Positions 1 to 64,000 of a DNA stretch of 64,000 nucleotides are shown one piece after another; the first letter of the stretch is position 1; each line of letters starts with the position of its first letter. The stretch is from Candidatus Kapaibacterium sp. GTDB taxonomy: Bacteria; Bacteroidota; Ignavibacteria; Kapaibacteriales; UBA2268. The DNA lies in NCBI GenBank assembly GCA_963664875.1, contig OY761611.1, positions 3,552,001 to 3,616,000 on the forward strand. The letters run 5' to 3'. A program made the position numbers and the translations under genes. The notes below the pieces were generated by a model. That model saw only the letters and a list, made by a program, of their open reading frames with translations. It searched no databases and had not been told where the DNA came from.

Positions 1-99
1 GGCTGAGGAATTTTTGTTTCTGCATAAAACTATAGATTATTGATACCGTTTTTTTTATATTTGATTATAGCATTTGCCGACTTTGACAGCAAGTGTGAT

Positions 100-107
100 T
101 ATATTTG
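100..107 (+). promoter_or_regulatory. Bacteroidota-type housekeeping promoter -7 element (TATATTTG)
   Basis: Matches TAnnTTTG upstream of the first ORF. Confidence 0.45.
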
Positions 108-169
108 CCCTAAAAAGGCTGATAGTCGGATAGTAATAACAGATGTCTCAAATAAAGAAGAAAAACTTT

Positions 170-514
170 ATGCAGGTGCAGATATTCGGTACAAAAAAAT
201 GTAAAGATTCCGCTAAAGCGGAACGCTTTTTCAAAGAAAGAAACATTCAGGTGCATTTTGTAGATCTTGCACAAAAAGCTATGAGCAAAGGCGAGCTAAA
301 TAATGTCGCTCGATTTGTACCATTAGAAGAATTGATAGATAGAGAAGGCAAACAATTCAAAAAACGCAATCTTGACTATATGGTTTATGAACTCGAAACG
401 GAATTACTCGAAGATCCTTTGCTTTTGAAAACCCCGATAGTTAGATTCAATGGCAAAGCTACCGTAGGCAATGAACCCGAAATCTGGAAAAAATGGATTG
501 AAGAGTCGAAATAA
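170..514 (+). CDS. ArsC/Spx/MgsR family protein
   Basis: QIFGTKKCKDSAKAERFF N-terminus and PLLLKTPIVR motif; start at 170 preferred over 143. Confidence 0.85.
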   Translation: MQVQIFGTKKCKDSAKAERFFKERNIQVHFVDLAQKAMSKGELNNVARFVPLEELIDREGKQFKKRNLDYMVYELETELLEDPLLLKTPIVRFNGKATVGNEPEIWKKWIEESK

Positions 515-2384
515 ACATATAATACCTATTCGTTGGTTCGTTTTGGGCAATACAATGCTTGGGCTGTTTGTATTGCTTTTTTCGTATATAGAAATCACTC
601 AGACTCGCGACGATTTGAAACAAACTGCAGTAGGAGAGGGCAAATCGCTTCTTTACACTATCTCCAATAGTGTCAATCTGGCAATGAAAGCGGCTAACCA
701 GAGCGAAGACAATCTGCATTACCGGCTAAATGCAATGAAAGAGCTGATACTCCTCACTAATTCCACATATTTAGCTCAGGCTGACGAATTTGGGATTGAC
801 AGCGTTTTTATTGCAGATGCAGAGGAGCATTTGCCTGAATCAACCTGGATAACAGACGAGTTCGATGAGGAAATGCAATGGCACTTGTTTCGCTCCGGTG
901 ACAGGGTAGTGCATCTTGGGCTTTGCCGTGCAAAACTCTTAGAATACAGGCGAAACGTTGGTATAGGAAAGATAATGAGAGATTTATCTGCCAATAAAGA
1001 TATAGTTTACTGCGTTCTCCAAGATACTATCGGTATAGTTGCCGCCTCGGAAAATATATTGGAACTTAGCAGAATAAATCATGATGAAATGCTACGAGCT
1101 ACTTGGTTAGACTCCAATTTCAGACACAGAGAGTTTTCTTTTGACGGCACAGAAGTCATAGAATCATTTACTACAATCAGCACTGTCCAAGGCAAATTTT
1201 TACTTCGCTTAGCACTCAGTACCGAAAAATCAATGAATATCTACAGCCGAGCTGTCAACCGCACAGTTCTAATTGCTGTTGGTCTGTTTATTTCCGGCTT
1301 TATTATGATAAATTTCATAATCAGCAGAAGAAAGATACTCAGCTTGGAGGAGCAGCACGACAATCTTCAGAACCACCTAGATTTGATTATGAGTAACATC
1401 ACTGATGCAGTAATCGTGCTGAACAGCGATTTTACCTTTCGCTTTTTTAACAATGCAGCTAAGGAGCTTTTAGCAATAGAAAATAAAAACTGCGTTGGTG
1501 AAAAGTACTCCTCAGTGTTTCCAGATGATATATTCCAAATAAAAAGCGTAGAGTACCCGGGCGGAAAAAGCAGACTAAATGAGATTACATTAAAATTGGG
1601 CAATCAGGAAAAGCATATAGTCTATAGCGTTTCTTTACTCTCTTACCGCAATGAAAATCAAAATATAATAATCATAATCAAAGATATGACAGACATTCGT
1701 GCCTTGAGGGAGAGATTGAGACAGCAGGATAAAATGACTGCAATCGGCCAGCTTGCTGCAGGAGTTGCTCATGAAATACGCAATCCGCTGAGTGCTGTAA
1801 ATATAATAGCTCAGAGATTTGAGCTGGAATTTATTCCTGAAAATGACAAAGAGGAATATATGCAGCTTACCGGCACTGTTCGCAATGAAATTGGCAGAGT
1901 AAATGAAATAATAAAACAGTTTCTCGAATTTGCTAAGCCTACCGCTATTCACAGAAGTAAACGTAACATTTCGGATCTGATGAATAATATTGTCAATTTA
2001 ATCAAACCGCTCTGCGACAAAGGTTCCATAGAAATAGAGACTAAACTAAACAGCATAGAAGCAGAAATTGATTCGGACAAAATGACCCAAGCTATATTGA
2101 ACCTCTGCAATAATGCAATAGAAGCTATGCCCGATGGAGGCAGACTTACGCTCTCGTCATCTGTGCAAAATAATTCTGCAATAATACAAATCGAAGATAC
2201 CGGAATAGGGATACCCGAAGAACATAAAAATAAGATATTCAACTTATACTTTTCTACTAAACAGCATGGCACAGGTCTTGGTCTGAGCATTGTTTATCAA
2301 ATTGTCTCGGAGCACGGAGGCGATATAAAAGTAGAATCCGCACCTCACTCAGGTACAAAGTTTATAATAAATCTGCCTATGTAA
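471..2384 (+). CDS. Membrane sensor histidine kinase (2 TM, PAS, HisKA, HATPase; NtrB-like)
   Basis: H-box AAGVAHEIRNPL, N-box NLCNNAIEAM, G-boxes DTGIGI and GTGLGLSI; true start may be downstream (TTG 498). Confidence 0.9.
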   Translation: MNPKSGKNGLKSRNKHIIPIRWFVLGNTMLGLFVLLFSYIEITQTRDDLKQTAVGEGKSLLYTISNSVNLAMKAANQSEDNLHYRLNAMKELILLTNSTYLAQADEFGIDSVFIADAEEHLPESTWITDEFDEEMQWHLFRSGDRVVHLGLCRAKLLEYRRNVGIGKIMRDLSANKDIVYCVLQDTIGIVAASENILELSRINHDEMLRATWLDSNFRHREFSFDGTEVIESFTTISTVQGKFLLRLALSTEKSMNIYSRAVNRTVLIAVGLFISGFIMINFIISRRKILSLEEQHDNLQNHLDLIMSNITDAVIVLNSDFTFRFFNNAAKELLAIENKNCVGEKYSSVFPDDIFQIKSVEYPGGKSRLNEITLKLGNQEKHIVYSVSLLSYRNENQNIIIIIKDMTDIRALRERLRQQDKMTAIGQLAAGVAHEIRNPLSAVNIIAQRFELEFIPENDKEEYMQLTGTVRNEIGRVNEIIKQFLEFAKPTAIHRSKRNISDLMNNIVNLIKPLCDKGSIEIETKLNSIEAEIDSDKMTQAILNLCNNAIEAMPDGGRLTLSSSVQNNSAIIQIEDTGIGIPEEHKNKIFNLYFSTKQHGTGLGLSIVYQIVSEHGGDIKVESAPHSGTKFIINLPM

Positions 2385-2394
2385 AAAATACTTT

Positions 2395-2420
2395 GAACCT
2401 ACCGGCAAATGCAATGTATA
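2395..2420 (+). promoter_or_regulatory. Candidate ECF-sigma promoter (GAACC...TGTATA; AAC-N16-TGT)
   Basis: AAC/(C/T)GT geometry typical of ECF promoters, directly upstream of the operon that encodes the ECF sigma. Confidence 0.45.
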
Positions 2421-2456
2421 AATAAGCAAGATTAGATACATTGTTTTTCGCAGAAT

Positions 2457-3626
2457 ATGATATCCAAAAAAATATACATAGTTGCTTTATTGCTTTTTCT
2501 CGGCTCAGTGAGTTTATACTCTCAAAAAGCGGAAAAGGTTTATCCGCTTTCCAAAAAGATTCACAGCGTAGAGTGGTTCAAAAAGCAATCAAATTTGTGG
2601 CAACGCAAACTCAATTCTTCACCTGAAGATGCAGAGGCATGGGAAAATTACTACATGGCTGAAAGAATGATACGCCTTATTCAAGATGGCGAAATCAAAC
2701 TCAAAGCTGCTAATTACGACATTTTGAATAACATAGTAGATAGAGCAAGAAAGTACATCGACGGTACTTATCAATTCTACTATATCAGTTATCTGAATGC
2801 AGGTACCAATTTTATAGACAAAAATTTATTAGATAAAGCATACAGACTAAACCCTGAGAAAACTGAAATACTTGAGGGCTATATATGCTACTACGAATTT
2901 GTACGCGATACAGGCCAGGTAGCTATTTATGCAAGGAAATGGTATGACTCTCAGGATATTTCGCCTGGCATACTTGCCTATAACTACAATTTGCTAATGT
3001 CTCTTGATTCTAATGCCATACTTTTTACGTCAGGAGATAACGATACTTATCCTATATGGCTACTGCAGTATGCAAAAAATTTCAGAAGAGACGTAACTGT
3101 AATAAATATTTCTCTTGCTTCTAAGACTTCTTATATTGCTGAGATTACTAAAGAACGAAAGATAAGCGCTTACAAAAAAGGTCCTTACAACTTTAATAAT
3201 TATAATGACTATGTAGCAGACCTAATTAGCCACTTTGCGAAATCGGCACGGAAGCAGCCTGTTTACGTTTCTGCTACTTTGCCTAAAGCAATTTTGAAAA
3301 GTTTTTATACTAAGTTGTATATCGAAGGTTTGGCTTTCAGAGTCAGCGAAAAAAAATATAACAACTACGCTGTACTCAGAAAAAATTACGAAAACAGATT
3401 TATTACTGATTATCTGAAAGTTGGAATGCAAAACGACCCGAGTCAGTCTGTTCTCGATAAGCTAAACTATAATTATATTTTCCCTTTGATCAAGCTATAC
3501 GAACTGTACGGAAAAAGTAATTCGAAAATTCAGGCAGCAAACCTGAAAGATATTATTTTGAATATCGCAGGAAGAAGCGGATTCAAAAACGAAATTGCAT
3601 CAATTATTGAAACTCTCGATAACTAA
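2457..3626 (+). CDS. Exported protein with helical/TPR-like N-terminus and a segment resembling the soluble C-terminal region of DUF2723 proteins
   Basis: Signal peptide; motif NAILFTSGDNDTYPIWLLQ...RRDVTVINISL. Confidence 0.6.
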   Translation: MISKKIYIVALLLFLGSVSLYSQKAEKVYPLSKKIHSVEWFKKQSNLWQRKLNSSPEDAEAWENYYMAERMIRLIQDGEIKLKAANYDILNNIVDRARKYIDGTYQFYYISYLNAGTNFIDKNLLDKAYRLNPEKTEILEGYICYYEFVRDTGQVAIYARKWYDSQDISPGILAYNYNLLMSLDSNAILFTSGDNDTYPIWLLQYAKNFRRDVTVINISLASKTSYIAEITKERKISAYKKGPYNFNNYNDYVADLISHFAKSARKQPVYVSATLPKAILKSFYTKLYIEGLAFRVSEKKYNNYAVLRKNYENRFITDYLKVGMQNDPSQSVLDKLNYNYIFPLIKLYELYGKSNSKIQAANLKDIILNIAGRSGFKNEIASIIETLDN

Positions 3627-3649
3627 GGCTTGGAAATAAATATACTTTT

Positions 3650-4237
3650 ATGTTGCTTGGAAGAAAAAAATATAAAGAACTCAGTGACGAAGTGCTGATG
3701 ACTTATGTCCAAAAAGGTGAAAAGCAAGCCTTTGATGAGATATACAACAGATACAGCAGCAAATTGCTGTACTACCTTTATCGTATGCTCAATAGAGACG
3801 AAGAAAAAGCACAGGACATACTGCATGATTTATTTATAAAAGTGGTAGATCGACCTGAGCTGTTCGACACAAGCAAGAAATTTTCAACTTGGATATATAC
3901 TATCGCAACCAATCTATGCAAAAACGAATACAGAAGCCAAAATGTCAGAAGCATAGTAACAAAAGTTGATGACCCGGAAGTATTTGGCGGAGAATCCGAA
4001 AGATCTTCTTCATCTGTGGATTATGCCATTTTTATGCAAAGATTGGAAGAGGAACTAAGCACCCTGAGCGAACAGCATAGGGAAGTGTTTATGCTCCGTT
4101 TTCAGGGGGATATGTCCCTGAAAGAAATTAGTGATGTGATAGGTTGCCCGGAAGGCACTGTCAAATCAAGACTGTTTTATACCTTGAAAAAACTATCGAC
4201 AAATATGTCAGAATTTAAAGAGCTTTTAAAAAATTAG
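3650..4237 (+). CDS. ECF RNA polymerase sigma-70 factor
   Basis: Region 2 AQDILHDLF..FSTWIYTIATN; region 4 SLKEISDVIGCPEGTVKSRLFY. Confidence 0.95.
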   Translation: MLLGRKKYKELSDEVLMTYVQKGEKQAFDEIYNRYSSKLLYYLYRMLNRDEEKAQDILHDLFIKVVDRPELFDTSKKFSTWIYTIATNLCKNEYRSQNVRSIVTKVDDPEVFGGESERSSSSVDYAIFMQRLEEELSTLSEQHREVFMLRFQGDMSLKEISDVIGCPEGTVKSRLFYTLKKLSTNMSEFKELLKN

Positions 4238-4248
4238 CAGGTGATTTA

Positions 4249-4797
4249 ATGTTAGAAAACAACACCCCGGAAATCGTTTTCGATTTAGCAATGCAAGGGC
4301 GATTCAAATCTCTCAGTCCTGAGCAGCAGCAAATGGTAAGTAATTATCTTTCTGAGCAGGAATTTGATAATATCTATTTACTAAGTAGCAATCTGAATAC
4401 AGTTTTTGTAAAAGATGTAGCGGGTATAAAACCAAATCCGCAGATTAGAGCAGAATTGCTTTCTAAATTCCCGGCTAAGCAGTGGAATTTTGATATACTC
4501 AAAAACTTATTCAACTACAAAATACCGGTTTACCGATTTGCACTTGGTGCAGCAGCAGCCTATGTTGCATTGTTCATCATCACACCGATGTTCAAACAGT
4601 CAAACCAGATAGAAATGGCAGGCAACAATCAGACTGTGGCAATCCAAAAGGTAGAATCAGCCAATAAACTAAAATCGATAGACGAGATTTATTTAAATGG
4701 CGGTACAGGAGTTTCTATAGACGAATCTGATATTTTCACAGGTGCTTCTCTTGCCGATGATGCGCTGCTAAAGAAAGTGTTGGAAATAAGAAATTAG
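4249..4797 (+). CDS. Putative single-TM anti-sigma factor
   Basis: 11 bp after the ECF gene; central TM (FALGAAAAYVALFIITPM). Confidence 0.6.
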   Translation: MLENNTPEIVFDLAMQGRFKSLSPEQQQMVSNYLSEQEFDNIYLLSSNLNTVFVKDVAGIKPNPQIRAELLSKFPAKQWNFDILKNLFNYKIPVYRFALGAAAAYVALFIITPMFKQSNQIEMAGNNQTVAIQKVESANKLKSIDEIYLNGGTGVSIDESDIFTGASLADDALLKKVLEIRN

Positions 4798-4880
4798 TCG
4801 TCGATAAGAGTTCAATTATTCTCAGACTTTCAGCTTAACCTGCTAAATTAAGCTTAGAAAACGATTACAGATATAAAATG

Positions 4881-4914
4881 AGACACATCTTTTGTGAGGT
4901 GTGTCTTTTTTTTT
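4881..4914 (+). terminator. Intrinsic terminator
   Basis: AGACACATCT/AGGTGTGTCT stem followed by a T-run. Confidence 0.8.
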
Positions 4915-4950
4915 GCGAGAGCTTCAAAATTTTCGATTTTCGGTTATAAG

Positions 4951-5349
4951 AGGCTTATCCCAAATCCATAATACAAACTTGCGTTTGTGACAAAAAGAAG
5001 CTAACTGTTAGTCTATTTTTTTCTTTATAAATATCATTTAGTCGAAAAAATATATATGATATCATAGTAAATAGTCCGTGTATTGCCTATATATATTGCA
5101 TCTGCACTCCATAATATAGAGATTTGTTTTCAGTAACTCCTTAATTGGATGTGCATCTTATGCTTAAACACTAGATGAGGAGAGGAGACAAAGCGTTCTT
5201 TTTTCTTTTTCTTTGGTTTCCGTTTCTTTTTTATCGCAAAAAAAAGAAAAAGAAATGGAAAAAGTAACACCATTCTCTTATTTATATCACCTGTAAGGAA
5301 AGTCTTGCCGCCCTTACAGGGCTCTGTTTACTCAATACTTGCAACCGTC
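4951..5349. repeat. Dispersed ~400-bp non-coding repeat, copy A (copy B at 54942-55364)
   Basis: Colinear high similarity to copy B by eye; ends in a GCCC-TTAC-AGGGC hairpin like the HUH-gene flanks. Confidence 0.9.
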
Positions 5350-5365
5350 TCTCATTCTCCCTAAA

Positions 5366-6319
5366 TCATGCATTTTTGAAGCCAAGTTTTATAAACAAAT
5401 TCCTGATTTTTGGTTCTACCCAAACTGAAAAGACTGCAAGAAGACTGCCTGCCAACACATCAACTACGTAATGGTATCTCAGATAAATTGTAGCAAAAAT
5501 AAGAGAGGAGCCTATCACTAATAAGGGGTATTTGAATTTTGATTTGTATTTGAATGCAAGTATCATAGTTACAAGTGTGATCCAAGTATGCCCGCTTGGC
5601 ATACAGTCACGATTTACCTGAATGGCTGCCGCTATGGTAGGGTCTGTAATTCCTCCGCCCTGATTGACAAAATTGCGGATAGAGTCTGTGAAAAACAAAC
5701 CGGGTAGTTCGGTTGCGATGGAATTGAATTCGTGGACACTAAACCGAGGTCCGATGGCAGGCATTGCAAGGTAGCAAATGTATGATAAATAAAAAGAAAA
5801 CATCACCATTCGCACAAACTCATCGAAACGGGCACTATCTTTTCGTTTATGCAATTCGATACCGAGTACAATTGGAATCCAGAAAAACAGATAATAGCAT
5901 ATTTGAAGATATTCAGTTAGAATTGGGCTTGCAATTACAGAAATCCATTCAGTCGGGTTTACGCCAAATATTGAATAATCCCATTGCTTAAGTACTTCAT
6001 CATAATCGTGAGGATTGATGACTGATATATAGACCTGTACCTGACTGTAAATAAGGTAAACTATAGGAATTACAAGCAGCCGCCTTAGCAAAAAGAAAAT
6101 CCTTCCGGCACTAAACTTTGACACAAGCACTGCCATTGCTACAATGCCGACTCCTATCACGAAATTTAAAAACAACTGATTGGCTACATTGGGGATACTA
6201 CTATAAAATATCAAACTAAGAACGGAATAAAGCATTAGCATGGAAACAGTATATATTTCAGGCATTGAAAAATACTCTTTTAACTTAAATCTGCTGATTG
6301 GTTCTTTAGTTTGTCCCAT
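5366..6319 (-). CDS. PAP2-superfamily membrane phosphotransferase (Aur1/IPC-synthase-like)
   Basis: PAIGP, DCMPSGH and LRYHYVVDVLAG motifs; multiple TM helices. Confidence 0.8.
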   Translation of the reverse strand: MGQTKEPISRFKLKEYFSMPEIYTVSMLMLYSVLSLIFYSSIPNVANQLFLNFVIGVGIVAMAVLVSKFSAGRIFFLLRRLLVIPIVYLIYSQVQVYISVINPHDYDEVLKQWDYSIFGVNPTEWISVIASPILTEYLQICYYLFFWIPIVLGIELHKRKDSARFDEFVRMVMFSFYLSYICYLAMPAIGPRFSVHEFNSIATELPGLFFTDSIRNFVNQGGGITDPTIAAAIQVNRDCMPSGHTWITLVTMILAFKYKSKFKYPLLVIGSSLIFATIYLRYHYVVDVLAGSLLAVFSVWVEPKIRNLFIKLGFKNA

Positions 6320-6326
6320 TTATAAT

Positions 6327-7124
6327 TTATCCTTTAATGATGTCATATAGTCTTATAAAATCGCTCACACTCAGAGCTTCCGGTCGCAAATTCATAAATT
6401 CAGCAAGATTTGGAAAATCTGATGTGTTTATTCCGTGTTGATTAAAATATGGAGAAAGTGAGTTGGAAAGCATTTTACGTCTCTGATTGAAACCTGCACG
6501 CACCAGCTTCATTAAACCGCTGAAATCTTCACATAAAGCCACTTCTCTTAACATAATTTCTATAACGGCAGAATTTACCTTAGGTTTCGGAAAAAAGCAA
6601 CCAGGGGGTATTTCTAAGGCAATTTTTGACTCGCCTACAATTCCTGCGGCAACGGAAAGAATCCCGTAAGTTTTACTTCCTTCTTTAGCGGCTACTCTCT
6701 GAGCAACTTCTTTTTGAACGGTAAGTACACTTTTGGAAAAGAGCTTATAATTTTCAAATATTCTGAAAAAAATCTGGCTCGATATATTGTATGGGATATT
6801 ACCCACAATTTTGATTCTTTCACTGCTGTAAGAGCTGACAAATTCTTTTAAATCTATTCTCAAAAAGTCGCTGAGTACCACTTCAAAATTTGGGAATCTG
6901 TCTTTGGGGTACTTTTCCTGAAGCAAATTAACAGCTCGGCTGTCCACATCGATTCCTATTACCTTTGCACCGGAACTTATCAGATAATCAGTCAGAGCAC
7001 CCGGGCCGGGACCAATTTCAATAATAATTTCTTCGGGTTGCGGGTCAATGATTTGCACGATTTTTTCTAATTTCTTTTTATCCTGCAAAAAATTTTGCCC
7101 AAGAGACTTTTTGGGAGTTATCAT
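6327..7124 (-). CDS. rsmA: 16S rRNA m6,2A1518/1519 dimethyltransferase
   Basis: KKSLGQNFL, EIGPGPGALT, VGNIPYNIS, FNQRRKML. Confidence 0.97.
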   Translation of the reverse strand: MITPKKSLGQNFLQDKKKLEKIVQIIDPQPEEIIIEIGPGPGALTDYLISSGAKVIGIDVDSRAVNLLQEKYPKDRFPNFEVVLSDFLRIDLKEFVSSYSSERIKIVGNIPYNISSQIFFRIFENYKLFSKSVLTVQKEVAQRVAAKEGSKTYGILSVAAGIVGESKIALEIPPGCFFPKPKVNSAVIEIMLREVALCEDFSGLMKLVRAGFNQRRKMLSNSLSPYFNQHGINTSDFPNLAEFMNLRPEALSVSDFIRLYDIIKG

Positions 7125-7630
7125 ACTTTTAATAGTTCTTCTTTAATTTTCAAATACGAATCATCTAAAGATTCAGATACCACTTTTATATCGGCAAGAG
7201 TAGCTGTAAAGCTTGTATCGCCGTTCCAACGCGGCAATACGTGGAAATGAATATGACCGGGGAAACCTGCCCCGGCGGCTCTGCCAATATTAAGCCCTAT
7301 ATTAAATCCATCGGGAGAGTATAGCGAAGTCAATACTTTTACAAGTTTTCTGATAACAATATTGATTTCTAAAAGCTCTGCATCGCTCAGTTCCGTAAAA
7401 TCTCCGATATGCCTGTAGGGCGAAACGAGGAGATGTCCGTTATTGTAAGGGTATCGGTTCATAATAACATAGCAATGCTCATATCTTTCTATTATCAAAA
7501 ACTCCCTGTCATGCTCGCCTTGCGGGTGCTTAGCAGCCAAACAAAGAAAACATTCTTTTTCCAAAGGGTCTTTCTCATCTTTAAAGGAGCCTATGTATTT
7601 CGAACGCCAAGGCGACCAAAGCTGTTCCAT
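7121..7630 (-). CDS. HIT family hydrolase (Ap4A phosphorylase-like)
   Basis: LWSPWR N-terminus, NRYPYNNGH, HIHFH triad. Confidence 0.92.
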   Translation of the reverse strand: MEQLWSPWRSKYIGSFKDEKDPLEKECFLCLAAKHPQGEHDREFLIIERYEHCYVIMNRYPYNNGHLLVSPYRHIGDFTELSDAELLEINIVIRKLVKVLTSLYSPDGFNIGLNIGRAAGAGFPGHIHFHVLPRWNGDTSFTATLADIKVVSESLDDSYLKIKEELLKV

Positions 7631-7720
7631 ACTATATTTTTTCCCAAAGTAAAAAAATAATAAAAAAAAGCACTGACCTCAAGAAAAGAAAGTCAGCGCT
7701 AATATTTTTCTTAAAACAAT

Positions 7721-8578
7721 TTAGAGTACAAATCTTATGTCAATTTGTGCCTGAAGAGTGTGTACTCTCCAATCAACTCCGCTTGACAATTTGGTAATAC
7801 CGTAGTTATAAAATACGCCCGGTACCACGTAGAGACCTTTCATGCTGTATTCGTACTGCATACCGAATTTAAGACCTAAGCGGAAAGCAGAACCACCCGG
7901 AATATCATCATCATAAACAACGATAGTCCTTCGGTCATTTTCGTACCTTACAACGCTATAACCTGCAGCTTCTAAATCTTTTTCGATAAACTGTACGTTA
8001 TCAGGTTTCAAAATGTTAAGTCTTTGCTCTCTTGTACTTGACATCGAAAAATCAAAAGTAGGACCTACAGCAATACCTAAGCCCTGAGCAAAGTTGAATT
8101 TGTACATCAATTCGCCTGTGATAGCAGAATAATCAGCAAGAAGTTCATTTTCAGTTTGGTAGTCAACTTCAGCACCGGTTACTTTGTCGCGAACAGGCAA
8201 TACGGTATTGGCTACAGTCATTCTCCCCGGCATTACGTTATAAAGCACTCTACCAATTATAGAAGAAGTAGAATTTTTAACATCGCCTAGTAAATACTCC
8301 ATAGAAATACCAAAGAAATATCCGGCATCAGAACCTGAATTAAACTTTGGACAAAATAAGCTATCTGAAGGCTTTTCAGAAAACGACTGATACTCAAGGT
8401 TATGGCTAACCTGATTAAATCCGAAAACAGGTCCGATATAAAGCTTTAACGGATCTTTTCTAAGTGTAAGCGGATTCAGATCGAAATCTACGTCATCTCT
8501 ATTTTCTTGGGCAAATAGAGAGATAGAAGAAAAAAGAAAGAGAGCAAATATTGCTTGTAAGAGTAGCCCTTTTTTCAT
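7721..8578 (-). CDS. Outer-membrane beta-barrel protein (porin-like)
   Basis: Signal peptide, alternating beta strands, C-terminal IDIRFVL. Confidence 0.65.
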   Translation of the reverse strand: MKKGLLLQAIFALFLFSSISLFAQENRDDVDFDLNPLTLRKDPLKLYIGPVFGFNQVSHNLEYQSFSEKPSDSLFCPKFNSGSDAGYFFGISMEYLLGDVKNSTSSIIGRVLYNVMPGRMTVANTVLPVRDKVTGAEVDYQTENELLADYSAITGELMYKFNFAQGLGIAVGPTFDFSMSSTREQRLNILKPDNVQFIEKDLEAAGYSVVRYENDRRTIVVYDDDIPGGSAFRLGLKFGMQYEYSMKGLYVVPGVFYNYGITKLSSGVDWRVHTLQAQIDIRFVL

Positions 8579-8590
8579 AATCTACACCCA

Positions 8591-11500
8591 TTATATTGAT
8601 TTTATAAATAGTATTTTCTTATTATAACTTTGGTACTGAACATTTAACAAATAACTACCGGGAGTGAGGCTTTCTACATCTATTAGCACTTTGCTTGCAC
8701 CTTTGTGCAGGAATAGCTCTGAGTTTAGATTTATTTTCTCTCCGGTAACATCATATATATCCGAGATTAGAAAATCTGACTCGGGTATATATACTTCAAG
8801 CTCAAGCTCACTACTTACTATTCGTGAATTTATACTAACAGATGGTAATTTATCATTTATTTTAATAGGAAGCAAATCAAAAATGCAAATTGGAAGCACT
8901 TTTACTGCAATTTTTTCCACAATATCTAAATAGCAAGCGTCAAAAGTAGCCTCGAAGTGAATTTGGCTTGATGTTTCATTTTTATAAAGCACTTTAAATG
9001 GTAGAACAACTGTCCATATTCTTTCCTCATTTTGTGAAACAATTGAAATCGGGTTTTGAATAAATAATTTCCCCTGTAACATGGAAATTTTTGTTTTTAT
9101 ACTGTCTTGTCGCCCTCCGCCTGAAATAATGCATAATACTTCATCGCCCTGATAGCTTAATATTTCGTAGTCAAATTCGACATTCAGATTTAGATATATA
9201 TTATCAATTTCTGTTCCTGGTAAACTGCCGGAAACCAAGACTGTATCTATCTGACCTGCCTGAGCAAGTATTTCTGTAAATCCACTGACTTTATTATCGA
9301 GCTTGGTATAAGTCAAATCATATTCGTTTGCTATTGTAATAGTATCATTTACTGTTATTGAAACATCTAAGCTCGACTGTTCATGTTCTACAAATATATT
9401 TTCAATGGCTATGTCGTAAAAGCTGTCTTTACTTACTGATAGTGGTAATGCAAGCGAAGGTGGAGCCTCGTAGTAAGGGTTGTTTTCAAACTGATAAGAA
9501 AAATCAGTAATGAGAAAATCTATATTACCGCGATTGTGAACTCTTACTACAATAGAATCCATTCTGCATAGCTCGCCCGTGTCATCTATTATTTCCATTA
9601 CCGGCAAAACTGTATCTCTCGGTATTACATCTGCATAAATTTTAAGAGTATCTTTTTTGTAAGCATAATTTGGCATTGCGTCATGTTCGATAAGGTAATA
9701 CTGAGTTCTTCTGCCAAGCTCGAGTGCAGCGAATTGTACATTTGCCTCTACTGTCTGACCGACCGTATATGATTGCCCTGCAAACGTATTTACATCTGTT
9801 GAAAAATCGGTATTGACAGGCAATATCGGCGAAATAGATTTGATAGTTAAGTCCTCATTGCCACCTACTGAAAAAGCTGAATAGTTTCCGGTTACGGTAT
9901 CATCTATAAGGACTTTTCCCAAATAGATTTCATGAAGATTGATTTCGGGTATCGTAGGCTCACCGGTTAAACGGATAATGAAAGTCGAGTCGCTAAGTTC
10001 AGCTATCTGGTTGTTAGTTTCAAGTTTGTATATCTCATTTTTGACAGGGATATATTTTAGATTCAAAGCTATGCTGTCACTCTCAAAAATTGTATTATCC
10101 AAACTTTCCAGAGTGCTTTTGTTTGAGTCTTCATGTGTATTCGAAATTGTATTCAAATAATCAATCTTGGCTTTCCAATTGCCTCTATTGTGTAAATAAA
10201 CTGTTGTGTCGTTGTTTGTGCCCACTCGTTTTTGCCCCCAATCTACTATTAGATCAGGCACATCAGGTGCAGCACCAATACCGGTAATAGTACAGCTGTT
10301 GCTTATATTTTTGTTATTGACAAAATAAACTGATTCCATATATGATTTTGTTTCTTTTGGCGAGAAAGTAACTTCCAGCTTCAAAGTATCATCTATCAAT
10401 AATCTTCTTGGAAATAATCCAATAGTATCTATATAGAATTCATCGGCTTTGTCTATGTATTCCATTCTTTCAAGTACAATATCAGCGGTTCCGTTATTGA
10501 CTATTATCATTTCATTTTTCTTTTGGGTAAAGATAAGCACCTTCCCAAAATTCAAATCTTTTATCAAGAGCTTTGGTAAAAGGACATCTGCTCTGACTCG
10601 CGAACGGCTCATATAATTGCAGTCCACTCGGATATAAACTGAATCATCTAATGCAGCAGGATCATCTATAGGTGAAAAAATCAACTTAATCAGCAATTCC
10701 TCTCCGGGTTGCATTTTATAGGGCAACTTTCCACCATTTTCTAATTCATAAGATAAGCGAGTGTCCTTAAAAAACGTTACAGAATAAATAGTTCGTATCG
10801 TGTCAGAGTTGTTTTTGACTCTATAATAAGTAAATCCGCTTTTACCAAATTCAGTGTTTGGGATACCGATATCACCATGGAAATCAATATTCAAACCTTT
10901 GTAAAAATGTTTATAAACACCACCGTTCCCTGCCAAATCTCTATAGTCTATTGCAATAACAGCATCATCTTGCGGGTCTTCGGGTGAGGCTTCAAATTGA
11001 ATTTCAGTATCAGTTTGTTTGCTTATCTCAAAACTGTAATTGTCGGTCTCGTCGTCGATAGGAAATACAAACCCGAGCCCACCTTCTGCGATGCCGTAGA
11101 TTTCTTTTATCTTTCCTTCGATATACCCGCAATCCTCTGAGACTTCTATCACAGGAGGCAGCGTATCATTTGAAACAACACTCGTAAGCGAGCTTGCTAA
11201 AGTCATAGCATAAGAATCTGCCTCGCCATAGCCGTAAGTCCAGGCAGCAAAGTATCCGTTTGCTGTTTCAATTTTATTTCCGCCAATCAGAATTGGGACA
11301 TGAACATAAAACAGAGATGTCCCGGGAATGTTCTTGATAGTAACAGAGTCTATTTCGCTGATTTTAGTTCCGTTTAGGGTAATATCAGAAACGGCTGGCT
11401 GAGTCATCAGGATTGCTATTTTATGAGCAATAAACTGCTTTTCTGTCTCATATCTGTAAGCTTCAAAAATGTATTCGGGAAGTGAGTAAAACAGCTTTTT

Positions 11501-12607
11501 AACCATTTTATCCTGCGATGGAAGCATCAATAATGAAGGGTCAAAAGTTAATATGAAATCGTAGAAATCAACACCATGACTCATAAATTGTGCTATCTGC
11601 ACCGGTTTATTCGCAACCCATCTGACAGGTTCCTGCACTTTGTCAATTGCCTTGAAATCCCCAATACCGTCTAATCTAAATTGCTCAGTTCTATCTGCGT
11701 AGATCATATTTACGATAGTGGAATCATAAGCTGAAGTGATTTTGAACATATCGCCTGTGCCTGAAACTCCATATTCGAATGGCAATGAGATATATTTGTG
11801 AGACCATCTGTCGATGGAATAAATCATTTCTACAAGGTGATCCTTATTATCCTTGTCTCTCATCAGTATCTGAGGCACCGAAGCTCTAACGTGTCCTGTG
11901 AGAACCCCAACAGGCTTATCGCTTTTAATATAGCTGCCTGTCAAATCGTTATCTCCGTATGAAGACGGAAATGCTTTCACAAGATAAGCCTCGCCTTTGT
12001 ATAATAACACTTGCGACTCTCTGCCTGCCCAGTCTTTTTCTGTAGGCTCAGAGGGACGTATATATACATTGGTCGAATCTTCAGACGCAATTATCAGGAA
12101 CTCTCCCGGGCGTCTTGCTAATCTGAATTCCTGACTTTCAGGCGGTAATGTTTCGTCGGGATAGTAGTGGTCTATACCAAGAGAAGTTATTACATATTCA
12201 TTACCCCATGTATTGACAGGGTGTGCTATGTATGAATCTGTGGATTTTAGTTGTGAGGAGAAAACATAACATACTACCGGTTTTTCGGATATTATCTCGA
12301 ATAAATCAGTGCCAATTTCTTCTGATTTGTCAAACACAAAATCGTAATCTGCATAATATTCGTAGGCGGTGTCGGGCACAATATAGTTTGTAACTTCCCA
12401 GCCCGGTCTTTTAACTGTAACTTTGGTTGTTTCTTGTGCAGTTAGGATGATTTTATGAGTTCTGCCACCAGTCATTATATCCACTTCGTTTTGCATAAAG
12501 CCAATAATAAAATGAGTGCCTGCAAATGCTGACTCATCAGTGTTTTGGCTCTGCAGCTGAAGCAGACCGGATATGATAAATAATAATAAGAATGTAGCAA
12601 ACCGCAT
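8591..12607 (-). CDS. Large surface protein: IgGFc-binding N-terminal domain, choice-of-anchor/Ig-like repeats, T9SS C-terminal domain
   Basis: GTHFIIGFMQN, TWGNEY, DLTGSYIKSDKPVGV, YGYGEADSY; repeated LNFGKV/VDWGQK Ig units; C-terminal IYDVTGE..LTPGSYLL. Confidence 0.8.
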   Translation of the reverse strand: MRFATFLLLFIISGLLQLQSQNTDESAFAGTHFIIGFMQNEVDIMTGGRTHKIILTAQETTKVTVKRPGWEVTNYIVPDTAYEYYADYDFVFDKSEEIGTDLFEIISEKPVVCYVFSSQLKSTDSYIAHPVNTWGNEYVITSLGIDHYYPDETLPPESQEFRLARRPGEFLIIASEDSTNVYIRPSEPTEKDWAGRESQVLLYKGEAYLVKAFPSSYGDNDLTGSYIKSDKPVGVLTGHVRASVPQILMRDKDNKDHLVEMIYSIDRWSHKYISLPFEYGVSGTGDMFKITSAYDSTIVNMIYADRTEQFRLDGIGDFKAIDKVQEPVRWVANKPVQIAQFMSHGVDFYDFILTFDPSLLMLPSQDKMVKKLFYSLPEYIFEAYRYETEKQFIAHKIAILMTQPAVSDITLNGTKISEIDSVTIKNIPGTSLFYVHVPILIGGNKIETANGYFAAWTYGYGEADSYAMTLASSLTSVVSNDTLPPVIEVSEDCGYIEGKIKEIYGIAEGGLGFVFPIDDETDNYSFEISKQTDTEIQFEASPEDPQDDAVIAIDYRDLAGNGGVYKHFYKGLNIDFHGDIGIPNTEFGKSGFTYYRVKNNSDTIRTIYSVTFFKDTRLSYELENGGKLPYKMQPGEELLIKLIFSPIDDPAALDDSVYIRVDCNYMSRSRVRADVLLPKLLIKDLNFGKVLIFTQKKNEMIIVNNGTADIVLERMEYIDKADEFYIDTIGLFPRRLLIDDTLKLEVTFSPKETKSYMESVYFVNNKNISNSCTITGIGAAPDVPDLIVDWGQKRVGTNNDTTVYLHNRGNWKAKIDYLNTISNTHEDSNKSTLESLDNTIFESDSIALNLKYIPVKNEIYKLETNNQIAELSDSTFIIRLTGEPTIPEINLHEIYLGKVLIDDTVTGNYSAFSVGGNEDLTIKSISPILPVNTDFSTDVNTFAGQSYTVGQTVEANVQFAALELGRRTQYYLIEHDAMPNYAYKKDTLKIYADVIPRDTVLPVMEIIDDTGELCRMDSIVVRVHNRGNIDFLITDFSYQFENNPYYEAPPSLALPLSVSKDSFYDIAIENIFVEHEQSSLDVSITVNDTITIANEYDLTYTKLDNKVSGFTEILAQAGQIDTVLVSGSLPGTEIDNIYLNLNVEFDYEILSYQGDEVLCIISGGGRQDSIKTKISMLQGKLFIQNPISIVSQNEERIWTVVLPFKVLYKNETSSQIHFEATFDACYLDIVEKIAVKVLPICIFDLLPIKINDKLPSVSINSRIVSSELELEVYIPESDFLISDIYDVTGEKINLNSELFLHKGASKVLIDVESLTPGSYLLNVQYQSYNKKILFIKSI

Positions 12608-12615
12608 AGGCTTTC

Positions 12616-13923
12616 CTATTCTTTTTTGAATACTACCGGCAACTCTAATTCCCGCTTTTTAGGCAATAATTCATCCCATTTGAAATCAGGCAGATAGTAA
12701 TTTGTCGGGTTGTAAAACACAATCGGGTCGGGAACAACATCGCCGTTGACTTCGCCAAGCCAAATCATATTTTCCGGATTACTATCTCTGAATGTAACAT
12801 TTATGGTATCGGCTGTGGAGACATTTGCACCTTCGCCACCGTTTTCAGATACTATAAAATATAAACTTTTAGCATTATCAAAGCTGTTTATTTCAGATAT
12901 TTCTTCATTTTCTACTACTATATCTATCCTGTTACCGGATATTTGATTGATATAGGCAGGATTGTAATCAGGATTATCTTTCATGCAAGCTATAGATTTA
13001 TTTTTAGCTATCAGCTTTTTCAATTTATTATTTTGCATCACTATTGTTATCGAATCTGCATGCAACTGAGTAGAATCGTGCCATACCACAGGGCTTTCGA
13101 ATAATTCGATAACTTCTATATCTTTCCAAAATATTGAGGAGCCGGCTCTTGCTTTGACGTTAGACCTTACTATAGAGACACTGTCTTTAAAATTATACCT
13201 TTCATTTCCTTTATTTCGGAATGCTTCCATTACTTTTGACTCTATAGTCAATGTGTCAAATTTTATTATGCCTGCATTTTCTGTAGAGTCTATCTGCACT
13301 AAAATCGGATTACCCTTTGCACTCGAATAATTTTTCTTTTTGTCATTTGAAAGGCTGTCTCCTGCGAGCAACACGTTGCTATATCTTCCTTTTACAAATG
13401 CATTGCCTATAGCCTGGCTATAACCTTCTCTTCTCTGATGAATAATCCTGTCGCAAACGATAGTCGCAGAATCATCAACTACAAGCACCTCTCCGGAAAA
13501 GTAAGCAGTATGAGTATTCATATTATAAGTGCCTCGCTTGGCAGTTAGTATCGTTGAATTGTCACTAACTTTTACACCGCCGTAAGCATTAGATATTCTT
13601 GTGTTGCCGTCATAGCTCATATTTGGAGCTTCGAGTGACATATCATCTTCGAGCACTCTTACATTGCCTGACAAATCTGCTTTATTGAGATTTATATAAA
13701 AAATGCCTTTATTGCAATATACATTTGTGGCACCCTGGCGGAGATGAACATTTCCAAATAACGTCCTCTGCGGTTCTCCATTCAGATTAGTATTCATACT
13801 GTCAGCCCCGATTACCTCAATAGGCTGATTACCCTGTGCCTTCCCATTACTATAAAGACAAATAAATAATGTAAAAAGCACAAGAAATAAGTAAGTTTTT
13901 TTATTTTTTTGATGTAAGCTCAT
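12616..13923 (-). CDS. OstA-like (LptA/LptD N-terminal beta-jellyroll) protein
   Basis: Repeated GNV/GGV/GEV beta-taco units; C-terminal YLPDFKW..PK typical of FCB OstA-like proteins. Confidence 0.8.
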   Translation of the reverse strand: MSLHQKNKKTYLFLVLFTLFICLYSNGKAQGNQPIEVIGADSMNTNLNGEPQRTLFGNVHLRQGATNVYCNKGIFYINLNKADLSGNVRVLEDDMSLEAPNMSYDGNTRISNAYGGVKVSDNSTILTAKRGTYNMNTHTAYFSGEVLVVDDSATIVCDRIIHQRREGYSQAIGNAFVKGRYSNVLLAGDSLSNDKKKNYSSAKGNPILVQIDSTENAGIIKFDTLTIESKVMEAFRNKGNERYNFKDSVSIVRSNVKARAGSSIFWKDIEVIELFESPVVWHDSTQLHADSITIVMQNNKLKKLIAKNKSIACMKDNPDYNPAYINQISGNRIDIVVENEEISEINSFDNAKSLYFIVSENGGEGANVSTADTINVTFRDSNPENMIWLGEVNGDVVPDPIVFYNPTNYYLPDFKWDELLPKKRELELPVVFKKE

Positions 13924-14011
13924 ATTTATCAATATAAGAATTATATAGCAGTTAGAAAAATTGCAATCGAAAGGAAATGCCATCACAAGTAAAGCTAAGA
14001 AAATAATGCAA

Positions 14012-14956
14012 TTAGCTTGTTTGCTCGCGAACTAATCCAAAGTCGCGGATAACCCTTTGGCTCAAATAATTGTCTTCATTTTGGCAGACATCTACAGCAA
14101 ACTTTATTCCTGTGTCTATTATGTCGTCCCAGTCGCATTTGGCTATGTTATCAATGTCTGCATTAGTAATTGTGGATTTATTGAATAGACTGTAAATAAC
14201 TCCGACATTGAAGTTATCGCCGGCACCAATAGTACTGACAGGTTCTATCTGGGGCACAGCATAGGCAGCATTCAGCGTGGTTGTATGCAAATCCACTTCA
14301 TCTTTGCCTTTGGTATATATAAAATTGTTGCAATAGTTGCGAATAATGTTATAAGTATCCTGCGAATTTTCAGTACCGAAAATGATTTTAAAGTCCTCGT
14401 CCGAGCCTTTGACAATGTCAGCAAGCTCCATATTTTCAGTAATATAGTGCTTGATAACGTCCATATCTTTCAAATATGCTTTCCTGAAATTTGGATCGTA
14501 AATCACAAATGCACCGGCTTCTTTTGCTCTTTTAATCAGAGAAGTTAATTGAAGACGTAGGATGTGCGACACGGAATAAGATGAGCCGAATAGAAGGATA
14601 TCATCTTTGTTAAATGGTATATCCTGAGTTAAGTGGCGTTCTTTGGGGAATATTTTATAAAAATCATATCTTGCATTATTATTTTCATCTAAAAAGGCAA
14701 TAGCCAAGGCAGTTTTTCCATCTGAATATTTACGCACATACTGAGTATCCACATTATTTTCAGTAAGAAATGCATCTACCGCTCTGCCGATTTTGTCTGT
14801 GCCGTATTCGCTTATGAAATGTACGGGCAGACCCAATCTGCCCATAGATACAGAGGCATTGAGCATCGAACCTCCCGGCACAGAGTTAAAAGCGGTATTG
14901 TCTTTGAACATAATATCGTAAACAGTTTCTCCCGGACAAAATATTCTGCGAGCCAT
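14012..14956 (-). CDS. PfkB family carbohydrate kinase (fructokinase-like)
   Basis: PGGSMLN, YDPNFR, VSTIGAGDNF. Confidence 0.92.
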   Translation of the reverse strand: MARRIFCPGETVYDIMFKDNTAFNSVPGGSMLNASVSMGRLGLPVHFISEYGTDKIGRAVDAFLTENNVDTQYVRKYSDGKTALAIAFLDENNNARYDFYKIFPKERHLTQDIPFNKDDILLFGSSYSVSHILRLQLTSLIKRAKEAGAFVIYDPNFRKAYLKDMDVIKHYITENMELADIVKGSDEDFKIIFGTENSQDTYNIIRNYCNNFIYTKGKDEVDLHTTTLNAAYAVPQIEPVSTIGAGDNFNVGVIYSLFNKSTITNADIDNIAKCDWDDIIDTGIKFAVDVCQNEDNYLSQRVIRDFGLVREQTS

Positions 14957-15020
14957 ATTAACACCTATAATATATCAACACCACTTTCTCGGCAAAATAA
15001 ATATACAAAACTAAAAGAAC

Positions 15021-15059
15021 AAAAAAAAGGCGAAGTAAATAAATACTCCGCCTTTTTTT
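15021..15059 (-). terminator. Intrinsic terminator (bidirectional form)
   Basis: A-run, GGCG.AGTA/TACT.CGCC stem, T-run. Confidence 0.75.
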
Positions 15060-15081
15060 ATAGAAAAGAAATACTATAAGA

Positions 15082-17181
15082 TTAACGAACTACGTTAAGT
15101 GCTTTAGTAAATGTTTCGTTACCTACTGTCAAAGTAACATAGTAAGTACCTACAGGAAGCTCGCTTACATTAACAGGAGCAACTTTAGTACCTGGTTCTT
15201 TGATTTGTTCAGGTAATACAGTCATTACTTTGCTACCCAAAGCATTGAAGATTTCCATGCGAACATTTTCAGTACCTGTTGTAAATGAAATATTTACTTC
15301 ATTATTAGCAGGGTTAGGGAAGATATCCATTTCAACTGCAGCTTTTACTGCGTCAGAGTTATCTTCAACACCATCTGGAGGTAGGAAGCTATATGTACCA
15401 TAAATAGCAGATTTATACCAGCTCCATACCAAATCTCTCAAAGCAGGAGGGTAGTTATATCTGATATTTTCTTCGCTTGATGGAGTTGGAGTCAATGCGT
15501 AAAGCATAGGAACTCTGTACACAGAAGGAACTCTTGTCGGTAAATGAGAGTTGTTTTCGCATCTCAACGTGTCATCAGCGATTGCGGTAATTGCTTGCCA
15601 TTTACCATTTACTTTAGCTGAACCATAAACACCACGGTTTAAGATAGTATCAATTGGTTCGTTTGCAGGGTTTACTAATACTGGAGTTTCGAAGCCGATA
15701 AGGTGATTAGTGTATTGAACAAATTTTACAACAAGGTCTTTAGTACCAACAACTCTTGCTGCTTCGATTTCCATACCTTCAGATCTGAAAGAATTGTAAG
15801 TTAGTGTATCTCTTGGATCAGCTCTTGTACCTGCATTTTCTACAGCCCATTGGCTGTAAGAAGAGCGAACAGGAAGTTCTTTGTCAATGATTACAGGGTC
15901 GTTCCAAGTACCGTTTTCGTAACGCAATTCAGTTAGATACAATGAAAATTCTTCAGTTGTAGAACCGTCAGGATTAGTTACGCTTTCTTCAAGAGTAAGA
16001 AGAGGGAAGATAAAGGATACTTCATCGTTACCTGTAGAAACGAAACCAAATTTGTGGAACCAAGTAGTACCAATGATAGGAACATATTCTAATTCTTTGT
16101 TTTGACCATGTTCTTCAACGAATTTTTTGATTTTGTCTTTAGGATAAGCAATCCAATCAGACCAAGTATTACCATTGTCAGAAGATTTCATGAAAGCGAT
16201 AGATCTCCAAGTGCCTTCGTCTTGTCCTTCTTCCGGATGGTCAGGTCTTAGATAGTTGATAGTACCAACATAAACATTACCTTCACCGTCAACATCCATC
16301 ATGTTTTTACTAACACCAACAGATGCATTGTCACCCCAGAAAGTTAGAGGAGGATCGAAAGTATTTGTAAGCATTAAGTTTGCATCAAAATCTTCATCTT
16401 CAAAATTGATAGAAGCAAAGAATGCAGGTCCATATCTGTAGTCGTTTGTGTTTACAGGTTCAGCTCTACCTACCATGTAAGCATAAGCACCGTCTTCTCT
16501 TGTTTCACCAACCATTCTTGGGTGGCTAAACATATAACCTTTAGTATTGTTATTTTTTGAAGGATAAACAGTAGTAAAGTATTCAGAAGCTCTTCCTGTA
16601 CTCATTGGGAATGTAAAGTTAACCATCAAACCATTTTGATAGTAGTAAGTGTTGTCTGTTTCATTAAGAACGAAACCGCCAAATCCTGTTACGTATTCCA
16701 ATTCAGAAGGATCAGTAGAGCCTGTAGTATTCAATACTGTGAAAGAAGCTCTCAAAGGAAGCATAGTTGGATTTTTTGGAGAAAGTTCTCTCAAGTTCCA
16801 ATTGTCGCCCAAGTCTTGAGTAACATAAGCCAACAACTGACCTTCAAGTCCGCCTGCTTCTGCATTTTGGAAATAAGATTCCAAAACACTTACTGTTTGA
16901 GATACGGGTTCGTAAACAATAGGAGAGATAAAAAAGCCGTAAGTGTAGTCAGGCTCGTAGAAGAAAAGACGAGTTGTGTCTTTACCGTCAGAATGATTCA
17001 AATGCATAGCCTGCATTTCATTCTTTTCAGCAACTACGGATTTCATTTCTTCCATAGTAATGGAACTGTGAGCTTTCAAAGCATTAGTTGCCTGCAACTC
17101 TAATGTTTGCAATACTTCAGACTGAAGTACAAACGGAGAGATTGCTAAGAGAACAAGAAGTGATAGTAATTTTTTCATCAC
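15082..17181 (-). CDS. T9SS type A sorting-domain protein with Asp-box (BNR) motifs
   Basis: Signal peptide; TQDLGDNW and SSDNGNTW Asp-boxes; C-terminal IFPNPA..IFNALG..LPVGTYYV. Confidence 0.85.
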   Translation of the reverse strand: MMKKLLSLLVLLAISPFVLQSEVLQTLELQATNALKAHSSITMEEMKSVVAEKNEMQAMHLNHSDGKDTTRLFFYEPDYTYGFFISPIVYEPVSQTVSVLESYFQNAEAGGLEGQLLAYVTQDLGDNWNLRELSPKNPTMLPLRASFTVLNTTGSTDPSELEYVTGFGGFVLNETDNTYYYQNGLMVNFTFPMSTGRASEYFTTVYPSKNNNTKGYMFSHPRMVGETREDGAYAYMVGRAEPVNTNDYRYGPAFFASINFEDEDFDANLMLTNTFDPPLTFWGDNASVGVSKNMMDVDGEGNVYVGTINYLRPDHPEEGQDEGTWRSIAFMKSSDNGNTWSDWIAYPKDKIKKFVEEHGQNKELEYVPIIGTTWFHKFGFVSTGNDEVSFIFPLLTLEESVTNPDGSTTEEFSLYLTELRYENGTWNDPVIIDKELPVRSSYSQWAVENAGTRADPRDTLTYNSFRSEGMEIEAARVVGTKDLVVKFVQYTNHLIGFETPVLVNPANEPIDTILNRGVYGSAKVNGKWQAITAIADDTLRCENNSHLPTRVPSVYRVPMLYALTPTPSSEENIRYNYPPALRDLVWSWYKSAIYGTYSFLPPDGVEDNSDAVKAAVEMDIFPNPANNEVNISFTTGTENVRMEIFNALGSKVMTVLPEQIKEPGTKVAPVNVSELPVGTYYVTLTVGNETFTKALNVVR

Positions 17182-17250
17182 TGTGCTCCACGAATAGTAT
17201 TTAACATAATATTAACAGTTATCTATTATCTTGCATTATAGTCTATTTGG

Positions 17251-17258
17251 CAAAGTTA
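17251..17258 (-). promoter_or_regulatory. TAnnTTTG promoter element (TAACTTTG)
   Basis: About 70 bp upstream of the T9SS gene. Confidence 0.5.
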
Positions 17259-17518
17259 CAAGCTATTGGTAGTTATTACAAACTTTTTTTTTCCAAAAGC
17301 AATATTTTTTTGAACTTTTGCTTAACTCAAACGTTTTATAATGCTATACTCTTAAAACACTTCAGCGTAGTAATTGGTTACAACTTTTTTTTAGTTGACC
17401 AAAATATTTTTAGCTGTAAATATATTAGCAAATATTCAAATATCCAAATCTTATTATTACATTTCTGATATAGTTGCTCCTTGCTCGAAATATATTTGAT
17501 AATAGAATCAAAATCGAA

Positions 17519-17526
17519 TATCTTTG
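17519..17526 (+). promoter_or_regulatory. TAnnTTTG promoter element (TATCTTTG)
   Basis: Upstream of mrp. Confidence 0.5.
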
Positions 17527-17594
17527 CATAACAATTTTAAAATAGGTTCGTTTTTATCCTATTATTGTTTACTCAATTATACTAAGGATATGTC

Positions 17595-18683
17595 ATGAGT
17601 CTTAATCAAGCTCAAATAAAAGAAGTAATTGGTCAAATAAAAGATCCTGATTTGGGAATTTCGTTTGCCGAGCTTAATGCTATCAATAATATTGTTATCG
17701 AAGCTAATACTGTCAAATTGTATTTAGAGCTAATCCAGCCTGTACATTTTGTTGCCGCCGATATAAATAAATTGTGTTTGGATGCTCTCAGCAGCGTCGC
17801 TCCGGACGCTACATTAGAAGTATATGTAGGCGAAAAAGGTATCGATACTGACAGAAAAATACTCCCGGGAGTCAAAAACATCATAGCTGTTGCTTCCGGC
17901 AAAGGCGGAGTTGGCAAATCTTCCGTTTCATCAAATCTTGCAGCAGCGCTTTCGCTTTCAGGTGCAAAAGTTGGTATATTAGATGGCGACGTTTACGGAC
18001 CAAGCCAACCAACTATGTATGGCTTGAACGGCAGACAGCTCGAAGCTGTGCAGCTGCCAGACGGAACTACAAAAGCTTACCCGTCTGAACAGTTTGGAGT
18101 GAAGGTAGCTTCTATGGGGTTTGTGATGAATCGAAATGAAGCTGCAATAGTTAGAGGTCCTCTTTTGGCAGGATATTTTTCTATGTTGTTCGAGCAGGTA
18201 GAGTGGGGCGAATTAGACTATCTTATCTTCGACTTGCCTCCGGGAACAGGCGATATTCAGCTCACACTTACACAAAAAATCCCTCTTACAGGTGCAGTAA
18301 TAGTAACAACACCACAGGAAATTGCTTTGGCTGACGTAAGAAGAAGCATTACCATGTTCCGCAAAGTAGATGTGGATATTCTTGGTATTGTCGAAAATAT
18401 GAGTTATTTTATTCCTCCTGATATGCCAGACAAAAAGTACTATATTTTTGGCGAAGGTGGTGGCAAATCTGTTGCAGAAGAAACAAACAGCGAGCTACTC
18501 GGTCAGATACCATTAAATATCGGTATGCGCGAAGGAAACGACGGCGGTATGCCTTATGTACTTTCCGAAGATGCAGGTAAGCAGGGAGAAATAATCAAAG
18601 ACATTACTCGTAATCTTATAAGCAAAGTAAGGATACGTAATAATGCTAAATTGAAAAATCCGGGATTAAAAATCAGCATATAA
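17595..18683 (+). CDS. mrp: Mrp/NBP35 (ApbC) Fe-S cluster carrier ATPase
   Basis: SGKGGVGKS, DGDVYGPS, DLPPGTGD, GIVENMS. Confidence 0.93.
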   Translation: MSLNQAQIKEVIGQIKDPDLGISFAELNAINNIVIEANTVKLYLELIQPVHFVAADINKLCLDALSSVAPDATLEVYVGEKGIDTDRKILPGVKNIIAVASGKGGVGKSSVSSNLAAALSLSGAKVGILDGDVYGPSQPTMYGLNGRQLEAVQLPDGTTKAYPSEQFGVKVASMGFVMNRNEAAIVRGPLLAGYFSMLFEQVEWGELDYLIFDLPPGTGDIQLTLTQKIPLTGAVIVTTPQEIALADVRRSITMFRKVDVDILGIVENMSYFIPPDMPDKKYYIFGEGGGKSVAEETNSELLGQIPLNIGMREGNDGGMPYVLSEDAGKQGEIIKDITRNLISKVRIRNNAKLKNPGLKISI

Positions 18684-18687
18684 TTCT

Positions 18688-18921
18688 ATGGAATCTATCA
18701 GAGAAAAAGTAGAAAGAATTCTTATCGACATTCGCCCTTATCTGCAGGAAGATGGGGGCGATGTCGAATTTGTAAATTTTGAAGAAGATAACGGCACTCT
18801 TGTACTCAGACTTTTAGGTTCGTGTGCTAAATGCCCCTTGCACATGATGACACTGAGAGCAGGCATCGAACGTTTGATACTTCATGCAATACCTGAAGTC
18901 AGAAGAGTAGAAAAATGTTGA
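18688..18921 (+). CDS. NifU C-terminal (Nfu) Fe-S scaffold
   Basis: IRPYLQEDGGDVE and GSCAKCP motifs. Confidence 0.93.
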   Translation: MESIREKVERILIDIRPYLQEDGGDVEFVNFEEDNGTLVLRLLGSCAKCPLHMMTLRAGIERLILHAIPEVRRVEKC

Positions 18922-19026
18922 TAATAATTAATTTGGCAAGCTAATTCTTTTGCTTTATATTGCATTCCTCTTTTGAGAGAAGAAAGAAACATCTAATGTT
19001 CTTTAAATAAAAAAAGAAAAAAAGTA

Positions 19027-19058
19027 CTTGACTTAAATTCAAAATTTTATTAAGTTTG
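19027..19058 (+). promoter_or_regulatory. tRNA operon promoter (TTG -33 box, TAAGTTTG -7 box)
   Basis: CTTG, 20-nt spacer, TAAGTTTG, 20 nt before tRNA-Val. Confidence 0.65.
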
Positions 19059-19078
19059 TGTACGATTAAAATATGCAA

Positions 19079-19153
19079 GGGCGAGTAGCTCAGTTGGTCT
19101 AGAGCACCTGCCTTACAAGCAGGGGGTCGGGAGTTCGACTCTCTCCTCGCCCA
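19079..19153 (+). tRNA. tRNA-Val(TAC)
   Basis: GGGCGAG/CTCGCCC acceptor stem, CCTGC-CTTACAA-GCAGG anticodon arm, GTTCGA T-loop; CCA not encoded. Confidence 0.97.
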
Positions 19154-19160
19154 CAGCCTT

Positions 19161-19245
19161 GCAGAAGTGGCGGAACTGGTAGACGCGCTGGACTCAAAAT
19201 CCAGTGGCCTTTAAAGCCGTGAGGGTTCGAGTCCCTCCTTCTGTA
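19161..19245 (+). tRNA. tRNA-Leu(CAA)
   Basis: GCAGAAG/CTTCTGT acceptor stem (G1-U72), CTGGA-CTCAAAA-TCCAG arm, long variable arm, GGTTCGAG; CCA not encoded. Confidence 0.97.
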
Positions 19246-19249
19246 CTCG

Positions 19250-19294
19250 AAAAAAGCCTTAATGCTTGATAAATAATAGCGTTAAGGCTTTTTT
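19250..19294 (+). terminator. tRNA operon terminator
   Basis: AAGCCTTAATGC/GCGTTAAGGCTT stem followed by a T-run. Confidence 0.8.
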
Positions 19295-19462
19295 GCGTTT
19301 GTATCAAATATTGTCTTACATCCTTGTCTCTTTCTATCAAATTGCCATCATCTATTTTTAGATTGACACAAAAAAAAACTACTCTGATCTAAATCATTGT
19401 AGTTTTTTTGAGTCAACTAATATAGGAGAGAATTAGTTTTGATTTTGGTAAATTTTGTTTGA

Positions 19463-20182
19463 TTAGCCAATTTTTAACGGCTCTATTGTTTTTAATAAGT
19501 TTTCTCTGAAAGTTCTTCCAATAGGGAACTCTTCTCCGGCTGCTTTTAATACGTTGCCATCTATAGATTCTATTTTTGAAACAGGAACTATGTAGGACTT
19601 ATGTATTCTAATAAAACCAATCGGTTCTAAAACTTCTTCGATGTACTTCATGCTTTCATGCACAACATAATTCTCCTTGTCAGTGTAAAACACAACAAAG
19701 TCATTATGAGCAACAATCATATTAATATCATGCAGATTTACTTTTAAAGTTTTGCCGCCTGTAGTGATAAATATGAAATCAGAATGGAACTCTTCGTAAG
19801 GGTTACTTACTATGCCTTTCTGCTTAGAAATTATGTCGTAAGCTTTGTTGCAGGCAAGCAAAAAGCGAGAAAACGGCAATGGCTTCATAATATAATCTAT
19901 TGCACTATACTCGTAGCTTGTAATAGCATAATCTTCGTAAGCTGTAACAAAAATTACATTTTGCTGTTTTGGTAGCGATTTTAATAGCTCAATCCCATCA
20001 AGGTTTGGCATCTGTACATCTAAAAATATAAGATCTACTTTCTCATTTTTAAGATATGCCGCAGCTTCCAAAGGGTCATTGAATTTTGCTGCAAAATTGA
20101 TAAACTCAATTTTACTACAAAAATCCTCTAAGGTATCTAAAGATAGCTGCTCATCATCAATAGCAATAGTCTTTAATTTCAT
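19463..20182 (-). CDS. LytTR family response regulator
   Basis: REC domain (IDDE, FLDVQMP, DYIMKP) plus LytTR domain (FIRIHKSYIV, PIGRTF). Confidence 0.95.
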   Translation of the reverse strand: MKLKTIAIDDEQLSLDTLEDFCSKIEFINFAAKFNDPLEAAAYLKNEKVDLIFLDVQMPNLDGIELLKSLPKQQNVIFVTAYEDYAITSYEYSAIDYIMKPLPFSRFLLACNKAYDIISKQKGIVSNPYEEFHSDFIFITTGGKTLKVNLHDINMIVAHNDFVVFYTDKENYVVHESMKYIEEVLEPIGFIRIHKSYIVPVSKIESIDGNVLKAAGEEFPIGRTFRENLLKTIEPLKIG

Positions 20183-20534
20183 CCCAAAATCCTTCGTGTG
20201 TATGTTAATTATAACAGAAACCCATTAGTATTAAATATAATTCCGAAAGAACTTAATAAATATTTTGTTAATATGCAAAACTATTTTCCTTTCTGCTACT
20301 AATATAAAAAGAAATATGTCGTTCACCTATAAAAAAATGCAGTTAACATGATTTATTATGCAACTTAACGTGGATTTTGCAAAATATTTGCTTTTAAAAG
20401 TCTTTGGTAAAATATGAGTAATAATTATTATTATAATTTGAGATACAAACATATTTACTGAACTACATGCGATTTTATAACCATAATAAACAAGTTATTA
20501 TGTGGTAAATGAAGGTGAGTCAAACTAAGCTTTG

Positions 20535-21962
20535 CTAACCCAAATGGTCAGACTCTTTGAAACGATTAGCATCTTCTTGTATGTTATTTTGATTAAACTG
20601 AGCAAAAGGCACTTTGATATAGGCTGAGGTGCCTTGTTTTTCTTGAGAGTCTAATCTGACAGTTGCTCCAAGCATATCGGCACATCTTTTAATAATAGCT
20701 AACCCCAAGCCCATTCCCATAATCATAGGATCTGAACTAAAGTGATAATAAATATCGAAAATATTTTCAAGTTGCTCCGAAGGAATTCCATATCCTGTGT
20801 CAATGACATAAATCTCTGCTTCGTTTTTTGAAAGAAAGCAACTGATATTGACTTCTGTATCTCTGCGTGAAAACTTAGCAGCATTGCTTGCAAAATTTAA
20901 TAGTATCTTTTTTAACAAGATTCTGTCTGACTGTATGATATCTTTCTCAGCATCTATATTTATTCGGAATATTCTGTTTAGAGATTCAATCCTATTAATC
21001 TCATCCGCCACTTCCTGCAATAAATCCTGCAAAGAAAATGCACTGATTTCCGGTAGTATCTTTCCGGAATCATATTTGATGATGAATTGTGCTCTCTCAA
21101 TATTGTATGAAATATTTTCGGTAGATCTTAAAAGCAAATCTTTTTCTTTACTGATATCCAGGCCTACAGTTTTTGCCTTGTATTCAAGTATGTGGATATT
21201 ATTTTGAATAGTTGCCAAAGGTGTCCTGAAAACGTGGGCTATTACATTAGTAAATCTTCCTTTCGCATCGTTAAGTATTTTTTCTCTCTGGAATGCTTTT
21301 TTTACTTTCTGTTTTTCCGCTTCGAGTCTTTTTTTAGTCAGGAAATCTATGCGTTTATAGTATTCTAATGTATAGCGACCTGCCATGAGAGTAAAGCCAA
21401 GAGAAGAAAATAAAATAGCCTGCTTAGCAAAATATTCTGCAGGTACTGACACCTTTTGCGATAAGACAGCAAAGTAGATAATCGAAATAATCAAAAAATT
21501 GAGAAGGGTCATCAAAAATCGGGTATCTACAAGTATAAACGAAAAAATGAGTGTCAAAACTAAACCATAAGTATAGCTGTCCGCTATGGCAAACGAGGTC
21601 CTATGGACGATAAATGATATACCCGAAGCACAAAGCAACACTACAGCAGAGGCAAACCATGAATAATTCTTTCTCCCGAAAGCACTTGTTGAAAAAATCC
21701 AAATCAGTAGCATAAGGGGAGTAAATACCCCCAAACGCGCTATCAAGATTTCTTCTAAATAATAGGGTTGTAAGCTATAGTCATAAAAAGCAAACGAAGC
21801 AAAAAACAATATTCCAATAATTAGTATCACTCTTTGCGATAAATAGTGTCGTTCCTCATTAAACTGTCGATACTCGGCTTCTAAATCATTTTCTCTAAAT
21901 AGCAGACGAAAATAATCTAATAAGGGTTCGTTTACTTTGTTGAATTTTAGCATATCATTCAA
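20535..21962 (-). CDS. Multi-TM sensor histidine kinase
   Basis: About 6 TM helices; AHVFRTPL, NFASNAAKFS, DTGYGI, GMGLGLAI. Confidence 0.88.
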   Translation of the reverse strand: MNDMLKFNKVNEPLLDYFRLLFRENDLEAEYRQFNEERHYLSQRVILIIGILFFASFAFYDYSLQPYYLEEILIARLGVFTPLMLLIWIFSTSAFGRKNYSWFASAVVLLCASGISFIVHRTSFAIADSYTYGLVLTLIFSFILVDTRFLMTLLNFLIISIIYFAVLSQKVSVPAEYFAKQAILFSSLGFTLMAGRYTLEYYKRIDFLTKKRLEAEKQKVKKAFQREKILNDAKGRFTNVIAHVFRTPLATIQNNIHILEYKAKTVGLDISKEKDLLLRSTENISYNIERAQFIIKYDSGKILPEISAFSLQDLLQEVADEINRIESLNRIFRINIDAEKDIIQSDRILLKKILLNFASNAAKFSRRDTEVNISCFLSKNEAEIYVIDTGYGIPSEQLENIFDIYYHFSSDPMIMGMGLGLAIIKRCADMLGATVRLDSQEKQGTSAYIKVPFAQFNQNNIQEDANRFKESDHLG

Positions 21963-23223
21963 ATTTTGGTAGTGTGAAATAAAACTCTGAACCTTTGCCT
22001 TCTTCTGAGTTTACTCCTATGATGCCACCATGCAAAGAGACAAACTCCTGACATAATATCAAGCCAAGCCCCGTACCTTTTTCATTATTTGTGCCCACAG
22101 AAGTTATGTGTTCGTCTATTTTGAATAGTTTGTTCTTTGTCGCTTCGTCCATACCCACACCATTATCAATGATTTTAAATCTGATAAAATCATTCTCATC
22201 TTCGGAGCTTACAATTATCAGACCTCCCTCAGGAGTAAACTTTATAGCATTTGAGACTATATTCCTGACTAAAGTAGAATACATCATGTAATCAGCTTTT
22301 ATCTCAATATTAGAATCAATATCATTTCTCAATGTAATATTTTTATTGGCTGCTTGTGCTGCGAGTAACTGAATAGTTTCTTCTGCTAATTCCATTGCAG
22401 GAATTTGCATTGGTGTGTATTTTATCGCTTTTCTTTGAACCCTAGACCATTCCAGAAGATTTTCGAGCAGGTCATAGACGTGTTTCGAGTTATTAAGTAA
22501 AAGCCCAAGTATTTCATGTTTTTCATCGTCGTCCATTGTGTATCTTTCGTCTTGAATCATTTGTAGCAAACCGCTCAGACTTGCCAATGGACTTTTCAAA
22601 TCGTGTGCAATAATAGAAAAAAACTTGTCTTTTTCCTTATTTGATTTTTCCAGTTCTTCGTTAGCTATTTTTATTTGCTCTTGCGACTCTGCTAATTCAC
22701 CGAGTACTTTATTCATTTGGAAAGCATTTTCTTCTACGCTTTTTTGTGCTTCGTAGAGATCACTGGTGTATCTGATAAGCTCGTCGCTCATTTCCTGCAA
22801 TTCTTCTTTCTGCATACTGATATACTGATTTGCTAAGGAGAGATTGAGCAGGTTTTTGATGCGTACATTTAACTCTCTGATGCTGAATGGCTTAGTTATA
22901 TAATCAGATGCTCCCAACTCAAGCCCGTGAATTACATTTTCGACATCGCTTTTGGCTGTTAGAAATATAATTGGGATACTCTTTGTTTCTTCGTGCGACT
23001 GCAAAATGCTACAAACTTCAAATCCATCCATATCAGGCATCATTACATCAAGCAAAATCAAATCCGGAAGAATTTTTTCCATGATTTTGAAAGCTTTTTC
23101 TCCGCTGTTGGCTATCAGCAATTTATATTTTTCCTTTAGCACATTGGCTAAAAGCTGTATGTTCTGAGGCTGATCATCTACAATCAAAATTGTAGGTTTA
23201 TCGTGATATTCTAATTCTATCAT
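21955..23223 (-). CDS. Hybrid REC-histidine kinase
   Basis: N-terminal REC (LLDVMMP), coiled coil, AHDLKSPL, NAIKFT, GTGLGL. Confidence 0.93.
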   Translation of the reverse strand: MIELEYHDKPTILIVDDQPQNIQLLANVLKEKYKLLIANSGEKAFKIMEKILPDLILLDVMMPDMDGFEVCSILQSHEETKSIPIIFLTAKSDVENVIHGLELGASDYITKPFSIRELNVRIKNLLNLSLANQYISMQKEELQEMSDELIRYTSDLYEAQKSVEENAFQMNKVLGELAESQEQIKIANEELEKSNKEKDKFFSIIAHDLKSPLASLSGLLQMIQDERYTMDDDEKHEILGLLLNNSKHVYDLLENLLEWSRVQRKAIKYTPMQIPAMELAEETIQLLAAQAANKNITLRNDIDSNIEIKADYMMYSTLVRNIVSNAIKFTPEGGLIIVSSEDENDFIRFKIIDNGVGMDEATKNKLFKIDEHITSVGTNNEKGTGLGLILCQEFVSLHGGIIGVNSEEGKGSEFYFTLPKFE

Positions 23224-23397
23224 CCCAATAGCTGCACTTATTGTTAGAATTCGACTGATAGTTATTACTAATCATATAATATAAAGACTTGCTAATGGCT
23301 TAATTATTTATTAGGATTGAGAAATAATATAATAAAAAAAAGGATACAGATTTTACACCTGTATCCTCACTAAATCATAGAGTAGTATAGATTAGAT

Positions 23398-24546
23398 TTA
23401 TTTGAAAATATAATTGAATTCAAGCTCTAATCTGTTTCGGGTGAGTTGATTTACATCTCCCTTATCGTTTATTTGATATCTGATACGCGGCGTAATATCG
23501 AAGCTACCCATGTCAGATGAATAGACTATCCATGTATATCCAGCCCAGATATATGTAAATTTATTATCAACTTCACTTCCATCGATGAGCTTATCAGTTC
23601 TGTTAGCATAATCTAACCAGGCTACTATCTTGCCGGGACCTACTTTTTTAGTAGTTTTCAGTCTCATAAATGTGGCTTGGTACTCAGTCGGAGTGTAGCC
23701 ATATTGTTGAGTTGCCGAAAGCTCTTTGGATTCTACGGATTGTTTGGAATAACCTCCGAACAAATCAAGAGTAAAGCCGGCAAGGTCTTTATGTCCAACG
23801 CTAAGTCCAAAAGTAGCTGGAGCAACTAATGAGTCATCTGCCAAAGTGTAAAGACCTTCGATACCAAAATATAATTTGTCGATATTGTGTTTGTAGCCCA
23901 AAGAAAAAGAATATTGATCGGTAAGATTTCTTTTTTCGTTGCCGTCTGCATATTTTTCTAAAATTCCTTTGTTATCGTCAACCATCACGGCAAGATTGAA
24001 CTGTCCGTCTCCAACTTTCAAGTAAGCATTACCACCATAGTATCCATCTGTATTGAAAATATAATATGGAATATCTACCATTTGTTTTGGATAAAAGTGC
24101 AAATCATAAATTGGATTACCCACCGCTCCGGCACGGTTTAAGCCAACGAGAAACCCGGAATAATTACCCTGAAAGCCAAAATTTAGTTCCATAAAGTCAA
24201 CAGATGATCTTTTAGCAGCGTCGTTCCCGGTCTGGTTAGGCGATAAATTACCCAAGACATCAGGATAGTCACCTTGAGAAAAATTTCCATTGTATTCGCC
24301 GATACCGTTATGACCGAACATTGTATTCATAATCCAGCCATTGCCGATGCTAATCTGTGCTTTAAGCCTGGCTCTGTACATATAGTAGAAATCTTGTGTT
24401 TTGGTTCCGTCGGGCTTGTCTGTTGCGTCTCTGGTATCCCAGCGAGGTCGAACTCTTGCATCTCCGCTGATTTTAATATCAGCTGCGAAAGACGGCAAAG
24501 CCATCGCTGCCAATACGATAAGTAAAAGAATTTTTTTCATACCCAT
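23398..24546 (-). CDS. Outer-membrane porin-like beta-barrel protein
   Basis: Signal peptide, mature N-terminus DIKISGDARVR, C-terminal LEFNYIFK. Confidence 0.7.
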   Translation of the reverse strand: MGMKKILLLIVLAAMALPSFAADIKISGDARVRPRWDTRDATDKPDGTKTQDFYYMYRARLKAQISIGNGWIMNTMFGHNGIGEYNGNFSQGDYPDVLGNLSPNQTGNDAAKRSSVDFMELNFGFQGNYSGFLVGLNRAGAVGNPIYDLHFYPKQMVDIPYYIFNTDGYYGGNAYLKVGDGQFNLAVMVDDNKGILEKYADGNEKRNLTDQYSFSLGYKHNIDKLYFGIEGLYTLADDSLVAPATFGLSVGHKDLAGFTLDLFGGYSKQSVESKELSATQQYGYTPTEYQATFMRLKTTKKVGPGKIVAWLDYANRTDKLIDGSEVDNKFTYIWAGYTWIVYSSDMGSFDITPRIRYQINDKGDVNQLTRNRLELEFNYIFK

Positions 24547-24731
24547 TTCTCCATTACTCTAATAAAACATATTACTTGTTAATACTTCTCTTTTATTTAT
24601 AGACTTAGAATATGCACATATATTTCTGATGCAGTATGCTCTGTATATTAGCCGATATATTGTGGCTTTTAGAGATACTGCGTCTTGTAAGCCAAACAAA
24701 AAGCAAGCCAAAAATGAAGAAGGGTTCGATT

Positions 24732-25262
24732 ATGTTCAAAAATGAGATTACTGCACTTAAAAACAGCTACAAAGGGGAGCAATATGATATTGCTTTTACA
24801 CTGTTAGAAGAAGCCTATTCTGCTTATGCAAAAGGTAACTTTGGGATTGCATCTTTGATATTTAAAAATGACAACATCATAGCTTATGGCCAAAACAGAA
24901 TGGTCTTTCCTACTTTTGCAAGCGGAATGCATGCAGAAATGGATGCTATCAATACTTTAGAAAACGACTATTCGAAGCTTGAAAATCTATCAGGGATTAC
25001 TCTTTATAGCTCTTTGGAGCCATGTCCTATGTGTCTGACTAGAATTATCAACAGCGGTATTGCAAACGTTTATTATTTAGCGACGGATAAATTAGGGGGA
25101 GGAGTGAGCTATTTAGATGCAATGCCTCCGATATGGAAAGAGCTTTCTGCTAAGGTGAAATTCCGAAAAATGCAATTGCCGGCAGAGTTTGAGAATTTAG
25201 CTGTCAAGTTAGCCTTTGCAAATGCAGAGAAGATACACCAAATAATCATAAGCAGACAGTAA
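24732..25262 (+). CDS. Zn-dependent nucleoside/nucleotide deaminase (TadA/guanine-deaminase fold)
   Basis: HAE and SLEPCPMC motifs; start 24732 chosen, ORF open from 24636. Confidence 0.88.
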   Translation: MFKNEITALKNSYKGEQYDIAFTLLEEAYSAYAKGNFGIASLIFKNDNIIAYGQNRMVFPTFASGMHAEMDAINTLENDYSKLENLSGITLYSSLEPCPMCLTRIINSGIANVYYLATDKLGGGVSYLDAMPPIWKELSAKVKFRKMQLPAEFENLAVKLAFANAEKIHQIIISRQ

Positions 25263-25688
25263 CTATCTGCCGAGAATATGTATAACGTGTTTCACTACTC
25301 CCTGAATTGCAAAATCATAAAAGCTCATAATTTCAAGGGGTAAGAATTTTTTATTGGCTGAGAATAAATATACTTTCCCGTCAATTACTTTGTAAGTCTT
25401 TACCAAAAGTTCGCCATTGACAGAGGCAATGACTACTTTCCCGGATTTTGGTAACTCAGTCGAATCGACCACAAGTATATCTCCGTCGAATATATTTTCG
25501 TCAATCATGCTCTCGCCATTCACTTTGACAAGGTACATACCCTCAGGTTTGGTTTTCAAAAGTTCGTTCAGATTGTACATCTTTTGACTGTTGGTATGAG
25601 TCAGTTTGCCAATCGGTACAGAAGCATTAAACAAAGGAGCTTCGTAATCTACTTTGCTTCGGACCGTACTTATCTTCTTAGCCTTCAT
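25263..25688 (-). CDS. UmuD-like S24 peptidase, catalytic dyad intact (S60/K97), cleavage site degenerate (VPIG)
   Basis: PLF..V, NLNELL, VNGESM, GDILVVD, GELLVK, GVV. Confidence 0.88.
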   Translation of the reverse strand: MKAKKISTVRSKVDYEAPLFNASVPIGKLTHTNSQKMYNLNELLKTKPEGMYLVKVNGESMIDENIFDGDILVVDSTELPKSGKVVIASVNGELLVKTYKVIDGKVYLFSANKKFLPLEIMSFYDFAIQGVVKHVIHILGR

Positions 25689-25703
25689 TACGCTCGCATC
25701 AGA

Positions 25704-26132
25704 TTATAAAGAGTGAATAATAGCAGTAATGACTCCAACCGGTTTGTAGCTAAGCTCTCCGATGTTAAGAGGTAAATATTGTCTGTCGTGTGATTCGAGA
25801 TACTCTTCGCCTTCTATTAGGCGGTAATTTTTGACTGTAAAGTTGCCGGACAAATCTACAAGTATCAATTTGCCATCTTCCGGTTCTAAAGCAGTGTCAA
25901 CGATGAGAATATCCTGGTCGCTTATGCCGTATGGTTCTAATTCCTTGCCGTTTATTCGAGCAAAGATAGTAGCTGCAGGGTGAGCTATCAGCAGTTCGTT
26001 CAAATCGATTTCTTTCTCAACTGTGCTGTCTGCCGGAGTAGGCAAACCAGCCGAGACACTCATCTGAAATAGAGGTATCTTTACTTCGGTCTCAGCTTGT
26101 GCTTCGAAACCGATTATTTCGATTGTAGTCAT
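25704..26132 (-). CDS. UmuD-like S24 protein, Ala-Gly site intact, catalytic Ser replaced by Glu
   Basis: PLFQMSVSAGLPTPA, IDLNELLIAHPAAT, INGKEL in place of SGDSM, FTVK. Confidence 0.88.
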   Translation of the reverse strand: MTTIEIIGFEAQAETEVKIPLFQMSVSAGLPTPADSTVEKEIDLNELLIAHPAATIFARINGKELEPYGISDQDILIVDTALEPEDGKLILVDLSGNFTVKNYRLIEGEEYLESHDRQYLPLNIGELSYKPVGVITAIIHSL

Positions 26133-26278
26133 TTCTTACTTCCAAATGTTTGTTTATGCTGCAAGAAAGGTCAAAACTTCTTTTTTCCCCCGAAGTTTTG
26201 CATTTATACAATTAAAATAATTTACCTCTAAAATCAAAATGAAATTTTATTAGCAGATAAAAAAAGATGTGTAGCTAA

Positions 26279-26869
26279 CTATCTTAGATCAATAATCTCT
26301 ACTTTGTCATCTGTTTTGATTTCAAAATCTGATTTGTCTTTGGGATTAGTATCTATTTTTTTGACTACAAGATGATTATCCTGCATTTCGTCTTTGATTT
26401 CTATTTCTTTTAAAACGTAATCGCCTGAAAATCCGAGTTTATATTTGCCGCCGCTTTCTTTGTCCTCAAGTTCCAATATATATTCAGAAATATATTTTGT
26501 GCCTGTAGATTTAATTAGTTTTACAGGTTTCATCTTTGCAAGCATTTTGAAAAAGAAAGTGTCCATTGATTCCAAATTTTCTTCGTAATCAGAAATTATA
26601 CATGTCTTGTCTTTTACGGAATAATTCCAGACATATTTGTAGTCAGAGCTTATGATTCTGTCAGGCAAATCAAGTCGATACCCTTTCCCTTTGCTGATAA
26701 AGACTTTCATGAAGGGCTTGGCTTCATTTGGCATGGCAAGTTCCAACAGCATCTTGTCTGTTTTAGTGTATTTCTCTTTGAGTTTTGCGAAAGCTGTGTT
26801 CATGTCCAAGGCATAGACAAATACCGGCACTATCAAAAGAAACAATAAACTTAAAATTTGCTTTTTCAT
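26279..26869 (-). CDS. lolA: Outer-membrane lipoprotein carrier LolA-like protein
   Basis: Signal peptide; ISSDYKYVWNYS; C-terminal VEIIDLR typical of FCB LolA. Confidence 0.7.
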   Translation of the reverse strand: MKKQILSLLFLLIVPVFVYALDMNTAFAKLKEKYTKTDKMLLELAMPNEAKPFMKVFISKGKGYRLDLPDRIISSDYKYVWNYSVKDKTCIISDYEENLESMDTFFFKMLAKMKPVKLIKSTGTKYISEYILELEDKESGGKYKLGFSGDYVLKEIEIKDEMQDNHLVVKKIDTNPKDKSDFEIKTDDKVEIIDLR

Positions 26870-26873
26870 GTGT

Positions 26874-27689
26874 TTAATCCTCAATTTTTGCATCTAATGG
26901 TCCGCGAAGTCCTTTGTAAGAAGTCAACTCTGCACCCACAAAACCGATGATTATTTTAGTAGCTACTTTTACAGGTATTTTTCTGTCGTCATCGCTCAGC
27001 CAAACCAGAATTTTTCCTTCAGATTTGAAGAGTCCGCCCTCGACTACCATTGGTTCTACTACGAGTGTTTTGAACTTTCCGGCTTCGACCTCTATTGTCT
27101 GTTTTCCGTGGTATTTGACACCGAGAGTGTAAGTAGAGTCTTTGTAGAAGTTTTTCAATTCGATTATAGAATCTTTTTTGATTTTGTCAAAATTCAAAGT
27201 TCTTACATAATATAGAGCGGATACTATATCGTGGACATATTCCGGCACATCGTGTTTAGTTGTGTCTTGTATAATTGCTTTATTATTGACCTGGTCGAAA
27301 ACGCATTCGAAATCGGTTTTATAACCTCCTTCTCTAATGTGCTGTTCAAACTTGTAAGGGAATATGCCTGCCACATCAACTACAGTTCTGTATTTATCCT
27401 GCACTTTGTATATCCATTCGAGTTCTTTCAATGATCTAACTTCAAAGCGGATATCGTATGCGTCTCTACCGTTTACTTTCACAGGTTTTGGCAAAATTTT
27501 GAAGTAACCGGTGCCTGCTGTGATGAATTTGTAGCCCACTTTATAATTAAGTGTTTCGCCAAAGCCGAAGGCTTCCTGCGGGATATAGCGGAATTGATTC
27601 GATTTAGTAGAAGTACTGTCCTTTTTGTTACCGGCAAATAGCGGCAAAGCACAAGTAAACAAAAGTAAAATAATAAGTATATTTTTCAT
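26874..27689 (-). CDS. DUF3108 domain exported protein
   Basis: FGFGETLNYKVGY, HDIVSALYYVR, VWLSDDDRKIPVK. Confidence 0.85.
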   Translation of the reverse strand: MKNILIILLLFTCALPLFAGNKKDSTSTKSNQFRYIPQEAFGFGETLNYKVGYKFITAGTGYFKILPKPVKVNGRDAYDIRFEVRSLKELEWIYKVQDKYRTVVDVAGIFPYKFEQHIREGGYKTDFECVFDQVNNKAIIQDTTKHDVPEYVHDIVSALYYVRTLNFDKIKKDSIIELKNFYKDSTYTLGVKYHGKQTIEVEAGKFKTLVVEPMVVEGGLFKSEGKILVWLSDDDRKIPVKVATKIIIGFVGAELTSYKGLRGPLDAKIED

Positions 27690-27767
27690 ATTCAGAGCCA
27701 AAAAATGTATTATCCTTTTTAACAATAATACCAAAAAAAGCCCTTTTTGTTTCAAACTATTTTCTTA

Positions 27768-28913
27768 TCAGCCTTCATCTACCATAACAAGGACAGGCTC
27801 TTTAATGCCTCTTACTTTAGATGTGCTGATTAGTCGCATAAGAAGTACATCAGTAACTTCCTGACCTTTGTTCACTAATTTATTTTCTTTCAAATCTTTA
27901 ATATCATCAGCAAGTATCATACCTATGCGAAGTTGCTTGAAAGGCATTGAACGCACGATGTAGCGTCCTCTACCGCCAAGTAGTTCTTCTTTGAGTGCTG
28001 CCAGTACAGAGTTATCATAACTACCAACTTTGTTGATGAGTTCTACAAGTATAGCCTGATCTGTTTTGCCTTTTTTTGACAAATCCATATACTCATTAAC
28101 CACTTTAAGGATACGGGCAATCATTGGTATGTCAATTATGTGTCCGTCTTCAGTTTTGCTTCCGTGCAGTTTAAAATCCATAAACTGGTATCTGATAGCT
28201 TCGGCTACCTCTTCGAGTCTCGGGATATTTGCTAGAAGTTTGGCACCAAAATCTGCCTGAGAGTTAAAGATTCTATTCTCTTCTTTTGAAAGATTGTATC
28301 CATAATATTTTTTTTCAACGATGTCCTGAGGCAAAGTAACTGCTCCAATATGCGAAAGTAAGGCAGCAATTTCTACTTCCCAAGTATTTTTCATATTCAA
28401 TCTTTCGGCTATTCTTCTCGCCAGTTTGTGTATGCCGGACGAATGAGCAAAACCGTCGGGATTGACAGCAGAAAGCATATCTATCAGAATCTTTATGCTA
28501 CCTTTAAGCGTTTGATTGAGTAACTGTTTCTCGGAAGTAATTAACCTGTAAAGCTCTGTTGCGTCTGTCAAAGTAGAAATAACATCTCCTGTTGGTACCG
28601 GTTTTGTAAGGAATCTGTAAATATTTCCTTTATTCACAGCAGCAATAGCTGTTTCGAGGTCAGCAAATCCGGTAATAATTATCCTAACAGAATCGGGCGA
28701 TAGCTTTTTTACCAAAGTGAGAAACTCTATGCCGTCCATGCCCGGCATTCTGTAATCTGAAACAATGCAGGCAAAAGGAGGATTTTCCTTCATTATTTCA
28801 ATTGCAGCATTTGCATTGTCAGCAGTTTTTACCAAAAAATGTTTTCTCAGATTTCTTCTGAAAGCTGACAAAATATCCAAATCATCATCTACAAAAAGCA
28901 CACGTCTATTCAT
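27768..28913 (-). CDS. Response regulator with degenerate HD-GYP-like output domain
   Basis: REC domain (VSDYRMPG, FLTKP); AALLSHIG in place of LHDIG; IPMIARILKV. Confidence 0.85.
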   Translation of the reverse strand: MNRRVLFVDDDLDILSAFRRNLRKHFLVKTADNANAAIEIMKENPPFACIVSDYRMPGMDGIEFLTLVKKLSPDSVRIIITGFADLETAIAAVNKGNIYRFLTKPVPTGDVISTLTDATELYRLITSEKQLLNQTLKGSIKILIDMLSAVNPDGFAHSSGIHKLARRIAERLNMKNTWEVEIAALLSHIGAVTLPQDIVEKKYYGYNLSKEENRIFNSQADFGAKLLANIPRLEEVAEAIRYQFMDFKLHGSKTEDGHIIDIPMIARILKVVNEYMDLSKKGKTDQAILVELINKVGSYDNSVLAALKEELLGGRGRYIVRSMPFKQLRIGMILADDIKDLKENKLVNKGQEVTDVLLMRLISTSKVRGIKEPVLVMVDEG

Positions 28914-28917
28914 ATTA

Positions 28918-30018
28918 TTACTGCCTTATGTTCAATGCCGAAAAAAGAGATTTTGGGAAATCGACTCTGAAAATAGTGCCGTTTTCGTCAGTTTTTACTA
29001 CCTGCACCTTAGATTGCAGCTGCTCTACGCAATTTTGAACAATAGCCAATCCCAAGCCGGTTCCTTCGATATTTCCGGTATTTTCACATCTGTAAAACGG
29101 AACAAAAAGTTTGCTTAAGTTTTTTTGAGGTATTCCTATGCCGTGATCTTCCACTTCAAGAGAAACACTATCTTTCGTATTCTTCAAACAGACTCTCACT
29201 TCTTTGCTGTTGGGAGAATATTTCATAGCGTTTGAGATTAAATTATTGAAAATGTGCTTGAATAAAGAGGCATCATGAGTAGTAATCAAATTATCAAATT
29301 CCACACTAACCTTTACATTATGTTTGCCTCTATCCACGTATGACAGTTCATCAATCACATACGAAAGTAGATAGACTATGTCGCTATGTTCGCCATTATT
29401 TTTTTCTTTTTGAGCCACTTTGCCAAGCGTTAGCAAATCATTGAGCAAATTATTCATTTCCTTGACTGATTCTTCTATCGCAGAGGTATAAGTGGTAAAC
29501 TTTTCGTCGAGGTCTTTCTGGTAGTACATTTTGAGTAATTCCACAGAAAGAGAAATCTTTGTCAGCGGATTTTTATATTCATGAGACACCTGAGAAACAA
29601 AACCTGACTTGATTTTGTTCAAATCTTTTTCCAGATTGATTAGTTCATACAAATCAAGAGCATCTCGAATAGCATTGGCAAGATCTGCTATCGGAAGAGG
29701 TTTTGAAAGCAACCTGAAGATATTGCCTTTGTTTACTGCATTCATAGCAACTTCTACATCGACAAACCCTGTAAACAATATTCGAACAGTATCGGGGTAC
29801 TCGTCTTTTACCTTTTCCAAAAACTGAACTCCGTCAACCTCAGGCATCTTAAAGTCAGAAACAACTACAGCAACTGAGCCATCATTTCGTAACTTATTGA
29901 GTGCATCCATAGCACTTGAAGCAAATATCATGTCGAATTTTTTGTGAAAATTTCTGCGAATAGCATTCAAGAAATCAACATCATCATCGACTATCATTAT
30001 TTTTCTATTTATTGCCAT
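28918..30018 (-). CDS. Hybrid REC-histidine kinase (cytoplasmic)
   Basis: REC domain plus SHEYKNPL, NAMKYS, GTGLGLAI. Confidence 0.92.
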   Translation of the reverse strand: MAINRKIMIVDDDVDFLNAIRRNFHKKFDMIFASSAMDALNKLRNDGSVAVVVSDFKMPEVDGVQFLEKVKDEYPDTVRILFTGFVDVEVAMNAVNKGNIFRLLSKPLPIADLANAIRDALDLYELINLEKDLNKIKSGFVSQVSHEYKNPLTKISLSVELLKMYYQKDLDEKFTTYTSAIEESVKEMNNLLNDLLTLGKVAQKEKNNGEHSDIVYLLSYVIDELSYVDRGKHNVKVSVEFDNLITTHDASLFKHIFNNLISNAMKYSPNSKEVRVCLKNTKDSVSLEVEDHGIGIPQKNLSKLFVPFYRCENTGNIEGTGLGLAIVQNCVEQLQSKVQVVKTDENGTIFRVDFPKSLFSALNIRQ

Positions 30019-31174
30019 AGCTGTTTATAACCTTCTGATATTTCATAATATCTTGCTGCAACGAAAGTGCATTTATGTAATCATGATCAAAATCCATTTT
30101 GCCTGTGATTGCATTTGCTATATGCAGAGCAGTCAGAGTGTCAAATTTGAGATCAGTAATAAGCGAAGGGAAATGGTGGAACGCAACGTTTTCCACTATT
30201 CTATCCGGCAAACCCCAGATACCCAGCAAATACGCACCCGCCTCTGAGTGGGAAGTATCCAATAAGTCAAGTTCTGCATCAGTGAAAGTTAGCTTATTTT
30301 CTTTAGCATGAGTCAAAATTTTATCAGGATAGCCATCTACTTTGGTAAGTATTATTTTGCCAATATCATGCAAGAGACCCGATAAAAATGCCTCTTCGAC
30401 ATCAGCACGCTCGAATCCCTCTTCGAGAGCAATAGCTTTTGCAGCATTAGCAACTTTGTAGCTATGTTCCCAAATAGAATTAAAAAAGAAGCGTTGAGAA
30501 GGAGACTCATCTACCATAGAAAATACTTTAATATAAATTACTAACGATTTGATTATGTTTAAGCCGAGATACTGCACTGCCTGCGAGATATTTGAAATAG
30601 TAGTAGGCAGGCCGAAAAATGCAGAATTTACCAGCTGAAGTATCTTGGCGGTGATAGTAATATCATGAGACACAATTTCAGCAATCTCTTTCAATGAAGA
30701 CTTTTCGGAGGAAAGTGCATTTTCCAAATCTAAATAAATTTTGGGAAGAGTTGGCAAATTGTCAATCCCCGAAATTAATTTACGCAATTTAGTATCGCGC
30801 ATATAATCCCGAAGCAAATAAGTTCTCTGTATTTTTGACTTCAAAGTGGCAGCGTCGCAAGGTTTAGCCAAAAACTGATGTGCATTTTGCGTAGTATATA
30901 ATATCTGAGAATAGTCCTGATGCCCGGAAAGAACTATGCGAATAATACCCGGCCACTTCTCTTTGACTATATTTAATAAGTCATTGCCATCCAGCCCCGG
31001 CATTTTCAGATCGGCTACTATTATATCTATTTTGTTGCTGTTTAAAATTTCTAAGGCTTTTGAGACTGATGATGCTAAATAAAGCTCCCACTTCTTTCGC
31101 ATAGTAAAGAGCATATTTTTATACCCTAAAAGGATATCGCTGTCATCATCTACAAATAATATACTTAACTTCAT
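30005..31174 (-). CDS. REC-HDOD protein
   Basis: REC domain plus LPTLP, ILQLVNSAFFG, WEHS, GLLHDIGK, WGLP, HH. Confidence 0.92.
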   Translation of the reverse strand: MKLSILFVDDDSDILLGYKNMLFTMRKKWELYLASSVSKALEILNSNKIDIIVADLKMPGLDGNDLLNIVKEKWPGIIRIVLSGHQDYSQILYTTQNAHQFLAKPCDAATLKSKIQRTYLLRDYMRDTKLRKLISGIDNLPTLPKIYLDLENALSSEKSSLKEIAEIVSHDITITAKILQLVNSAFFGLPTTISNISQAVQYLGLNIIKSLVIYIKVFSMVDESPSQRFFFNSIWEHSYKVANAAKAIALEEGFERADVEEAFLSGLLHDIGKIILTKVDGYPDKILTHAKENKLTFTDAELDLLDTSHSEAGAYLLGIWGLPDRIVENVAFHHFPSLITDLKFDTLTALHIANAITGKMDFDHDYINALSLQQDIMKYQKVINSYGNK

Positions 31175-31515
31175 TGATTATCAGTGTAGTATTGGATAAA
31201 ATGTTGGCTCTGCTTTTTGGTTTTATTCAATTTACAAAAAATAATTGATACCTATACATACTAACGCCTTACTACCTGATTTCGTTTTGATTATATTTCT
31301 AAAAAAAGCATTTAATCTCTTGATTTGTTTAGCAAAAATTTTAGGATTACAAGATTAGTATAAGCTCTATGCTTATTGTCAATATAAAGAGCAAAATCAG
31401 TATCATTTTTTACAAATGAAACCCAATTCGTATGGATTACGCAAAATTCAACTTTTTTGACTTAAGCTTTTTACTTAGATTTGGAAAGACTAAATTTGAA
31501 AGTATGGAGAAAGAT

Positions 31516-32604
31516 ATGAAAAAGTTTGCAGTTATCATGGCAGGAGGCAAAGGCACTAAGCTCTGGCCAAGAAGTACTGAAAATATGCCTAAACAGTTCA
31601 TACACCTTATGGGCGATGGCACAATGATTCAAAATACTTTCAATAGGATTAAAAAATATATTGACATCGAAGATATTTATGTTGTTACCTATGCTGATTT
31701 GAAAAAAGAAGTACACTCTCAGCTTCCTGAATTACCACCTGAAAATATGATTATCGAGCCCTTTGGCATCAATACTGCTCCCTGTCTTGGGCTTGCCGCC
31801 ACAGTCCTAAGTGAAAAATACAATGATGATGATATAATGATTGCTTTTCCTTCTGATCATGTTATAATGAATAAAGGAGACTTATATCAATCGCTCGATA
31901 CAGCTACGAGGGCAGCTTATGATTTGAACGGGCTTGTTACTATTGGCGTAAAACCCACAATGCCGGAAACACAATACGGTTATGTTCAGGTTACAGAAGA
32001 AGAGCTTGGTTTAGGAGAACTTTACAAACGAGGTCTTCGAAAATCAACTGCTTTTGCAGAAAAGCCCGATATAGAAACAGCCAAAAGGTTTATCGAGTCA
32101 GGTGATTTTCTTTGGAATACAGGTATCTTTGTTTGGAAGCTTTCTGTGTTTGTTCGTTCATTTAATAAATATTTACCGGAGCATGGTGATTATTTTACAG
32201 ATTTGAAAATGCAGTTCGGCAAAGACTTTTTCCATAAGAAACTCGAACTGACATACGGCAAAATGGACAGCATTTCCATAGATTACGGTGTATTAGAAAA
32301 AGCAGACAATGTATATCTGGTAAAAGCAGATTTGAATTGGAGCGATTTGGGCACATGGGACGAGGTTTATAATCAATCAAGAAAAGATGCAAAAAACAAT
32401 GTCTTGCTCGGCGATGTTTTAGCAGTTAATACGAAAAACTCGTTTATATCTTCGAGGGGTAAGCTTATCGGTGTGATAGGAATGGAAGATGTAATTATTG
32501 TCAATTCGGACGAAGCGATGTTTGTTTGCAAGCGTGGACAAAGTGAAGAAATTCAGCAAATCATAGAGCTTCTTAGGAGCAGGCACTTAAATAATTTTCT
32601 ATAA
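31516..32604 (+). CDS. manC: Mannose-1-phosphate guanylyltransferase
   Basis: IMAGGKGTKLWPRS, PKQF, PSDH, EKP, WNTG, SIDYGVLEK, WSDLGTW. Confidence 0.92.
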   Translation: MKKFAVIMAGGKGTKLWPRSTENMPKQFIHLMGDGTMIQNTFNRIKKYIDIEDIYVVTYADLKKEVHSQLPELPPENMIIEPFGINTAPCLGLAATVLSEKYNDDDIMIAFPSDHVIMNKGDLYQSLDTATRAAYDLNGLVTIGVKPTMPETQYGYVQVTEEELGLGELYKRGLRKSTAFAEKPDIETAKRFIESGDFLWNTGIFVWKLSVFVRSFNKYLPEHGDYFTDLKMQFGKDFFHKKLELTYGKMDSISIDYGVLEKADNVYLVKADLNWSDLGTWDEVYNQSRKDAKNNVLLGDVLAVNTKNSFISSRGKLIGVIGMEDVIIVNSDEAMFVCKRGQSEEIQQIIELLRSRHLNNFL

Positions 32605-32617
32605 GGCATTAATTACC

Positions 32618-32654
32618 AAAAAGTACACCCGCAAATATTACGAGTGTACTTTTT
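32618..32654. terminator. Bidirectional terminator between manC and lepB
   Basis: AAAAAGTACAC/GTGTACTTTTT stem. Confidence 0.75.
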
Positions 32655-32679
32655 AAATAAAATTCTTTCTGAAAACGGA

Positions 32680-33603
32680 CTAATCTATAAGAGTCCCGAT
32701 TCTGTCCCAGCGGATAGATTTGATTTTATCGAGCAAGCCTGACATTGGCATATTTGTGTCCCATGACCAGTAAACTACGATGGGTGAGCCAACTATATCC
32801 TCTTCAGGAATAAAGCCCCAGTAGCGGCTGTCAGAGCTGTTATCTCTGTTGTCGCCCATGCCGAAGCAATAATTTCTGTTTACAGTGTATTTGTTAGACT
32901 CTTTGTCATCGATAAAGATTTTGCCACCTCTGATTTTAATATCATGCCCTTCTCTTTTGATGAATGTTTCCCATTCGAGGTAGTTTTCTTGCGTCAAAGT
33001 AATCACATCGCCCTCTTTAGGAACTCTTACAGGACCATATTCACCACGAGTGAAGTTTTTTCCGCGTGGAAAAAGACTGTTTCTTTCACCAGGCATAGCC
33101 TGCAAACTTGGATTATAGCGTGCATGCTCAGGGATGTCAAATTTTTTGCCATTGACATATAGTATATTATTTCTTACCTCGAGCGAATCGCCGGCTGTCC
33201 CAACACATCTTTTGAGGAAATATTGGAACTGTAAAGGTTCGACTCTGTCACGGTCGCCGGGATAAACAAAAACAATTACATCACCTTTTTCAGGGCTCTT
33301 GATGCCCGGGAATTTGTAATAAGGCAGTGCGATATCCAAAAACGGTATATACTGCGGAGTCGATGGGCCGTAAACAAACTTATTTACAAAAAGAAAATCT
33401 CCGGTCATTACTGTGTTTTCCATAGAGCCGGTCGGTACCACAAAAGATGCTATTGCTAAACCGTTGATAAACAGCACAACAACAAAAGCACCGACAATAG
33501 TTTTTACCCATGAAACAACAGTTTCGAGAGGAGTCATATTCTTTTCTTTTTCTTTTCGCGCAAGGCGTCTTTGTTTGTACTTATCCCATAGACTTTTAAT
33601 CAT
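32680..33603 (-). CDS. lepB: Signal peptidase I
   Basis: VPTGSME, FLKRCVG, MGDNRDNSSDSRYWG; follows lepA. Confidence 0.96.
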   Translation of the reverse strand: MIKSLWDKYKQRRLARKEKEKNMTPLETVVSWVKTIVGAFVVVLFINGLAIASFVVPTGSMENTVMTGDFLFVNKFVYGPSTPQYIPFLDIALPYYKFPGIKSPEKGDVIVFVYPGDRDRVEPLQFQYFLKRCVGTAGDSLEVRNNILYVNGKKFDIPEHARYNPSLQAMPGERNSLFPRGKNFTRGEYGPVRVPKEGDVITLTQENYLEWETFIKREGHDIKIRGGKIFIDDKESNKYTVNRNYCFGMGDNRDNSSDSRYWGFIPEEDIVGSPIVVYWSWDTNMPMSGLLDKIKSIRWDRIGTLID

Positions 33604-33627
33604 TTTACAAATTCCATATTTTATTTA

Positions 33628-35430
33628 TTAATCATCAATTCTCAAAACAGCGAGGAAAGCTTCTTGTGGAATTTCCACTGAGCCTACTTGTTTCATACGT
33701 TTTTTACCCTCTTTCTGTTTCTCTAAAAGTTTTCTTTTTCTTGTGATGTCACCACCATAACATTTTGCCGTAACGTTTTTACGCATAGCTTTCACGTTAG
33801 TTCTTGCAATAACTTTAGCACCGATGGCAGCCTGTATAGCAATTTCGAACATTTGGCGAGGTATAAGATCTTTTAGTTTCACGCAGAGCTTTTTGCCCCA
33901 TTCATGCGATTTGCTTCTATGGACAATAGAAGAAAGAGCATCTAAAGGTTCGCCATTGATAAGTATATCAAGTTTAATCAGGTCGCCCGGTCTCTCTTCG
34001 ATTAGCTCATAATCCAAAGATGCATAGCCTTTGGTTGAAGATTTTAGTTTGTCATAAAAGTCAAAAACCACTTCAGACAGAGGCAAATCAAACGACATAT
34101 CTACCCTTGTCGGAGTGATATATTGCGTATCAATTATTGTGCCGCGTCTTTCCATGCAAAGCTTCATAATATTGCCAACATAATCATTAGGAGTGATTAT
34201 CTGTGCACGGATGTAAGGTTCGCGTATTTCAGATATTTCTCCCGGATTTGGCAGCTGAGCAGGGTTATCTACCTCTACCATTTCTCCGTGATGTCTGTAA
34301 ACTTTATATTTAACGTTTGGCACAGTAGTTACAAGTGACTGGTTAAATTCTCTTTCGAGACGTTCCTGCACAATCTCCATGTGGAGCATTCCAAGGAATC
34401 CACATCTGAAACCGAATCCGAGTGCTGAAGATGTTTCAGGCTCATAAGTAAAACCGCTATCATTTAGAGAAAGTTTGGCAAGTGCTTCCCTTAGCGATTC
34501 GAAGTCGTCAGAATCTGTAGGATAAATACCACTAAACACCATTGGTTTTACAACCTTGAACCCCTCAATAGCAGCGTCACAAGGCTTTTGGAAATGAGTA
34601 ACCGTGTCACCGACTTTTGTATCCTGAAGATTGCGAATGGCAGCAGTAAGGTAGCCAACGTTACCGGCAGTTAGTTCTTTAGTGCGGTGGCGTTGCATAT
34701 ACATGATACCAACTTCTTCGACTTCGTAGTCCTGTTTGGTAGCCATAAAACGAATTTTTTCACCTTCGCGAAGAGTGCCGTCAAAAACACGGATATTTAC
34801 AATCACACCACGATAAGCATCAAATATGGAATCATAGATAAGGGCTTTTAGTGGTTTGGTAGGATCGCCTTTTGGAGCAGGAATTTTGGAAACTACATCT
34901 TCCAAAATTTGTTCGATACCGATACCTGATTTAGCGGAAGCTAGAATGATTTCTTCTTCTTTGCAACCAAGCAAATCCATTACCTGACTTTTTACATCAT
35001 CAATAGTAGTGGCAGCACTTGGTAGATCTATTTTGTTAAGTACAGGGATAATCTCGAGGTCATGGTCAATAGCCATATAAAGATTACTGATAGTTTGTGC
35101 TTCGATACCCTGAGTGGCATCTACCACAAGAATTGCTCCTTCGCAGGCAGCCAGCGAACGAGAAACTTCGTAGGAGAAATCTACGTGCCCCGGAGTGTCA
35201 ATTAGGTTTAGTACATAAGTCTCGCCGTCATTGGCTTTGTATTCCATCTGAATAGCATGGAGTTTGATAGTGATGCCGCGCTCTTGTTCCAAAGGGTTAT
35301 CGTCAAGGATTTGAGCGTTGACCATTTCTCTTTCGGTTATTCTTCCTGTTTTTTCCAAGAGTCTGTCTGCCAGAGTAGATTTGCCATGATCTATATGAGC
35401 AATGATGCAAAAGTTTCTGTAATTTTTCAT
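33628..35430 (-). CDS. lepA: Translation elongation factor 4
   Basis: [44 protein letters not shown]; start at MKNYRNF. Confidence 0.98.
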
Positions 35431-35468
35431 CTTTATCCGTATTTTAAAACAGTTTTTACTACAATCTA

Positions 35469-35476
35469 CAAAATTA
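35469..35476 (-). promoter_or_regulatory. TAnnTTTG promoter element (TAATTTTG) for lepA
   Basis: About 40 bp upstream of the lepA start. Confidence 0.5.
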
Positions 35477-35619
35477 CTAAAGGACAGGCACGCTTGCAAT
35501 TTATATTTTCTTAATTGCCACTACCAATGCAGTTATTATTTAAAATCGTTTTTCTGAATATATCATCTTTTATGCTTATCATAGCGAATAAACCTATTAT
35601 CAATACAGGAATTTATACA

Positions 35620-36108
35620 ATGATAGACCTTATTAAAATAATTGATGAAAAGAAAATATTTGAGTTCTATCTGCTTGGCACTATCAAAAGAAGTAAAGCA
35701 AAAACTGCTTCTCATTTTGGGTTAACAACGGCTGCTCTGCAGAAAATGTTTACAAATGGCTCGTGGAATGAGAAAGCTAAACTTTTTGACGCAAAAACGG
35801 CTGTGTTCCTTAAATCAGGCGAGGCTCTTCAGGCGTTATACACCATTATCACAAAGAAATTGAAAAATGAAGATAAACTGGAGGAGATGACTCTGGAAAA
35901 TCTTTCAAAAATTGCTACGACTTTAGTAAAACTAATTCCTGATCTGGAACAAGCCACTTTGGGAAAAGTTACGCCGGAGCTTCAACAGGCAAAGAGCAAA
36001 TCGACTGCTTACCTTGATGCTATACGCAATGATTCTATATGCATGAAACATATCTATCAGATTGTCGAGCGTATCAGAGAAATAGATATAGGTAAGCGTG
36101 CGCCATAG
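35620..36108 (+). CDS. Hypothetical protein with N-terminal HTH-like segment
   Basis: RSKAKTASHFGLTTAALQKMFTNGSWNEKA resembles phage small-terminase-like HTH proteins; helical C-terminus. Confidence 0.5.
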   Translation: MIDLIKIIDEKKIFEFYLLGTIKRSKAKTASHFGLTTAALQKMFTNGSWNEKAKLFDAKTAVFLKSGEALQALYTIITKKLKNEDKLEEMTLENLSKIATTLVKLIPDLEQATLGKVTPELQQAKSKSTAYLDAIRNDSICMKHIYQIVERIREIDIGKRAP

Positions 36109-36178
36109 ATTTTGCAAAAGTCTTTGCTGCAGAATAGCTATATTCGTAAAACGTAATACTAAAAAAACAAGAATCAAT

Positions 36179-37243
36179 ATGTCTTCGATACTTAGGAAAA
36201 TCTTTCCGGGCATAGGCAGCAAAAGGAAACACAAACCGTGGGTGCATATTTTGCTTTTTGTACTGACATTTTTTACATGTGTGCTATCCGGAATGCTATG
36301 GGCAGGTGTAAATCCATTTTACTTAGAGCTTTTCGGAGAAGGATTGCTGTATGCAGTGCTGATCCTTACTTTTTTAAGTGCGCATGAATTTGGACATTAC
36401 TTTGCTGCGAAATATCATAAAGTCGATGCTACTCTTCCATATTACATACCTTTCCCTTTTGTAGGAGAAATCAATTTTGGGACTTTCGGAGCAGTTATAA
36501 AAACTTTAGAGCCAATACCAGATAAAAAGGCACTTTTTGATATTGGAGTTGCCGGGCCTCTTTCCGGTTTTGTGGTTTGTGTTATTTATTTGATATGGGG
36601 ATTTTCACATCTTCCTTCTCCCGACTTTATATATCAGCTCCATCCGAATTACATAACGGAATTTGGAGGCAAAATACCTGAATATGGACTGACTTTTGGA
36701 GATACTGCTTTCTTTACGGCTATGAAGAATTTGCTGACAGGTAGTAATGATTTTGTACCGCCTATGAATGAAATTTATCACCTTCCATTCTTGAACGTTG
36801 GCTGGTTTGGGCTTTTTGTAACAACTCTCAATATGCTTCCGATGGGTCAGTTAGATGGAGGTCATATAAGCTATGCAATGTTTGGACATAAGCACAAAAT
36901 AATTGCAAAAATAATATGGTATATGCTTCTTTTTATGGGGATTGGCGGTTTCTTGGCATATTTAAAAGAAATACTGTCGATGCCATTTGAATCTACTTTT
37001 TGGCAAAGTGTAAGTGGGTTGATTCTTCCGCTACTCGAAGTTCTTAATAAAGTTCCGTTTTGGTTTGATGCATGGGGAGGCTGGTTATTCTGGGCATTGC
37101 TTGCGAAGTTTTTTATTAAATTGGAACATCCACCTATTTGGGACACAGAAGATATTGGATTAGGCAGAAAAATTATAGGTTATCTTGCTTTTGTGATTCT
37201 GTTAGTGTCATTCTCATATCGTGGCATATATATAGTGATGTGA
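36179..37243 (+). CDS. Site-2 protease (M50) intramembrane metalloprotease
   Basis: HEFGH, IGVAGP, LNMLPMGQLDGGH. Confidence 0.92.
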   Translation: MSSILRKIFPGIGSKRKHKPWVHILLFVLTFFTCVLSGMLWAGVNPFYLELFGEGLLYAVLILTFLSAHEFGHYFAAKYHKVDATLPYYIPFPFVGEINFGTFGAVIKTLEPIPDKKALFDIGVAGPLSGFVVCVIYLIWGFSHLPSPDFIYQLHPNYITEFGGKIPEYGLTFGDTAFFTAMKNLLTGSNDFVPPMNEIYHLPFLNVGWFGLFVTTLNMLPMGQLDGGHISYAMFGHKHKIIAKIIWYMLLFMGIGGFLAYLKEILSMPFESTFWQSVSGLILPLLEVLNKVPFWFDAWGGWLFWALLAKFFIKLEHPPIWDTEDIGLGRKIIGYLAFVILLVSFSYRGIYIVM

Positions 37244-37250
37244 TTTGAAT

Positions 37251-37290
37251 GGAAATATGTCTCAAATTTTGAACAAAGAGACATATTTCC
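37251..37290. terminator. Hairpin between convergent genes
   Basis: GGAAATATGTCTC/GAGACATATTTCC perfect 13-bp stem. Confidence 0.65.
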
Positions 37291-37310
37291 GTTACTTCAT
37301 TTGATGTAAA

Positions 37311-38276
37311 CTATACCTGTAAATACAAATAATAAACATAAGCTATGTAAATAGATAAAAGCAAAGCTCCTTTCAATCTGCCAATTTGCATTCCAATTCT
37401 TGCCAGAGGGAATATCAGCACAGCTATTCCTATCATGATAGAAACATCGATATAACTGATATCTGTTGTTGGAATTTCGTGAGCCAAAGAAGCCAAACCA
37501 AGCACAAAAAGGATATTAAAAATATTAGATCCAATAGCGTTCCCGATTGAAATATCTCCTTCGTTTTTGATAGATGCTACGAGCGATGTGGCAAGTTCCG
37601 GTAGCGAGGTGCCAAAAGCAACAACGCTCAAGCCAATGATGGCTGTGGAAACTCCAAGCATACTCGCTATCCCGATAGCACCATCTACAAAAACATTCGC
37701 ACCATAAACAAGACCGCCTATACCTATGACTATCAGAATATAATCTATTATAGGTTTACGTTTCGAGGGTTTCAGTTCGTTTTCGAATTCGTCTATCAAT
37801 TCAGGATTGCTTTCAGACATTGCCTTTTTTACTGTGAAAAATGTGTAGCTGATAATTCCTGCGACAAGTATCAAACCATCGGTAAAATCGATTTTTCCGT
37901 CATACATTATCGCAAGCAGCACTAAAGATACAGCTATCATTACGAGCAAGTCAAACTTAATTAGCTGCAATTTAACTTCTATTGGTCGAATCATTGCAGC
38001 TACTCCTATGATAAGAGCAATGTTGCAAATATTTGATCCGATGACGTTACCAATTGCAATATCTGCATTGCCTTCCAAACCTGCCATAAAGCTTACAACC
38101 AGCTCAGGGCTACTTGTGCCAAAAGCTACTATCGTCAGCCCCACAACAAGTGCTGAAAGTCCGGTACGCAATGCCACAGAAGCTGACCCCCTAACAAGTC
38201 CTTCCGCACCAAAATATAACAATATACCTCCAAACAGTAGGTATAAGACAGATTCCATTAGTGTAAGTTCGCTCAT
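37311..38276 (-). CDS. Calcium/sodium antiporter (YrbG family)
   Basis: Two alpha repeats: GTSSPE..GNVIGSN and GTSLPE..GNAIGSN. Confidence 0.95.
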   Translation of the reverse strand: MSELTLMESVLYLLFGGILLYFGAEGLVRGSASVALRTGLSALVVGLTIVAFGTSSPELVVSFMAGLEGNADIAIGNVIGSNICNIALIIGVAAMIRPIEVKLQLIKFDLLVMIAVSLVLLAIMYDGKIDFTDGLILVAGIISYTFFTVKKAMSESNPELIDEFENELKPSKRKPIIDYILIVIGIGGLVYGANVFVDGAIGIASMLGVSTAIIGLSVVAFGTSLPELATSLVASIKNEGDISIGNAIGSNIFNILFVLGLASLAHEIPTTDISYIDVSIMIGIAVLIFPLARIGMQIGRLKGALLLSIYIAYVYYLYLQV

Positions 38277-38300
38277 TTTCCCCTCAATATAAAGATTTTT

Positions 38301-39542
38301 TTATCCGATTGATCTAATCGCTCTGATCCTTTCGAGAACCGGAGGATGCGAGTAATTCATAAACACAAAAAACTTATGCGGCGTTAGGTTCGATAGATTA
38401 TGTTCCGATAGTTTCTTTAGGGCATTTATCATATCGTCCTGTTTACCGGTTGTTTCCACAGCGTATCTATCAGCCTCATACTCATTTTTACGAGAGAAAA
38501 CATTCATTATAACTGACAGTACGTTTTCAATAGGCGAAAACAGCATGCTGAAAAATATCAAACCTGTGTGCAAACCAATATTATCAACAAAGAACGCTTC
38601 AAACAATGGTTTATGATTTAAAAACAGAGACATTATATAAAATAATACGCCGGTGTGCAAGACGCTTATCACCATACTTTTTATTATATGTTTCTTTTTG
38701 AAGTGACCAATTTCGTGTGCTAAAATCGCAACCAATTCGCCCGTTGTATGTTTTTCTATCAGAGTATCAAATAAAGCGATACGTTTGTTCTTGCCGAACC
38801 CTGTAAAAAACGCGTTTGACTTGGCAGAGCGTTTTGAACCGTCCATCACAAACAAGTGCTTAAGTGAATAATCTACTTTACCGGCATAATCAAATATTGC
38901 ATCTTTAAGCTCTCCGTCATCTAATGGAGTAAATTTATTGAATAATGGCATAATCCATCTCGGGGCTACAAACTGCAGGGCAAAACTGATAACAGTCAGT
39001 CCTATCCAACCGTATAACCACGACATATCTCCAAAAGAATGCAGCATATAAAGCAAGCCGGCAAGAATTGGCAGACCTATGACTGCCCCAAGCAATATAG
39101 ATTTCACTCTATCCATGATAAAAGTAGTCGGTGTTGTTTTATTAAAGCCATACTTTTCTTCAATTACAAACGTGCTGTAGATGCTAAACGGTATGCCCAA
39201 TATGCTTTGTCCTGCAATTAAACCTGCCATATAGAGCAAGCCCTGATAAATATAATTATCGGTATAAGAGCGGACTAATAAATCAGCATAGTTGAAGCCG
39301 CCCAAAAACCAGAAAGTCAGCAACAATGCAAGAGAAAATAAGGAAGAAATCAGACCAAAGCGAGTGCGTTCTTTCAGATATTCCTGCGACTTTTCATATT
39401 TTTCTTCTGAGTAAACATCTGCAAACTCTTCGGGCAAATCAGCTTTCAGATTTTTTATATTCAGATAGTCTGCTATAAAATCCAGAGCAGTACTAATCAG
39501 AATAGTCAACAGTATAATCCATGCGTAAATATTTATATCCAT
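38301..39542 (-). CDS. M48 family Ste24-like membrane endopeptidase
   Basis: NAFFTG, AHEIGH, SRKNEYEAD, YSHPP. Confidence 0.94.
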   Translation of the reverse strand: MDINIYAWIILLTILISTALDFIADYLNIKNLKADLPEEFADVYSEEKYEKSQEYLKERTRFGLISSLFSLALLLTFWFLGGFNYADLLVRSYTDNYIYQGLLYMAGLIAGQSILGIPFSIYSTFVIEEKYGFNKTTPTTFIMDRVKSILLGAVIGLPILAGLLYMLHSFGDMSWLYGWIGLTVISFALQFVAPRWIMPLFNKFTPLDDGELKDAIFDYAGKVDYSLKHLFVMDGSKRSAKSNAFFTGFGKNKRIALFDTLIEKHTTGELVAILAHEIGHFKKKHIIKSMVISVLHTGVLFYIMSLFLNHKPLFEAFFVDNIGLHTGLIFFSMLFSPIENVLSVIMNVFSRKNEYEADRYAVETTGKQDDMINALKKLSEHNLSNLTPHKFFVFMNYSHPPVLERIRAIRSIG

Positions 39543-39729
39543 CAGCGAAATCACTCTGTTAATTATTGACAATATACAATCTTAAATATACCACTTTAAC
39601 AGTGGATTTTACAAATCAAATAAAATGTAAGCAGCAATAGGCATTGTTTTAAAAAATAAACTCTGATTCATTTTGTAACCTTTTTCGCATTCAAAGCGTC
39701 TTTATATAGTGTTCAAAAACGGAGTTCAA

Positions 39730-40311
39730 ATGTTAAAAATCATCTTAATCGCTGCTATGGTGTTGCTAATGTCTTGTGCTGAAGACTCTCCGCAATCACC
39801 GATGACTTCTATTGAAAAAAACGGTTTAGTATTAGAGCTTTCTACGGCAAAGAGTAAAATTAGTTCCGGAGAAATTCCGGATTTAATATTGAAAATGCGA
39901 AACGCTTCGGATACTAATATCGTAATTCCGCTATTTTTAGATGGCTCTATCGAGATGGAACGCTATCCGCATACTTACTTTCTAATCAATGGTAAACCAC
40001 AGAATTTACCTCAGTCTGTCAAGGAAAATAATGGAAATTTGGTTCCGCTAAGCCCAAATAATTTTATTACACTCAGACAAAACGAAGTATATATGCCTGA
40101 TATGCACGAGCTAAACTGCTCGCTGAAAGAAATCCTCAAAGAAAAAGGTACGTATAATCTGAGTTTTGTCTTCTGCATGGAATCCGAAAATCCTGAAGAT
40201 TGGGGATTTGACAAAGGTAATGAGAAAGAAATCGAACTTACAAGACAACTTTTTAGTAAAGTACCAAAGCAAACATTTGTAAGTAATGGCGTGAAAATAG
40301 AAGTAATTTAG
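39730..40311 (+). CDS. Hypothetical lipoprotein (Ig-like)
   Basis: Lipobox LLMSC; GGAG SD. Confidence 0.7.
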   Translation: MLKIILIAAMVLLMSCAEDSPQSPMTSIEKNGLVLELSTAKSKISSGEIPDLILKMRNASDTNIVIPLFLDGSIEMERYPHTYFLINGKPQNLPQSVKENNGNLVPLSPNNFITLRQNEVYMPDMHELNCSLKEILKEKGTYNLSFVFCMESENPEDWGFDKGNEKEIELTRQLFSKVPKQTFVSNGVKIEVI

Positions 40312-40325
40312 TTAAAAAATATCCC

Positions 40326-40364
40326 AAGAGACGCAATTATTCATCAAAGCGTCTCTTTTTTTTT
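40326..40364 (+). terminator. Intrinsic terminator
   Basis: AAGAGACGC/GCGTCTCTT stem followed by a long T-run. Confidence 0.8.
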
Positions 40365-40438
40365 CTAATATTATAACTAATTCTTAAAAGAAGCGTATCA
40401 CATATATACTAATGAATAATAATATATACAGAACTATT

Positions 40439-40996
40439 ATGCGCTATTTTTACATCTTACTTGTTGCTGTACTATTTTCTTCATGTACGCCTTCGTACTA
40501 CGAAATGTATGAAACTCATACTCCCTGCGAAAAATTCACTCCTAACTTCATCTTTCATACTCTTGCTAAAGAGTTGGTACGCGAAGATATGAATGTTGTT
40601 GAAATGGATTACTCGACCGGAGTCCTAGTTGCAGAATCTGAACCGGAATTTGGTAGCTATGCCCACAGGAGCTACCGCAAACAATGGAAGTTTATAATCG
40701 ACTCTAAAGGGACTATCATTGCACGGGCGAGAATAATAGAAACACATACTAACGACGCAGGCTTTATAGTTTACGAAAAGTTTTATTATATGGGCGATGA
40801 AACTCACCCCGAAAACACTTGGTACTGGCGAGTAAGGGTAGCAATGGAAAATATCTGCGAAACTGCCTCAAAATCTTACTCATATTATAGACGCTCAGCA
40901 GTGCAGGGAGAAAACGAAGAACAAGCCGCTGCATTTATTTTAGGAGTTACAACTGTAGCAATAGAGGCAGCCTTAGAGGCATCGGCAGATGATTAG
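40439..40996 (+). CDS. Hypothetical lipoprotein
   Basis: Lipobox LFSSC; ORF open from 40412. Confidence 0.65.
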   Translation: MRYFYILLVAVLFSSCTPSYYEMYETHTPCEKFTPNFIFHTLAKELVREDMNVVEMDYSTGVLVAESEPEFGSYAHRSYRKQWKFIIDSKGTIIARARIIETHTNDAGFIVYEKFYYMGDETHPENTWYWRVRVAMENICETASKSYSYYRRSAVQGENEEQAAAFILGVTTVAIEAALEASADD

Positions 40997-41231
40997 AAGG
41001 TTACAGTATGAAGATGATATTAAGCACTGGGAGCTGTCACTTTGTTATTCCAAATGCTTTAAAGCTATCATCCGCAGTTCTTTTCTCTAATATTACTTTC
41101 CCTATCTGATAAACAAAATGCCCAGCAAAATACAATCCCCAAAAATTGCTGATTTTGAAAAAAAAACTGAAACTACACATTATTGTGTTTCGTTTAGTAA
41201 ATTTGGACTAGTTATATTTTGCAGGTGAGAC

Positions 41232-43280
41232 ATGGAAATAGTTTTAAGCGATGTAAAGGCTTTTGAAGCAAAATTTTATGATCAAAAAACGACTGAAAAA
41301 TCGGCACGAATCCGAGAACTTGTTTATAACGTTACACACTCTGATAGCTATGCAAACTTATCTTCTTTAATTTTTGCTGCGCCGGACAATCCGGAAGTTA
41401 AAAAATACATTATTTCCGTTTTCGGGGAAGAAACCGAATCAAAACTTGAGCTATTAAAAAGAGTCTCATCTCTAAACTTCCCTGATACTAAAAAGCAGAT
41501 TTTGCAACTCAGAAAGCAGTTTATCGGTTTAGTGAGCGATCTCAATCTGATTTTTGTAGTGCTTTCCGAGCGTCTAATAGCTCTGAAAGAAGCTGTCGAA
41601 AATCAGTCCGATGATTTACTCAAACTTGCCGAAGAGTGCCTTTATCTTTATTCTCCAATCGCACACAGACTTGGAATCCGAAAGATTTATACCGACATGG
41701 ATGATCTTGCCTTTCAGTTTCTTTATCCTAAAGAATTTAAAAAGTTAGATAACGCAATCGAAAAACATAGAGAAAAGCTGAATACAAAGCTCGAAGATAT
41801 GAAAAATAACCTCAAAATTGCGTTGGCGAAGCAAGGCATAGAGGGTAAAATTCATTTCAGAGTAAAAAGGCTTTATAGTATTTATCTCAAATTGATAAAT
41901 CAAAACATATCGGTAGAAGATGTTTATGATTTGATGGCTCTAAGGGTTATTCTTAATGATGTGGACAGTTGCTATCTTGCATTGGGAGCAGTGCACAGGA
42001 ACTGGATTCCTATCGAAAAGCGTTTTCGTGATTGGATTACTTTCCCTAAAGCCAACGGCTACCGTTCGATACAAACTACTGTTGTAACAAGAAGCGGTGA
42101 CAGATTCGAAATTCAAATCAGAACTGAAGATATGCACAGAGAAGCCGAATACGGCTCTGCAGCTCACTGGGCATACAAAGAAGGTATATCTGCTGACACC
42201 TGGATACTCCGACTCAAAGAATTTTTGGAAAACGACGAATATTTCCAAAATCCATACGAATTACAGGAACTGATGAAATCCGATTTGAAAACGGACAATA
42301 TCCATGTGCTCACTCCCAAAGGAGATGTAAAATCACTGAAGTTAGGTTCCACCGCCATTGACTTTGCATATTCTATCCATACCGGAATAGGCGAGAAGCT
42401 GGTTGGTGTAAAAATTAACGGCAAACTCGCAAAACTCAAAACACCTCTCAATTCCGGTGATGTGGTCGAAGTTATTACAAATCCGAACGCTACACCTTCC
42501 CGTGACTGGTTGGACATTTGCCAGACAAGCAAAGCACGCTCGAAAATTTTATTATGGATAAAAAAGAACGAACAGGCTCAAATTTTAGAAGACGGCAAGA
42601 GATTGTGGGAGCGGTTTAAAAAAAGATATAAAAATAAACTTGACGGACACGCAGAGGACGCAAAATTTAAAACAAATCTGACAAAAATCGGATTCAAAAA
42701 TATAGATGATTTTTATTCTGCAGTAGCTATCAAATCTCTGAAACTGACGCAAACTTTGCTCCGTAAACTGTTCCCTGATGCATTTGCAGCAGCAAGGGAT
42801 ATACAGTTGCAAAAATCATCGGGTATATCGCAGCTTCAACGTGCTCCAAAAATAAAAGTTGAAGAAAAAAGCGGCATAGTGACTACTCTTGCCAAATGCT
42901 GCAATCCTATTAAAGGTGAGCCGATAATTGCGTATATCACAAGTAAATCAGATATAAAAATTCATGCCTTACGCTGTCGCCATTATAAATTAGGAGAGAT
43001 GGATCCCGAAAGAATAAAACCGGCAGAGTGGGAGCAGGCAGCATCATTCCAGCATGCAGGAGTGAATCTGTTTGGAGAAAATTACTTCCTGATGCAAAAA
43101 GCTCTAACCGATATATCTTCCAATATGGGAGTAGCTATCAACTCTATGCAGAGAAAAGACATCAACGAATATATGTTTGGAATCAAAGTAAGCGTAGAAG
43201 TTAAAGATTTTGCACAGCTTAATCAGTTTGTGCATAAACTGCAAGCCAATGCAGATATTGAATCAGTAGATATTCTTTAA
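41232..43280 (+). CDS. Long RelA/SpoT homologue with degenerate HD hydrolase domain (synthetase, TGS, ZFD, ACT)
   Basis: PIAHRLG, RVKRLYSI, DLMALRVI, EIQIRT, AHWAYK, DFAYSIHT, KCCNP; no HD motif. Confidence 0.92.
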   Translation: MEIVLSDVKAFEAKFYDQKTTEKSARIRELVYNVTHSDSYANLSSLIFAAPDNPEVKKYIISVFGEETESKLELLKRVSSLNFPDTKKQILQLRKQFIGLVSDLNLIFVVLSERLIALKEAVENQSDDLLKLAEECLYLYSPIAHRLGIRKIYTDMDDLAFQFLYPKEFKKLDNAIEKHREKLNTKLEDMKNNLKIALAKQGIEGKIHFRVKRLYSIYLKLINQNISVEDVYDLMALRVILNDVDSCYLALGAVHRNWIPIEKRFRDWITFPKANGYRSIQTTVVTRSGDRFEIQIRTEDMHREAEYGSAAHWAYKEGISADTWILRLKEFLENDEYFQNPYELQELMKSDLKTDNIHVLTPKGDVKSLKLGSTAIDFAYSIHTGIGEKLVGVKINGKLAKLKTPLNSGDVVEVITNPNATPSRDWLDICQTSKARSKILLWIKKNEQAQILEDGKRLWERFKKRYKNKLDGHAEDAKFKTNLTKIGFKNIDDFYSAVAIKSLKLTQTLLRKLFPDAFAAARDIQLQKSSGISQLQRAPKIKVEEKSGIVTTLAKCCNPIKGEPIIAYITSKSDIKIHALRCRHYKLGEMDPERIKPAEWEQAASFQHAGVNLFGENYFLMQKALTDISSNMGVAINSMQRKDINEYMFGIKVSVEVKDFAQLNQFVHKLQANADIESVDIL

Positions 43281-43295
43281 AATATAGAGAGCAGT

Positions 43296-43649
43296 ATGCA
43301 GATAGAAGTTTTTTTGATTTCTCAACAGTTAGTGCATTATTTTCTGCATCTGATATTTCCGGGCATTGTGGCTCATGCTTTCTTTCGGGAATACCGAATG
43401 AAAGCATGGCTGCTAATGCTTTCCACAATGCTGATTGACATTGACCATTTGTGGGCAAATCCAATATTTGATCCGAATCGTTGCAGCGTCGGATTTCATA
43501 CATTTCACTCTTACCCTGCTATAGCAATGTATCTTTTGCTCTTAGCAGTGCCAAATAAAACAATCCGTATCATAGGTTTAGGGCTGACGCTGCATATACT
43601 GACCGATTTGCAGGATTGTTTATGGCAGCTTGCCTATTCGACTCATTAA
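43296..43649 (+). CDS. DUF6122-like small membrane protein
   Basis: MLIDIDHLWANPIFDPNRCSVGFH motif. Confidence 0.75.
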   Translation: MQIEVFLISQQLVHYFLHLIFPGIVAHAFFREYRMKAWLLMLSTMLIDIDHLWANPIFDPNRCSVGFHTFHSYPAIAMYLLLLAVPNKTIRIIGLGLTLHILTDLQDCLWQLAYSTH

Positions 43650-43819
43650 AATCAAAAATTTCTTTCCACAGGAAATTTTTTTTCGTGTATATCTCTAAGA
43701 TAATAGATATATTTAAGGTTAATAATAATTAGTTTCCACATACAGAAAAACTAAACTTTCGTTTTTTTTCTTCGTATAAATCAATGCAATTTATGGTTTA
43801 ATATTATCGGAATAGGACA

Positions 43820-44806
43820 ATGAACGATCTCAGAGAAATTAACGAGCGAATCCAAAAGGAAAGTGCCTTTGTGGATATGCTTATGATGGAAATCGGCAAA
43901 GTAATTGTCGGTCAAAAGTATATGGTAGAACGCCTGCTTATTGGGCTTTTATCCAATGGGCACGTATTGCTCGAAGGTGTGCCCGGGCTTGCGAAAACAT
44001 TAGCAATCAACACACTGGCAAATGCCATTGATGCAAAATTTAGCCGAATCCAATTTACTCCTGACTTACTCCCTGCAGATTTGACAGGTACACAAATATA
44101 TAATCAGAAAAAAGACGAATTTACTGTCAGACGCGGGCCAATCTTTGCTAACTTTATCCTTGCAGATGAAATCAACCGTGCTCCGGCAAAAGTGCAGGCA
44201 GCTTTGCTTGAAGCTATGCAGGAAAGACAAGTTACAATCGGCGATGAGACATTCAAAATGGAAGAACCGTTTTTGGTGCTTGCTACACAAAACCCGATAG
44301 AGCAGGAAGGTACATACCCACTACCTGAAGCTCAGGTAGATCGTTTTATGCTCAAACTTGTTATTTCATATCCCAATCTCGAAGACGAAAGATTGATTTT
44401 GAGACAAAACATAAGCAAAAACTACCCGAAAGTAGAAAAAATGCTCAAACCTGAAGATATAATCAATGCAAGATCCGTTGTAAAAGACGTTTACATTGAT
44501 GAGAAAATCGAAAAATATATTCTTGATATTATTTTTGCTACAAGGTTCCCTGAGCAGTACGGTCTCGGAAAACTCAAGAATCTCATTAGCTTTGGAGCTT
44601 CTCCTCGTGGTTCTATTGCACTTGCGATGGCAGCAAAAGCCTATGCATTTATCAAGCGTCGCGGTTATGTAATTCCTGAAGACATAAGAGCTATCTGTCA
44701 CGATGTACTTAGACACAGAATCGGAATAACTTATGAAGCAGAAGCAGAAAATGTACGTTCGGAAGATATCATCAACGAAGTACTCAACTCTGTAGAGGTT
44801 CCTTAG
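43820..44806 (+). CDS. moxR: MoxR family AAA+ ATPase
   Basis: EGVPGLAKT, RIQFTPDLLPAD, DEINRA, ATQNPIEQEGTYPLPEAQ. Confidence 0.96.
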   Translation: MNDLREINERIQKESAFVDMLMMEIGKVIVGQKYMVERLLIGLLSNGHVLLEGVPGLAKTLAINTLANAIDAKFSRIQFTPDLLPADLTGTQIYNQKKDEFTVRRGPIFANFILADEINRAPAKVQAALLEAMQERQVTIGDETFKMEEPFLVLATQNPIEQEGTYPLPEAQVDRFMLKLVISYPNLEDERLILRQNISKNYPKVEKMLKPEDIINARSVVKDVYIDEKIEKYILDIIFATRFPEQYGLGKLKNLISFGASPRGSIALAMAAKAYAFIKRRGYVIPEDIRAICHDVLRHRIGITYEAEAENVRSEDIINEVLNSVEVP

Positions 44807-44901
44807 AAAGCAATCGAATGTTTGCCATTTGAATAAATAAGCAAGCAATTCGAATCTGTAATAGCCGAGCGTCATTCTATATGGAATGTCACAAGCATAG
44901 C

Positions 44902-44944
44902 AAACAGCCTGCAAGGCTGAGAGACCATGCCTTTCAGGCTGTTT
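44902..44944. repeat. REP-like doublet related to the HUH-gene flanking hairpins
   Basis: AAACAGCCTGCAAGGC-11 nt-GCCTTTCAGGCTGTTT; compare CAGCCTGAAAGGCTG at 51570. Confidence 0.7.
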
Positions 44945-45040
44945 CGTAAGTTGCAATTTGGACATTTGCCTATAGATTTAATATAGGCAAAACAAACGAT
45001 AAAAAACCATGCAGGTTGATGAACATTTGGATGGAAAAAA

Positions 45041-45916
45041 ATGGATACTGTAGATTTAATAAAAAAAGTACGCAAAATAGAGATATACACTCGAGGGCTA
45101 TCAAAAAATATCTTTTCCGGAGGCTATCATAGTGCTTTCAAAGGTAGAGGTATGGCTTTTGCTGAGGTAAGGGAGTATATGCCGGGCGATGATGTCAGAA
45201 CTATAGATTGGAACGTTACTGCCCGATACAATCACCCTTATGTCAAAGTCTTTGAGGAGGAAAGAGAGCTAACTGTGATGCTGTTAGTTGATGTGAGTGG
45301 CTCGCAGGACTTCGGGACTAATACTCAAAATAAACGTGAGCTGTTGACTGAGCTTAGTGCAGTGCTCTCATTTTCTGCTATCTCGAACAACGACAAAATC
45401 GGAGTTATCTTTTTTAGTGATAAAATAGAGAAATTTATTCCTCCTAAAAAGGGGAAAACTCATACACTCAGAATTATCAGAGAGCTGATAGAATTCAAAC
45501 CGGAGAGCAAAGGCACCGATGTGGCTTTAGCTCTTGAGTATATGACTAATGTTATTAAAAAGAAAAGCATAGTTTTTCTTCTCTCTGATTTTGTTTCTAA
45601 AGACTTTTCAAAATCACTCAAAATTGCCTCACGAAAACATGACACCATTGCTGTTAGGCTCTACGATCCGAAAGAAGCTGAAATCCCGGATCTTGGACTC
45701 GTTCATATCAGAGATGCTGAAACAGGTAAAATCTCCTGGGCAGATACCTCTTCTAAAGAATTCAGAAACCACTATAAAAATATGTGGGTAGAAAGAGAGC
45801 AAAAACTGGATAAACTGTTTGCTGTCAGCAATGTAGATGAAATCAAAATACACACAGGGCAACCTTACATAGTGCCTTTAAAAACGTTTTTCAAAATGAG
45901 AGGTATGAGAAGATAA
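45041..45916 (+). CDS. DUF58 (VWA-like) protein
   Basis: FKGRGMAFAEVREY.PGDDVR.IDWNVTAR, DVSGS, LSDF. Confidence 0.95.
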   Translation: MDTVDLIKKVRKIEIYTRGLSKNIFSGGYHSAFKGRGMAFAEVREYMPGDDVRTIDWNVTARYNHPYVKVFEEERELTVMLLVDVSGSQDFGTNTQNKRELLTELSAVLSFSAISNNDKIGVIFFSDKIEKFIPPKKGKTHTLRIIRELIEFKPESKGTDVALALEYMTNVIKKKSIVFLLSDFVSKDFSKSLKIASRKHDTIAVRLYDPKEAEIPDLGLVHIRDAETGKISWADTSSKEFRNHYKNMWVEREQKLDKLFAVSNVDEIKIHTGQPYIVPLKTFFKMRGMRR

Positions 45917-45947
45917 GTTTTATATAAATTTCCAAAAGGGGTGCATC

Positions 45948-48900
45948 ATGTATAAACATATACCGGCTTTGATTTTGGTAGTAGCTTGCTGCCTGTCCGG
46001 CATATTTTACTTTCAGAGCAAGGATGGGCGTTCTGTCTCTGAAGAAGTAACAAAAAAAATTAAAATCTCCGAGTTTGACGGCGATTTCTCTCCAAAGGAA
46101 AGAGCTGTCTATAAGTTCTGGAGACTTAGAGATCCTCTAACCAATACAATTCCTGCAGGCATTCGCAGACAGTCTTTAGAGTATGCTCAGCTGATTGCCG
46201 GCGGTTATCGCAATGATAAATATCAGGGCGATAATCTCTTGGCACAAGATTGGTCTATCAGAGGGCCTTACTATATCGGTGGCCGTACTCGAGCTATGGC
46301 TTTAGATGTGAAAAACGAAAATATTATTCTTGCCGGTGGTGTATCCGGTGGGGTTTGGCGTTCCACAGACGCTGGCACTACATGGAACAGGACTACAAAA
46401 CTTCATCAGTTACAATCAGTATCTACAATTTCACAGGACAAACGACCGGGCAAAGAAAATATCTGGTACTACGGCACCGGCGAATTGTGGGGGAACTCTG
46501 CTGATCTTATTGGCGATGGTATCTTCAAATCGACAGACGGCGGTCTAAGCTGGAATCAGTTAGAATCTACACTTTCCGGCACTCATGGCACTTGGGACAA
46601 TATGTTTGACTATATATGGCGAGTTGAAACCGATCATTCGGTTGCTGATCAGGATGTAGTGTATTGTGCTACTGCCCTCGGTGGTATCCAAAAAACCACT
46701 GACGGGGGAGAGTCATGGAGACTTGTTCTCGGTGGATGGGGCAATAGCTATGGATATTTTACTGAAGTTGCCATTTCACCGAGCGGAGTAAAATATGCTG
46801 CCCTCGGAAAAAGAGGACCAGATCCTAACGGTTCGCCTGCTGCAGGTATTTATCGTTCCGAAGATGGTGAAAAATGGACAAATATCACTCCTGATAACTG
46901 GCCTGAAAATTATAATAGGATTGTGATAGGCATTGCACCTTCTGACGAAAGCCAAGTTTATTTCCTTGCAGAAACACCGGGTAGCGGTAGATTGACTTTC
47001 GATTACCAAGGTGATTCCTTATGGAACTCAATCTGGAAATATACTTATAAGTCAGGTGATGGCAGTGGCACAGGCGGAGTCTGGGAAGACCGTTCCGCAA
47101 ATATACCAAAACCGGAATCACGCCACATGCAGTTCAATCCTCAAGGTTCGTACAATCTTGTTTGTAAAGTAAAACCAAATGACCCGAATGTAGTATTTAT
47201 CGGTGGAACTTCGCTCTATCGCTCAAACGACGGTTTTGCAACTGATAATTCCGTACTTGTCGGAGGTGTTTGTCCATTCGAAGATTGTGAATACTGGTAT
47301 CGCTATCCTAATCATCACTCAGATTTGCATGAAGTACTGTTTTTGCCTTCAAATCCTGATGTACTATTTACAGCGGAAGATGGAGGTATCCACAAAGTGC
47401 TTGATAATAAAAAAGATGTTTATGACTGGATTTCTTTAAATACCGGATACTTTACCACACAGTTCTACGCTCTTTCAATAGACCATGCTCCACAAAATCC
47501 TAAAGATTTGCTTATAGGAGGTATGCAGGATAACGGAACTTTGTTTGATATAGACATGGAACTGAAAAATCAATGGATGACTGCTTCTACCGGTGATGGT
47601 TTTTACTGCCAGGTAGCCGATGGTGGCAACGTTATTTATTCTTCTATGAACACTAATGAACCGGTGAAAATCAAAATGTGGCGACGTCATATTTCTGATG
47701 ATGGGGATACCATAGTAAGAAGAAGGATTGACCCTACAGAAGGCAGAGACTTCATGTGGAATACTCCTTTTGTGCTCGACCCTAATGATAACGCTAAAAT
47801 GTATGTAGCAGGCGGCAAAATAGTTTGGCGTAATAATGATTTGGATGAAATTCCAATGGATAATTCAGATACGCCAACTATGATTAACTGGGACAGCTTG
47901 TCAAATACCAGAGTAACCGGCGATGCGAGAATTTCTATTGTTGCTGTATCCAAATCACCTGCAAACGTGCTCTATTATGGTACTACTCACGGAGAAGTAT
48001 ATAAGATAACAGATGCAGACAAAGGTGACCCGATACCTGAATTGGTTTATACTGATGGAGCTAATACTTCCAACGTGGGCTCTATTGCTATAGATCCTAA
48101 CGATGCGAATAAAGTGATAATCGTTTATACGAATTACAGAGTCGAATCTATGCTATATACCGAAGATGGTGGAAAAAACTGGATACCAGTCGGTGGTAAC
48201 TTAGAGGAAAACATTGGAGGTAGTGGCAATGGCCCTGCAGTAGCGTATGCTAAATATCTGCCTCGAGGAAACGGGAACCGCATATTTGTGGGTACTTCTA
48301 CAGGTGTTTATTCCACTTCTTATTTGAATGGTTACAATACAGTGTGGCAGCCCGAAGCTCAAAACGTAATCGGCAATGTAGTAGTAGATATGATTGACGC
48401 TCGCGAATCAGATGGCCTTGTTGTTGTGGGTACTCATGCAACAGGTATCTATCAGGCATATATCAATGATTTGCATCCTCAACCAAATATGCCAAACCTG
48501 CTTAGCCCATATAACGGAAGTAAGGGGATAGCAGCCAGCACACTATTACAATGGAAATCCAACAATCCTGCAGCTCTTTACGATTTGCAGGTGGCTACTG
48601 ATAAAGATTTTAACAATATTATTTTTGAAAAATCATATATCAAAAATGACTTCGAATATGTAGGCGGACTCGAACAGGGTGGCAAAACATACTATTGGAG
48701 AATAAAAACATACGCTGCCGGCGGAGAAACTGAATTTACAGAAGCATGGACATTTAAAACTGCTCCTGAATCACCTGAATTGATTTTCCCGGCTAAGAGC
48801 CAGAAAGAACTTGACACTGATATTACTTTCCTTTGGTCTGAAGCAGACGGAGCAACCCGCTACAATCTGCAGATTGCTACTATGCCGGGCTTTACAGGTA

Positions 48901-49331
48901 TAATCAAAGATACTATTGTTACAGGCACAAGCTGCCTAATCTCCGGCTTTGAACTAAACAGCAAATATTACTGGAAAGTTGCTTCCGGCGATGAAGACGG
49001 AATTGGTGAACTTAGTAAGCAAAATATTTTCTATACTAAAGACCCGAATTCAGTCAAGGAAGGTTTAGAAGGAAGTATTGTCTTGTACCAAAACTATCCA
49101 AATCCGTTTAGCAAGACAACACATATAGAATTCGACAGCAAATATGCTACTCATGTGCTGTTGGATTTATATGATGCAAACGGAAGAAAAATTGAAACTT
49201 TATTGGATAAAATGGTGTATGGTAGAAATAAAGTAGATATAGATGCCCACAATCTGAAGTCAGGTACTTATTATTACAGACTTACAGCCTCAGGCAAAAC
49301 ATTTACTAAGAAAATGGTTGTTGTAAAATAG
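45948..49331 (+). CDS. T9SS cargo: BNR/VPS10-like beta-propeller plus Fn3 repeats
   Basis: GGRTRA, many S/TxDGGxxW Asp-boxes, GGMQDNG, YYWRI/YYWKV Fn3 units, C-terminal QNYPNPF..SGTYYYRL. Confidence 0.88.
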   Translation: MYKHIPALILVVACCLSGIFYFQSKDGRSVSEEVTKKIKISEFDGDFSPKERAVYKFWRLRDPLTNTIPAGIRRQSLEYAQLIAGGYRNDKYQGDNLLAQDWSIRGPYYIGGRTRAMALDVKNENIILAGGVSGGVWRSTDAGTTWNRTTKLHQLQSVSTISQDKRPGKENIWYYGTGELWGNSADLIGDGIFKSTDGGLSWNQLESTLSGTHGTWDNMFDYIWRVETDHSVADQDVVYCATALGGIQKTTDGGESWRLVLGGWGNSYGYFTEVAISPSGVKYAALGKRGPDPNGSPAAGIYRSEDGEKWTNITPDNWPENYNRIVIGIAPSDESQVYFLAETPGSGRLTFDYQGDSLWNSIWKYTYKSGDGSGTGGVWEDRSANIPKPESRHMQFNPQGSYNLVCKVKPNDPNVVFIGGTSLYRSNDGFATDNSVLVGGVCPFEDCEYWYRYPNHHSDLHEVLFLPSNPDVLFTAEDGGIHKVLDNKKDVYDWISLNTGYFTTQFYALSIDHAPQNPKDLLIGGMQDNGTLFDIDMELKNQWMTASTGDGFYCQVADGGNVIYSSMNTNEPVKIKMWRRHISDDGDTIVRRRIDPTEGRDFMWNTPFVLDPNDNAKMYVAGGKIVWRNNDLDEIPMDNSDTPTMINWDSLSNTRVTGDARISIVAVSKSPANVLYYGTTHGEVYKITDADKGDPIPELVYTDGANTSNVGSIAIDPNDANKVIIVYTNYRVESMLYTEDGGKNWIPVGGNLEENIGGSGNGPAVAYAKYLPRGNGNRIFVGTSTGVYSTSYLNGYNTVWQPEAQNVIGNVVVDMIDARESDGLVVVGTHATGIYQAYINDLHPQPNMPNLLSPYNGSKGIAASTLLQWKSNNPAALYDLQVATDKDFNNIIFEKSYIKNDFEYVGGLEQGGKTYYWRIKTYAAGGETEFTEAWTFKTAPESPELIFPAKSQKELDTDITFLWSEADGATRYNLQIATMPGFTGIIKDTIVTGTSCLISGFELNSKYYWKVASGDEDGIGELSKQNIFYTKDPNSVKEGLEGSIVLYQNYPNPFSKTTHIEFDSKYATHVLLDLYDANGRKIETLLDKMVYGRNKVDIDAHNLKSGTYYYRLTASGKTFTKKMVVVK

Positions 49332-49345
49332 AATCAATTTGCAAT

Positions 49346-50299
49346 ATGAAAAGAATACTTGGTTTATTATGTGTTACTTTAATCATTGGTTCGGTTGCCT
49401 ATGCAGCCGAACCGGTCTTTAAAGCTGAAATTGATACGAATGGCACGCTAATCGGTAAACAAATTGAACTTAGACTCAGTGCGGAATATGATAAAAATCA
49501 TACAGTATTCTGGCCCGAAATCAAAGACAGTATCGGCAGTCTGGAAATAGTAAACATTGCAAAGCCCGATACGGTCAGGAAAGAAGCGACATTGTCGGTT
49601 ATTAAAAAGTATAAAATTACTTCGTTTGATGCCGGCGACTTTACCATTCCGGAATTTACTTTTTCTTATCAGAAGCAGGCAGATGACAATCTGTTTGCAG
49701 CTCAAACTAAAGAAATCAATTTGAAATTTGCCGGAATAGAAGTTGATACTACTAAGGACATTAAGGACATCAAACCTCCACTTGTGCCTCCGTATCAATT
49801 TGACTGGATGATAGTCTTGTACATAGTGCTTGGCTTATTAGCTGTTTTTGCTGCTTGGTATGTATGGAAAAGATACTTTGCAGGCAAAAAAGATGATTTA
49901 CCTAAAGCTCCAATCCGACCTGACATTCCTGCTCATATTTTAGCTTTGGAATCGCTCAAGCGACTTGATGAAGAAAAACTATGGCAAAACGGACAGGAAA
50001 AACTTTATCACGTAAAACTATCTGAGATTATCAGGACTTATATTGCTGCCAAATTTGGTATTGACGCAATAGAAATGACTTCAAGTGAAATATTGGAATA
50101 TTTTGGCGGTATAACCAATATGTCTGCTGAGCTGAAAGAAAGCCTCAGAAAACAATTTAATATCTCAGATATGACAAAGTTTGCCAAATATAGACCTTTG
50201 CCTGACGAACATGGATTTTGCCTGCGTTCGGCAATAGAATTTGTTGAAAAAACTCATGCTACATCTGCTACTCCTGCAAACAATGAGGAGGTGAAATAG
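49346..50299 (+). CDS. Bat-cluster membrane protein (BatD-like/DUF4381-like)
   Basis: Signal peptide, IKDIKPP before a TM helix, EMTSSE, KFAKY; lies just upstream of batA. Confidence 0.75.
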   Translation: MKRILGLLCVTLIIGSVAYAAEPVFKAEIDTNGTLIGKQIELRLSAEYDKNHTVFWPEIKDSIGSLEIVNIAKPDTVRKEATLSVIKKYKITSFDAGDFTIPEFTFSYQKQADDNLFAAQTKEINLKFAGIEVDTTKDIKDIKPPLVPPYQFDWMIVLYIVLGLLAVFAAWYVWKRYFAGKKDDLPKAPIRPDIPAHILALESLKRLDEEKLWQNGQEKLYHVKLSEIIRTYIAAKFGIDAIEMTSSEILEYFGGITNMSAELKESLRKQFNISDMTKFAKYRPLPDEHGFCLRSAIEFVEKTHATSATPANNEEVK

Positions 50300-50301
50300 C
50301 T

Positions 50302-51300
50302 ATGTTTACAGATATGAAATTTACTAATCCTGATATGTTTTGGCTGCTTATAGTGATTCCGTTACTATTGGTATGGAATTATTTCAGACGTCACAGAATG
50401 GTATCAGATATTAAAGTGTCAGACAGTTCCGCTTTTTCGCTTGCTGCGAAATCATGGAAAGTAAGATTGATGTGGTTGCCTATCCTTTTCAGGATGATTG
50501 CAATAGCACTTCTTATTACCATTTTGGCAGAGCCTCGTTCGAGCTCGGTGAGGAAAGATGTAGTAACTGAAGGTATAGATATAGTAATTTCTTTGGACGT
50601 TTCGGGTTCGATGCTTGCAGAGGATTTCAAGCCCAATAGATTAGAAGCTGCAAAAAAAACAGCAATTGATTTCATAGGGCAGAGGAGCAATGACAGGCTG
50701 GGTGTAGTGGTCTTTGCAGGGGAGAGTTTTACACAGTGCCCTCTGACTGTAGATCATGATGTACTCAAAAACATTGTTTCTAAGATAGAAACGGGCAAGC
50801 TCAAAAACGGAACTGCGATAGGTATGGGATTGGCTACAGCTGTAAGCAGACTTAAAGAAAGTAAGGCAAAAAGCAAAGTAGCAATCTTACTTACAGATGG
50901 TGTCAATAATACCGGAATTGTAACTCCCGAGACAGCTGCAGAAATAGCCGAAAAATTCAAAATCAGATGCTATACCATTGGGGTTGGTACAAACGGCACG
51001 GCTCCGGTGCCTGTGCAACATCCTATTTACGGCAAAACTTATCAGCAGGCTGAAGTGCAGATAGACGAAGACTTGCTTAAAGAAATATCTAAACGCACAG
51101 GAGGCAAGTATTTCAGAGCCACAAACAACAAGAGCTTAGAAGACATCTACAAAGAAATTGATAAACTCGAAAAAACTAAGATTGATGAAACATCTTATGA
51201 GCAGTTCGCAGAGGAGTATATGCCTTTTGCTATCGCTGCAGGTATTATGCTGTTGTTAGAATTTTTGCTGAACTACACAGTATTTCGCAAAAATCCGTAA
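50302..51300 (+). CDS. batA: BatA VWA-domain protein
   Basis: FTNP-TM N-terminus, DVSGSM MIDAS, GTAIG, LLTDG, TGGKYFRA. Confidence 0.9.
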   Translation: MFTDMKFTNPDMFWLLIVIPLLLVWNYFRRHRMVSDIKVSDSSAFSLAAKSWKVRLMWLPILFRMIAIALLITILAEPRSSSVRKDVVTEGIDIVISLDVSGSMLAEDFKPNRLEAAKKTAIDFIGQRSNDRLGVVVFAGESFTQCPLTVDHDVLKNIVSKIETGKLKNGTAIGMGLATAVSRLKESKAKSKVAILLTDGVNNTGIVTPETAAEIAEKFKIRCYTIGVGTNGTAPVPVQHPIYGKTYQQAEVQIDEDLLKEISKRTGGKYFRATNNKSLEDIYKEIDKLEKTKIDETSYEQFAEEYMPFAIAAGIMLLLEFLLNYTVFRKNP

Positions 51301-51345
51301 ACATATAAAACTTACTCGAAGTCAGCAAAATGACGCTAAGATTTG

Positions 51346-51377
51346 AAAGGGGAGAAGAACTGTTTTTTCTCCCTTTT
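51346..51377 (+). terminator. Intrinsic terminator after batA
   Basis: AAAGGGGAGAAG/TTTCTCCCTTTT stem. Confidence 0.65.
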
Positions 51378-51488
51378 GTTATTTTGGAGCTAAAAGTTAT
51401 TAGAAAAAGCAGTAAAAGATTATCTTGTTAATTGGGAGACTGTCGCTTATGTCAAAATTTATACTATTTTCTATGTAAGAAAAAGTAT

Positions 51489-51536
51489 AAAAATATTTCG
51501 CATTGGTTGGTTCTCCGTATTATAGAAAGCACTGAG
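51489..51536 (+). repeat. 48-bp direct repeat, left copy
   Basis: AAAAATATTTCGCATTGGTTGGTTCTCCGTATTATAGAAAGCACTGAG; one mismatch to 52296-52343. Confidence 0.92.
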
Positions 51537-51569
51537 ATTACTTTTAGTCCAATATTTCAATTAAATTTA

Positions 51570-52207
51570 CAGCCTGAAAGGCTGAAAGATATTAGCCAGG
51601 GGCATCGCCCCGGGACACCCAATACCAAACTACCGGAGCCCTGAAAGGGCGGCAAGATGGTCATATCCACAAATATCTTTCATCATATTTTACTCCTAAT
51701 TTGTCTAAGATGGCTTTGTATTCCTGTTTGAAATCTACACGTTTGTGATGTTCGACTTGATTTTCGATATAGTTTCGAATATCAGATATTTGAGATTTAT
51801 TTACTGAGAATACTCCATATCCGGCCTGCCAATAAAAAGTAGAATATTTTGCGTCCTGTTCTTTTATCCATCGTGAAGATTGTTTTTTGAGATTTTTAAC
51901 AAGTTCAACAATGCTAGTCTTTTTTGACAAAACACAAAGTATATGAATATGATCTTCATATCCTCCAATTGAGAGAGGGGTACAATTTAATCCATTGCAA
52001 ATTCCTCCTAGGTAAGAATGTAATCTGGCACTTAGATCATTTTTTATTATTTGTGCCCTGTCTTTTGTACTGAAAACAATGTGAATATATACTTCGGCTA
52101 AAGAGTGTGCCATACCATTTCTTCCCGCCCTTTCAGGGCTCTAATTATTTTGATGCCTTATACCCATGGCGTTGCCATGGGCTAATCTCTTTTGAGGCTT
52201 TCAGCCT
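51570..52207. mobile_element. IS200-like/REP-associated HUH element: tnpA flanked by inverted three-hairpin modules
   Basis: Modules at 51570-51652 and 52125-52207 are imperfect inverted copies (GCCCTGAAAGGGC; CCAGGGGC/GCCCCGG or CCCATGGC/GCCATGGG; CAGCCTGAAAGGCTG). Confidence 0.82.
51661..52113 (-). CDS. tnpA: Y1 HUH transposase (IS200/IS605 TnpA or RAYT-like)
   Basis: HIVFSTKDR, DHIH HUH motif, WQAGYGVFSV, catalytic YIENQ; no tnpB. Confidence 0.93.
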   Translation of the reverse strand: MAHSLAEVYIHIVFSTKDRAQIIKNDLSARLHSYLGGICNGLNCTPLSIGGYEDHIHILCVLSKKTSIVELVKNLKKQSSRWIKEQDAKYSTFYWQAGYGVFSVNKSQISDIRNYIENQVEHHKRVDFKQEYKAILDKLGVKYDERYLWI

Positions 52208-52295
52208 CTCTTTTTTGTCAATTCGTCAAACTATATATTTTTTTATAAAATTATAAATTCCATTTAAATAGCAGTGTAGATAAATAGTTAAATTG

Positions 52296-52343
52296 AAAAA
52301 TATTTCGCATTGGTTGGTTCTCCGTATTATAAAAAGCACTGAG
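52296..52343 (+). repeat. 48-bp direct repeat, right copy, overlapping a terminator hairpin (52333-52365)
   Basis: Matches 51489-51536; continues into AAGCACTGAG/CTCAGTGCTT stem. Confidence 0.92.
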
Positions 52344-52385
52344 TAGAATTAACTCCTCAGTGCTTAAAAAATAAACATATTTTTG

Positions 52386-52735
52386 CTATTTTGCAATAAT
52401 ATATTTGCCGCTGTTTACTTCTTTATCAGAAGATATTATGCTATAAACATAAGTACCGGATTTCAGCTTAGAAATATCAATATTTACAACTTGATATTTA
52501 CCGGTCAAATTTATGTCAGAACTAATTAGTTCCTGACCAAGTAAATTAAACACTTTAAATACTATATTTCCTGCTTGCGATTCTGCAATAGTAAGTGCAA
52601 GTTTATCAAATTCTTGTTTTACCTGATACATCATATAGAATTCAGTATCGTTAAGACGGATTCTTGGCTGACCTATTATATAAATTTTGACTTACCTTCA
52701 TCATAAGGCTTATATACATCCTCTTCTATCACACG
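52386..52735 (-). pseudogene. Truncated remnant of a T9SS cargo gene (C-terminal sorting domain only)
   Basis: VFNLLGQ..IDISKLKSGTYVYSI CTD with no signal peptide; upstream linker-like VIEEDVYKPY lies in another frame. Confidence 0.65.
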
Positions 52736-52922
52736 ATATCTAAGTTTTTCTTACATTTACGACTTGTATTCTTCTTCGTAAAAAAAGGACGTTACAAGTA
52801 TTTTTGAGTTCTAATGACAAATCAAGGATTTTCAGAATGACAATTCCTTATTAGTTTGCAAGCATTTTATCAAAACTTTTTGTATTTTTGTTTCAAATTC
52901 AAATATTTTATGGAGCTTACAG

Positions 52923-53426
52923 ATGAAAATATATAGATACCTGATTATGCTTTTTGTTTTGCTTGTAGCTTGCCAGGAGTCGCAGGTTTCCAAAGACGGA
53001 GTGGAACATACTTTGAGCAGCATTCGAGTGGAACCTGGCTTGTCTTGGTTCGACCTGCACTATAGAGAGTATGCACCTAATGATTCTATGTGTAACATTA
53101 TTAAAGATGTTTACGATCCTTCTGTTTATAGTGTTGTGATGTTTACTTCCTATTTATGTAATTGCGAAGACAATTCGACATATTTGCCTCATTTAGCTAA
53201 GATATTGACCTACTGCGACATACCTGATTCGAATATGAGGTTTTTCCTGATGACTTCTGTAGATAATGAAACACCATTTAAGGGGACAGTTGCAATAAAC
53301 GAATTCCCTGAAGCATACTTATTCAAAAATGGTGAGCCTGTTGCTTCGTTAATTGCTATCAGAGATACACTCGAATATTCACAAAGGACTTTCGAGAAAG
53401 CAATTTTGACTGCAATTTCTGAATAA
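52923..53426 (+). CDS. Lipoprotein, thioredoxin-like fold
   Basis: Lipobox LVAC; CNCED; INEFPEAYLFKNGEPV resembles the Trx cis-Pro region. Confidence 0.55.
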   Translation: MKIYRYLIMLFVLLVACQESQVSKDGVEHTLSSIRVEPGLSWFDLHYREYAPNDSMCNIIKDVYDPSVYSVVMFTSYLCNCEDNSTYLPHLAKILTYCDIPDSNMRFFLMTSVDNETPFKGTVAINEFPEAYLFKNGEPVASLIAIRDTLEYSQRTFEKAILTAISE

Positions 53427-53443
53427 GAAGACAGGAGACTTTT

Positions 53444-53851
53444 ATGAAATACTGGATAGCAAAATCTGACCCCGACTGTTACTCTTGGGACGATTTGAAA
53501 AGGGACAAAACAACTGATTGGGACGGAGTTCGCAACTATCAGGCACGAAACAATCTAAAAGAAATGAAAATCGGTGATTTGGTGCTTATTTATGCAAGCG
53601 TTACCACAAAAGATCTTGTTGGTATCGCTAAAGTATCCAAAGAGGCTTATCAGGATCCTACTACTGATGATGAGAGATGGGTTGCCGTTGAGTTGGAGGC
53701 TTTTGAAGATTTGGAAAAACCTATCAATCTTCAAAAAATAAAAGAGACTCCCGAATTGCAAAACATAGCCCTAATCAAACAATCGAGGTTGTCGGTTATG
53801 CCTGTAACCCGTGAAGAATTTGATAAAATTATTGAGATGTCCAAATCATAG
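53444..53851 (+). CDS. EVE domain protein
   Basis: YWIAKSDP, WDGVRNYQARN, SRLSVMPV. Confidence 0.95.
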   Translation: MKYWIAKSDPDCYSWDDLKRDKTTDWDGVRNYQARNNLKEMKIGDLVLIYASVTTKDLVGIAKVSKEAYQDPTTDDERWVAVELEAFEDLEKPINLQKIKETPELQNIALIKQSRLSVMPVTREEFDKIIEMSKS

Positions 53852-53862
53852 GTTTATTTTTG

Positions 53863-54882
53863 ATGGGAAAGAAAATAAAAGTCTGGTTTACAGATTTTTG
53901 GCTGAATTTTGACAAGGAAAACAACATCTTTATGGATTTACTTCGCGAACGCTATGAAGTGAAGCTCGACGAAAAGAACCCTGATTTTTTGTTTTTTTCT
54001 CTTTTTGGGATGAATCATATTTTCTATAAATGCACGCGTATTTTTTTCTCAGGAGAAAATATGCCGGCTGACATGAATAGATGCGATTATTCATTCTCTT
54101 TCGAAATGCCTAACGGAAATCCGAGGAAATACAGATTGCCACATTATTATCAGTTTGGCAGACCTGAATCATTATTAGAAAAACCTGACCCGAGGGAATT
54201 GCTAAAAGAGAAAACAAAATTTTGCAACTTCATATTTTCAAACCCAAGCTGCAAGAAACGAAATGAGTTCTTTCATAAGTTAAGCAAATATAAAAAGGTT
54301 GACTCTGCCGGAAGGTTTCTTAATAATATGGATAAGCCTCTCGGCATGCGTGTGGAAGATAAATGGGAATTTATGAAGCCTTACAAATTCTCAATTTGCT
54401 TCGAAAATGAAGAAGCAAACTACTACACCACAGAAAAGCCTTTTGAAGCTATGAAATTGAATAATATTCCGATTTATTGGGGCAATCCGAAAGTTGAGAT
54501 AGATTTTAATCCAAAAGCCATTTTAAATTGGTATGATTACGGTTCGGACGAAGCACTGATTGAAAAAATAATAGAATTGGATCAGGACGATGAGAAATAC
54601 ATAGAATTTATGTCTCAACCTTGGTTTGCAGATAATCAAATCAATGAATATGTCAACAGGGAAAATATACTTGCCCAAATAGATAAAATTATCAATGACA
54701 AAATAGAACCCGTAGCTGCAAAATCAGGAATATTCTCTTCAAACCCAATAGTCAGAAAAGCTACTTTACTATCAGAAAAAATCAAATTTTTCAGATTAAG
54801 AGTGTATATGCGGACTAAGTTTTGGTCATGGGAAAAAGCTAAAATGAAGCTGCAGAAAATAAGAAAAAATCAGAAATGGTAA
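53863..54882 (+). CDS. GT10 family alpha-1,3/4-fucosyltransferase-like protein
   Basis: FSGEN, FCNFIFSN, VDSAG, YKFSICFEN..YYTTEK, IPIYWG. Confidence 0.9.
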   Translation: MGKKIKVWFTDFWLNFDKENNIFMDLLRERYEVKLDEKNPDFLFFSLFGMNHIFYKCTRIFFSGENMPADMNRCDYSFSFEMPNGNPRKYRLPHYYQFGRPESLLEKPDPRELLKEKTKFCNFIFSNPSCKKRNEFFHKLSKYKKVDSAGRFLNNMDKPLGMRVEDKWEFMKPYKFSICFENEEANYYTTEKPFEAMKLNNIPIYWGNPKVEIDFNPKAILNWYDYGSDEALIEKIIELDQDDEKYIEFMSQPWFADNQINEYVNRENILAQIDKIINDKIEPVAAKSGIFSSNPIVRKATLLSEKIKFFRLRVYMRTKFWSWEKAKMKLQKIRKNQKW

Positions 54883-54886
54883 TAAA

Positions 54887-54925
54887 AAAACAGGGTATCA
54901 ATTCAAAAGATACCCTGTTTTGTTT
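54887..54925 (+). terminator. Intrinsic terminator
   Basis: AAAACAGGGTATC/GATACCCTGTTTT stem. Confidence 0.8.
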
Positions 54926-54941
54926 AATATAAAACGAAGAA

Positions 54942-55408
54942 AGTCTAATCCCAAATTCCTAATACAAACTTGAGTTTGTGGGAAAAAGGAGCTAACTTTT
55001 TGTCTATTTTTTTCTTTATAAATATCATTTAGTAGAAAAAAAATATATAATATCATAGTAAATAATTCTTGTATTGCCTATATATATTGCATCAGAACTT
55101 CATAATATAGAAATTTGTTTTCAGTAATTCCTTAATTAGATGTGCATCTTACGCTTAAACACTATATGAGGAGAGGAGACAAAGCGTTCTTTTTTCTTTT
55201 TCCCAAGGTCTCTGAGTTTGTCGAAGTGCCGTTTCTTTTGCTTTTTTATCGCAAAAAAAGACAAAGAAATGGAAAAAGTAACACCAATCTCTTTTTTTTA
55301 TCACCTGCAATGGAAAGTCTTACCGCCCCTACAGGGCTTTGTTTACTCAATACTTGCGACCGTCCCTTGGCGATTCCATGGGCTATTATCTATCAACCTT
55401 TCAGTCTG
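54942..55408. repeat. Dispersed repeat copy B plus a complete three-hairpin module (55323-55408)
   Basis: Colinear with 4951-5349; tail has the architecture of 52125-52207. Confidence 0.9.
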
Positions 55409-55587
55409 AAAATATATTCTTATTAACCTATTTTATTCGACTGCAACGTTTAACTAATAAACTCAATATGATTCAAAATAATAATAATTTTCTTCATATC
55501 GTTGTCTTTCATTCTAACAACTACTTCCTTGCAATTAGTTAGATGGAAAATGCCATTATAAAATTTGTAAAAGTAGTTTATATACAT

Positions 55588-55620
55588 AAAATCCCCGATA
55601 AAAATTTTACCAGGGATTAT
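55588..55620 (-). terminator. Intrinsic terminator
   Basis: Imperfect AATCCC/GGGATT stem downstream of the peptidase gene. Confidence 0.5.
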
Positions 55621-55677
55621 TTTAAAAATTAAATCTGTTACCTTATTTTAGGATGTTACATTTTTACAAGAATTATA

Positions 55678-57753
55678 TTATTTCTTGTTCCATCGTTCTA
55701 CTGATTTTTTGGTTTCTTCTATCATTGGCTCGATTGAAATTTCACTTCCAACAGCACCTTTCATCCACATTTGAGGGATGATTCTGCCCTGTACACACAT
55801 TCTTTCCATTTCTGTAGCAAGATTTTTATCTTTGATATATTGCTCTATTTGGAATTCTATCAAATGGCCGAGAGGGTAAGCAGATAGATAGAGAGGAATT
55901 TCTATCATGTGCGAATAAATCGCTAATATAGGGTTATCATTGATACCAAAGACAGGAGCATAGTAGCTGTTCCATACATCTTTTGCTATTTTGATTACTG
56001 CTTCTTTCAATTCTGCAGCGTTTGCATTAGGGTTGGCATATAACCATTTCCAAACTCTCATATCCACGACAGATACACCCATTATTTCATAGGCTGCCCA
56101 GAATTGATCCAATGTATTTAGCATTTCCTGGTCAGGGTTATTGTTTTTTATGCCGAGAAGCTCCAAATCTCTGTGTTGGAATATAAAAGCAAATGCCTCT
56201 GTAAATGCAGTGTTAGGCACACCATTTAGCAAGTACTCGTTTACATTATAGGTTGTGAAAGTTTGCTCGACATTGTGACCAAATTCATGGACAGCAATGT
56301 TGTAACCTTTGTAATCCATACCGTCTTTACCAAATCTTGTACGCAATCTGGATTTTTTACCTTTCATGGCAGTTCCGGCTGCATGACCTGCACCACGAGA
56401 TGCATCTACATGAATTTTGTCAGATAGATAAGTAGCTCTCTGAGCCGAAAATCCAAGCTTTTTGAGTATATTTGGCAAATCTTTTTGTAAAGCATCTGTG
56501 TTAGGATATTTCTTTTTAGTTATTTCGTTTAGCTTATCAAAATCAAGAGTAGATCTTGTTTTGAAACCGTCATACCAAATATCAAATGGCTGCAAGTCTC
56601 TTCCAAGTCTTTCTTTTATGATATTAGCCACATCTTTCACTACCGGAGAAGAAATGAAATCAACAAAAAGCTTTTCCACATCTTCCTGTGGTATTTCCAT
56701 AGCACCGGAAAATCTTCTTTCAATATATGTAGGAGTAACAGGAGTAAACTCGTCAACTCTTTTTATAGCTTTGAAATTGTTAAGTAATATCTGGTAGCGA
56801 GTGTTTGGTTCCGGATTTACTTCGACTTTTTTATCATCTTTTTTGACTTCATTGCTAAACGGATTCCAAGTATAATCGCTTGAATTGATAACAACTTCAG
56901 GAATTTCCTGAGTAATAATTCTTTCCATTACTTTAGCAACCATTTTTTGCTTTTCAAGACCATCTTTTTCGGCATAAAGTGATTTAATTTCGTCGCGTAA
57001 GTTCCAGTGAGTGATTAGAGACATATCTTCCGGGAAAAGCTGCTCGCCTTTGTCATTGCGTAGATAGCCCATTTTGATATTGTAGGAGGAAATGTAAGCA
57101 TCTGCATCTGCCATAGCGGTAGTCTGAGCCTGATTGAGCTCTGCAGGTATTCTGTCTGTAAACAAGTCACCAACTCTTGCATAGGCCCACTGCTTGCGAT
57201 TCCAATTAGTGCCAAGTTCTGTTTTTTCCTGCAGTGTATAAGTAGGGAAGTTTAGCAAAACCTGGAAAGCAATCTTGTTATCAAAGAAATCAGAAGTAAT
57301 ATGAGCGTAAGGATCCCATGCAGAAAATGCGAGGTCAAGTTTACCAAATTCGCCAATTTCTAATTGGACAGGTCTTGCCACATCTAACCTAATTTCATTG
57401 AGGTAGCCGTAAATAGTTTCAAGATTAGTAGAAATGGTATTGTACATCATATCGAGCTGTTTGTCTTCCGCTATGAAATTTTCAATACAAAACTGCTGAA
57501 ATTGCTCAGGAGTGCCATCAGTAGATCTCCAAAGTCTTGCCACTTGGCTGACACCTTTTTCTATTCTTGCAATATTTTTTTCGCCGTATTTTTCGATTAG
57601 TTGGTTTACAGCAAATTTTACAGAAGCATCGTCAATTTTCACAACCTCAACCTCTTTGACAATTTTAGTACCATGGAAAGATTTGTCTGTATTTGAACAA
57701 CTGCCTAATATTAGCATCCCGCCAACAGCCATAACTGCTAATGCTTTTTTCAT
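55678..57753 (-). CDS. Lipoprotein, putative gluzincin (M3/M32-like) zinc peptidase
   Basis: Lipobox LGSC; HEFGH followed by NTAFTEA third-ligand motif. Confidence 0.7.
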   Translation of the reverse strand: MKKALAVMAVGGMLILGSCSNTDKSFHGTKIVKEVEVVKIDDASVKFAVNQLIEKYGEKNIARIEKGVSQVARLWRSTDGTPEQFQQFCIENFIAEDKQLDMMYNTISTNLETIYGYLNEIRLDVARPVQLEIGEFGKLDLAFSAWDPYAHITSDFFDNKIAFQVLLNFPTYTLQEKTELGTNWNRKQWAYARVGDLFTDRIPAELNQAQTTAMADADAYISSYNIKMGYLRNDKGEQLFPEDMSLITHWNLRDEIKSLYAEKDGLEKQKMVAKVMERIITQEIPEVVINSSDYTWNPFSNEVKKDDKKVEVNPEPNTRYQILLNNFKAIKRVDEFTPVTPTYIERRFSGAMEIPQEDVEKLFVDFISSPVVKDVANIIKERLGRDLQPFDIWYDGFKTRSTLDFDKLNEITKKKYPNTDALQKDLPNILKKLGFSAQRATYLSDKIHVDASRGAGHAAGTAMKGKKSRLRTRFGKDGMDYKGYNIAVHEFGHNVEQTFTTYNVNEYLLNGVPNTAFTEAFAFIFQHRDLELLGIKNNNPDQEMLNTLDQFWAAYEIMGVSVVDMRVWKWLYANPNANAAELKEAVIKIAKDVWNSYYAPVFGINDNPILAIYSHMIEIPLYLSAYPLGHLIEFQIEQYIKDKNLATEMERMCVQGRIIPQMWMKGAVGSEISIEPMIEETKKSVERWNKK

Positions 57754-57837
57754 TATGTTCTCCATTGATATAGTAAACTATTATTTATCCGGCTTATCTA
57801 AGTTTATAAAATACATAAAAAAAACCGAAAATTGCAC

Positions 57838-57881
57838 AAAAAAAGCCTAGAAACTGATATAATACTATCAGTTTCTAGGCT
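57838..57881 (-). terminator. Intrinsic terminator with a perfect 16-bp stem
   Basis: AGCCTAGAAACTGATA/TATCAGTTTCTAGGCT; T-run on the minus strand. Confidence 0.8.
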
Positions 57882-57909
57882 ATCTAAATACTATTCTTAT
57901 TAGAATAAA

Positions 57910-58272
57910 TTAGAAAGATTCGTCTGCAAATAAAGCAACAACATCTTCTGCTCTGATATTAGCCTGAGCTTGAGATGCATACTTTTTGAAAAGCGGAGTT
58001 TTGATAAAATTCAACTCAATAAGTGCTTCATCAAAAGACTCTATAGGAGCATTAGCAGCTAAATCCAAAGGATGAGAGTTGTCTTTGACAAGCGAGCTTT
58101 CTATGCTGTCTAAAGCATCTAAAAGTATATTTTTTTGCCATGTTTCGTTTGTTTTTTCATTGGCAAGAGTAACTTTCTCGTTGTTGTCCGCTACTTTTTT
58201 CGCATCTATTTTTGCAGGTGCAAAAGGTTCGTAGTTTGCAACTCCACTTGTTCTGATTTCGGATATGTTCAT
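57910..58272 (-). CDS. Small hypothetical protein with flagellin-like C-terminal tail
   Basis: GGGGGA SD before MNISEIR; ends ASQAQANIRAEDVVALF; ORF open from 58374. Confidence 0.6.
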   Translation of the reverse strand: MNISEIRTSGVANYEPFAPAKIDAKKVADNNEKVTLANEKTNETWQKNILLDALDSIESSLVKDNSHPLDLAANAPIESFDEALIELNFIKTPLFKKYASQAQANIRAEDVVALFADESF

Positions 58273-58344
58273 TAGTTTATCCCCCAAAGATATATTCATA
58301 CTATTATTCATATTTATCACTTTTAACGTCTTTAGAGCTATAGT

Positions 58345-58361
58345 TACAATTAGCATACCAA
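58345..58361 (-). promoter_or_regulatory. Candidate sigma54 promoter
   Basis: TTGGTATGCTAATTGTA is GG-N10-GT, close to TGGCAC-N5-TTGC. Confidence 0.4.
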
Positions 58362-58506
58362 AATCCGGAGACAACGAAATTTGACTAGTAAATAAAAAAA
58401 GCTTTGGAATTGATTACTATTATATTATTTTGACTATAGCTTCGTCAGATTAAGAAACAGACAAAGTAATTTAAGTTTATCAAATGTTTGGATCAAGGGT
58501 AGTGCT

Positions 58507-59052
58507 ATGAAAACTATACTTTTCGCAATCGCAACCACAGCAATAATCTTTTTGTCCTCATGTAAACCTGAACAGGAATTTTTGTCACCTGAGCAGATTT
58601 TAAAGGAAAAAGAAGCTGTGCAAAATGTAATTAAAACTTATAACGATGCTTCAGAAGACAGAAACTTTGCAAAAATTGTTGAAACTTTAGCAGAAGAAGT
58701 AAAATTCTTTGGTACAGATTCTGCAGAAATTATCACTACGTTCCCACAGTTCAAAGAAGCAATTCAGTTGCAATGGGACGAATACGAAAGAATAAACTAC
58801 GGGCACATGCAGGATGTCTTTATTGATATGGATCCTAATGGACAGCTTGCAACTATTATGTATGGTCAGCCTGTAGATCTATTCAAAAACGGAGTGCATA
58901 AGCACGTATATGTAAGAGTCCAAAGAACACTGAAAAAACAAAAAGGCAACTGGTTGATTTATAGTGGCATCATGGGCTTGGCAAATAATACAAAAATTAT
59001 TCCTGATCAGATGCAAGAGGAAACTCCGGCAGAAACAACAGAAACAAAATAA
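58507..59052 (+). CDS. NTF2/SnoaL-like lipoprotein
   Basis: Lipobox LSSC; FFGTDSAE, RVQRTLKKQKGNWLI. Confidence 0.75.
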   Translation: MKTILFAIATTAIIFLSSCKPEQEFLSPEQILKEKEAVQNVIKTYNDASEDRNFAKIVETLAEEVKFFGTDSAEIITTFPQFKEAIQLQWDEYERINYGHMQDVFIDMDPNGQLATIMYGQPVDLFKNGVHKHVYVRVQRTLKKQKGNWLIYSGIMGLANNTKIIPDQMQEETPAETTETK

Positions 59053-59075
59053 TTTTTTGCTAAAAATATCTGAAA

Positions 59076-59113
59076 CAAAAGATACTCCTTTAGAAGTAAG
59101 GGAGTATCTTTTG
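59076..59113 (+). terminator. Intrinsic terminator
   Basis: CAAAAGATACTCCTT/AGGGAGTATCTTTTG stem. Confidence 0.8.
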
Positions 59114-59260
59114 CGTTTTAATGTCTATAATATAGTACATAAAAGTTAGAATGAGTATTTTACGCTAAACCAATTTTTGCATAATCCGTAATTATGCTAT
59201 ATTGCTATATGATTTAAACGCATAATTACACATTATTAAATATAGGAAGGTTATAAGATA

Positions 59261-60514
59261 ATGGCTGAATCAGTATTAGATAAGTTTCTAAGATATGTAA
59301 AGATTGATACCCAATCGCAGGAAGGAACAGGAACTACACCAAGCACAAAAAAACAATTTGATCTCGCTAATTTGCTTTTGAAAGAGCTTAAAGATATGGG
59401 CGTTACGGATGTTGAATTAGATGAGCATTGTTACCTTTATGCTACAATTCCGTCAAACATTCCGGCTGACCACCCTAAATATGGCAAAGTGCCGGCAGTT
59501 GGCTTTATTGCTCACGTAGATACTTCTCCTGATGTCAGCGGCAAAGACGTTAAACCTCAGGTTATTGAAAACTATCAGGGCGGAGACATTGTTCTTCCTG
59601 CTGATAACAGCGTTGTGATTAAAGACAGTGAAAATCCAACTTTGAAAGATTGTATCGGACACACTCTTGTTACTACAGACGGTACTACTCTTCTTGGTTC
59701 TGATGATAAATCCGGAGTTGCTGCTATTATGGTAATGGCTGAAACATTGATGGAAAACAAAGATATGCTTCATGGCGATGTGAAAATTGCATTTACGCCG
59801 GACGAAGAAATCGGTCAAGGCACAATCAAATTCAGATTGGAAAAATTTGACTGTAAATATGCTTATACTATCGATGGGGGCTCTTTGGGCGAATTGAACA
59901 AAGAAACTTTCAGTGCTAACTCTTGCATAGTGCGCACAAAAGGTAGAGATATTCACCCTGGTTTTGCTAAAGACAGAATGGTCAATTCTATCAGAGCAAT
60001 GGCTGCTATAATTGAAAAAATGCCTAAAGATATGGCTCCTGAAACTACAGACGGACATCAGCCATACATCCATCCATATACTGTTTCAGGTTCAGTTTTT
60101 GAATCTGAATTGAAAATCTTGTTCAGAGATTTCAAAACAGCCGGTCTTGATGATCAGAAAAAAATGATGGAAAATATCATAGAAGAAGTTAAAAAAGACT
60201 TCCCAACTACAGAATTTGAATTAGAAATTATCGAAATGTACCGCAATATGCTCGAAAAATTGGAAGAGCAACCTGAAGGTTTGGAATTCTTATGGCAAGC
60301 TGCTGAAGAAGCAGGCGCTAAACCATATTGGGAACCAATCCGCGGCGGTACTGATGGTTCTCGTTTGACTGAAATGGGTCTGCCTACTCCAAATATCTTT
60401 ACAGGTGGTCATAACTTCCACTCACGTACAGAATGGGTTTCTATCGACTCTTTAGAGTACACAGGCAAAACTGTGATGAATCTAATCAGAATTTGGATGG
60501 AAAACAGCAAATAG
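59261..60514 (+). CDS. pepT: Peptidase T (M20B tripeptidase)
   Basis: FLRYVKIDTQS, AHVDT, LLGSDDKSG, TPDEEIG, IRGGTDG, NFHS. Confidence 0.96.
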   Translation: MAESVLDKFLRYVKIDTQSQEGTGTTPSTKKQFDLANLLLKELKDMGVTDVELDEHCYLYATIPSNIPADHPKYGKVPAVGFIAHVDTSPDVSGKDVKPQVIENYQGGDIVLPADNSVVIKDSENPTLKDCIGHTLVTTDGTTLLGSDDKSGVAAIMVMAETLMENKDMLHGDVKIAFTPDEEIGQGTIKFRLEKFDCKYAYTIDGGSLGELNKETFSANSCIVRTKGRDIHPGFAKDRMVNSIRAMAAIIEKMPKDMAPETTDGHQPYIHPYTVSGSVFESELKILFRDFKTAGLDDQKKMMENIIEEVKKDFPTTEFELEIIEMYRNMLEKLEEQPEGLEFLWQAAEEAGAKPYWEPIRGGTDGSRLTEMGLPTPNIFTGGHNFHSRTEWVSIDSLEYTGKTVMNLIRIWMENSK

Positions 60515-60539
60515 AAATTTGCGTCCTCTTATTTAATGG

Positions 60540-60576
60540 AAAGGGTATCTTGCTTTCAACGCAGGATACCCTTTTT
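60540..60576 (+). terminator. Intrinsic terminator
   Basis: AAAGGGTATCTTGC/GCAGGATACCCTTT stem followed by a T-run. Confidence 0.8.
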
Positions 60577-60717
60577 GCAATAAAATCTGTGAAAAAGACT
60601 TGCAATTAATTATTGAAGACGAGGGGAATTGCAGTCTATATAGAAGAGCAATCTGCTATCTTTAAAAAATTATCAATGATAGAGGTGCTTACCATTGACC
60701 AATATCATCTATTATCC

Positions 60718-62007
60718 TCAAATAAGTTTAGCATATACTTTGCTGCCAAGCTTATGTGTCAAATTGACTCTGCAAAAATCTTTTGGCATGGATGCATTGC
60801 CGGGGAAAGACACTCTTACGTAGTTTTCTGTCCATCCGCTCCACATACCTGTGCTCTCATTGAAAGATTCAGGTAAAACAGTTTTATCTTTGCCGATTTG
60901 AGATTCGTAAAATGCTTCCAATTTTTGTTCGCTTAACTCTCTGAGTATATTTGTCCTCTCTTTACGGATATTCATTGGTACAACGCCCTCGTAAGAGGCT
61001 GCAGGAGTGTTGTCTCGTTCAGAATATGTAAATACATGAAGATATGATATAGGCAAAGATTGAAGCAAATCATACGTTTCAGAAAAATGCCTGTCTGTTT
61101 CTCCCGGGAAACCTACAATCACATCATTACCTATGCAAACATCGGGTATGTTAGCGGCGACGTTATCGATTACTTCTTTGAAAAAATCGATACTATATCT
61201 TCTTTTCATTAATTTTAGTATTTCAGCAGAGCCGCTTTGCAATGGTATATGCAAATGAGGGCAGAAGTTTTTTGATTCTTTGAGCAGATTTATCAATGCT
61301 TTTTTTGCCTTGTTAGGTTCCAAAGAAGATATTCTTACCCGCAAACCCAAATCAAAAGAATCAATGAGTCTAATCAAATCTTCAAAGTTTTCACCTGTAT
61401 CTGCTTTGTATTCAGCAAGATTGATTCCCGAAACAATTACTTCCTTAGCTCCTGATTCGGCAATTTGCGAAAATTCCGATTTGATGCGTGCAAATGGCAT
61501 AGATCTGCTTTTGCCTCTTGCCATTGGTATAGTGCAGTATGTGCATCTGTAATCGCAGCCGTCTTGGAGTTTCATAAACACACGGGTTCTGTCCCGGTTT
61601 TCAAGGCTTGATGAAGCAGTAAAAGCAAGGTCTGTCATGTCCGAAGTATAAACGCAGGCATCAGCTTCCTTTTGGTATGACTCAATTATATCCGGAATAT
61701 CGAACTTTTCTTTAGTGCCAAAGACACCATTTACACCTTCGATAGCTGCAATTTCCTGTGGCTTGAGCTGGGCGTAACATCCCATAACCCCAATATATGC
61801 TTCGGGCAGTAGTCGCCTTGTTTTGCGGATTATTTTTCGTGCGTCATTGTCTGCATTATTAGTAACTGTGCATGTATTGATAAAGACGGCATCTGCGGCT
61901 TCTCCGTAGGGAACAGTAACGTGCCCTCTGGCTTCAAAAATTTCCTGCAACTTGGACATATCAGCGAAATTGACTTTGCAACCGATATTATAATAAGAGA
62001 TTTTCAT
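60718..62007 (-). CDS. mtaB: tRNA t6A37 methylthiotransferase (radical SAM)
   Basis: GCKVN, NTCTVT, GCYAQ, QDGCDYRCTYC, C-terminal GWTENY. Confidence 0.93.
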   Translation of the reverse strand: MKISYYNIGCKVNFADMSKLQEIFEARGHVTVPYGEAADAVFINTCTVTNNADNDARKIIRKTRRLLPEAYIGVMGCYAQLKPQEIAAIEGVNGVFGTKEKFDIPDIIESYQKEADACVYTSDMTDLAFTASSSLENRDRTRVFMKLQDGCDYRCTYCTIPMARGKSRSMPFARIKSEFSQIAESGAKEVIVSGINLAEYKADTGENFEDLIRLIDSFDLGLRVRISSLEPNKAKKALINLLKESKNFCPHLHIPLQSGSAEILKLMKRRYSIDFFKEVIDNVAANIPDVCIGNDVIVGFPGETDRHFSETYDLLQSLPISYLHVFTYSERDNTPAASYEGVVPMNIRKERTNILRELSEQKLEAFYESQIGKDKTVLPESFNESTGMWSGWTENYVRVSFPGNASMPKDFCRVNLTHKLGSKVYAKLI

Positions 62008-62339
62008 ATATATAAGGTCTGTCAAATTACTTAGTAAAACGATAAGTGCATAATTTGCAAATGTATTAGATACAAATATACCTGCTTTTATTGCAGTAAA
62101 AAATTATATGAAGCCATTTTAAGCAGAGTGTCTTTATTTGAGCCACATTGAAACCTTTCATAGCAAAATCTATGGAGCGTATCAGAGTTGCTGAGATATT
62201 GTTTATATACTTCATTGGCAAATACGATTAGCTTGTAATCCGCATACAAATTGATTTGCTTTGTTATTATTATCCACTCTTTGAAATACTAAATAAATAT
62301 GCTATATTGTTCTCTTTTTTCTATTCTATGGTACTGTAA

Positions 62340-63404
62340 ATGACTGACTATTTGAATATAGATAAGAGCAATATGCACTCAGTTTTAAGTGCATTTCCTA
62401 ATCAGTTGGAAGAAGCTATCAATATTGCCGAAAATTTTGACTTGGGATTCGATTTGTCTGATATCAGAGACATAGTTGTGCTTGGCATGGGCGGTTCTGC
62501 AATAGGAGGGGACATCATCCGCTCGTATTGCGAAGCAACTCCCGGAGCAAACCATCTAAGAATTAAAATCAATCGCAACTACACTATACCTAAGTACATT
62601 GATGAAAACACTCTTGTAATTTGCAGCTCTTACTCAGGAAACACTGAGGAAACTATTTCCGGTTTTTTAGCTGCTTTAGAAAAAACAAAAAAAGTCTTTT
62701 GTATAAGCACAGGCGGAAAACTTTCAGAGCTTGCCTCCGAAAAAAACATACCTGTCATAACAATTCCGGGCGGGTTGCAGCCTCGATGTGCTATAGTGTA
62801 TTCTGTTTTTCCTGTATTACTTACTTTGGTTCGCAATGGTGCTTTTAGTGAGGAAGCTGTGGAAGTTACACTCGCTGCGATAAACGAACTTGGCGAAAAA
62901 AGCGAAAAGCTTGTGAAGGAATATGGCTCATTAGAAGAAAATAACCCGACTATCCAAATAGCAAAACAGCTGCTAAATAAAATAACTATAGTATATTCTG
63001 CATCTGAGTTGCTGGATACAATCAATTTGAGATGGAGAGGTCAGATACAGGAAAATGCAAAAGCTCTTGCTTTTGGTAATGTTTTGCCTGAAATGAACCA
63101 CAATGAAATAAACGGATGGCAAAATCCCGATGATATTTTGAAAAAATTTGTATTAGTATTCTTACAGGATCCAGCCGACGATAATCGCCTGCAGCCAAGA
63201 TATGCTGCTATGGAGAAGCTGCTTGGCGATAAAGTAAACACAATAATAAAAATTGAAAGAAAAGAGCAATATGCACTTGCACGAATGTTTACTTTATTGT
63301 ATTTTGGCGACTGGGTCAGCTATCATTTGGCTTTACTTTATGGTGAAGACCCAACCCCAATACCGCTTATTACGCGAATGAAAGACCTTATGTCATTTGC
63401 GTGA
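62340..63404 (+). CDS. Bifunctional phosphoglucose/phosphomannose isomerase
   Basis: GMGGSAIGG, SYSGNTEET, QPR, ENAK, PEMNHNE. Confidence 0.94.
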   Translation: MTDYLNIDKSNMHSVLSAFPNQLEEAINIAENFDLGFDLSDIRDIVVLGMGGSAIGGDIIRSYCEATPGANHLRIKINRNYTIPKYIDENTLVICSSYSGNTEETISGFLAALEKTKKVFCISTGGKLSELASEKNIPVITIPGGLQPRCAIVYSVFPVLLTLVRNGAFSEEAVEVTLAAINELGEKSEKLVKEYGSLEENNPTIQIAKQLLNKITIVYSASELLDTINLRWRGQIQENAKALAFGNVLPEMNHNEINGWQNPDDILKKFVLVFLQDPADDNRLQPRYAAMEKLLGDKVNTIIKIERKEQYALARMFTLLYFGDWVSYHLALLYGEDPTPIPLITRMKDLMSFA

Positions 63405-63426
63405 TTCGTTGTTTTTTATTGCTTTG

Positions 63427-63457
63427 TTGGATATTATAAATATTTTTAGTATCTTTG
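63427..63457 (+). promoter_or_regulatory. TTG...TATCTTTG housekeeping promoter
   Basis: TTG, 20-nt spacer, TAnnTTTG upstream of the hypothetical gene and rpsU. Confidence 0.55.
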
Positions 63458-63506
63458 TAGTCCATAGTTTGTTCTTAACGAAATTAACTAAAAAAAGAGA
63501 AGAAGT

Positions 63507-63911
63507 ATGGCCGTTCGTAAAAGATCCAGAAGAGCTAAATATATTACGCTCTATTCGCCTTTCCTTATGAAAGAAACAAAGCATGAGTTGATTGGGGAAC
63601 CGATAGAAACTGACAAAGGAAGGCATCAATGGGCCAGATGTACTCGTAGCCGTCACTCACAGCTTGTGAACTTAGACGCTATCGAAGCTGAAACAGATAA
63701 GTCTAAAGCTGTAGTGCACATTTCCAGAGAAGATGCCCGCAAATACTCTCCAATGGAAGAGTATGAAATTGGGGATGTTATCTTCCATAAAGTATGGGAT
63801 GATGTTGGCATCGTAAGAGCTAAAGAAGTTACTTCAAACGGAGGAAGGTCTATCCTCGTTCAGTTTGAGAAAAACAGCGAAAAGAGACTAATTGAAAATT
63901 TATCAAAATAA
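63507..63911 (+). CDS. Conserved hypothetical protein with C-terminal Tudor-like (UvrD/PcrA-CTD-like) domain
   Basis: YEIGDVIFHKVWDDVGIV..ILVQFE..KRLIEN. Confidence 0.6.
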   Translation: MAVRKRSRRAKYITLYSPFLMKETKHELIGEPIETDKGRHQWARCTRSRHSQLVNLDAIEAETDKSKAVVHISREDARKYSPMEEYEIGDVIFHKVWDDVGIVRAKEVTSNGGRSILVQFEKNSEKRLIENLSK

Positions 63912-63941
63912 AAATCTTCAGACAAAGTGAGGTGAGAAAAC

Positions 63942-64000
63942 GTGATTGGCGTTACCATTCAGGCTAATGAAAGTATTGACCGTGCACTAAAACGCTTTAA
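63942..64000 (+). CDS. rpsU: 30S ribosomal protein bS21 (5' part, cut by window edge)
   Basis: GTG start after GAGGTGA; translates MIGVTIQANESIDRALKRF. Confidence 0.9.
   Translation, partial: MIGVTIQANESIDRALKRF

Follow-up and report, generated by a model that had tools for sequence, protein, structure and literature searches.

Two adjacent UmuD-type genes in a Candidatus Kapaibacterium genome divide between them the equipment for S24 self-processing: the upstream gene (A) has kept the cut site and lost the serine nucleophile, the downstream gene (B) has kept the catalytic Ser-Lys dyad and lost its own cut site, and this reciprocal division recurs across the order Kapaibacteriales. We favour, with a probability of roughly 55%, an explanation in which A and B, the copies of one duplicated ancestral gene, would pair, B would cut A in trans, and the processed A together with B would serve a UmuC-type polymerase.

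Two UmuD-type genes with complementary losses

The pair lies at C1:3577263-3578132 of a genome assembled as a single contig (3.83 Mb, 36% G+C), inside the stretch of 64,000 nucleotides analyzed here (3.552-3.616 Mb; the window, whose numbering is used for all features below). An earlier reading made from the letters alone (the sequence-only reading) had described two adjacent, co-oriented UmuD-like genes 15 bp apart, and the open reading frames of 142 and 141 aa on the (-) strand agree with it. The catalytic and cut-site codons were read directly from the window sequence, and both proteins were aligned to E. coli UmuD (8gmt_B).

25704..26132, (-) strand: gene A (142 aa; acidic, pI 4.32), an S24 pseudoprotease resembling UmuD; cut site kept, nucleophile gone
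26046..26051, (-) strand: Ala28-Gly29 codons of A (GCT GGT), opposite Cys24-Gly25 in the alignment, the bond at which E. coli UmuD is cleaved
25941..25943, (-) strand: Glu64 codon of A (GAA), at the position of the UmuD Ser60 nucleophile; GAG (Glu) in a 97.5%-identical strain
25830..25832, (-) strand: Lys101 codon of A (AAA), at the UmuD Lys97 position
25689..25703, (-) strand: spacer from A stop to B start, 15 nt
25263..25688, (-) strand: gene B (141 aa; basic, pI 9.18), an S24 protease resembling UmuD; dyad intact, cut site degenerate
25608..25613, (-) strand: Ile26-Gly27 codons of B (ATT GGC), in the Ala-Gly columns
25509..25511, (-) strand: Ser60 codon of B (AGC), nucleophile
25398..25400, (-) strand: Lys97 codon of B (AAG), general base

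Peptidase_S24 (PF00717; cut-off 23.3) was the sole Pfam family in A (64.4 bits, E = 9.9e-18) and in B (79.1 bits, E = 2.7e-22), and the same scan found no HTH family in either protein. The top-scoring model for both was the NCBIfam UmuD model PRK10276, with 93.1 bits for A and 90.1 for B, both under its cut-off of 110. The lexA model TIGR00498 matched the C-terminal part alone (A, 40.7 bits; B, 72.1 bits; cut-off 110.95), and the HumD family NF051876 was likewise below its cut-off of 120 (A, 56.8 bits; B, 32.1 bits). Among solved structures the closest match of A was UmuD (4.4e-20), and that of B a set of UmuD entries (2.8e-16 to 1.4e-15). The two proteins share 34% identity with each other (45/132, E = 5e-25) and differ in charge, as a recount that reproduced the earlier figures exactly shows: A holds 24 D/E against 9 K/R, and B 15 D/E against 19 K/R. 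All 19 A orthologues compared are acidic (median net charge -11), and B orthologues are approximately neutral (median +1).

When A is aligned to E. coli UmuD, NGKEL falls on SGDSM, so that Ser60 is replaced by Glu64, FTVK falls on FTV(K/A), and SAGLPTPA falls on QCGFPSPA. Alignment and codons therefore agree with the description of the first gene as one that retains the scissile region and the lysine and has glutamate in place of the serine; with Glu64 at the serine position, and Lys101 kept, A is a pseudoenzyme member of the S24 family. In B, NGESM and LLVK are both intact. The first 35 residues of B remained unaligned to UmuD in phmmer, and in the family alignments Ile26-Gly27 occupies the Ala-Gly columns; Ser60, Lys97 and an isoleucine at P1, all proposed for the second gene, were found again in the alignments and in the codons. 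A 2014 study of LexA cut-site specificity by Mo et al. reportedly found that a bulky P1 residue prevents cleavage.

The tandem pair is conserved across families of the order

Gene A was used as query against its own genome and 40 relatives drawn from the genus, family and order (41 genomes in total). An A-clade gene was present in 20 of the 41, with B directly after it on the same strand in 18, and the pair was found in three families of the order (f1, f6 and f11). In one of the two remaining genomes (G010) A and B lie on different contigs, an unlinked state shared by a close relative of G010, and in the other (G009) the contig end falls just past A. Co-occurrence of A and B is therefore 19/20, which is every genome that could be assessed, the twentieth being interrupted by the contig end. 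A second sample was obtained by a profile scan of a species-representative genome collection, with the B clade taken as at least 44% identity. Here 22 B-clade loci were recovered, labelled Candidatus Kapaibacterium, Kapaibacteriales, Ignavibacteriota, Chlorobiota and similar, with A immediately upstream in 19 of the 21 complete ones. The 58 lower-scoring loci from other groups had a single S24 gene in each unit, in most cases with umuC after it, and a tandem S24 pair occurred in 0/58.

After deduplication the set comprised 35 distinct A, 35 distinct B and 33 linked pairs, all 33 of which are co-oriented with A preceding B (gaps of -32 to 559 nt). The same tandem pair is thus conserved far outside the genus. 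Housekeeping genes surround it, RNase HI lies upstream in divergent orientation in 7 of the 18 extended loci, and umuC adjoined none of the pair loci examined.

Cut site and active site are conserved reciprocally

Sequences with identical C-terminal parts were merged before counting (the last 100 aa for the columns with n = 35, the last 90 aa for the S24 family alignment). The Ala-Gly pair of the cut site is present in 35/35 distinct A sequences and in 8/35 B sequences. Conversely, the catalytic serine and lysine are each present in 35/35 B sequences, whereas the serine is absent from 27 A sequences, the column reading S 8, E 8, D 6, N 6, A 2, M 2, F 2 and R 1; the lysine column of A reads K 29 and R 6. 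Seven of the eight A orthologues with serine also have the lysine and could self-cleave. At the Glu64 position, all four distinct A sequences of the same genus have glutamate.

The reciprocal split reaches beyond the catalytic residues. In a three-way comparison of columns between A, B and 30 canonical UmuD sequences, UmuD positions 24, 25, 27, 51, 52 and 65 were conserved in A and canonical UmuD and not in B, and positions 60, 61, 88, 92, 93, 112, 118 and 130 were conserved in B and canonical UmuD and not in A. The arm motif xPLF, with an invariant Pro20, is likewise retained in A; its counterpart in UmuD is residues 14-18, and when these are mutated the arm is held less tightly to the globular domain (PMC5342242). 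The loss of serine in the first gene and of the cut site in the second, which the sequence-only reading had expected to be conserved, is accordingly family-wide and reciprocal, with eight exceptions among 35 on each side. Since serine persists in 8/35 A and Ala-Gly in 8/35 B, the split is better described as repeated relaxation than as an absolute rule.

An ancient duplication under purifying selection

A and B arose long ago, when a UmuD-type gene of the Kapaibacteriales lineage was duplicated in tandem. A tree was built from 68 S24 sequences of the surveyed genomes, leaving out L014_1805 as a spurious ORF that overlaps another and L036 as a 115-aa relic without the arm. In it A formed one clade (SH-aLRT 85), B formed one clade (99), and the two were sisters (95). 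The joint clade is separate from the canonical UmuD, whether umuC-adjacent or solitary, that many of these genomes also have and that carries SAGFPSPA, G[DN]SM and VKR. Matching sub-clades appear in the A and B trees. The earliest-branching A (genome G034) still has both serine and lysine, and the A tree requires at least five changes between serine and non-serine states; its well-supported branches taken by themselves force only one. The replacement codons at the serine column are diverse, and both observations fit repeated loss of the serine under relaxed constraint.

Purifying selection on A and on B is strong. In comparisons within the genus, dN was 0.003-0.10 and dS ranged from 0.34 to saturated, and omega was 0.005-0.027 where measurable, in line with the expectation of dN/dS below 1. 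Compared with the 97.5%-identical strain, A shows 11 nucleotide differences, all of them synonymous, including GAA to GAG at codon 64, and B also shows 11, with one residue change. Positions 25200-26250 of the window are letter-identical in the assembled contigs of two different studies, either of which may hold the run that is the window's source, and by this identity Glu64 is no assembly error. Sequencing error and recent decay were thus rejected on the two-study identity, the glutamate in same-genus sequences and the synonymous changes in the strain.

A and B are predicted to form a heterodimer

Structure prediction of A together with B gave a complex score of 0.73 (0.73, 0.73 and 0.76 in individual runs) against 0.00 for the best of three controls, which agrees with the heterodimer proposed from the sequence, although the score may reflect memory of a known structure because the UmuD'2 dimer has already been solved. 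Among solved complexes 58 of 80 attained this mark, as did 2 of 110 mismatched pairs. Partner pLDDT in the model was at least 68, and contacts agreed between runs in at least 43%. In the predicted interface A134-142 meets B132-141, so that the C-terminal strands are joined, and A41-50 meets B38-48; the arm of A is predicted to contact B through residues 17 and 19-22. The confident contacts exclude A26-31 as well as Ser60 and Lys97 of B, so the model does not place the A cut site in the B active site. Overall, A and B are predicted to form a heterodimer.

UmuC, RecA and LexA are encoded elsewhere in the genome

No Y-family polymerase or LexA homologue was found within the window. The earlier statement that umuC, dinB and lexA are missing nearby is therefore true of the window; genes of all three kinds are present elsewhere in the genome. 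Y-family genes number two, one DinB-type (2275551-2276594) and one UmuC-type (C1:2621442-2622686), which bears out the suggestion that such polymerases be sought outside the window. The UmuC-type gene, which scores 339 bits to the UmuC model versus 166 to the best Pol IV model, lies ~955 kb from the pair and ~4 kb from the RecA gene, with no S24 neighbour and no adjacent umuD. A LexA homologue at 2.89 Mb is missing its own catalytic lysine. Altogether the genome holds six S24 genes: A, B, the LexA homologue and a further three that do not belong to the canonical UmuD clade. A solitary S24 paralogue lies at C1:2411487-2411954. With A as query the same S24 set was found in the four other genomes of the genus.

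UmuC was present in 19 of 20 pair-bearing genomes and in 6 of 21 without the pair, genomes that are related to each other and so do not provide an independent statistic. The pair-bearing genome in which UmuC was not found with the query used (G020) is 99% complete. The sequence-only reading had suggested that the output may not be Pol V; given the UmuC-type gene of the genome and this association, it may still be of Pol V type. Outside the genus, most pair-bearing genera retain a canonical UmuD, either adjacent to umuC or alone, so the pair is not merely a replacement for UmuD. In the genus itself, where canonical UmuD is missing and the UmuC gene has no umuD neighbour, the pair may serve this distant UmuC. 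We regard the claim that the pair serves the genome's UmuC-type polymerase as less secure than the claim that B cuts A.

Flanking signals

The following features flank the pair.

25251..25271, (-) strand: terminator-like hairpin overlapping the B stop codon; consensus match only
26133..26278, (-) strand: region upstream of A with AT-rich box, hairpin and motif
26201-26210, (-) strand: AT-rich box TGTATAAATG, upstream of A
26172-26200, (-) strand: hairpin CAAAACTTC-GGGGGAAAAAA-GAAGTTTTG, upstream of A, with a G-run in the loop
26153-26162, (-) strand: motif GCAGCATAAA, upstream of A

A consensus search found no terminator-like site between A and B on the (-) strand, and the hairpin at the B stop codon, itself a terminator-like consensus match, probably marks the 3' end of a transcript that covers A and B. 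Upstream of A, the G-run and the sequence GCATAAA were found again at A orthologues in other genera. Rfam gave no family in 24500-27000 at E up to 1; near G-run hairpins beside another S24 gene it gave two matches, both sub-threshold and at chance level. Two SOS motifs that PMC8565304 names for Bacteroidetes in part of its text, GGA-N5-TCC as well as CTAA-N5-TTAG, were not seen upstream of A in a by-eye reading. A regulon shared through the G-run was considered and rejected, as a genome-wide listing of GGGGG(G)A contained no site at umuC, at recA or at the lexA promoter. Many GGGGG(G)A sites lie just 5' of start codons and resemble ribosome-binding sites.

Proposed trans cleavage of A by B and its alternatives

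The favoured mechanism would begin with one ancestral UmuD-type gene, duplicated in tandem, whose two halves of self-processing became divided between the copies. B would be the enzyme, holding its invariant Ser60-Lys97 dyad and the surrounding residues with its own cut site left to drift, and A the substrate, whose Val-(Ser/Ala)-Ala-Gly-x-Pro cut site is invariant and whose xPLF arm motif is kept, with the nucleophile and neighbouring active-site residues left to drift. The two would be co-transcribed and would pair through their C-terminal strands in the manner of a UmuD dimer. B would then cleave Ala28-Gly29 of A in trans, probably with activated RecA (RecA*), releasing a 114-residue A'. 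The A'/B complex would act as a UmuD'-like accessory, and its likeliest client in this genus would be the UmuC-type polymerase of the genome. A dead chain that guards its cut site beside a live sister that has abandoned its own is what trans cleavage would be expected to leave behind, and we give the cutting step itself a somewhat better than even chance. Of the earlier proposal of a subfunctionalized heterodimer in which one chain cuts the other, the subfunctionalization and pairing are thus backed by conservation, selection and the predicted dimer, and the cutting is inferred.

In the main alternative A would stay uncut throughout, its Ala-Gly loop and arm instead docking in the cleft of B as a pseudosubstrate or inhibitor, or binding RecA*; the A-B dimer would then be a manager or checkpoint factor resembling full-length, non-processed UmuD, and not a pro-form. 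It would fit the predicted complex, in which the scissile residues and the B dyad lie outside the confident contacts, and conservation of the loop can serve binding, since in the LexA-RecA* complex the cleavable loop contacts RecA extensively on both sides of the scissile bond (as described in part of PMC11787620). UmuD moreover has roles in its full-length form, among them binding to the alpha subunit of Pol III (PMC5342242). However, binding leaves two patterns to be explained: serine and lysine are retained in 35/35 B sequences together with the surrounding catalytic residues, although B has mostly lost its own site, which argues that B does have a substrate to cut, and 35/35 A sequences retain precisely Ala-Gly at P1-P1' while the equivalent loop of B drifts freely. 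We consider an uncleaved A unlikely, at about one chance in a handful.

A less probable arrangement still is that the proteins act apart, B cutting another S24 paralogue or a LexA-like protein and A being cut by another protease, for example a canonical UmuD with which it forms mixed dimers, with shared regulation alone accounting for their adjacency. Many pair-bearing genomes do encode an intact canonical UmuD, A and B are unlinked in G010, and the LexA homologue, without its catalytic lysine, would need outside help if it is cut. Against this stand the co-occurrence in 19 of 20 genomes (the twentieth at a contig end), the order A then B in 33/33 pairs and the predicted heterodimer; in addition, the genus itself has no canonical UmuD able to cut A, and the LexA homologues mostly lack an Ala-Gly site as well. 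Self-cleavage of A through Glu64 or another residue in place of serine is very improbable: Lys101 is kept in the window's A and lysine in 29/35 orthologues, but the replacement is E, D, N, A, M, F or R depending on lineage, some of them incapable of acting as nucleophile or base, and active-site positions 61, 88, 92, 93 and 112 are relaxed in A. The least probable reading of all takes the pair for a recent decaying duplicate, a sequencing artefact or a mobile or defence element. Both proteins match UmuD-like phage families in PHROGs, which would suit a mobile or defence origin, yet these matches are generic, no PADLOC family matched A or B (0 families) and the neighbours are housekeeping genes, so that a defence or mobile element was rejected; this reading is further opposed by the matching sub-clades of A and B, by retention of the pair across families of the order with saturated dS and low dN, and by the identical contigs of the two studies.

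Relation to known S24 proteins

UmuD, LexA and phage repressors are textbook self-cleaving proteins. The nearest known system is E. coli UmuD/UmuD', with which A and B share the S24 fold family, their size and the lack of a DNA-binding domain; A resembles UmuD in the position of its cut site, its xPLF arm and its lysine, B in its Ser-Lys dyad, and the predicted A-B dimer in its use of the C-terminal strands. In E. coli, however, a single umuD gene, located in the umuC operon, provides for both jobs through a homodimer, whereas here there are two half-equipped genes with umuC ~955 kb away. Neither gene has the complete set of UmuD features, given that A lacks the nucleophile, B lacks the cut site, no umuC adjoins them, their model scores fall below the cut-off and the two make up a separate clade. 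LexA, UmuDAb and the CI-like, non-canonical LexA found in Bacteroidetes likewise belong to S24, act in the DNA-damage response and come from the same broad bacterial group (PMC8565304); the N-terminal DNA-binding domain of these proteins is missing from A and B, which are therefore none of the three.

The closest functional parallel comes from the laboratory. In engineered dimers of UmuD S60A with non-cleavable UmuD, trans cleavage was efficient and depended on RecA:ssDNA, as reported in a section of PMC5342242. The logic is the same, with a nucleophile-less chain that has an arm and an active chain without a usable one, but those dimers mixed laboratory mutants of one gene, and A and B are natural, 34% identical paralogues selected across an order. 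Dead paralogues kept beside active ones are known from ClpP with ClpR, which assemble together and where the dead subunit is structural. A, by comparison, is apparently a substrate, its cut site being under the strongest constraint. A natural enzyme/substrate pair of UmuD genes was not described in the main texts of the literature searched; supplementary tables of PMC8565304, as referred to in its text, list Bacteroidetes UmuD homologues and might bear on novelty.

What the pair may mean for S24 biology and Kapabacteria

To our knowledge, cleavage in cis versus trans within the dimer has been probed by engineered mutants only, and here the trans arrangement seems to have become fixed in a pair of genes and maintained across an order, so that A and B resemble a natural version of the mutant-mixing experiment in E. 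coli. What is most conserved is the cut site in the dead copy and the dyad in the live one. The pair offers a natural system in which intermolecular S24 cleavage can be tested directly, what would be a clear case of a pseudoenzyme kept for its role as substrate, and a starting point for studying the control of mutagenic DNA synthesis in a poorly studied phylum whose LexA homologue is apparently non-cleavable. In a stricter form of the proposal, to which we give slightly less than even odds, the pair would be an obligate two-gene UmuD, in which B would do nothing but cut the dead A on a RecA* signal and A'/B would have replaced UmuD'2 for the distant UmuC in this genus. Were this so, then together with the Lys-less LexA homologue it would mean that SOS self-cleavage in Kapabacteria has been rewired into separate enzyme and substrate chains.

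Genomic neighbours of the pair

The tandem pair comprises A, the UmuD-like gene that keeps its cut site and has lost the Ser nucleophile, and B, directly 3' of it, with an intact Ser-Lys dyad and a degenerate cut site. On the B side the pair is bordered by the following gene:

24636-25262 (+), cytidine/deoxycytidylate-deaminase-family gene (Pfam dCMP_cyt_deam_1, 2e-16)

This gene is convergent with B, the two stops abutting with zero gap, and it was found as a neighbour in only 1 of the 18 extended loci compared (L051, same genus). Upstream of A, a divergent RNase HI gene recurs in 7/18 extended loci (L040, L041, L043, L045, L046, L049 and L051), and the three longer of the four copies read carry a C-terminal extension after the RNase H domain. 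G000, the genome that contains the window, has in place of RNase HI a 204-aa gene without any family match and, beyond it, a DUF3108 gene.

A recurrent G-run upstream of A

Recurrent motifs were identified in the region preceding A:

26153-26210 (-), upstream motifs of A, compared with the A upstream regions in L014-L109

Of 32 non-redundant upstream regions of A orthologues, 23 contain a G-run, GGGGG(G)A, usually 13-24 nt past a TATATT-like box, and 11 contain a second motif, GCATAAA. Often the G-run forms part of a hairpin loop, the stem of which differs in sequence from genus to genus, and the G-run/hairpin region had no match in Rfam. Possible readings of the element are a 5'-UTR element, a standby ribosome site and an operator.

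G-run hairpins were also observed elsewhere in G000. Three hairpins, each with GGGGGGA in its loop, lie at G000:C1:1852170-1852400 (+) within a 660-nt stretch without genes that adjoins an S24 paralogue (1852461-1853000, -); this stretch, which had no above-threshold match in Rfam, may be a structured non-coding RNA. Separately, a probable insertion sequence, in which a G-run would serve as ribosome-binding site, has the 3' end GGGGGGATTTATGG and occurs in at least seven identical copies, each 5' of the same ORF start:

G000:C1, e.g. 1389310, 1391041, 2078544, 2086429, 2173132, 2592116 and 3619219, copies of the GGGGGGATTTATGG-ending sequence

LexA homologues of the order

G000:C1:2890628-2891314 (-), LexA homologue, outside the window (relatives L170-L182)

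This protein scored 108 bits against the lexA model, slightly below the cut-off of 110.95, with Arg at the catalytic Lys position and a cut site without Ala-Gly. Matches at E <= 1e-15 were obtained in only 14 of the 41 genomes. The Lys to Arg substitution is present in all 14 homologues found within the order, and in seven the Ser is also substituted (G, T or A). The homologues look like a non-self-cleaving LexA lineage.

Copies, relics and solitary canonical UmuD

The whole A-B pair occurs twice in the same-genus genome G002 (C10:102138-102993 and C20:46277-47134), its A copies sharing 89% and 91% identity with A of the window, which reflects either a true duplication or two strains within one bin. 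A relic was found in another relative, G019 (88% complete), where no B-clade gene was found:

L036 (G019:C39), ORF 1495-1842 (-), S24 relic, 115 aa

It lacks the N-terminal arm and the Ser (NGNKY) and lies directly 3' of mnmA, the place of a solitary canonical UmuD in some relatives. Such intact canonical UmuD genes (SAGFPSPA, GDSM, VKR) stand alone, distant from umuC, in several genera (L069-L072, L075, L076, L079), either 5' of an acetylornithine-aminotransferase-like gene or 3' of mnmA. Overall, umuD and umuC are frequently unlinked in this lineage.
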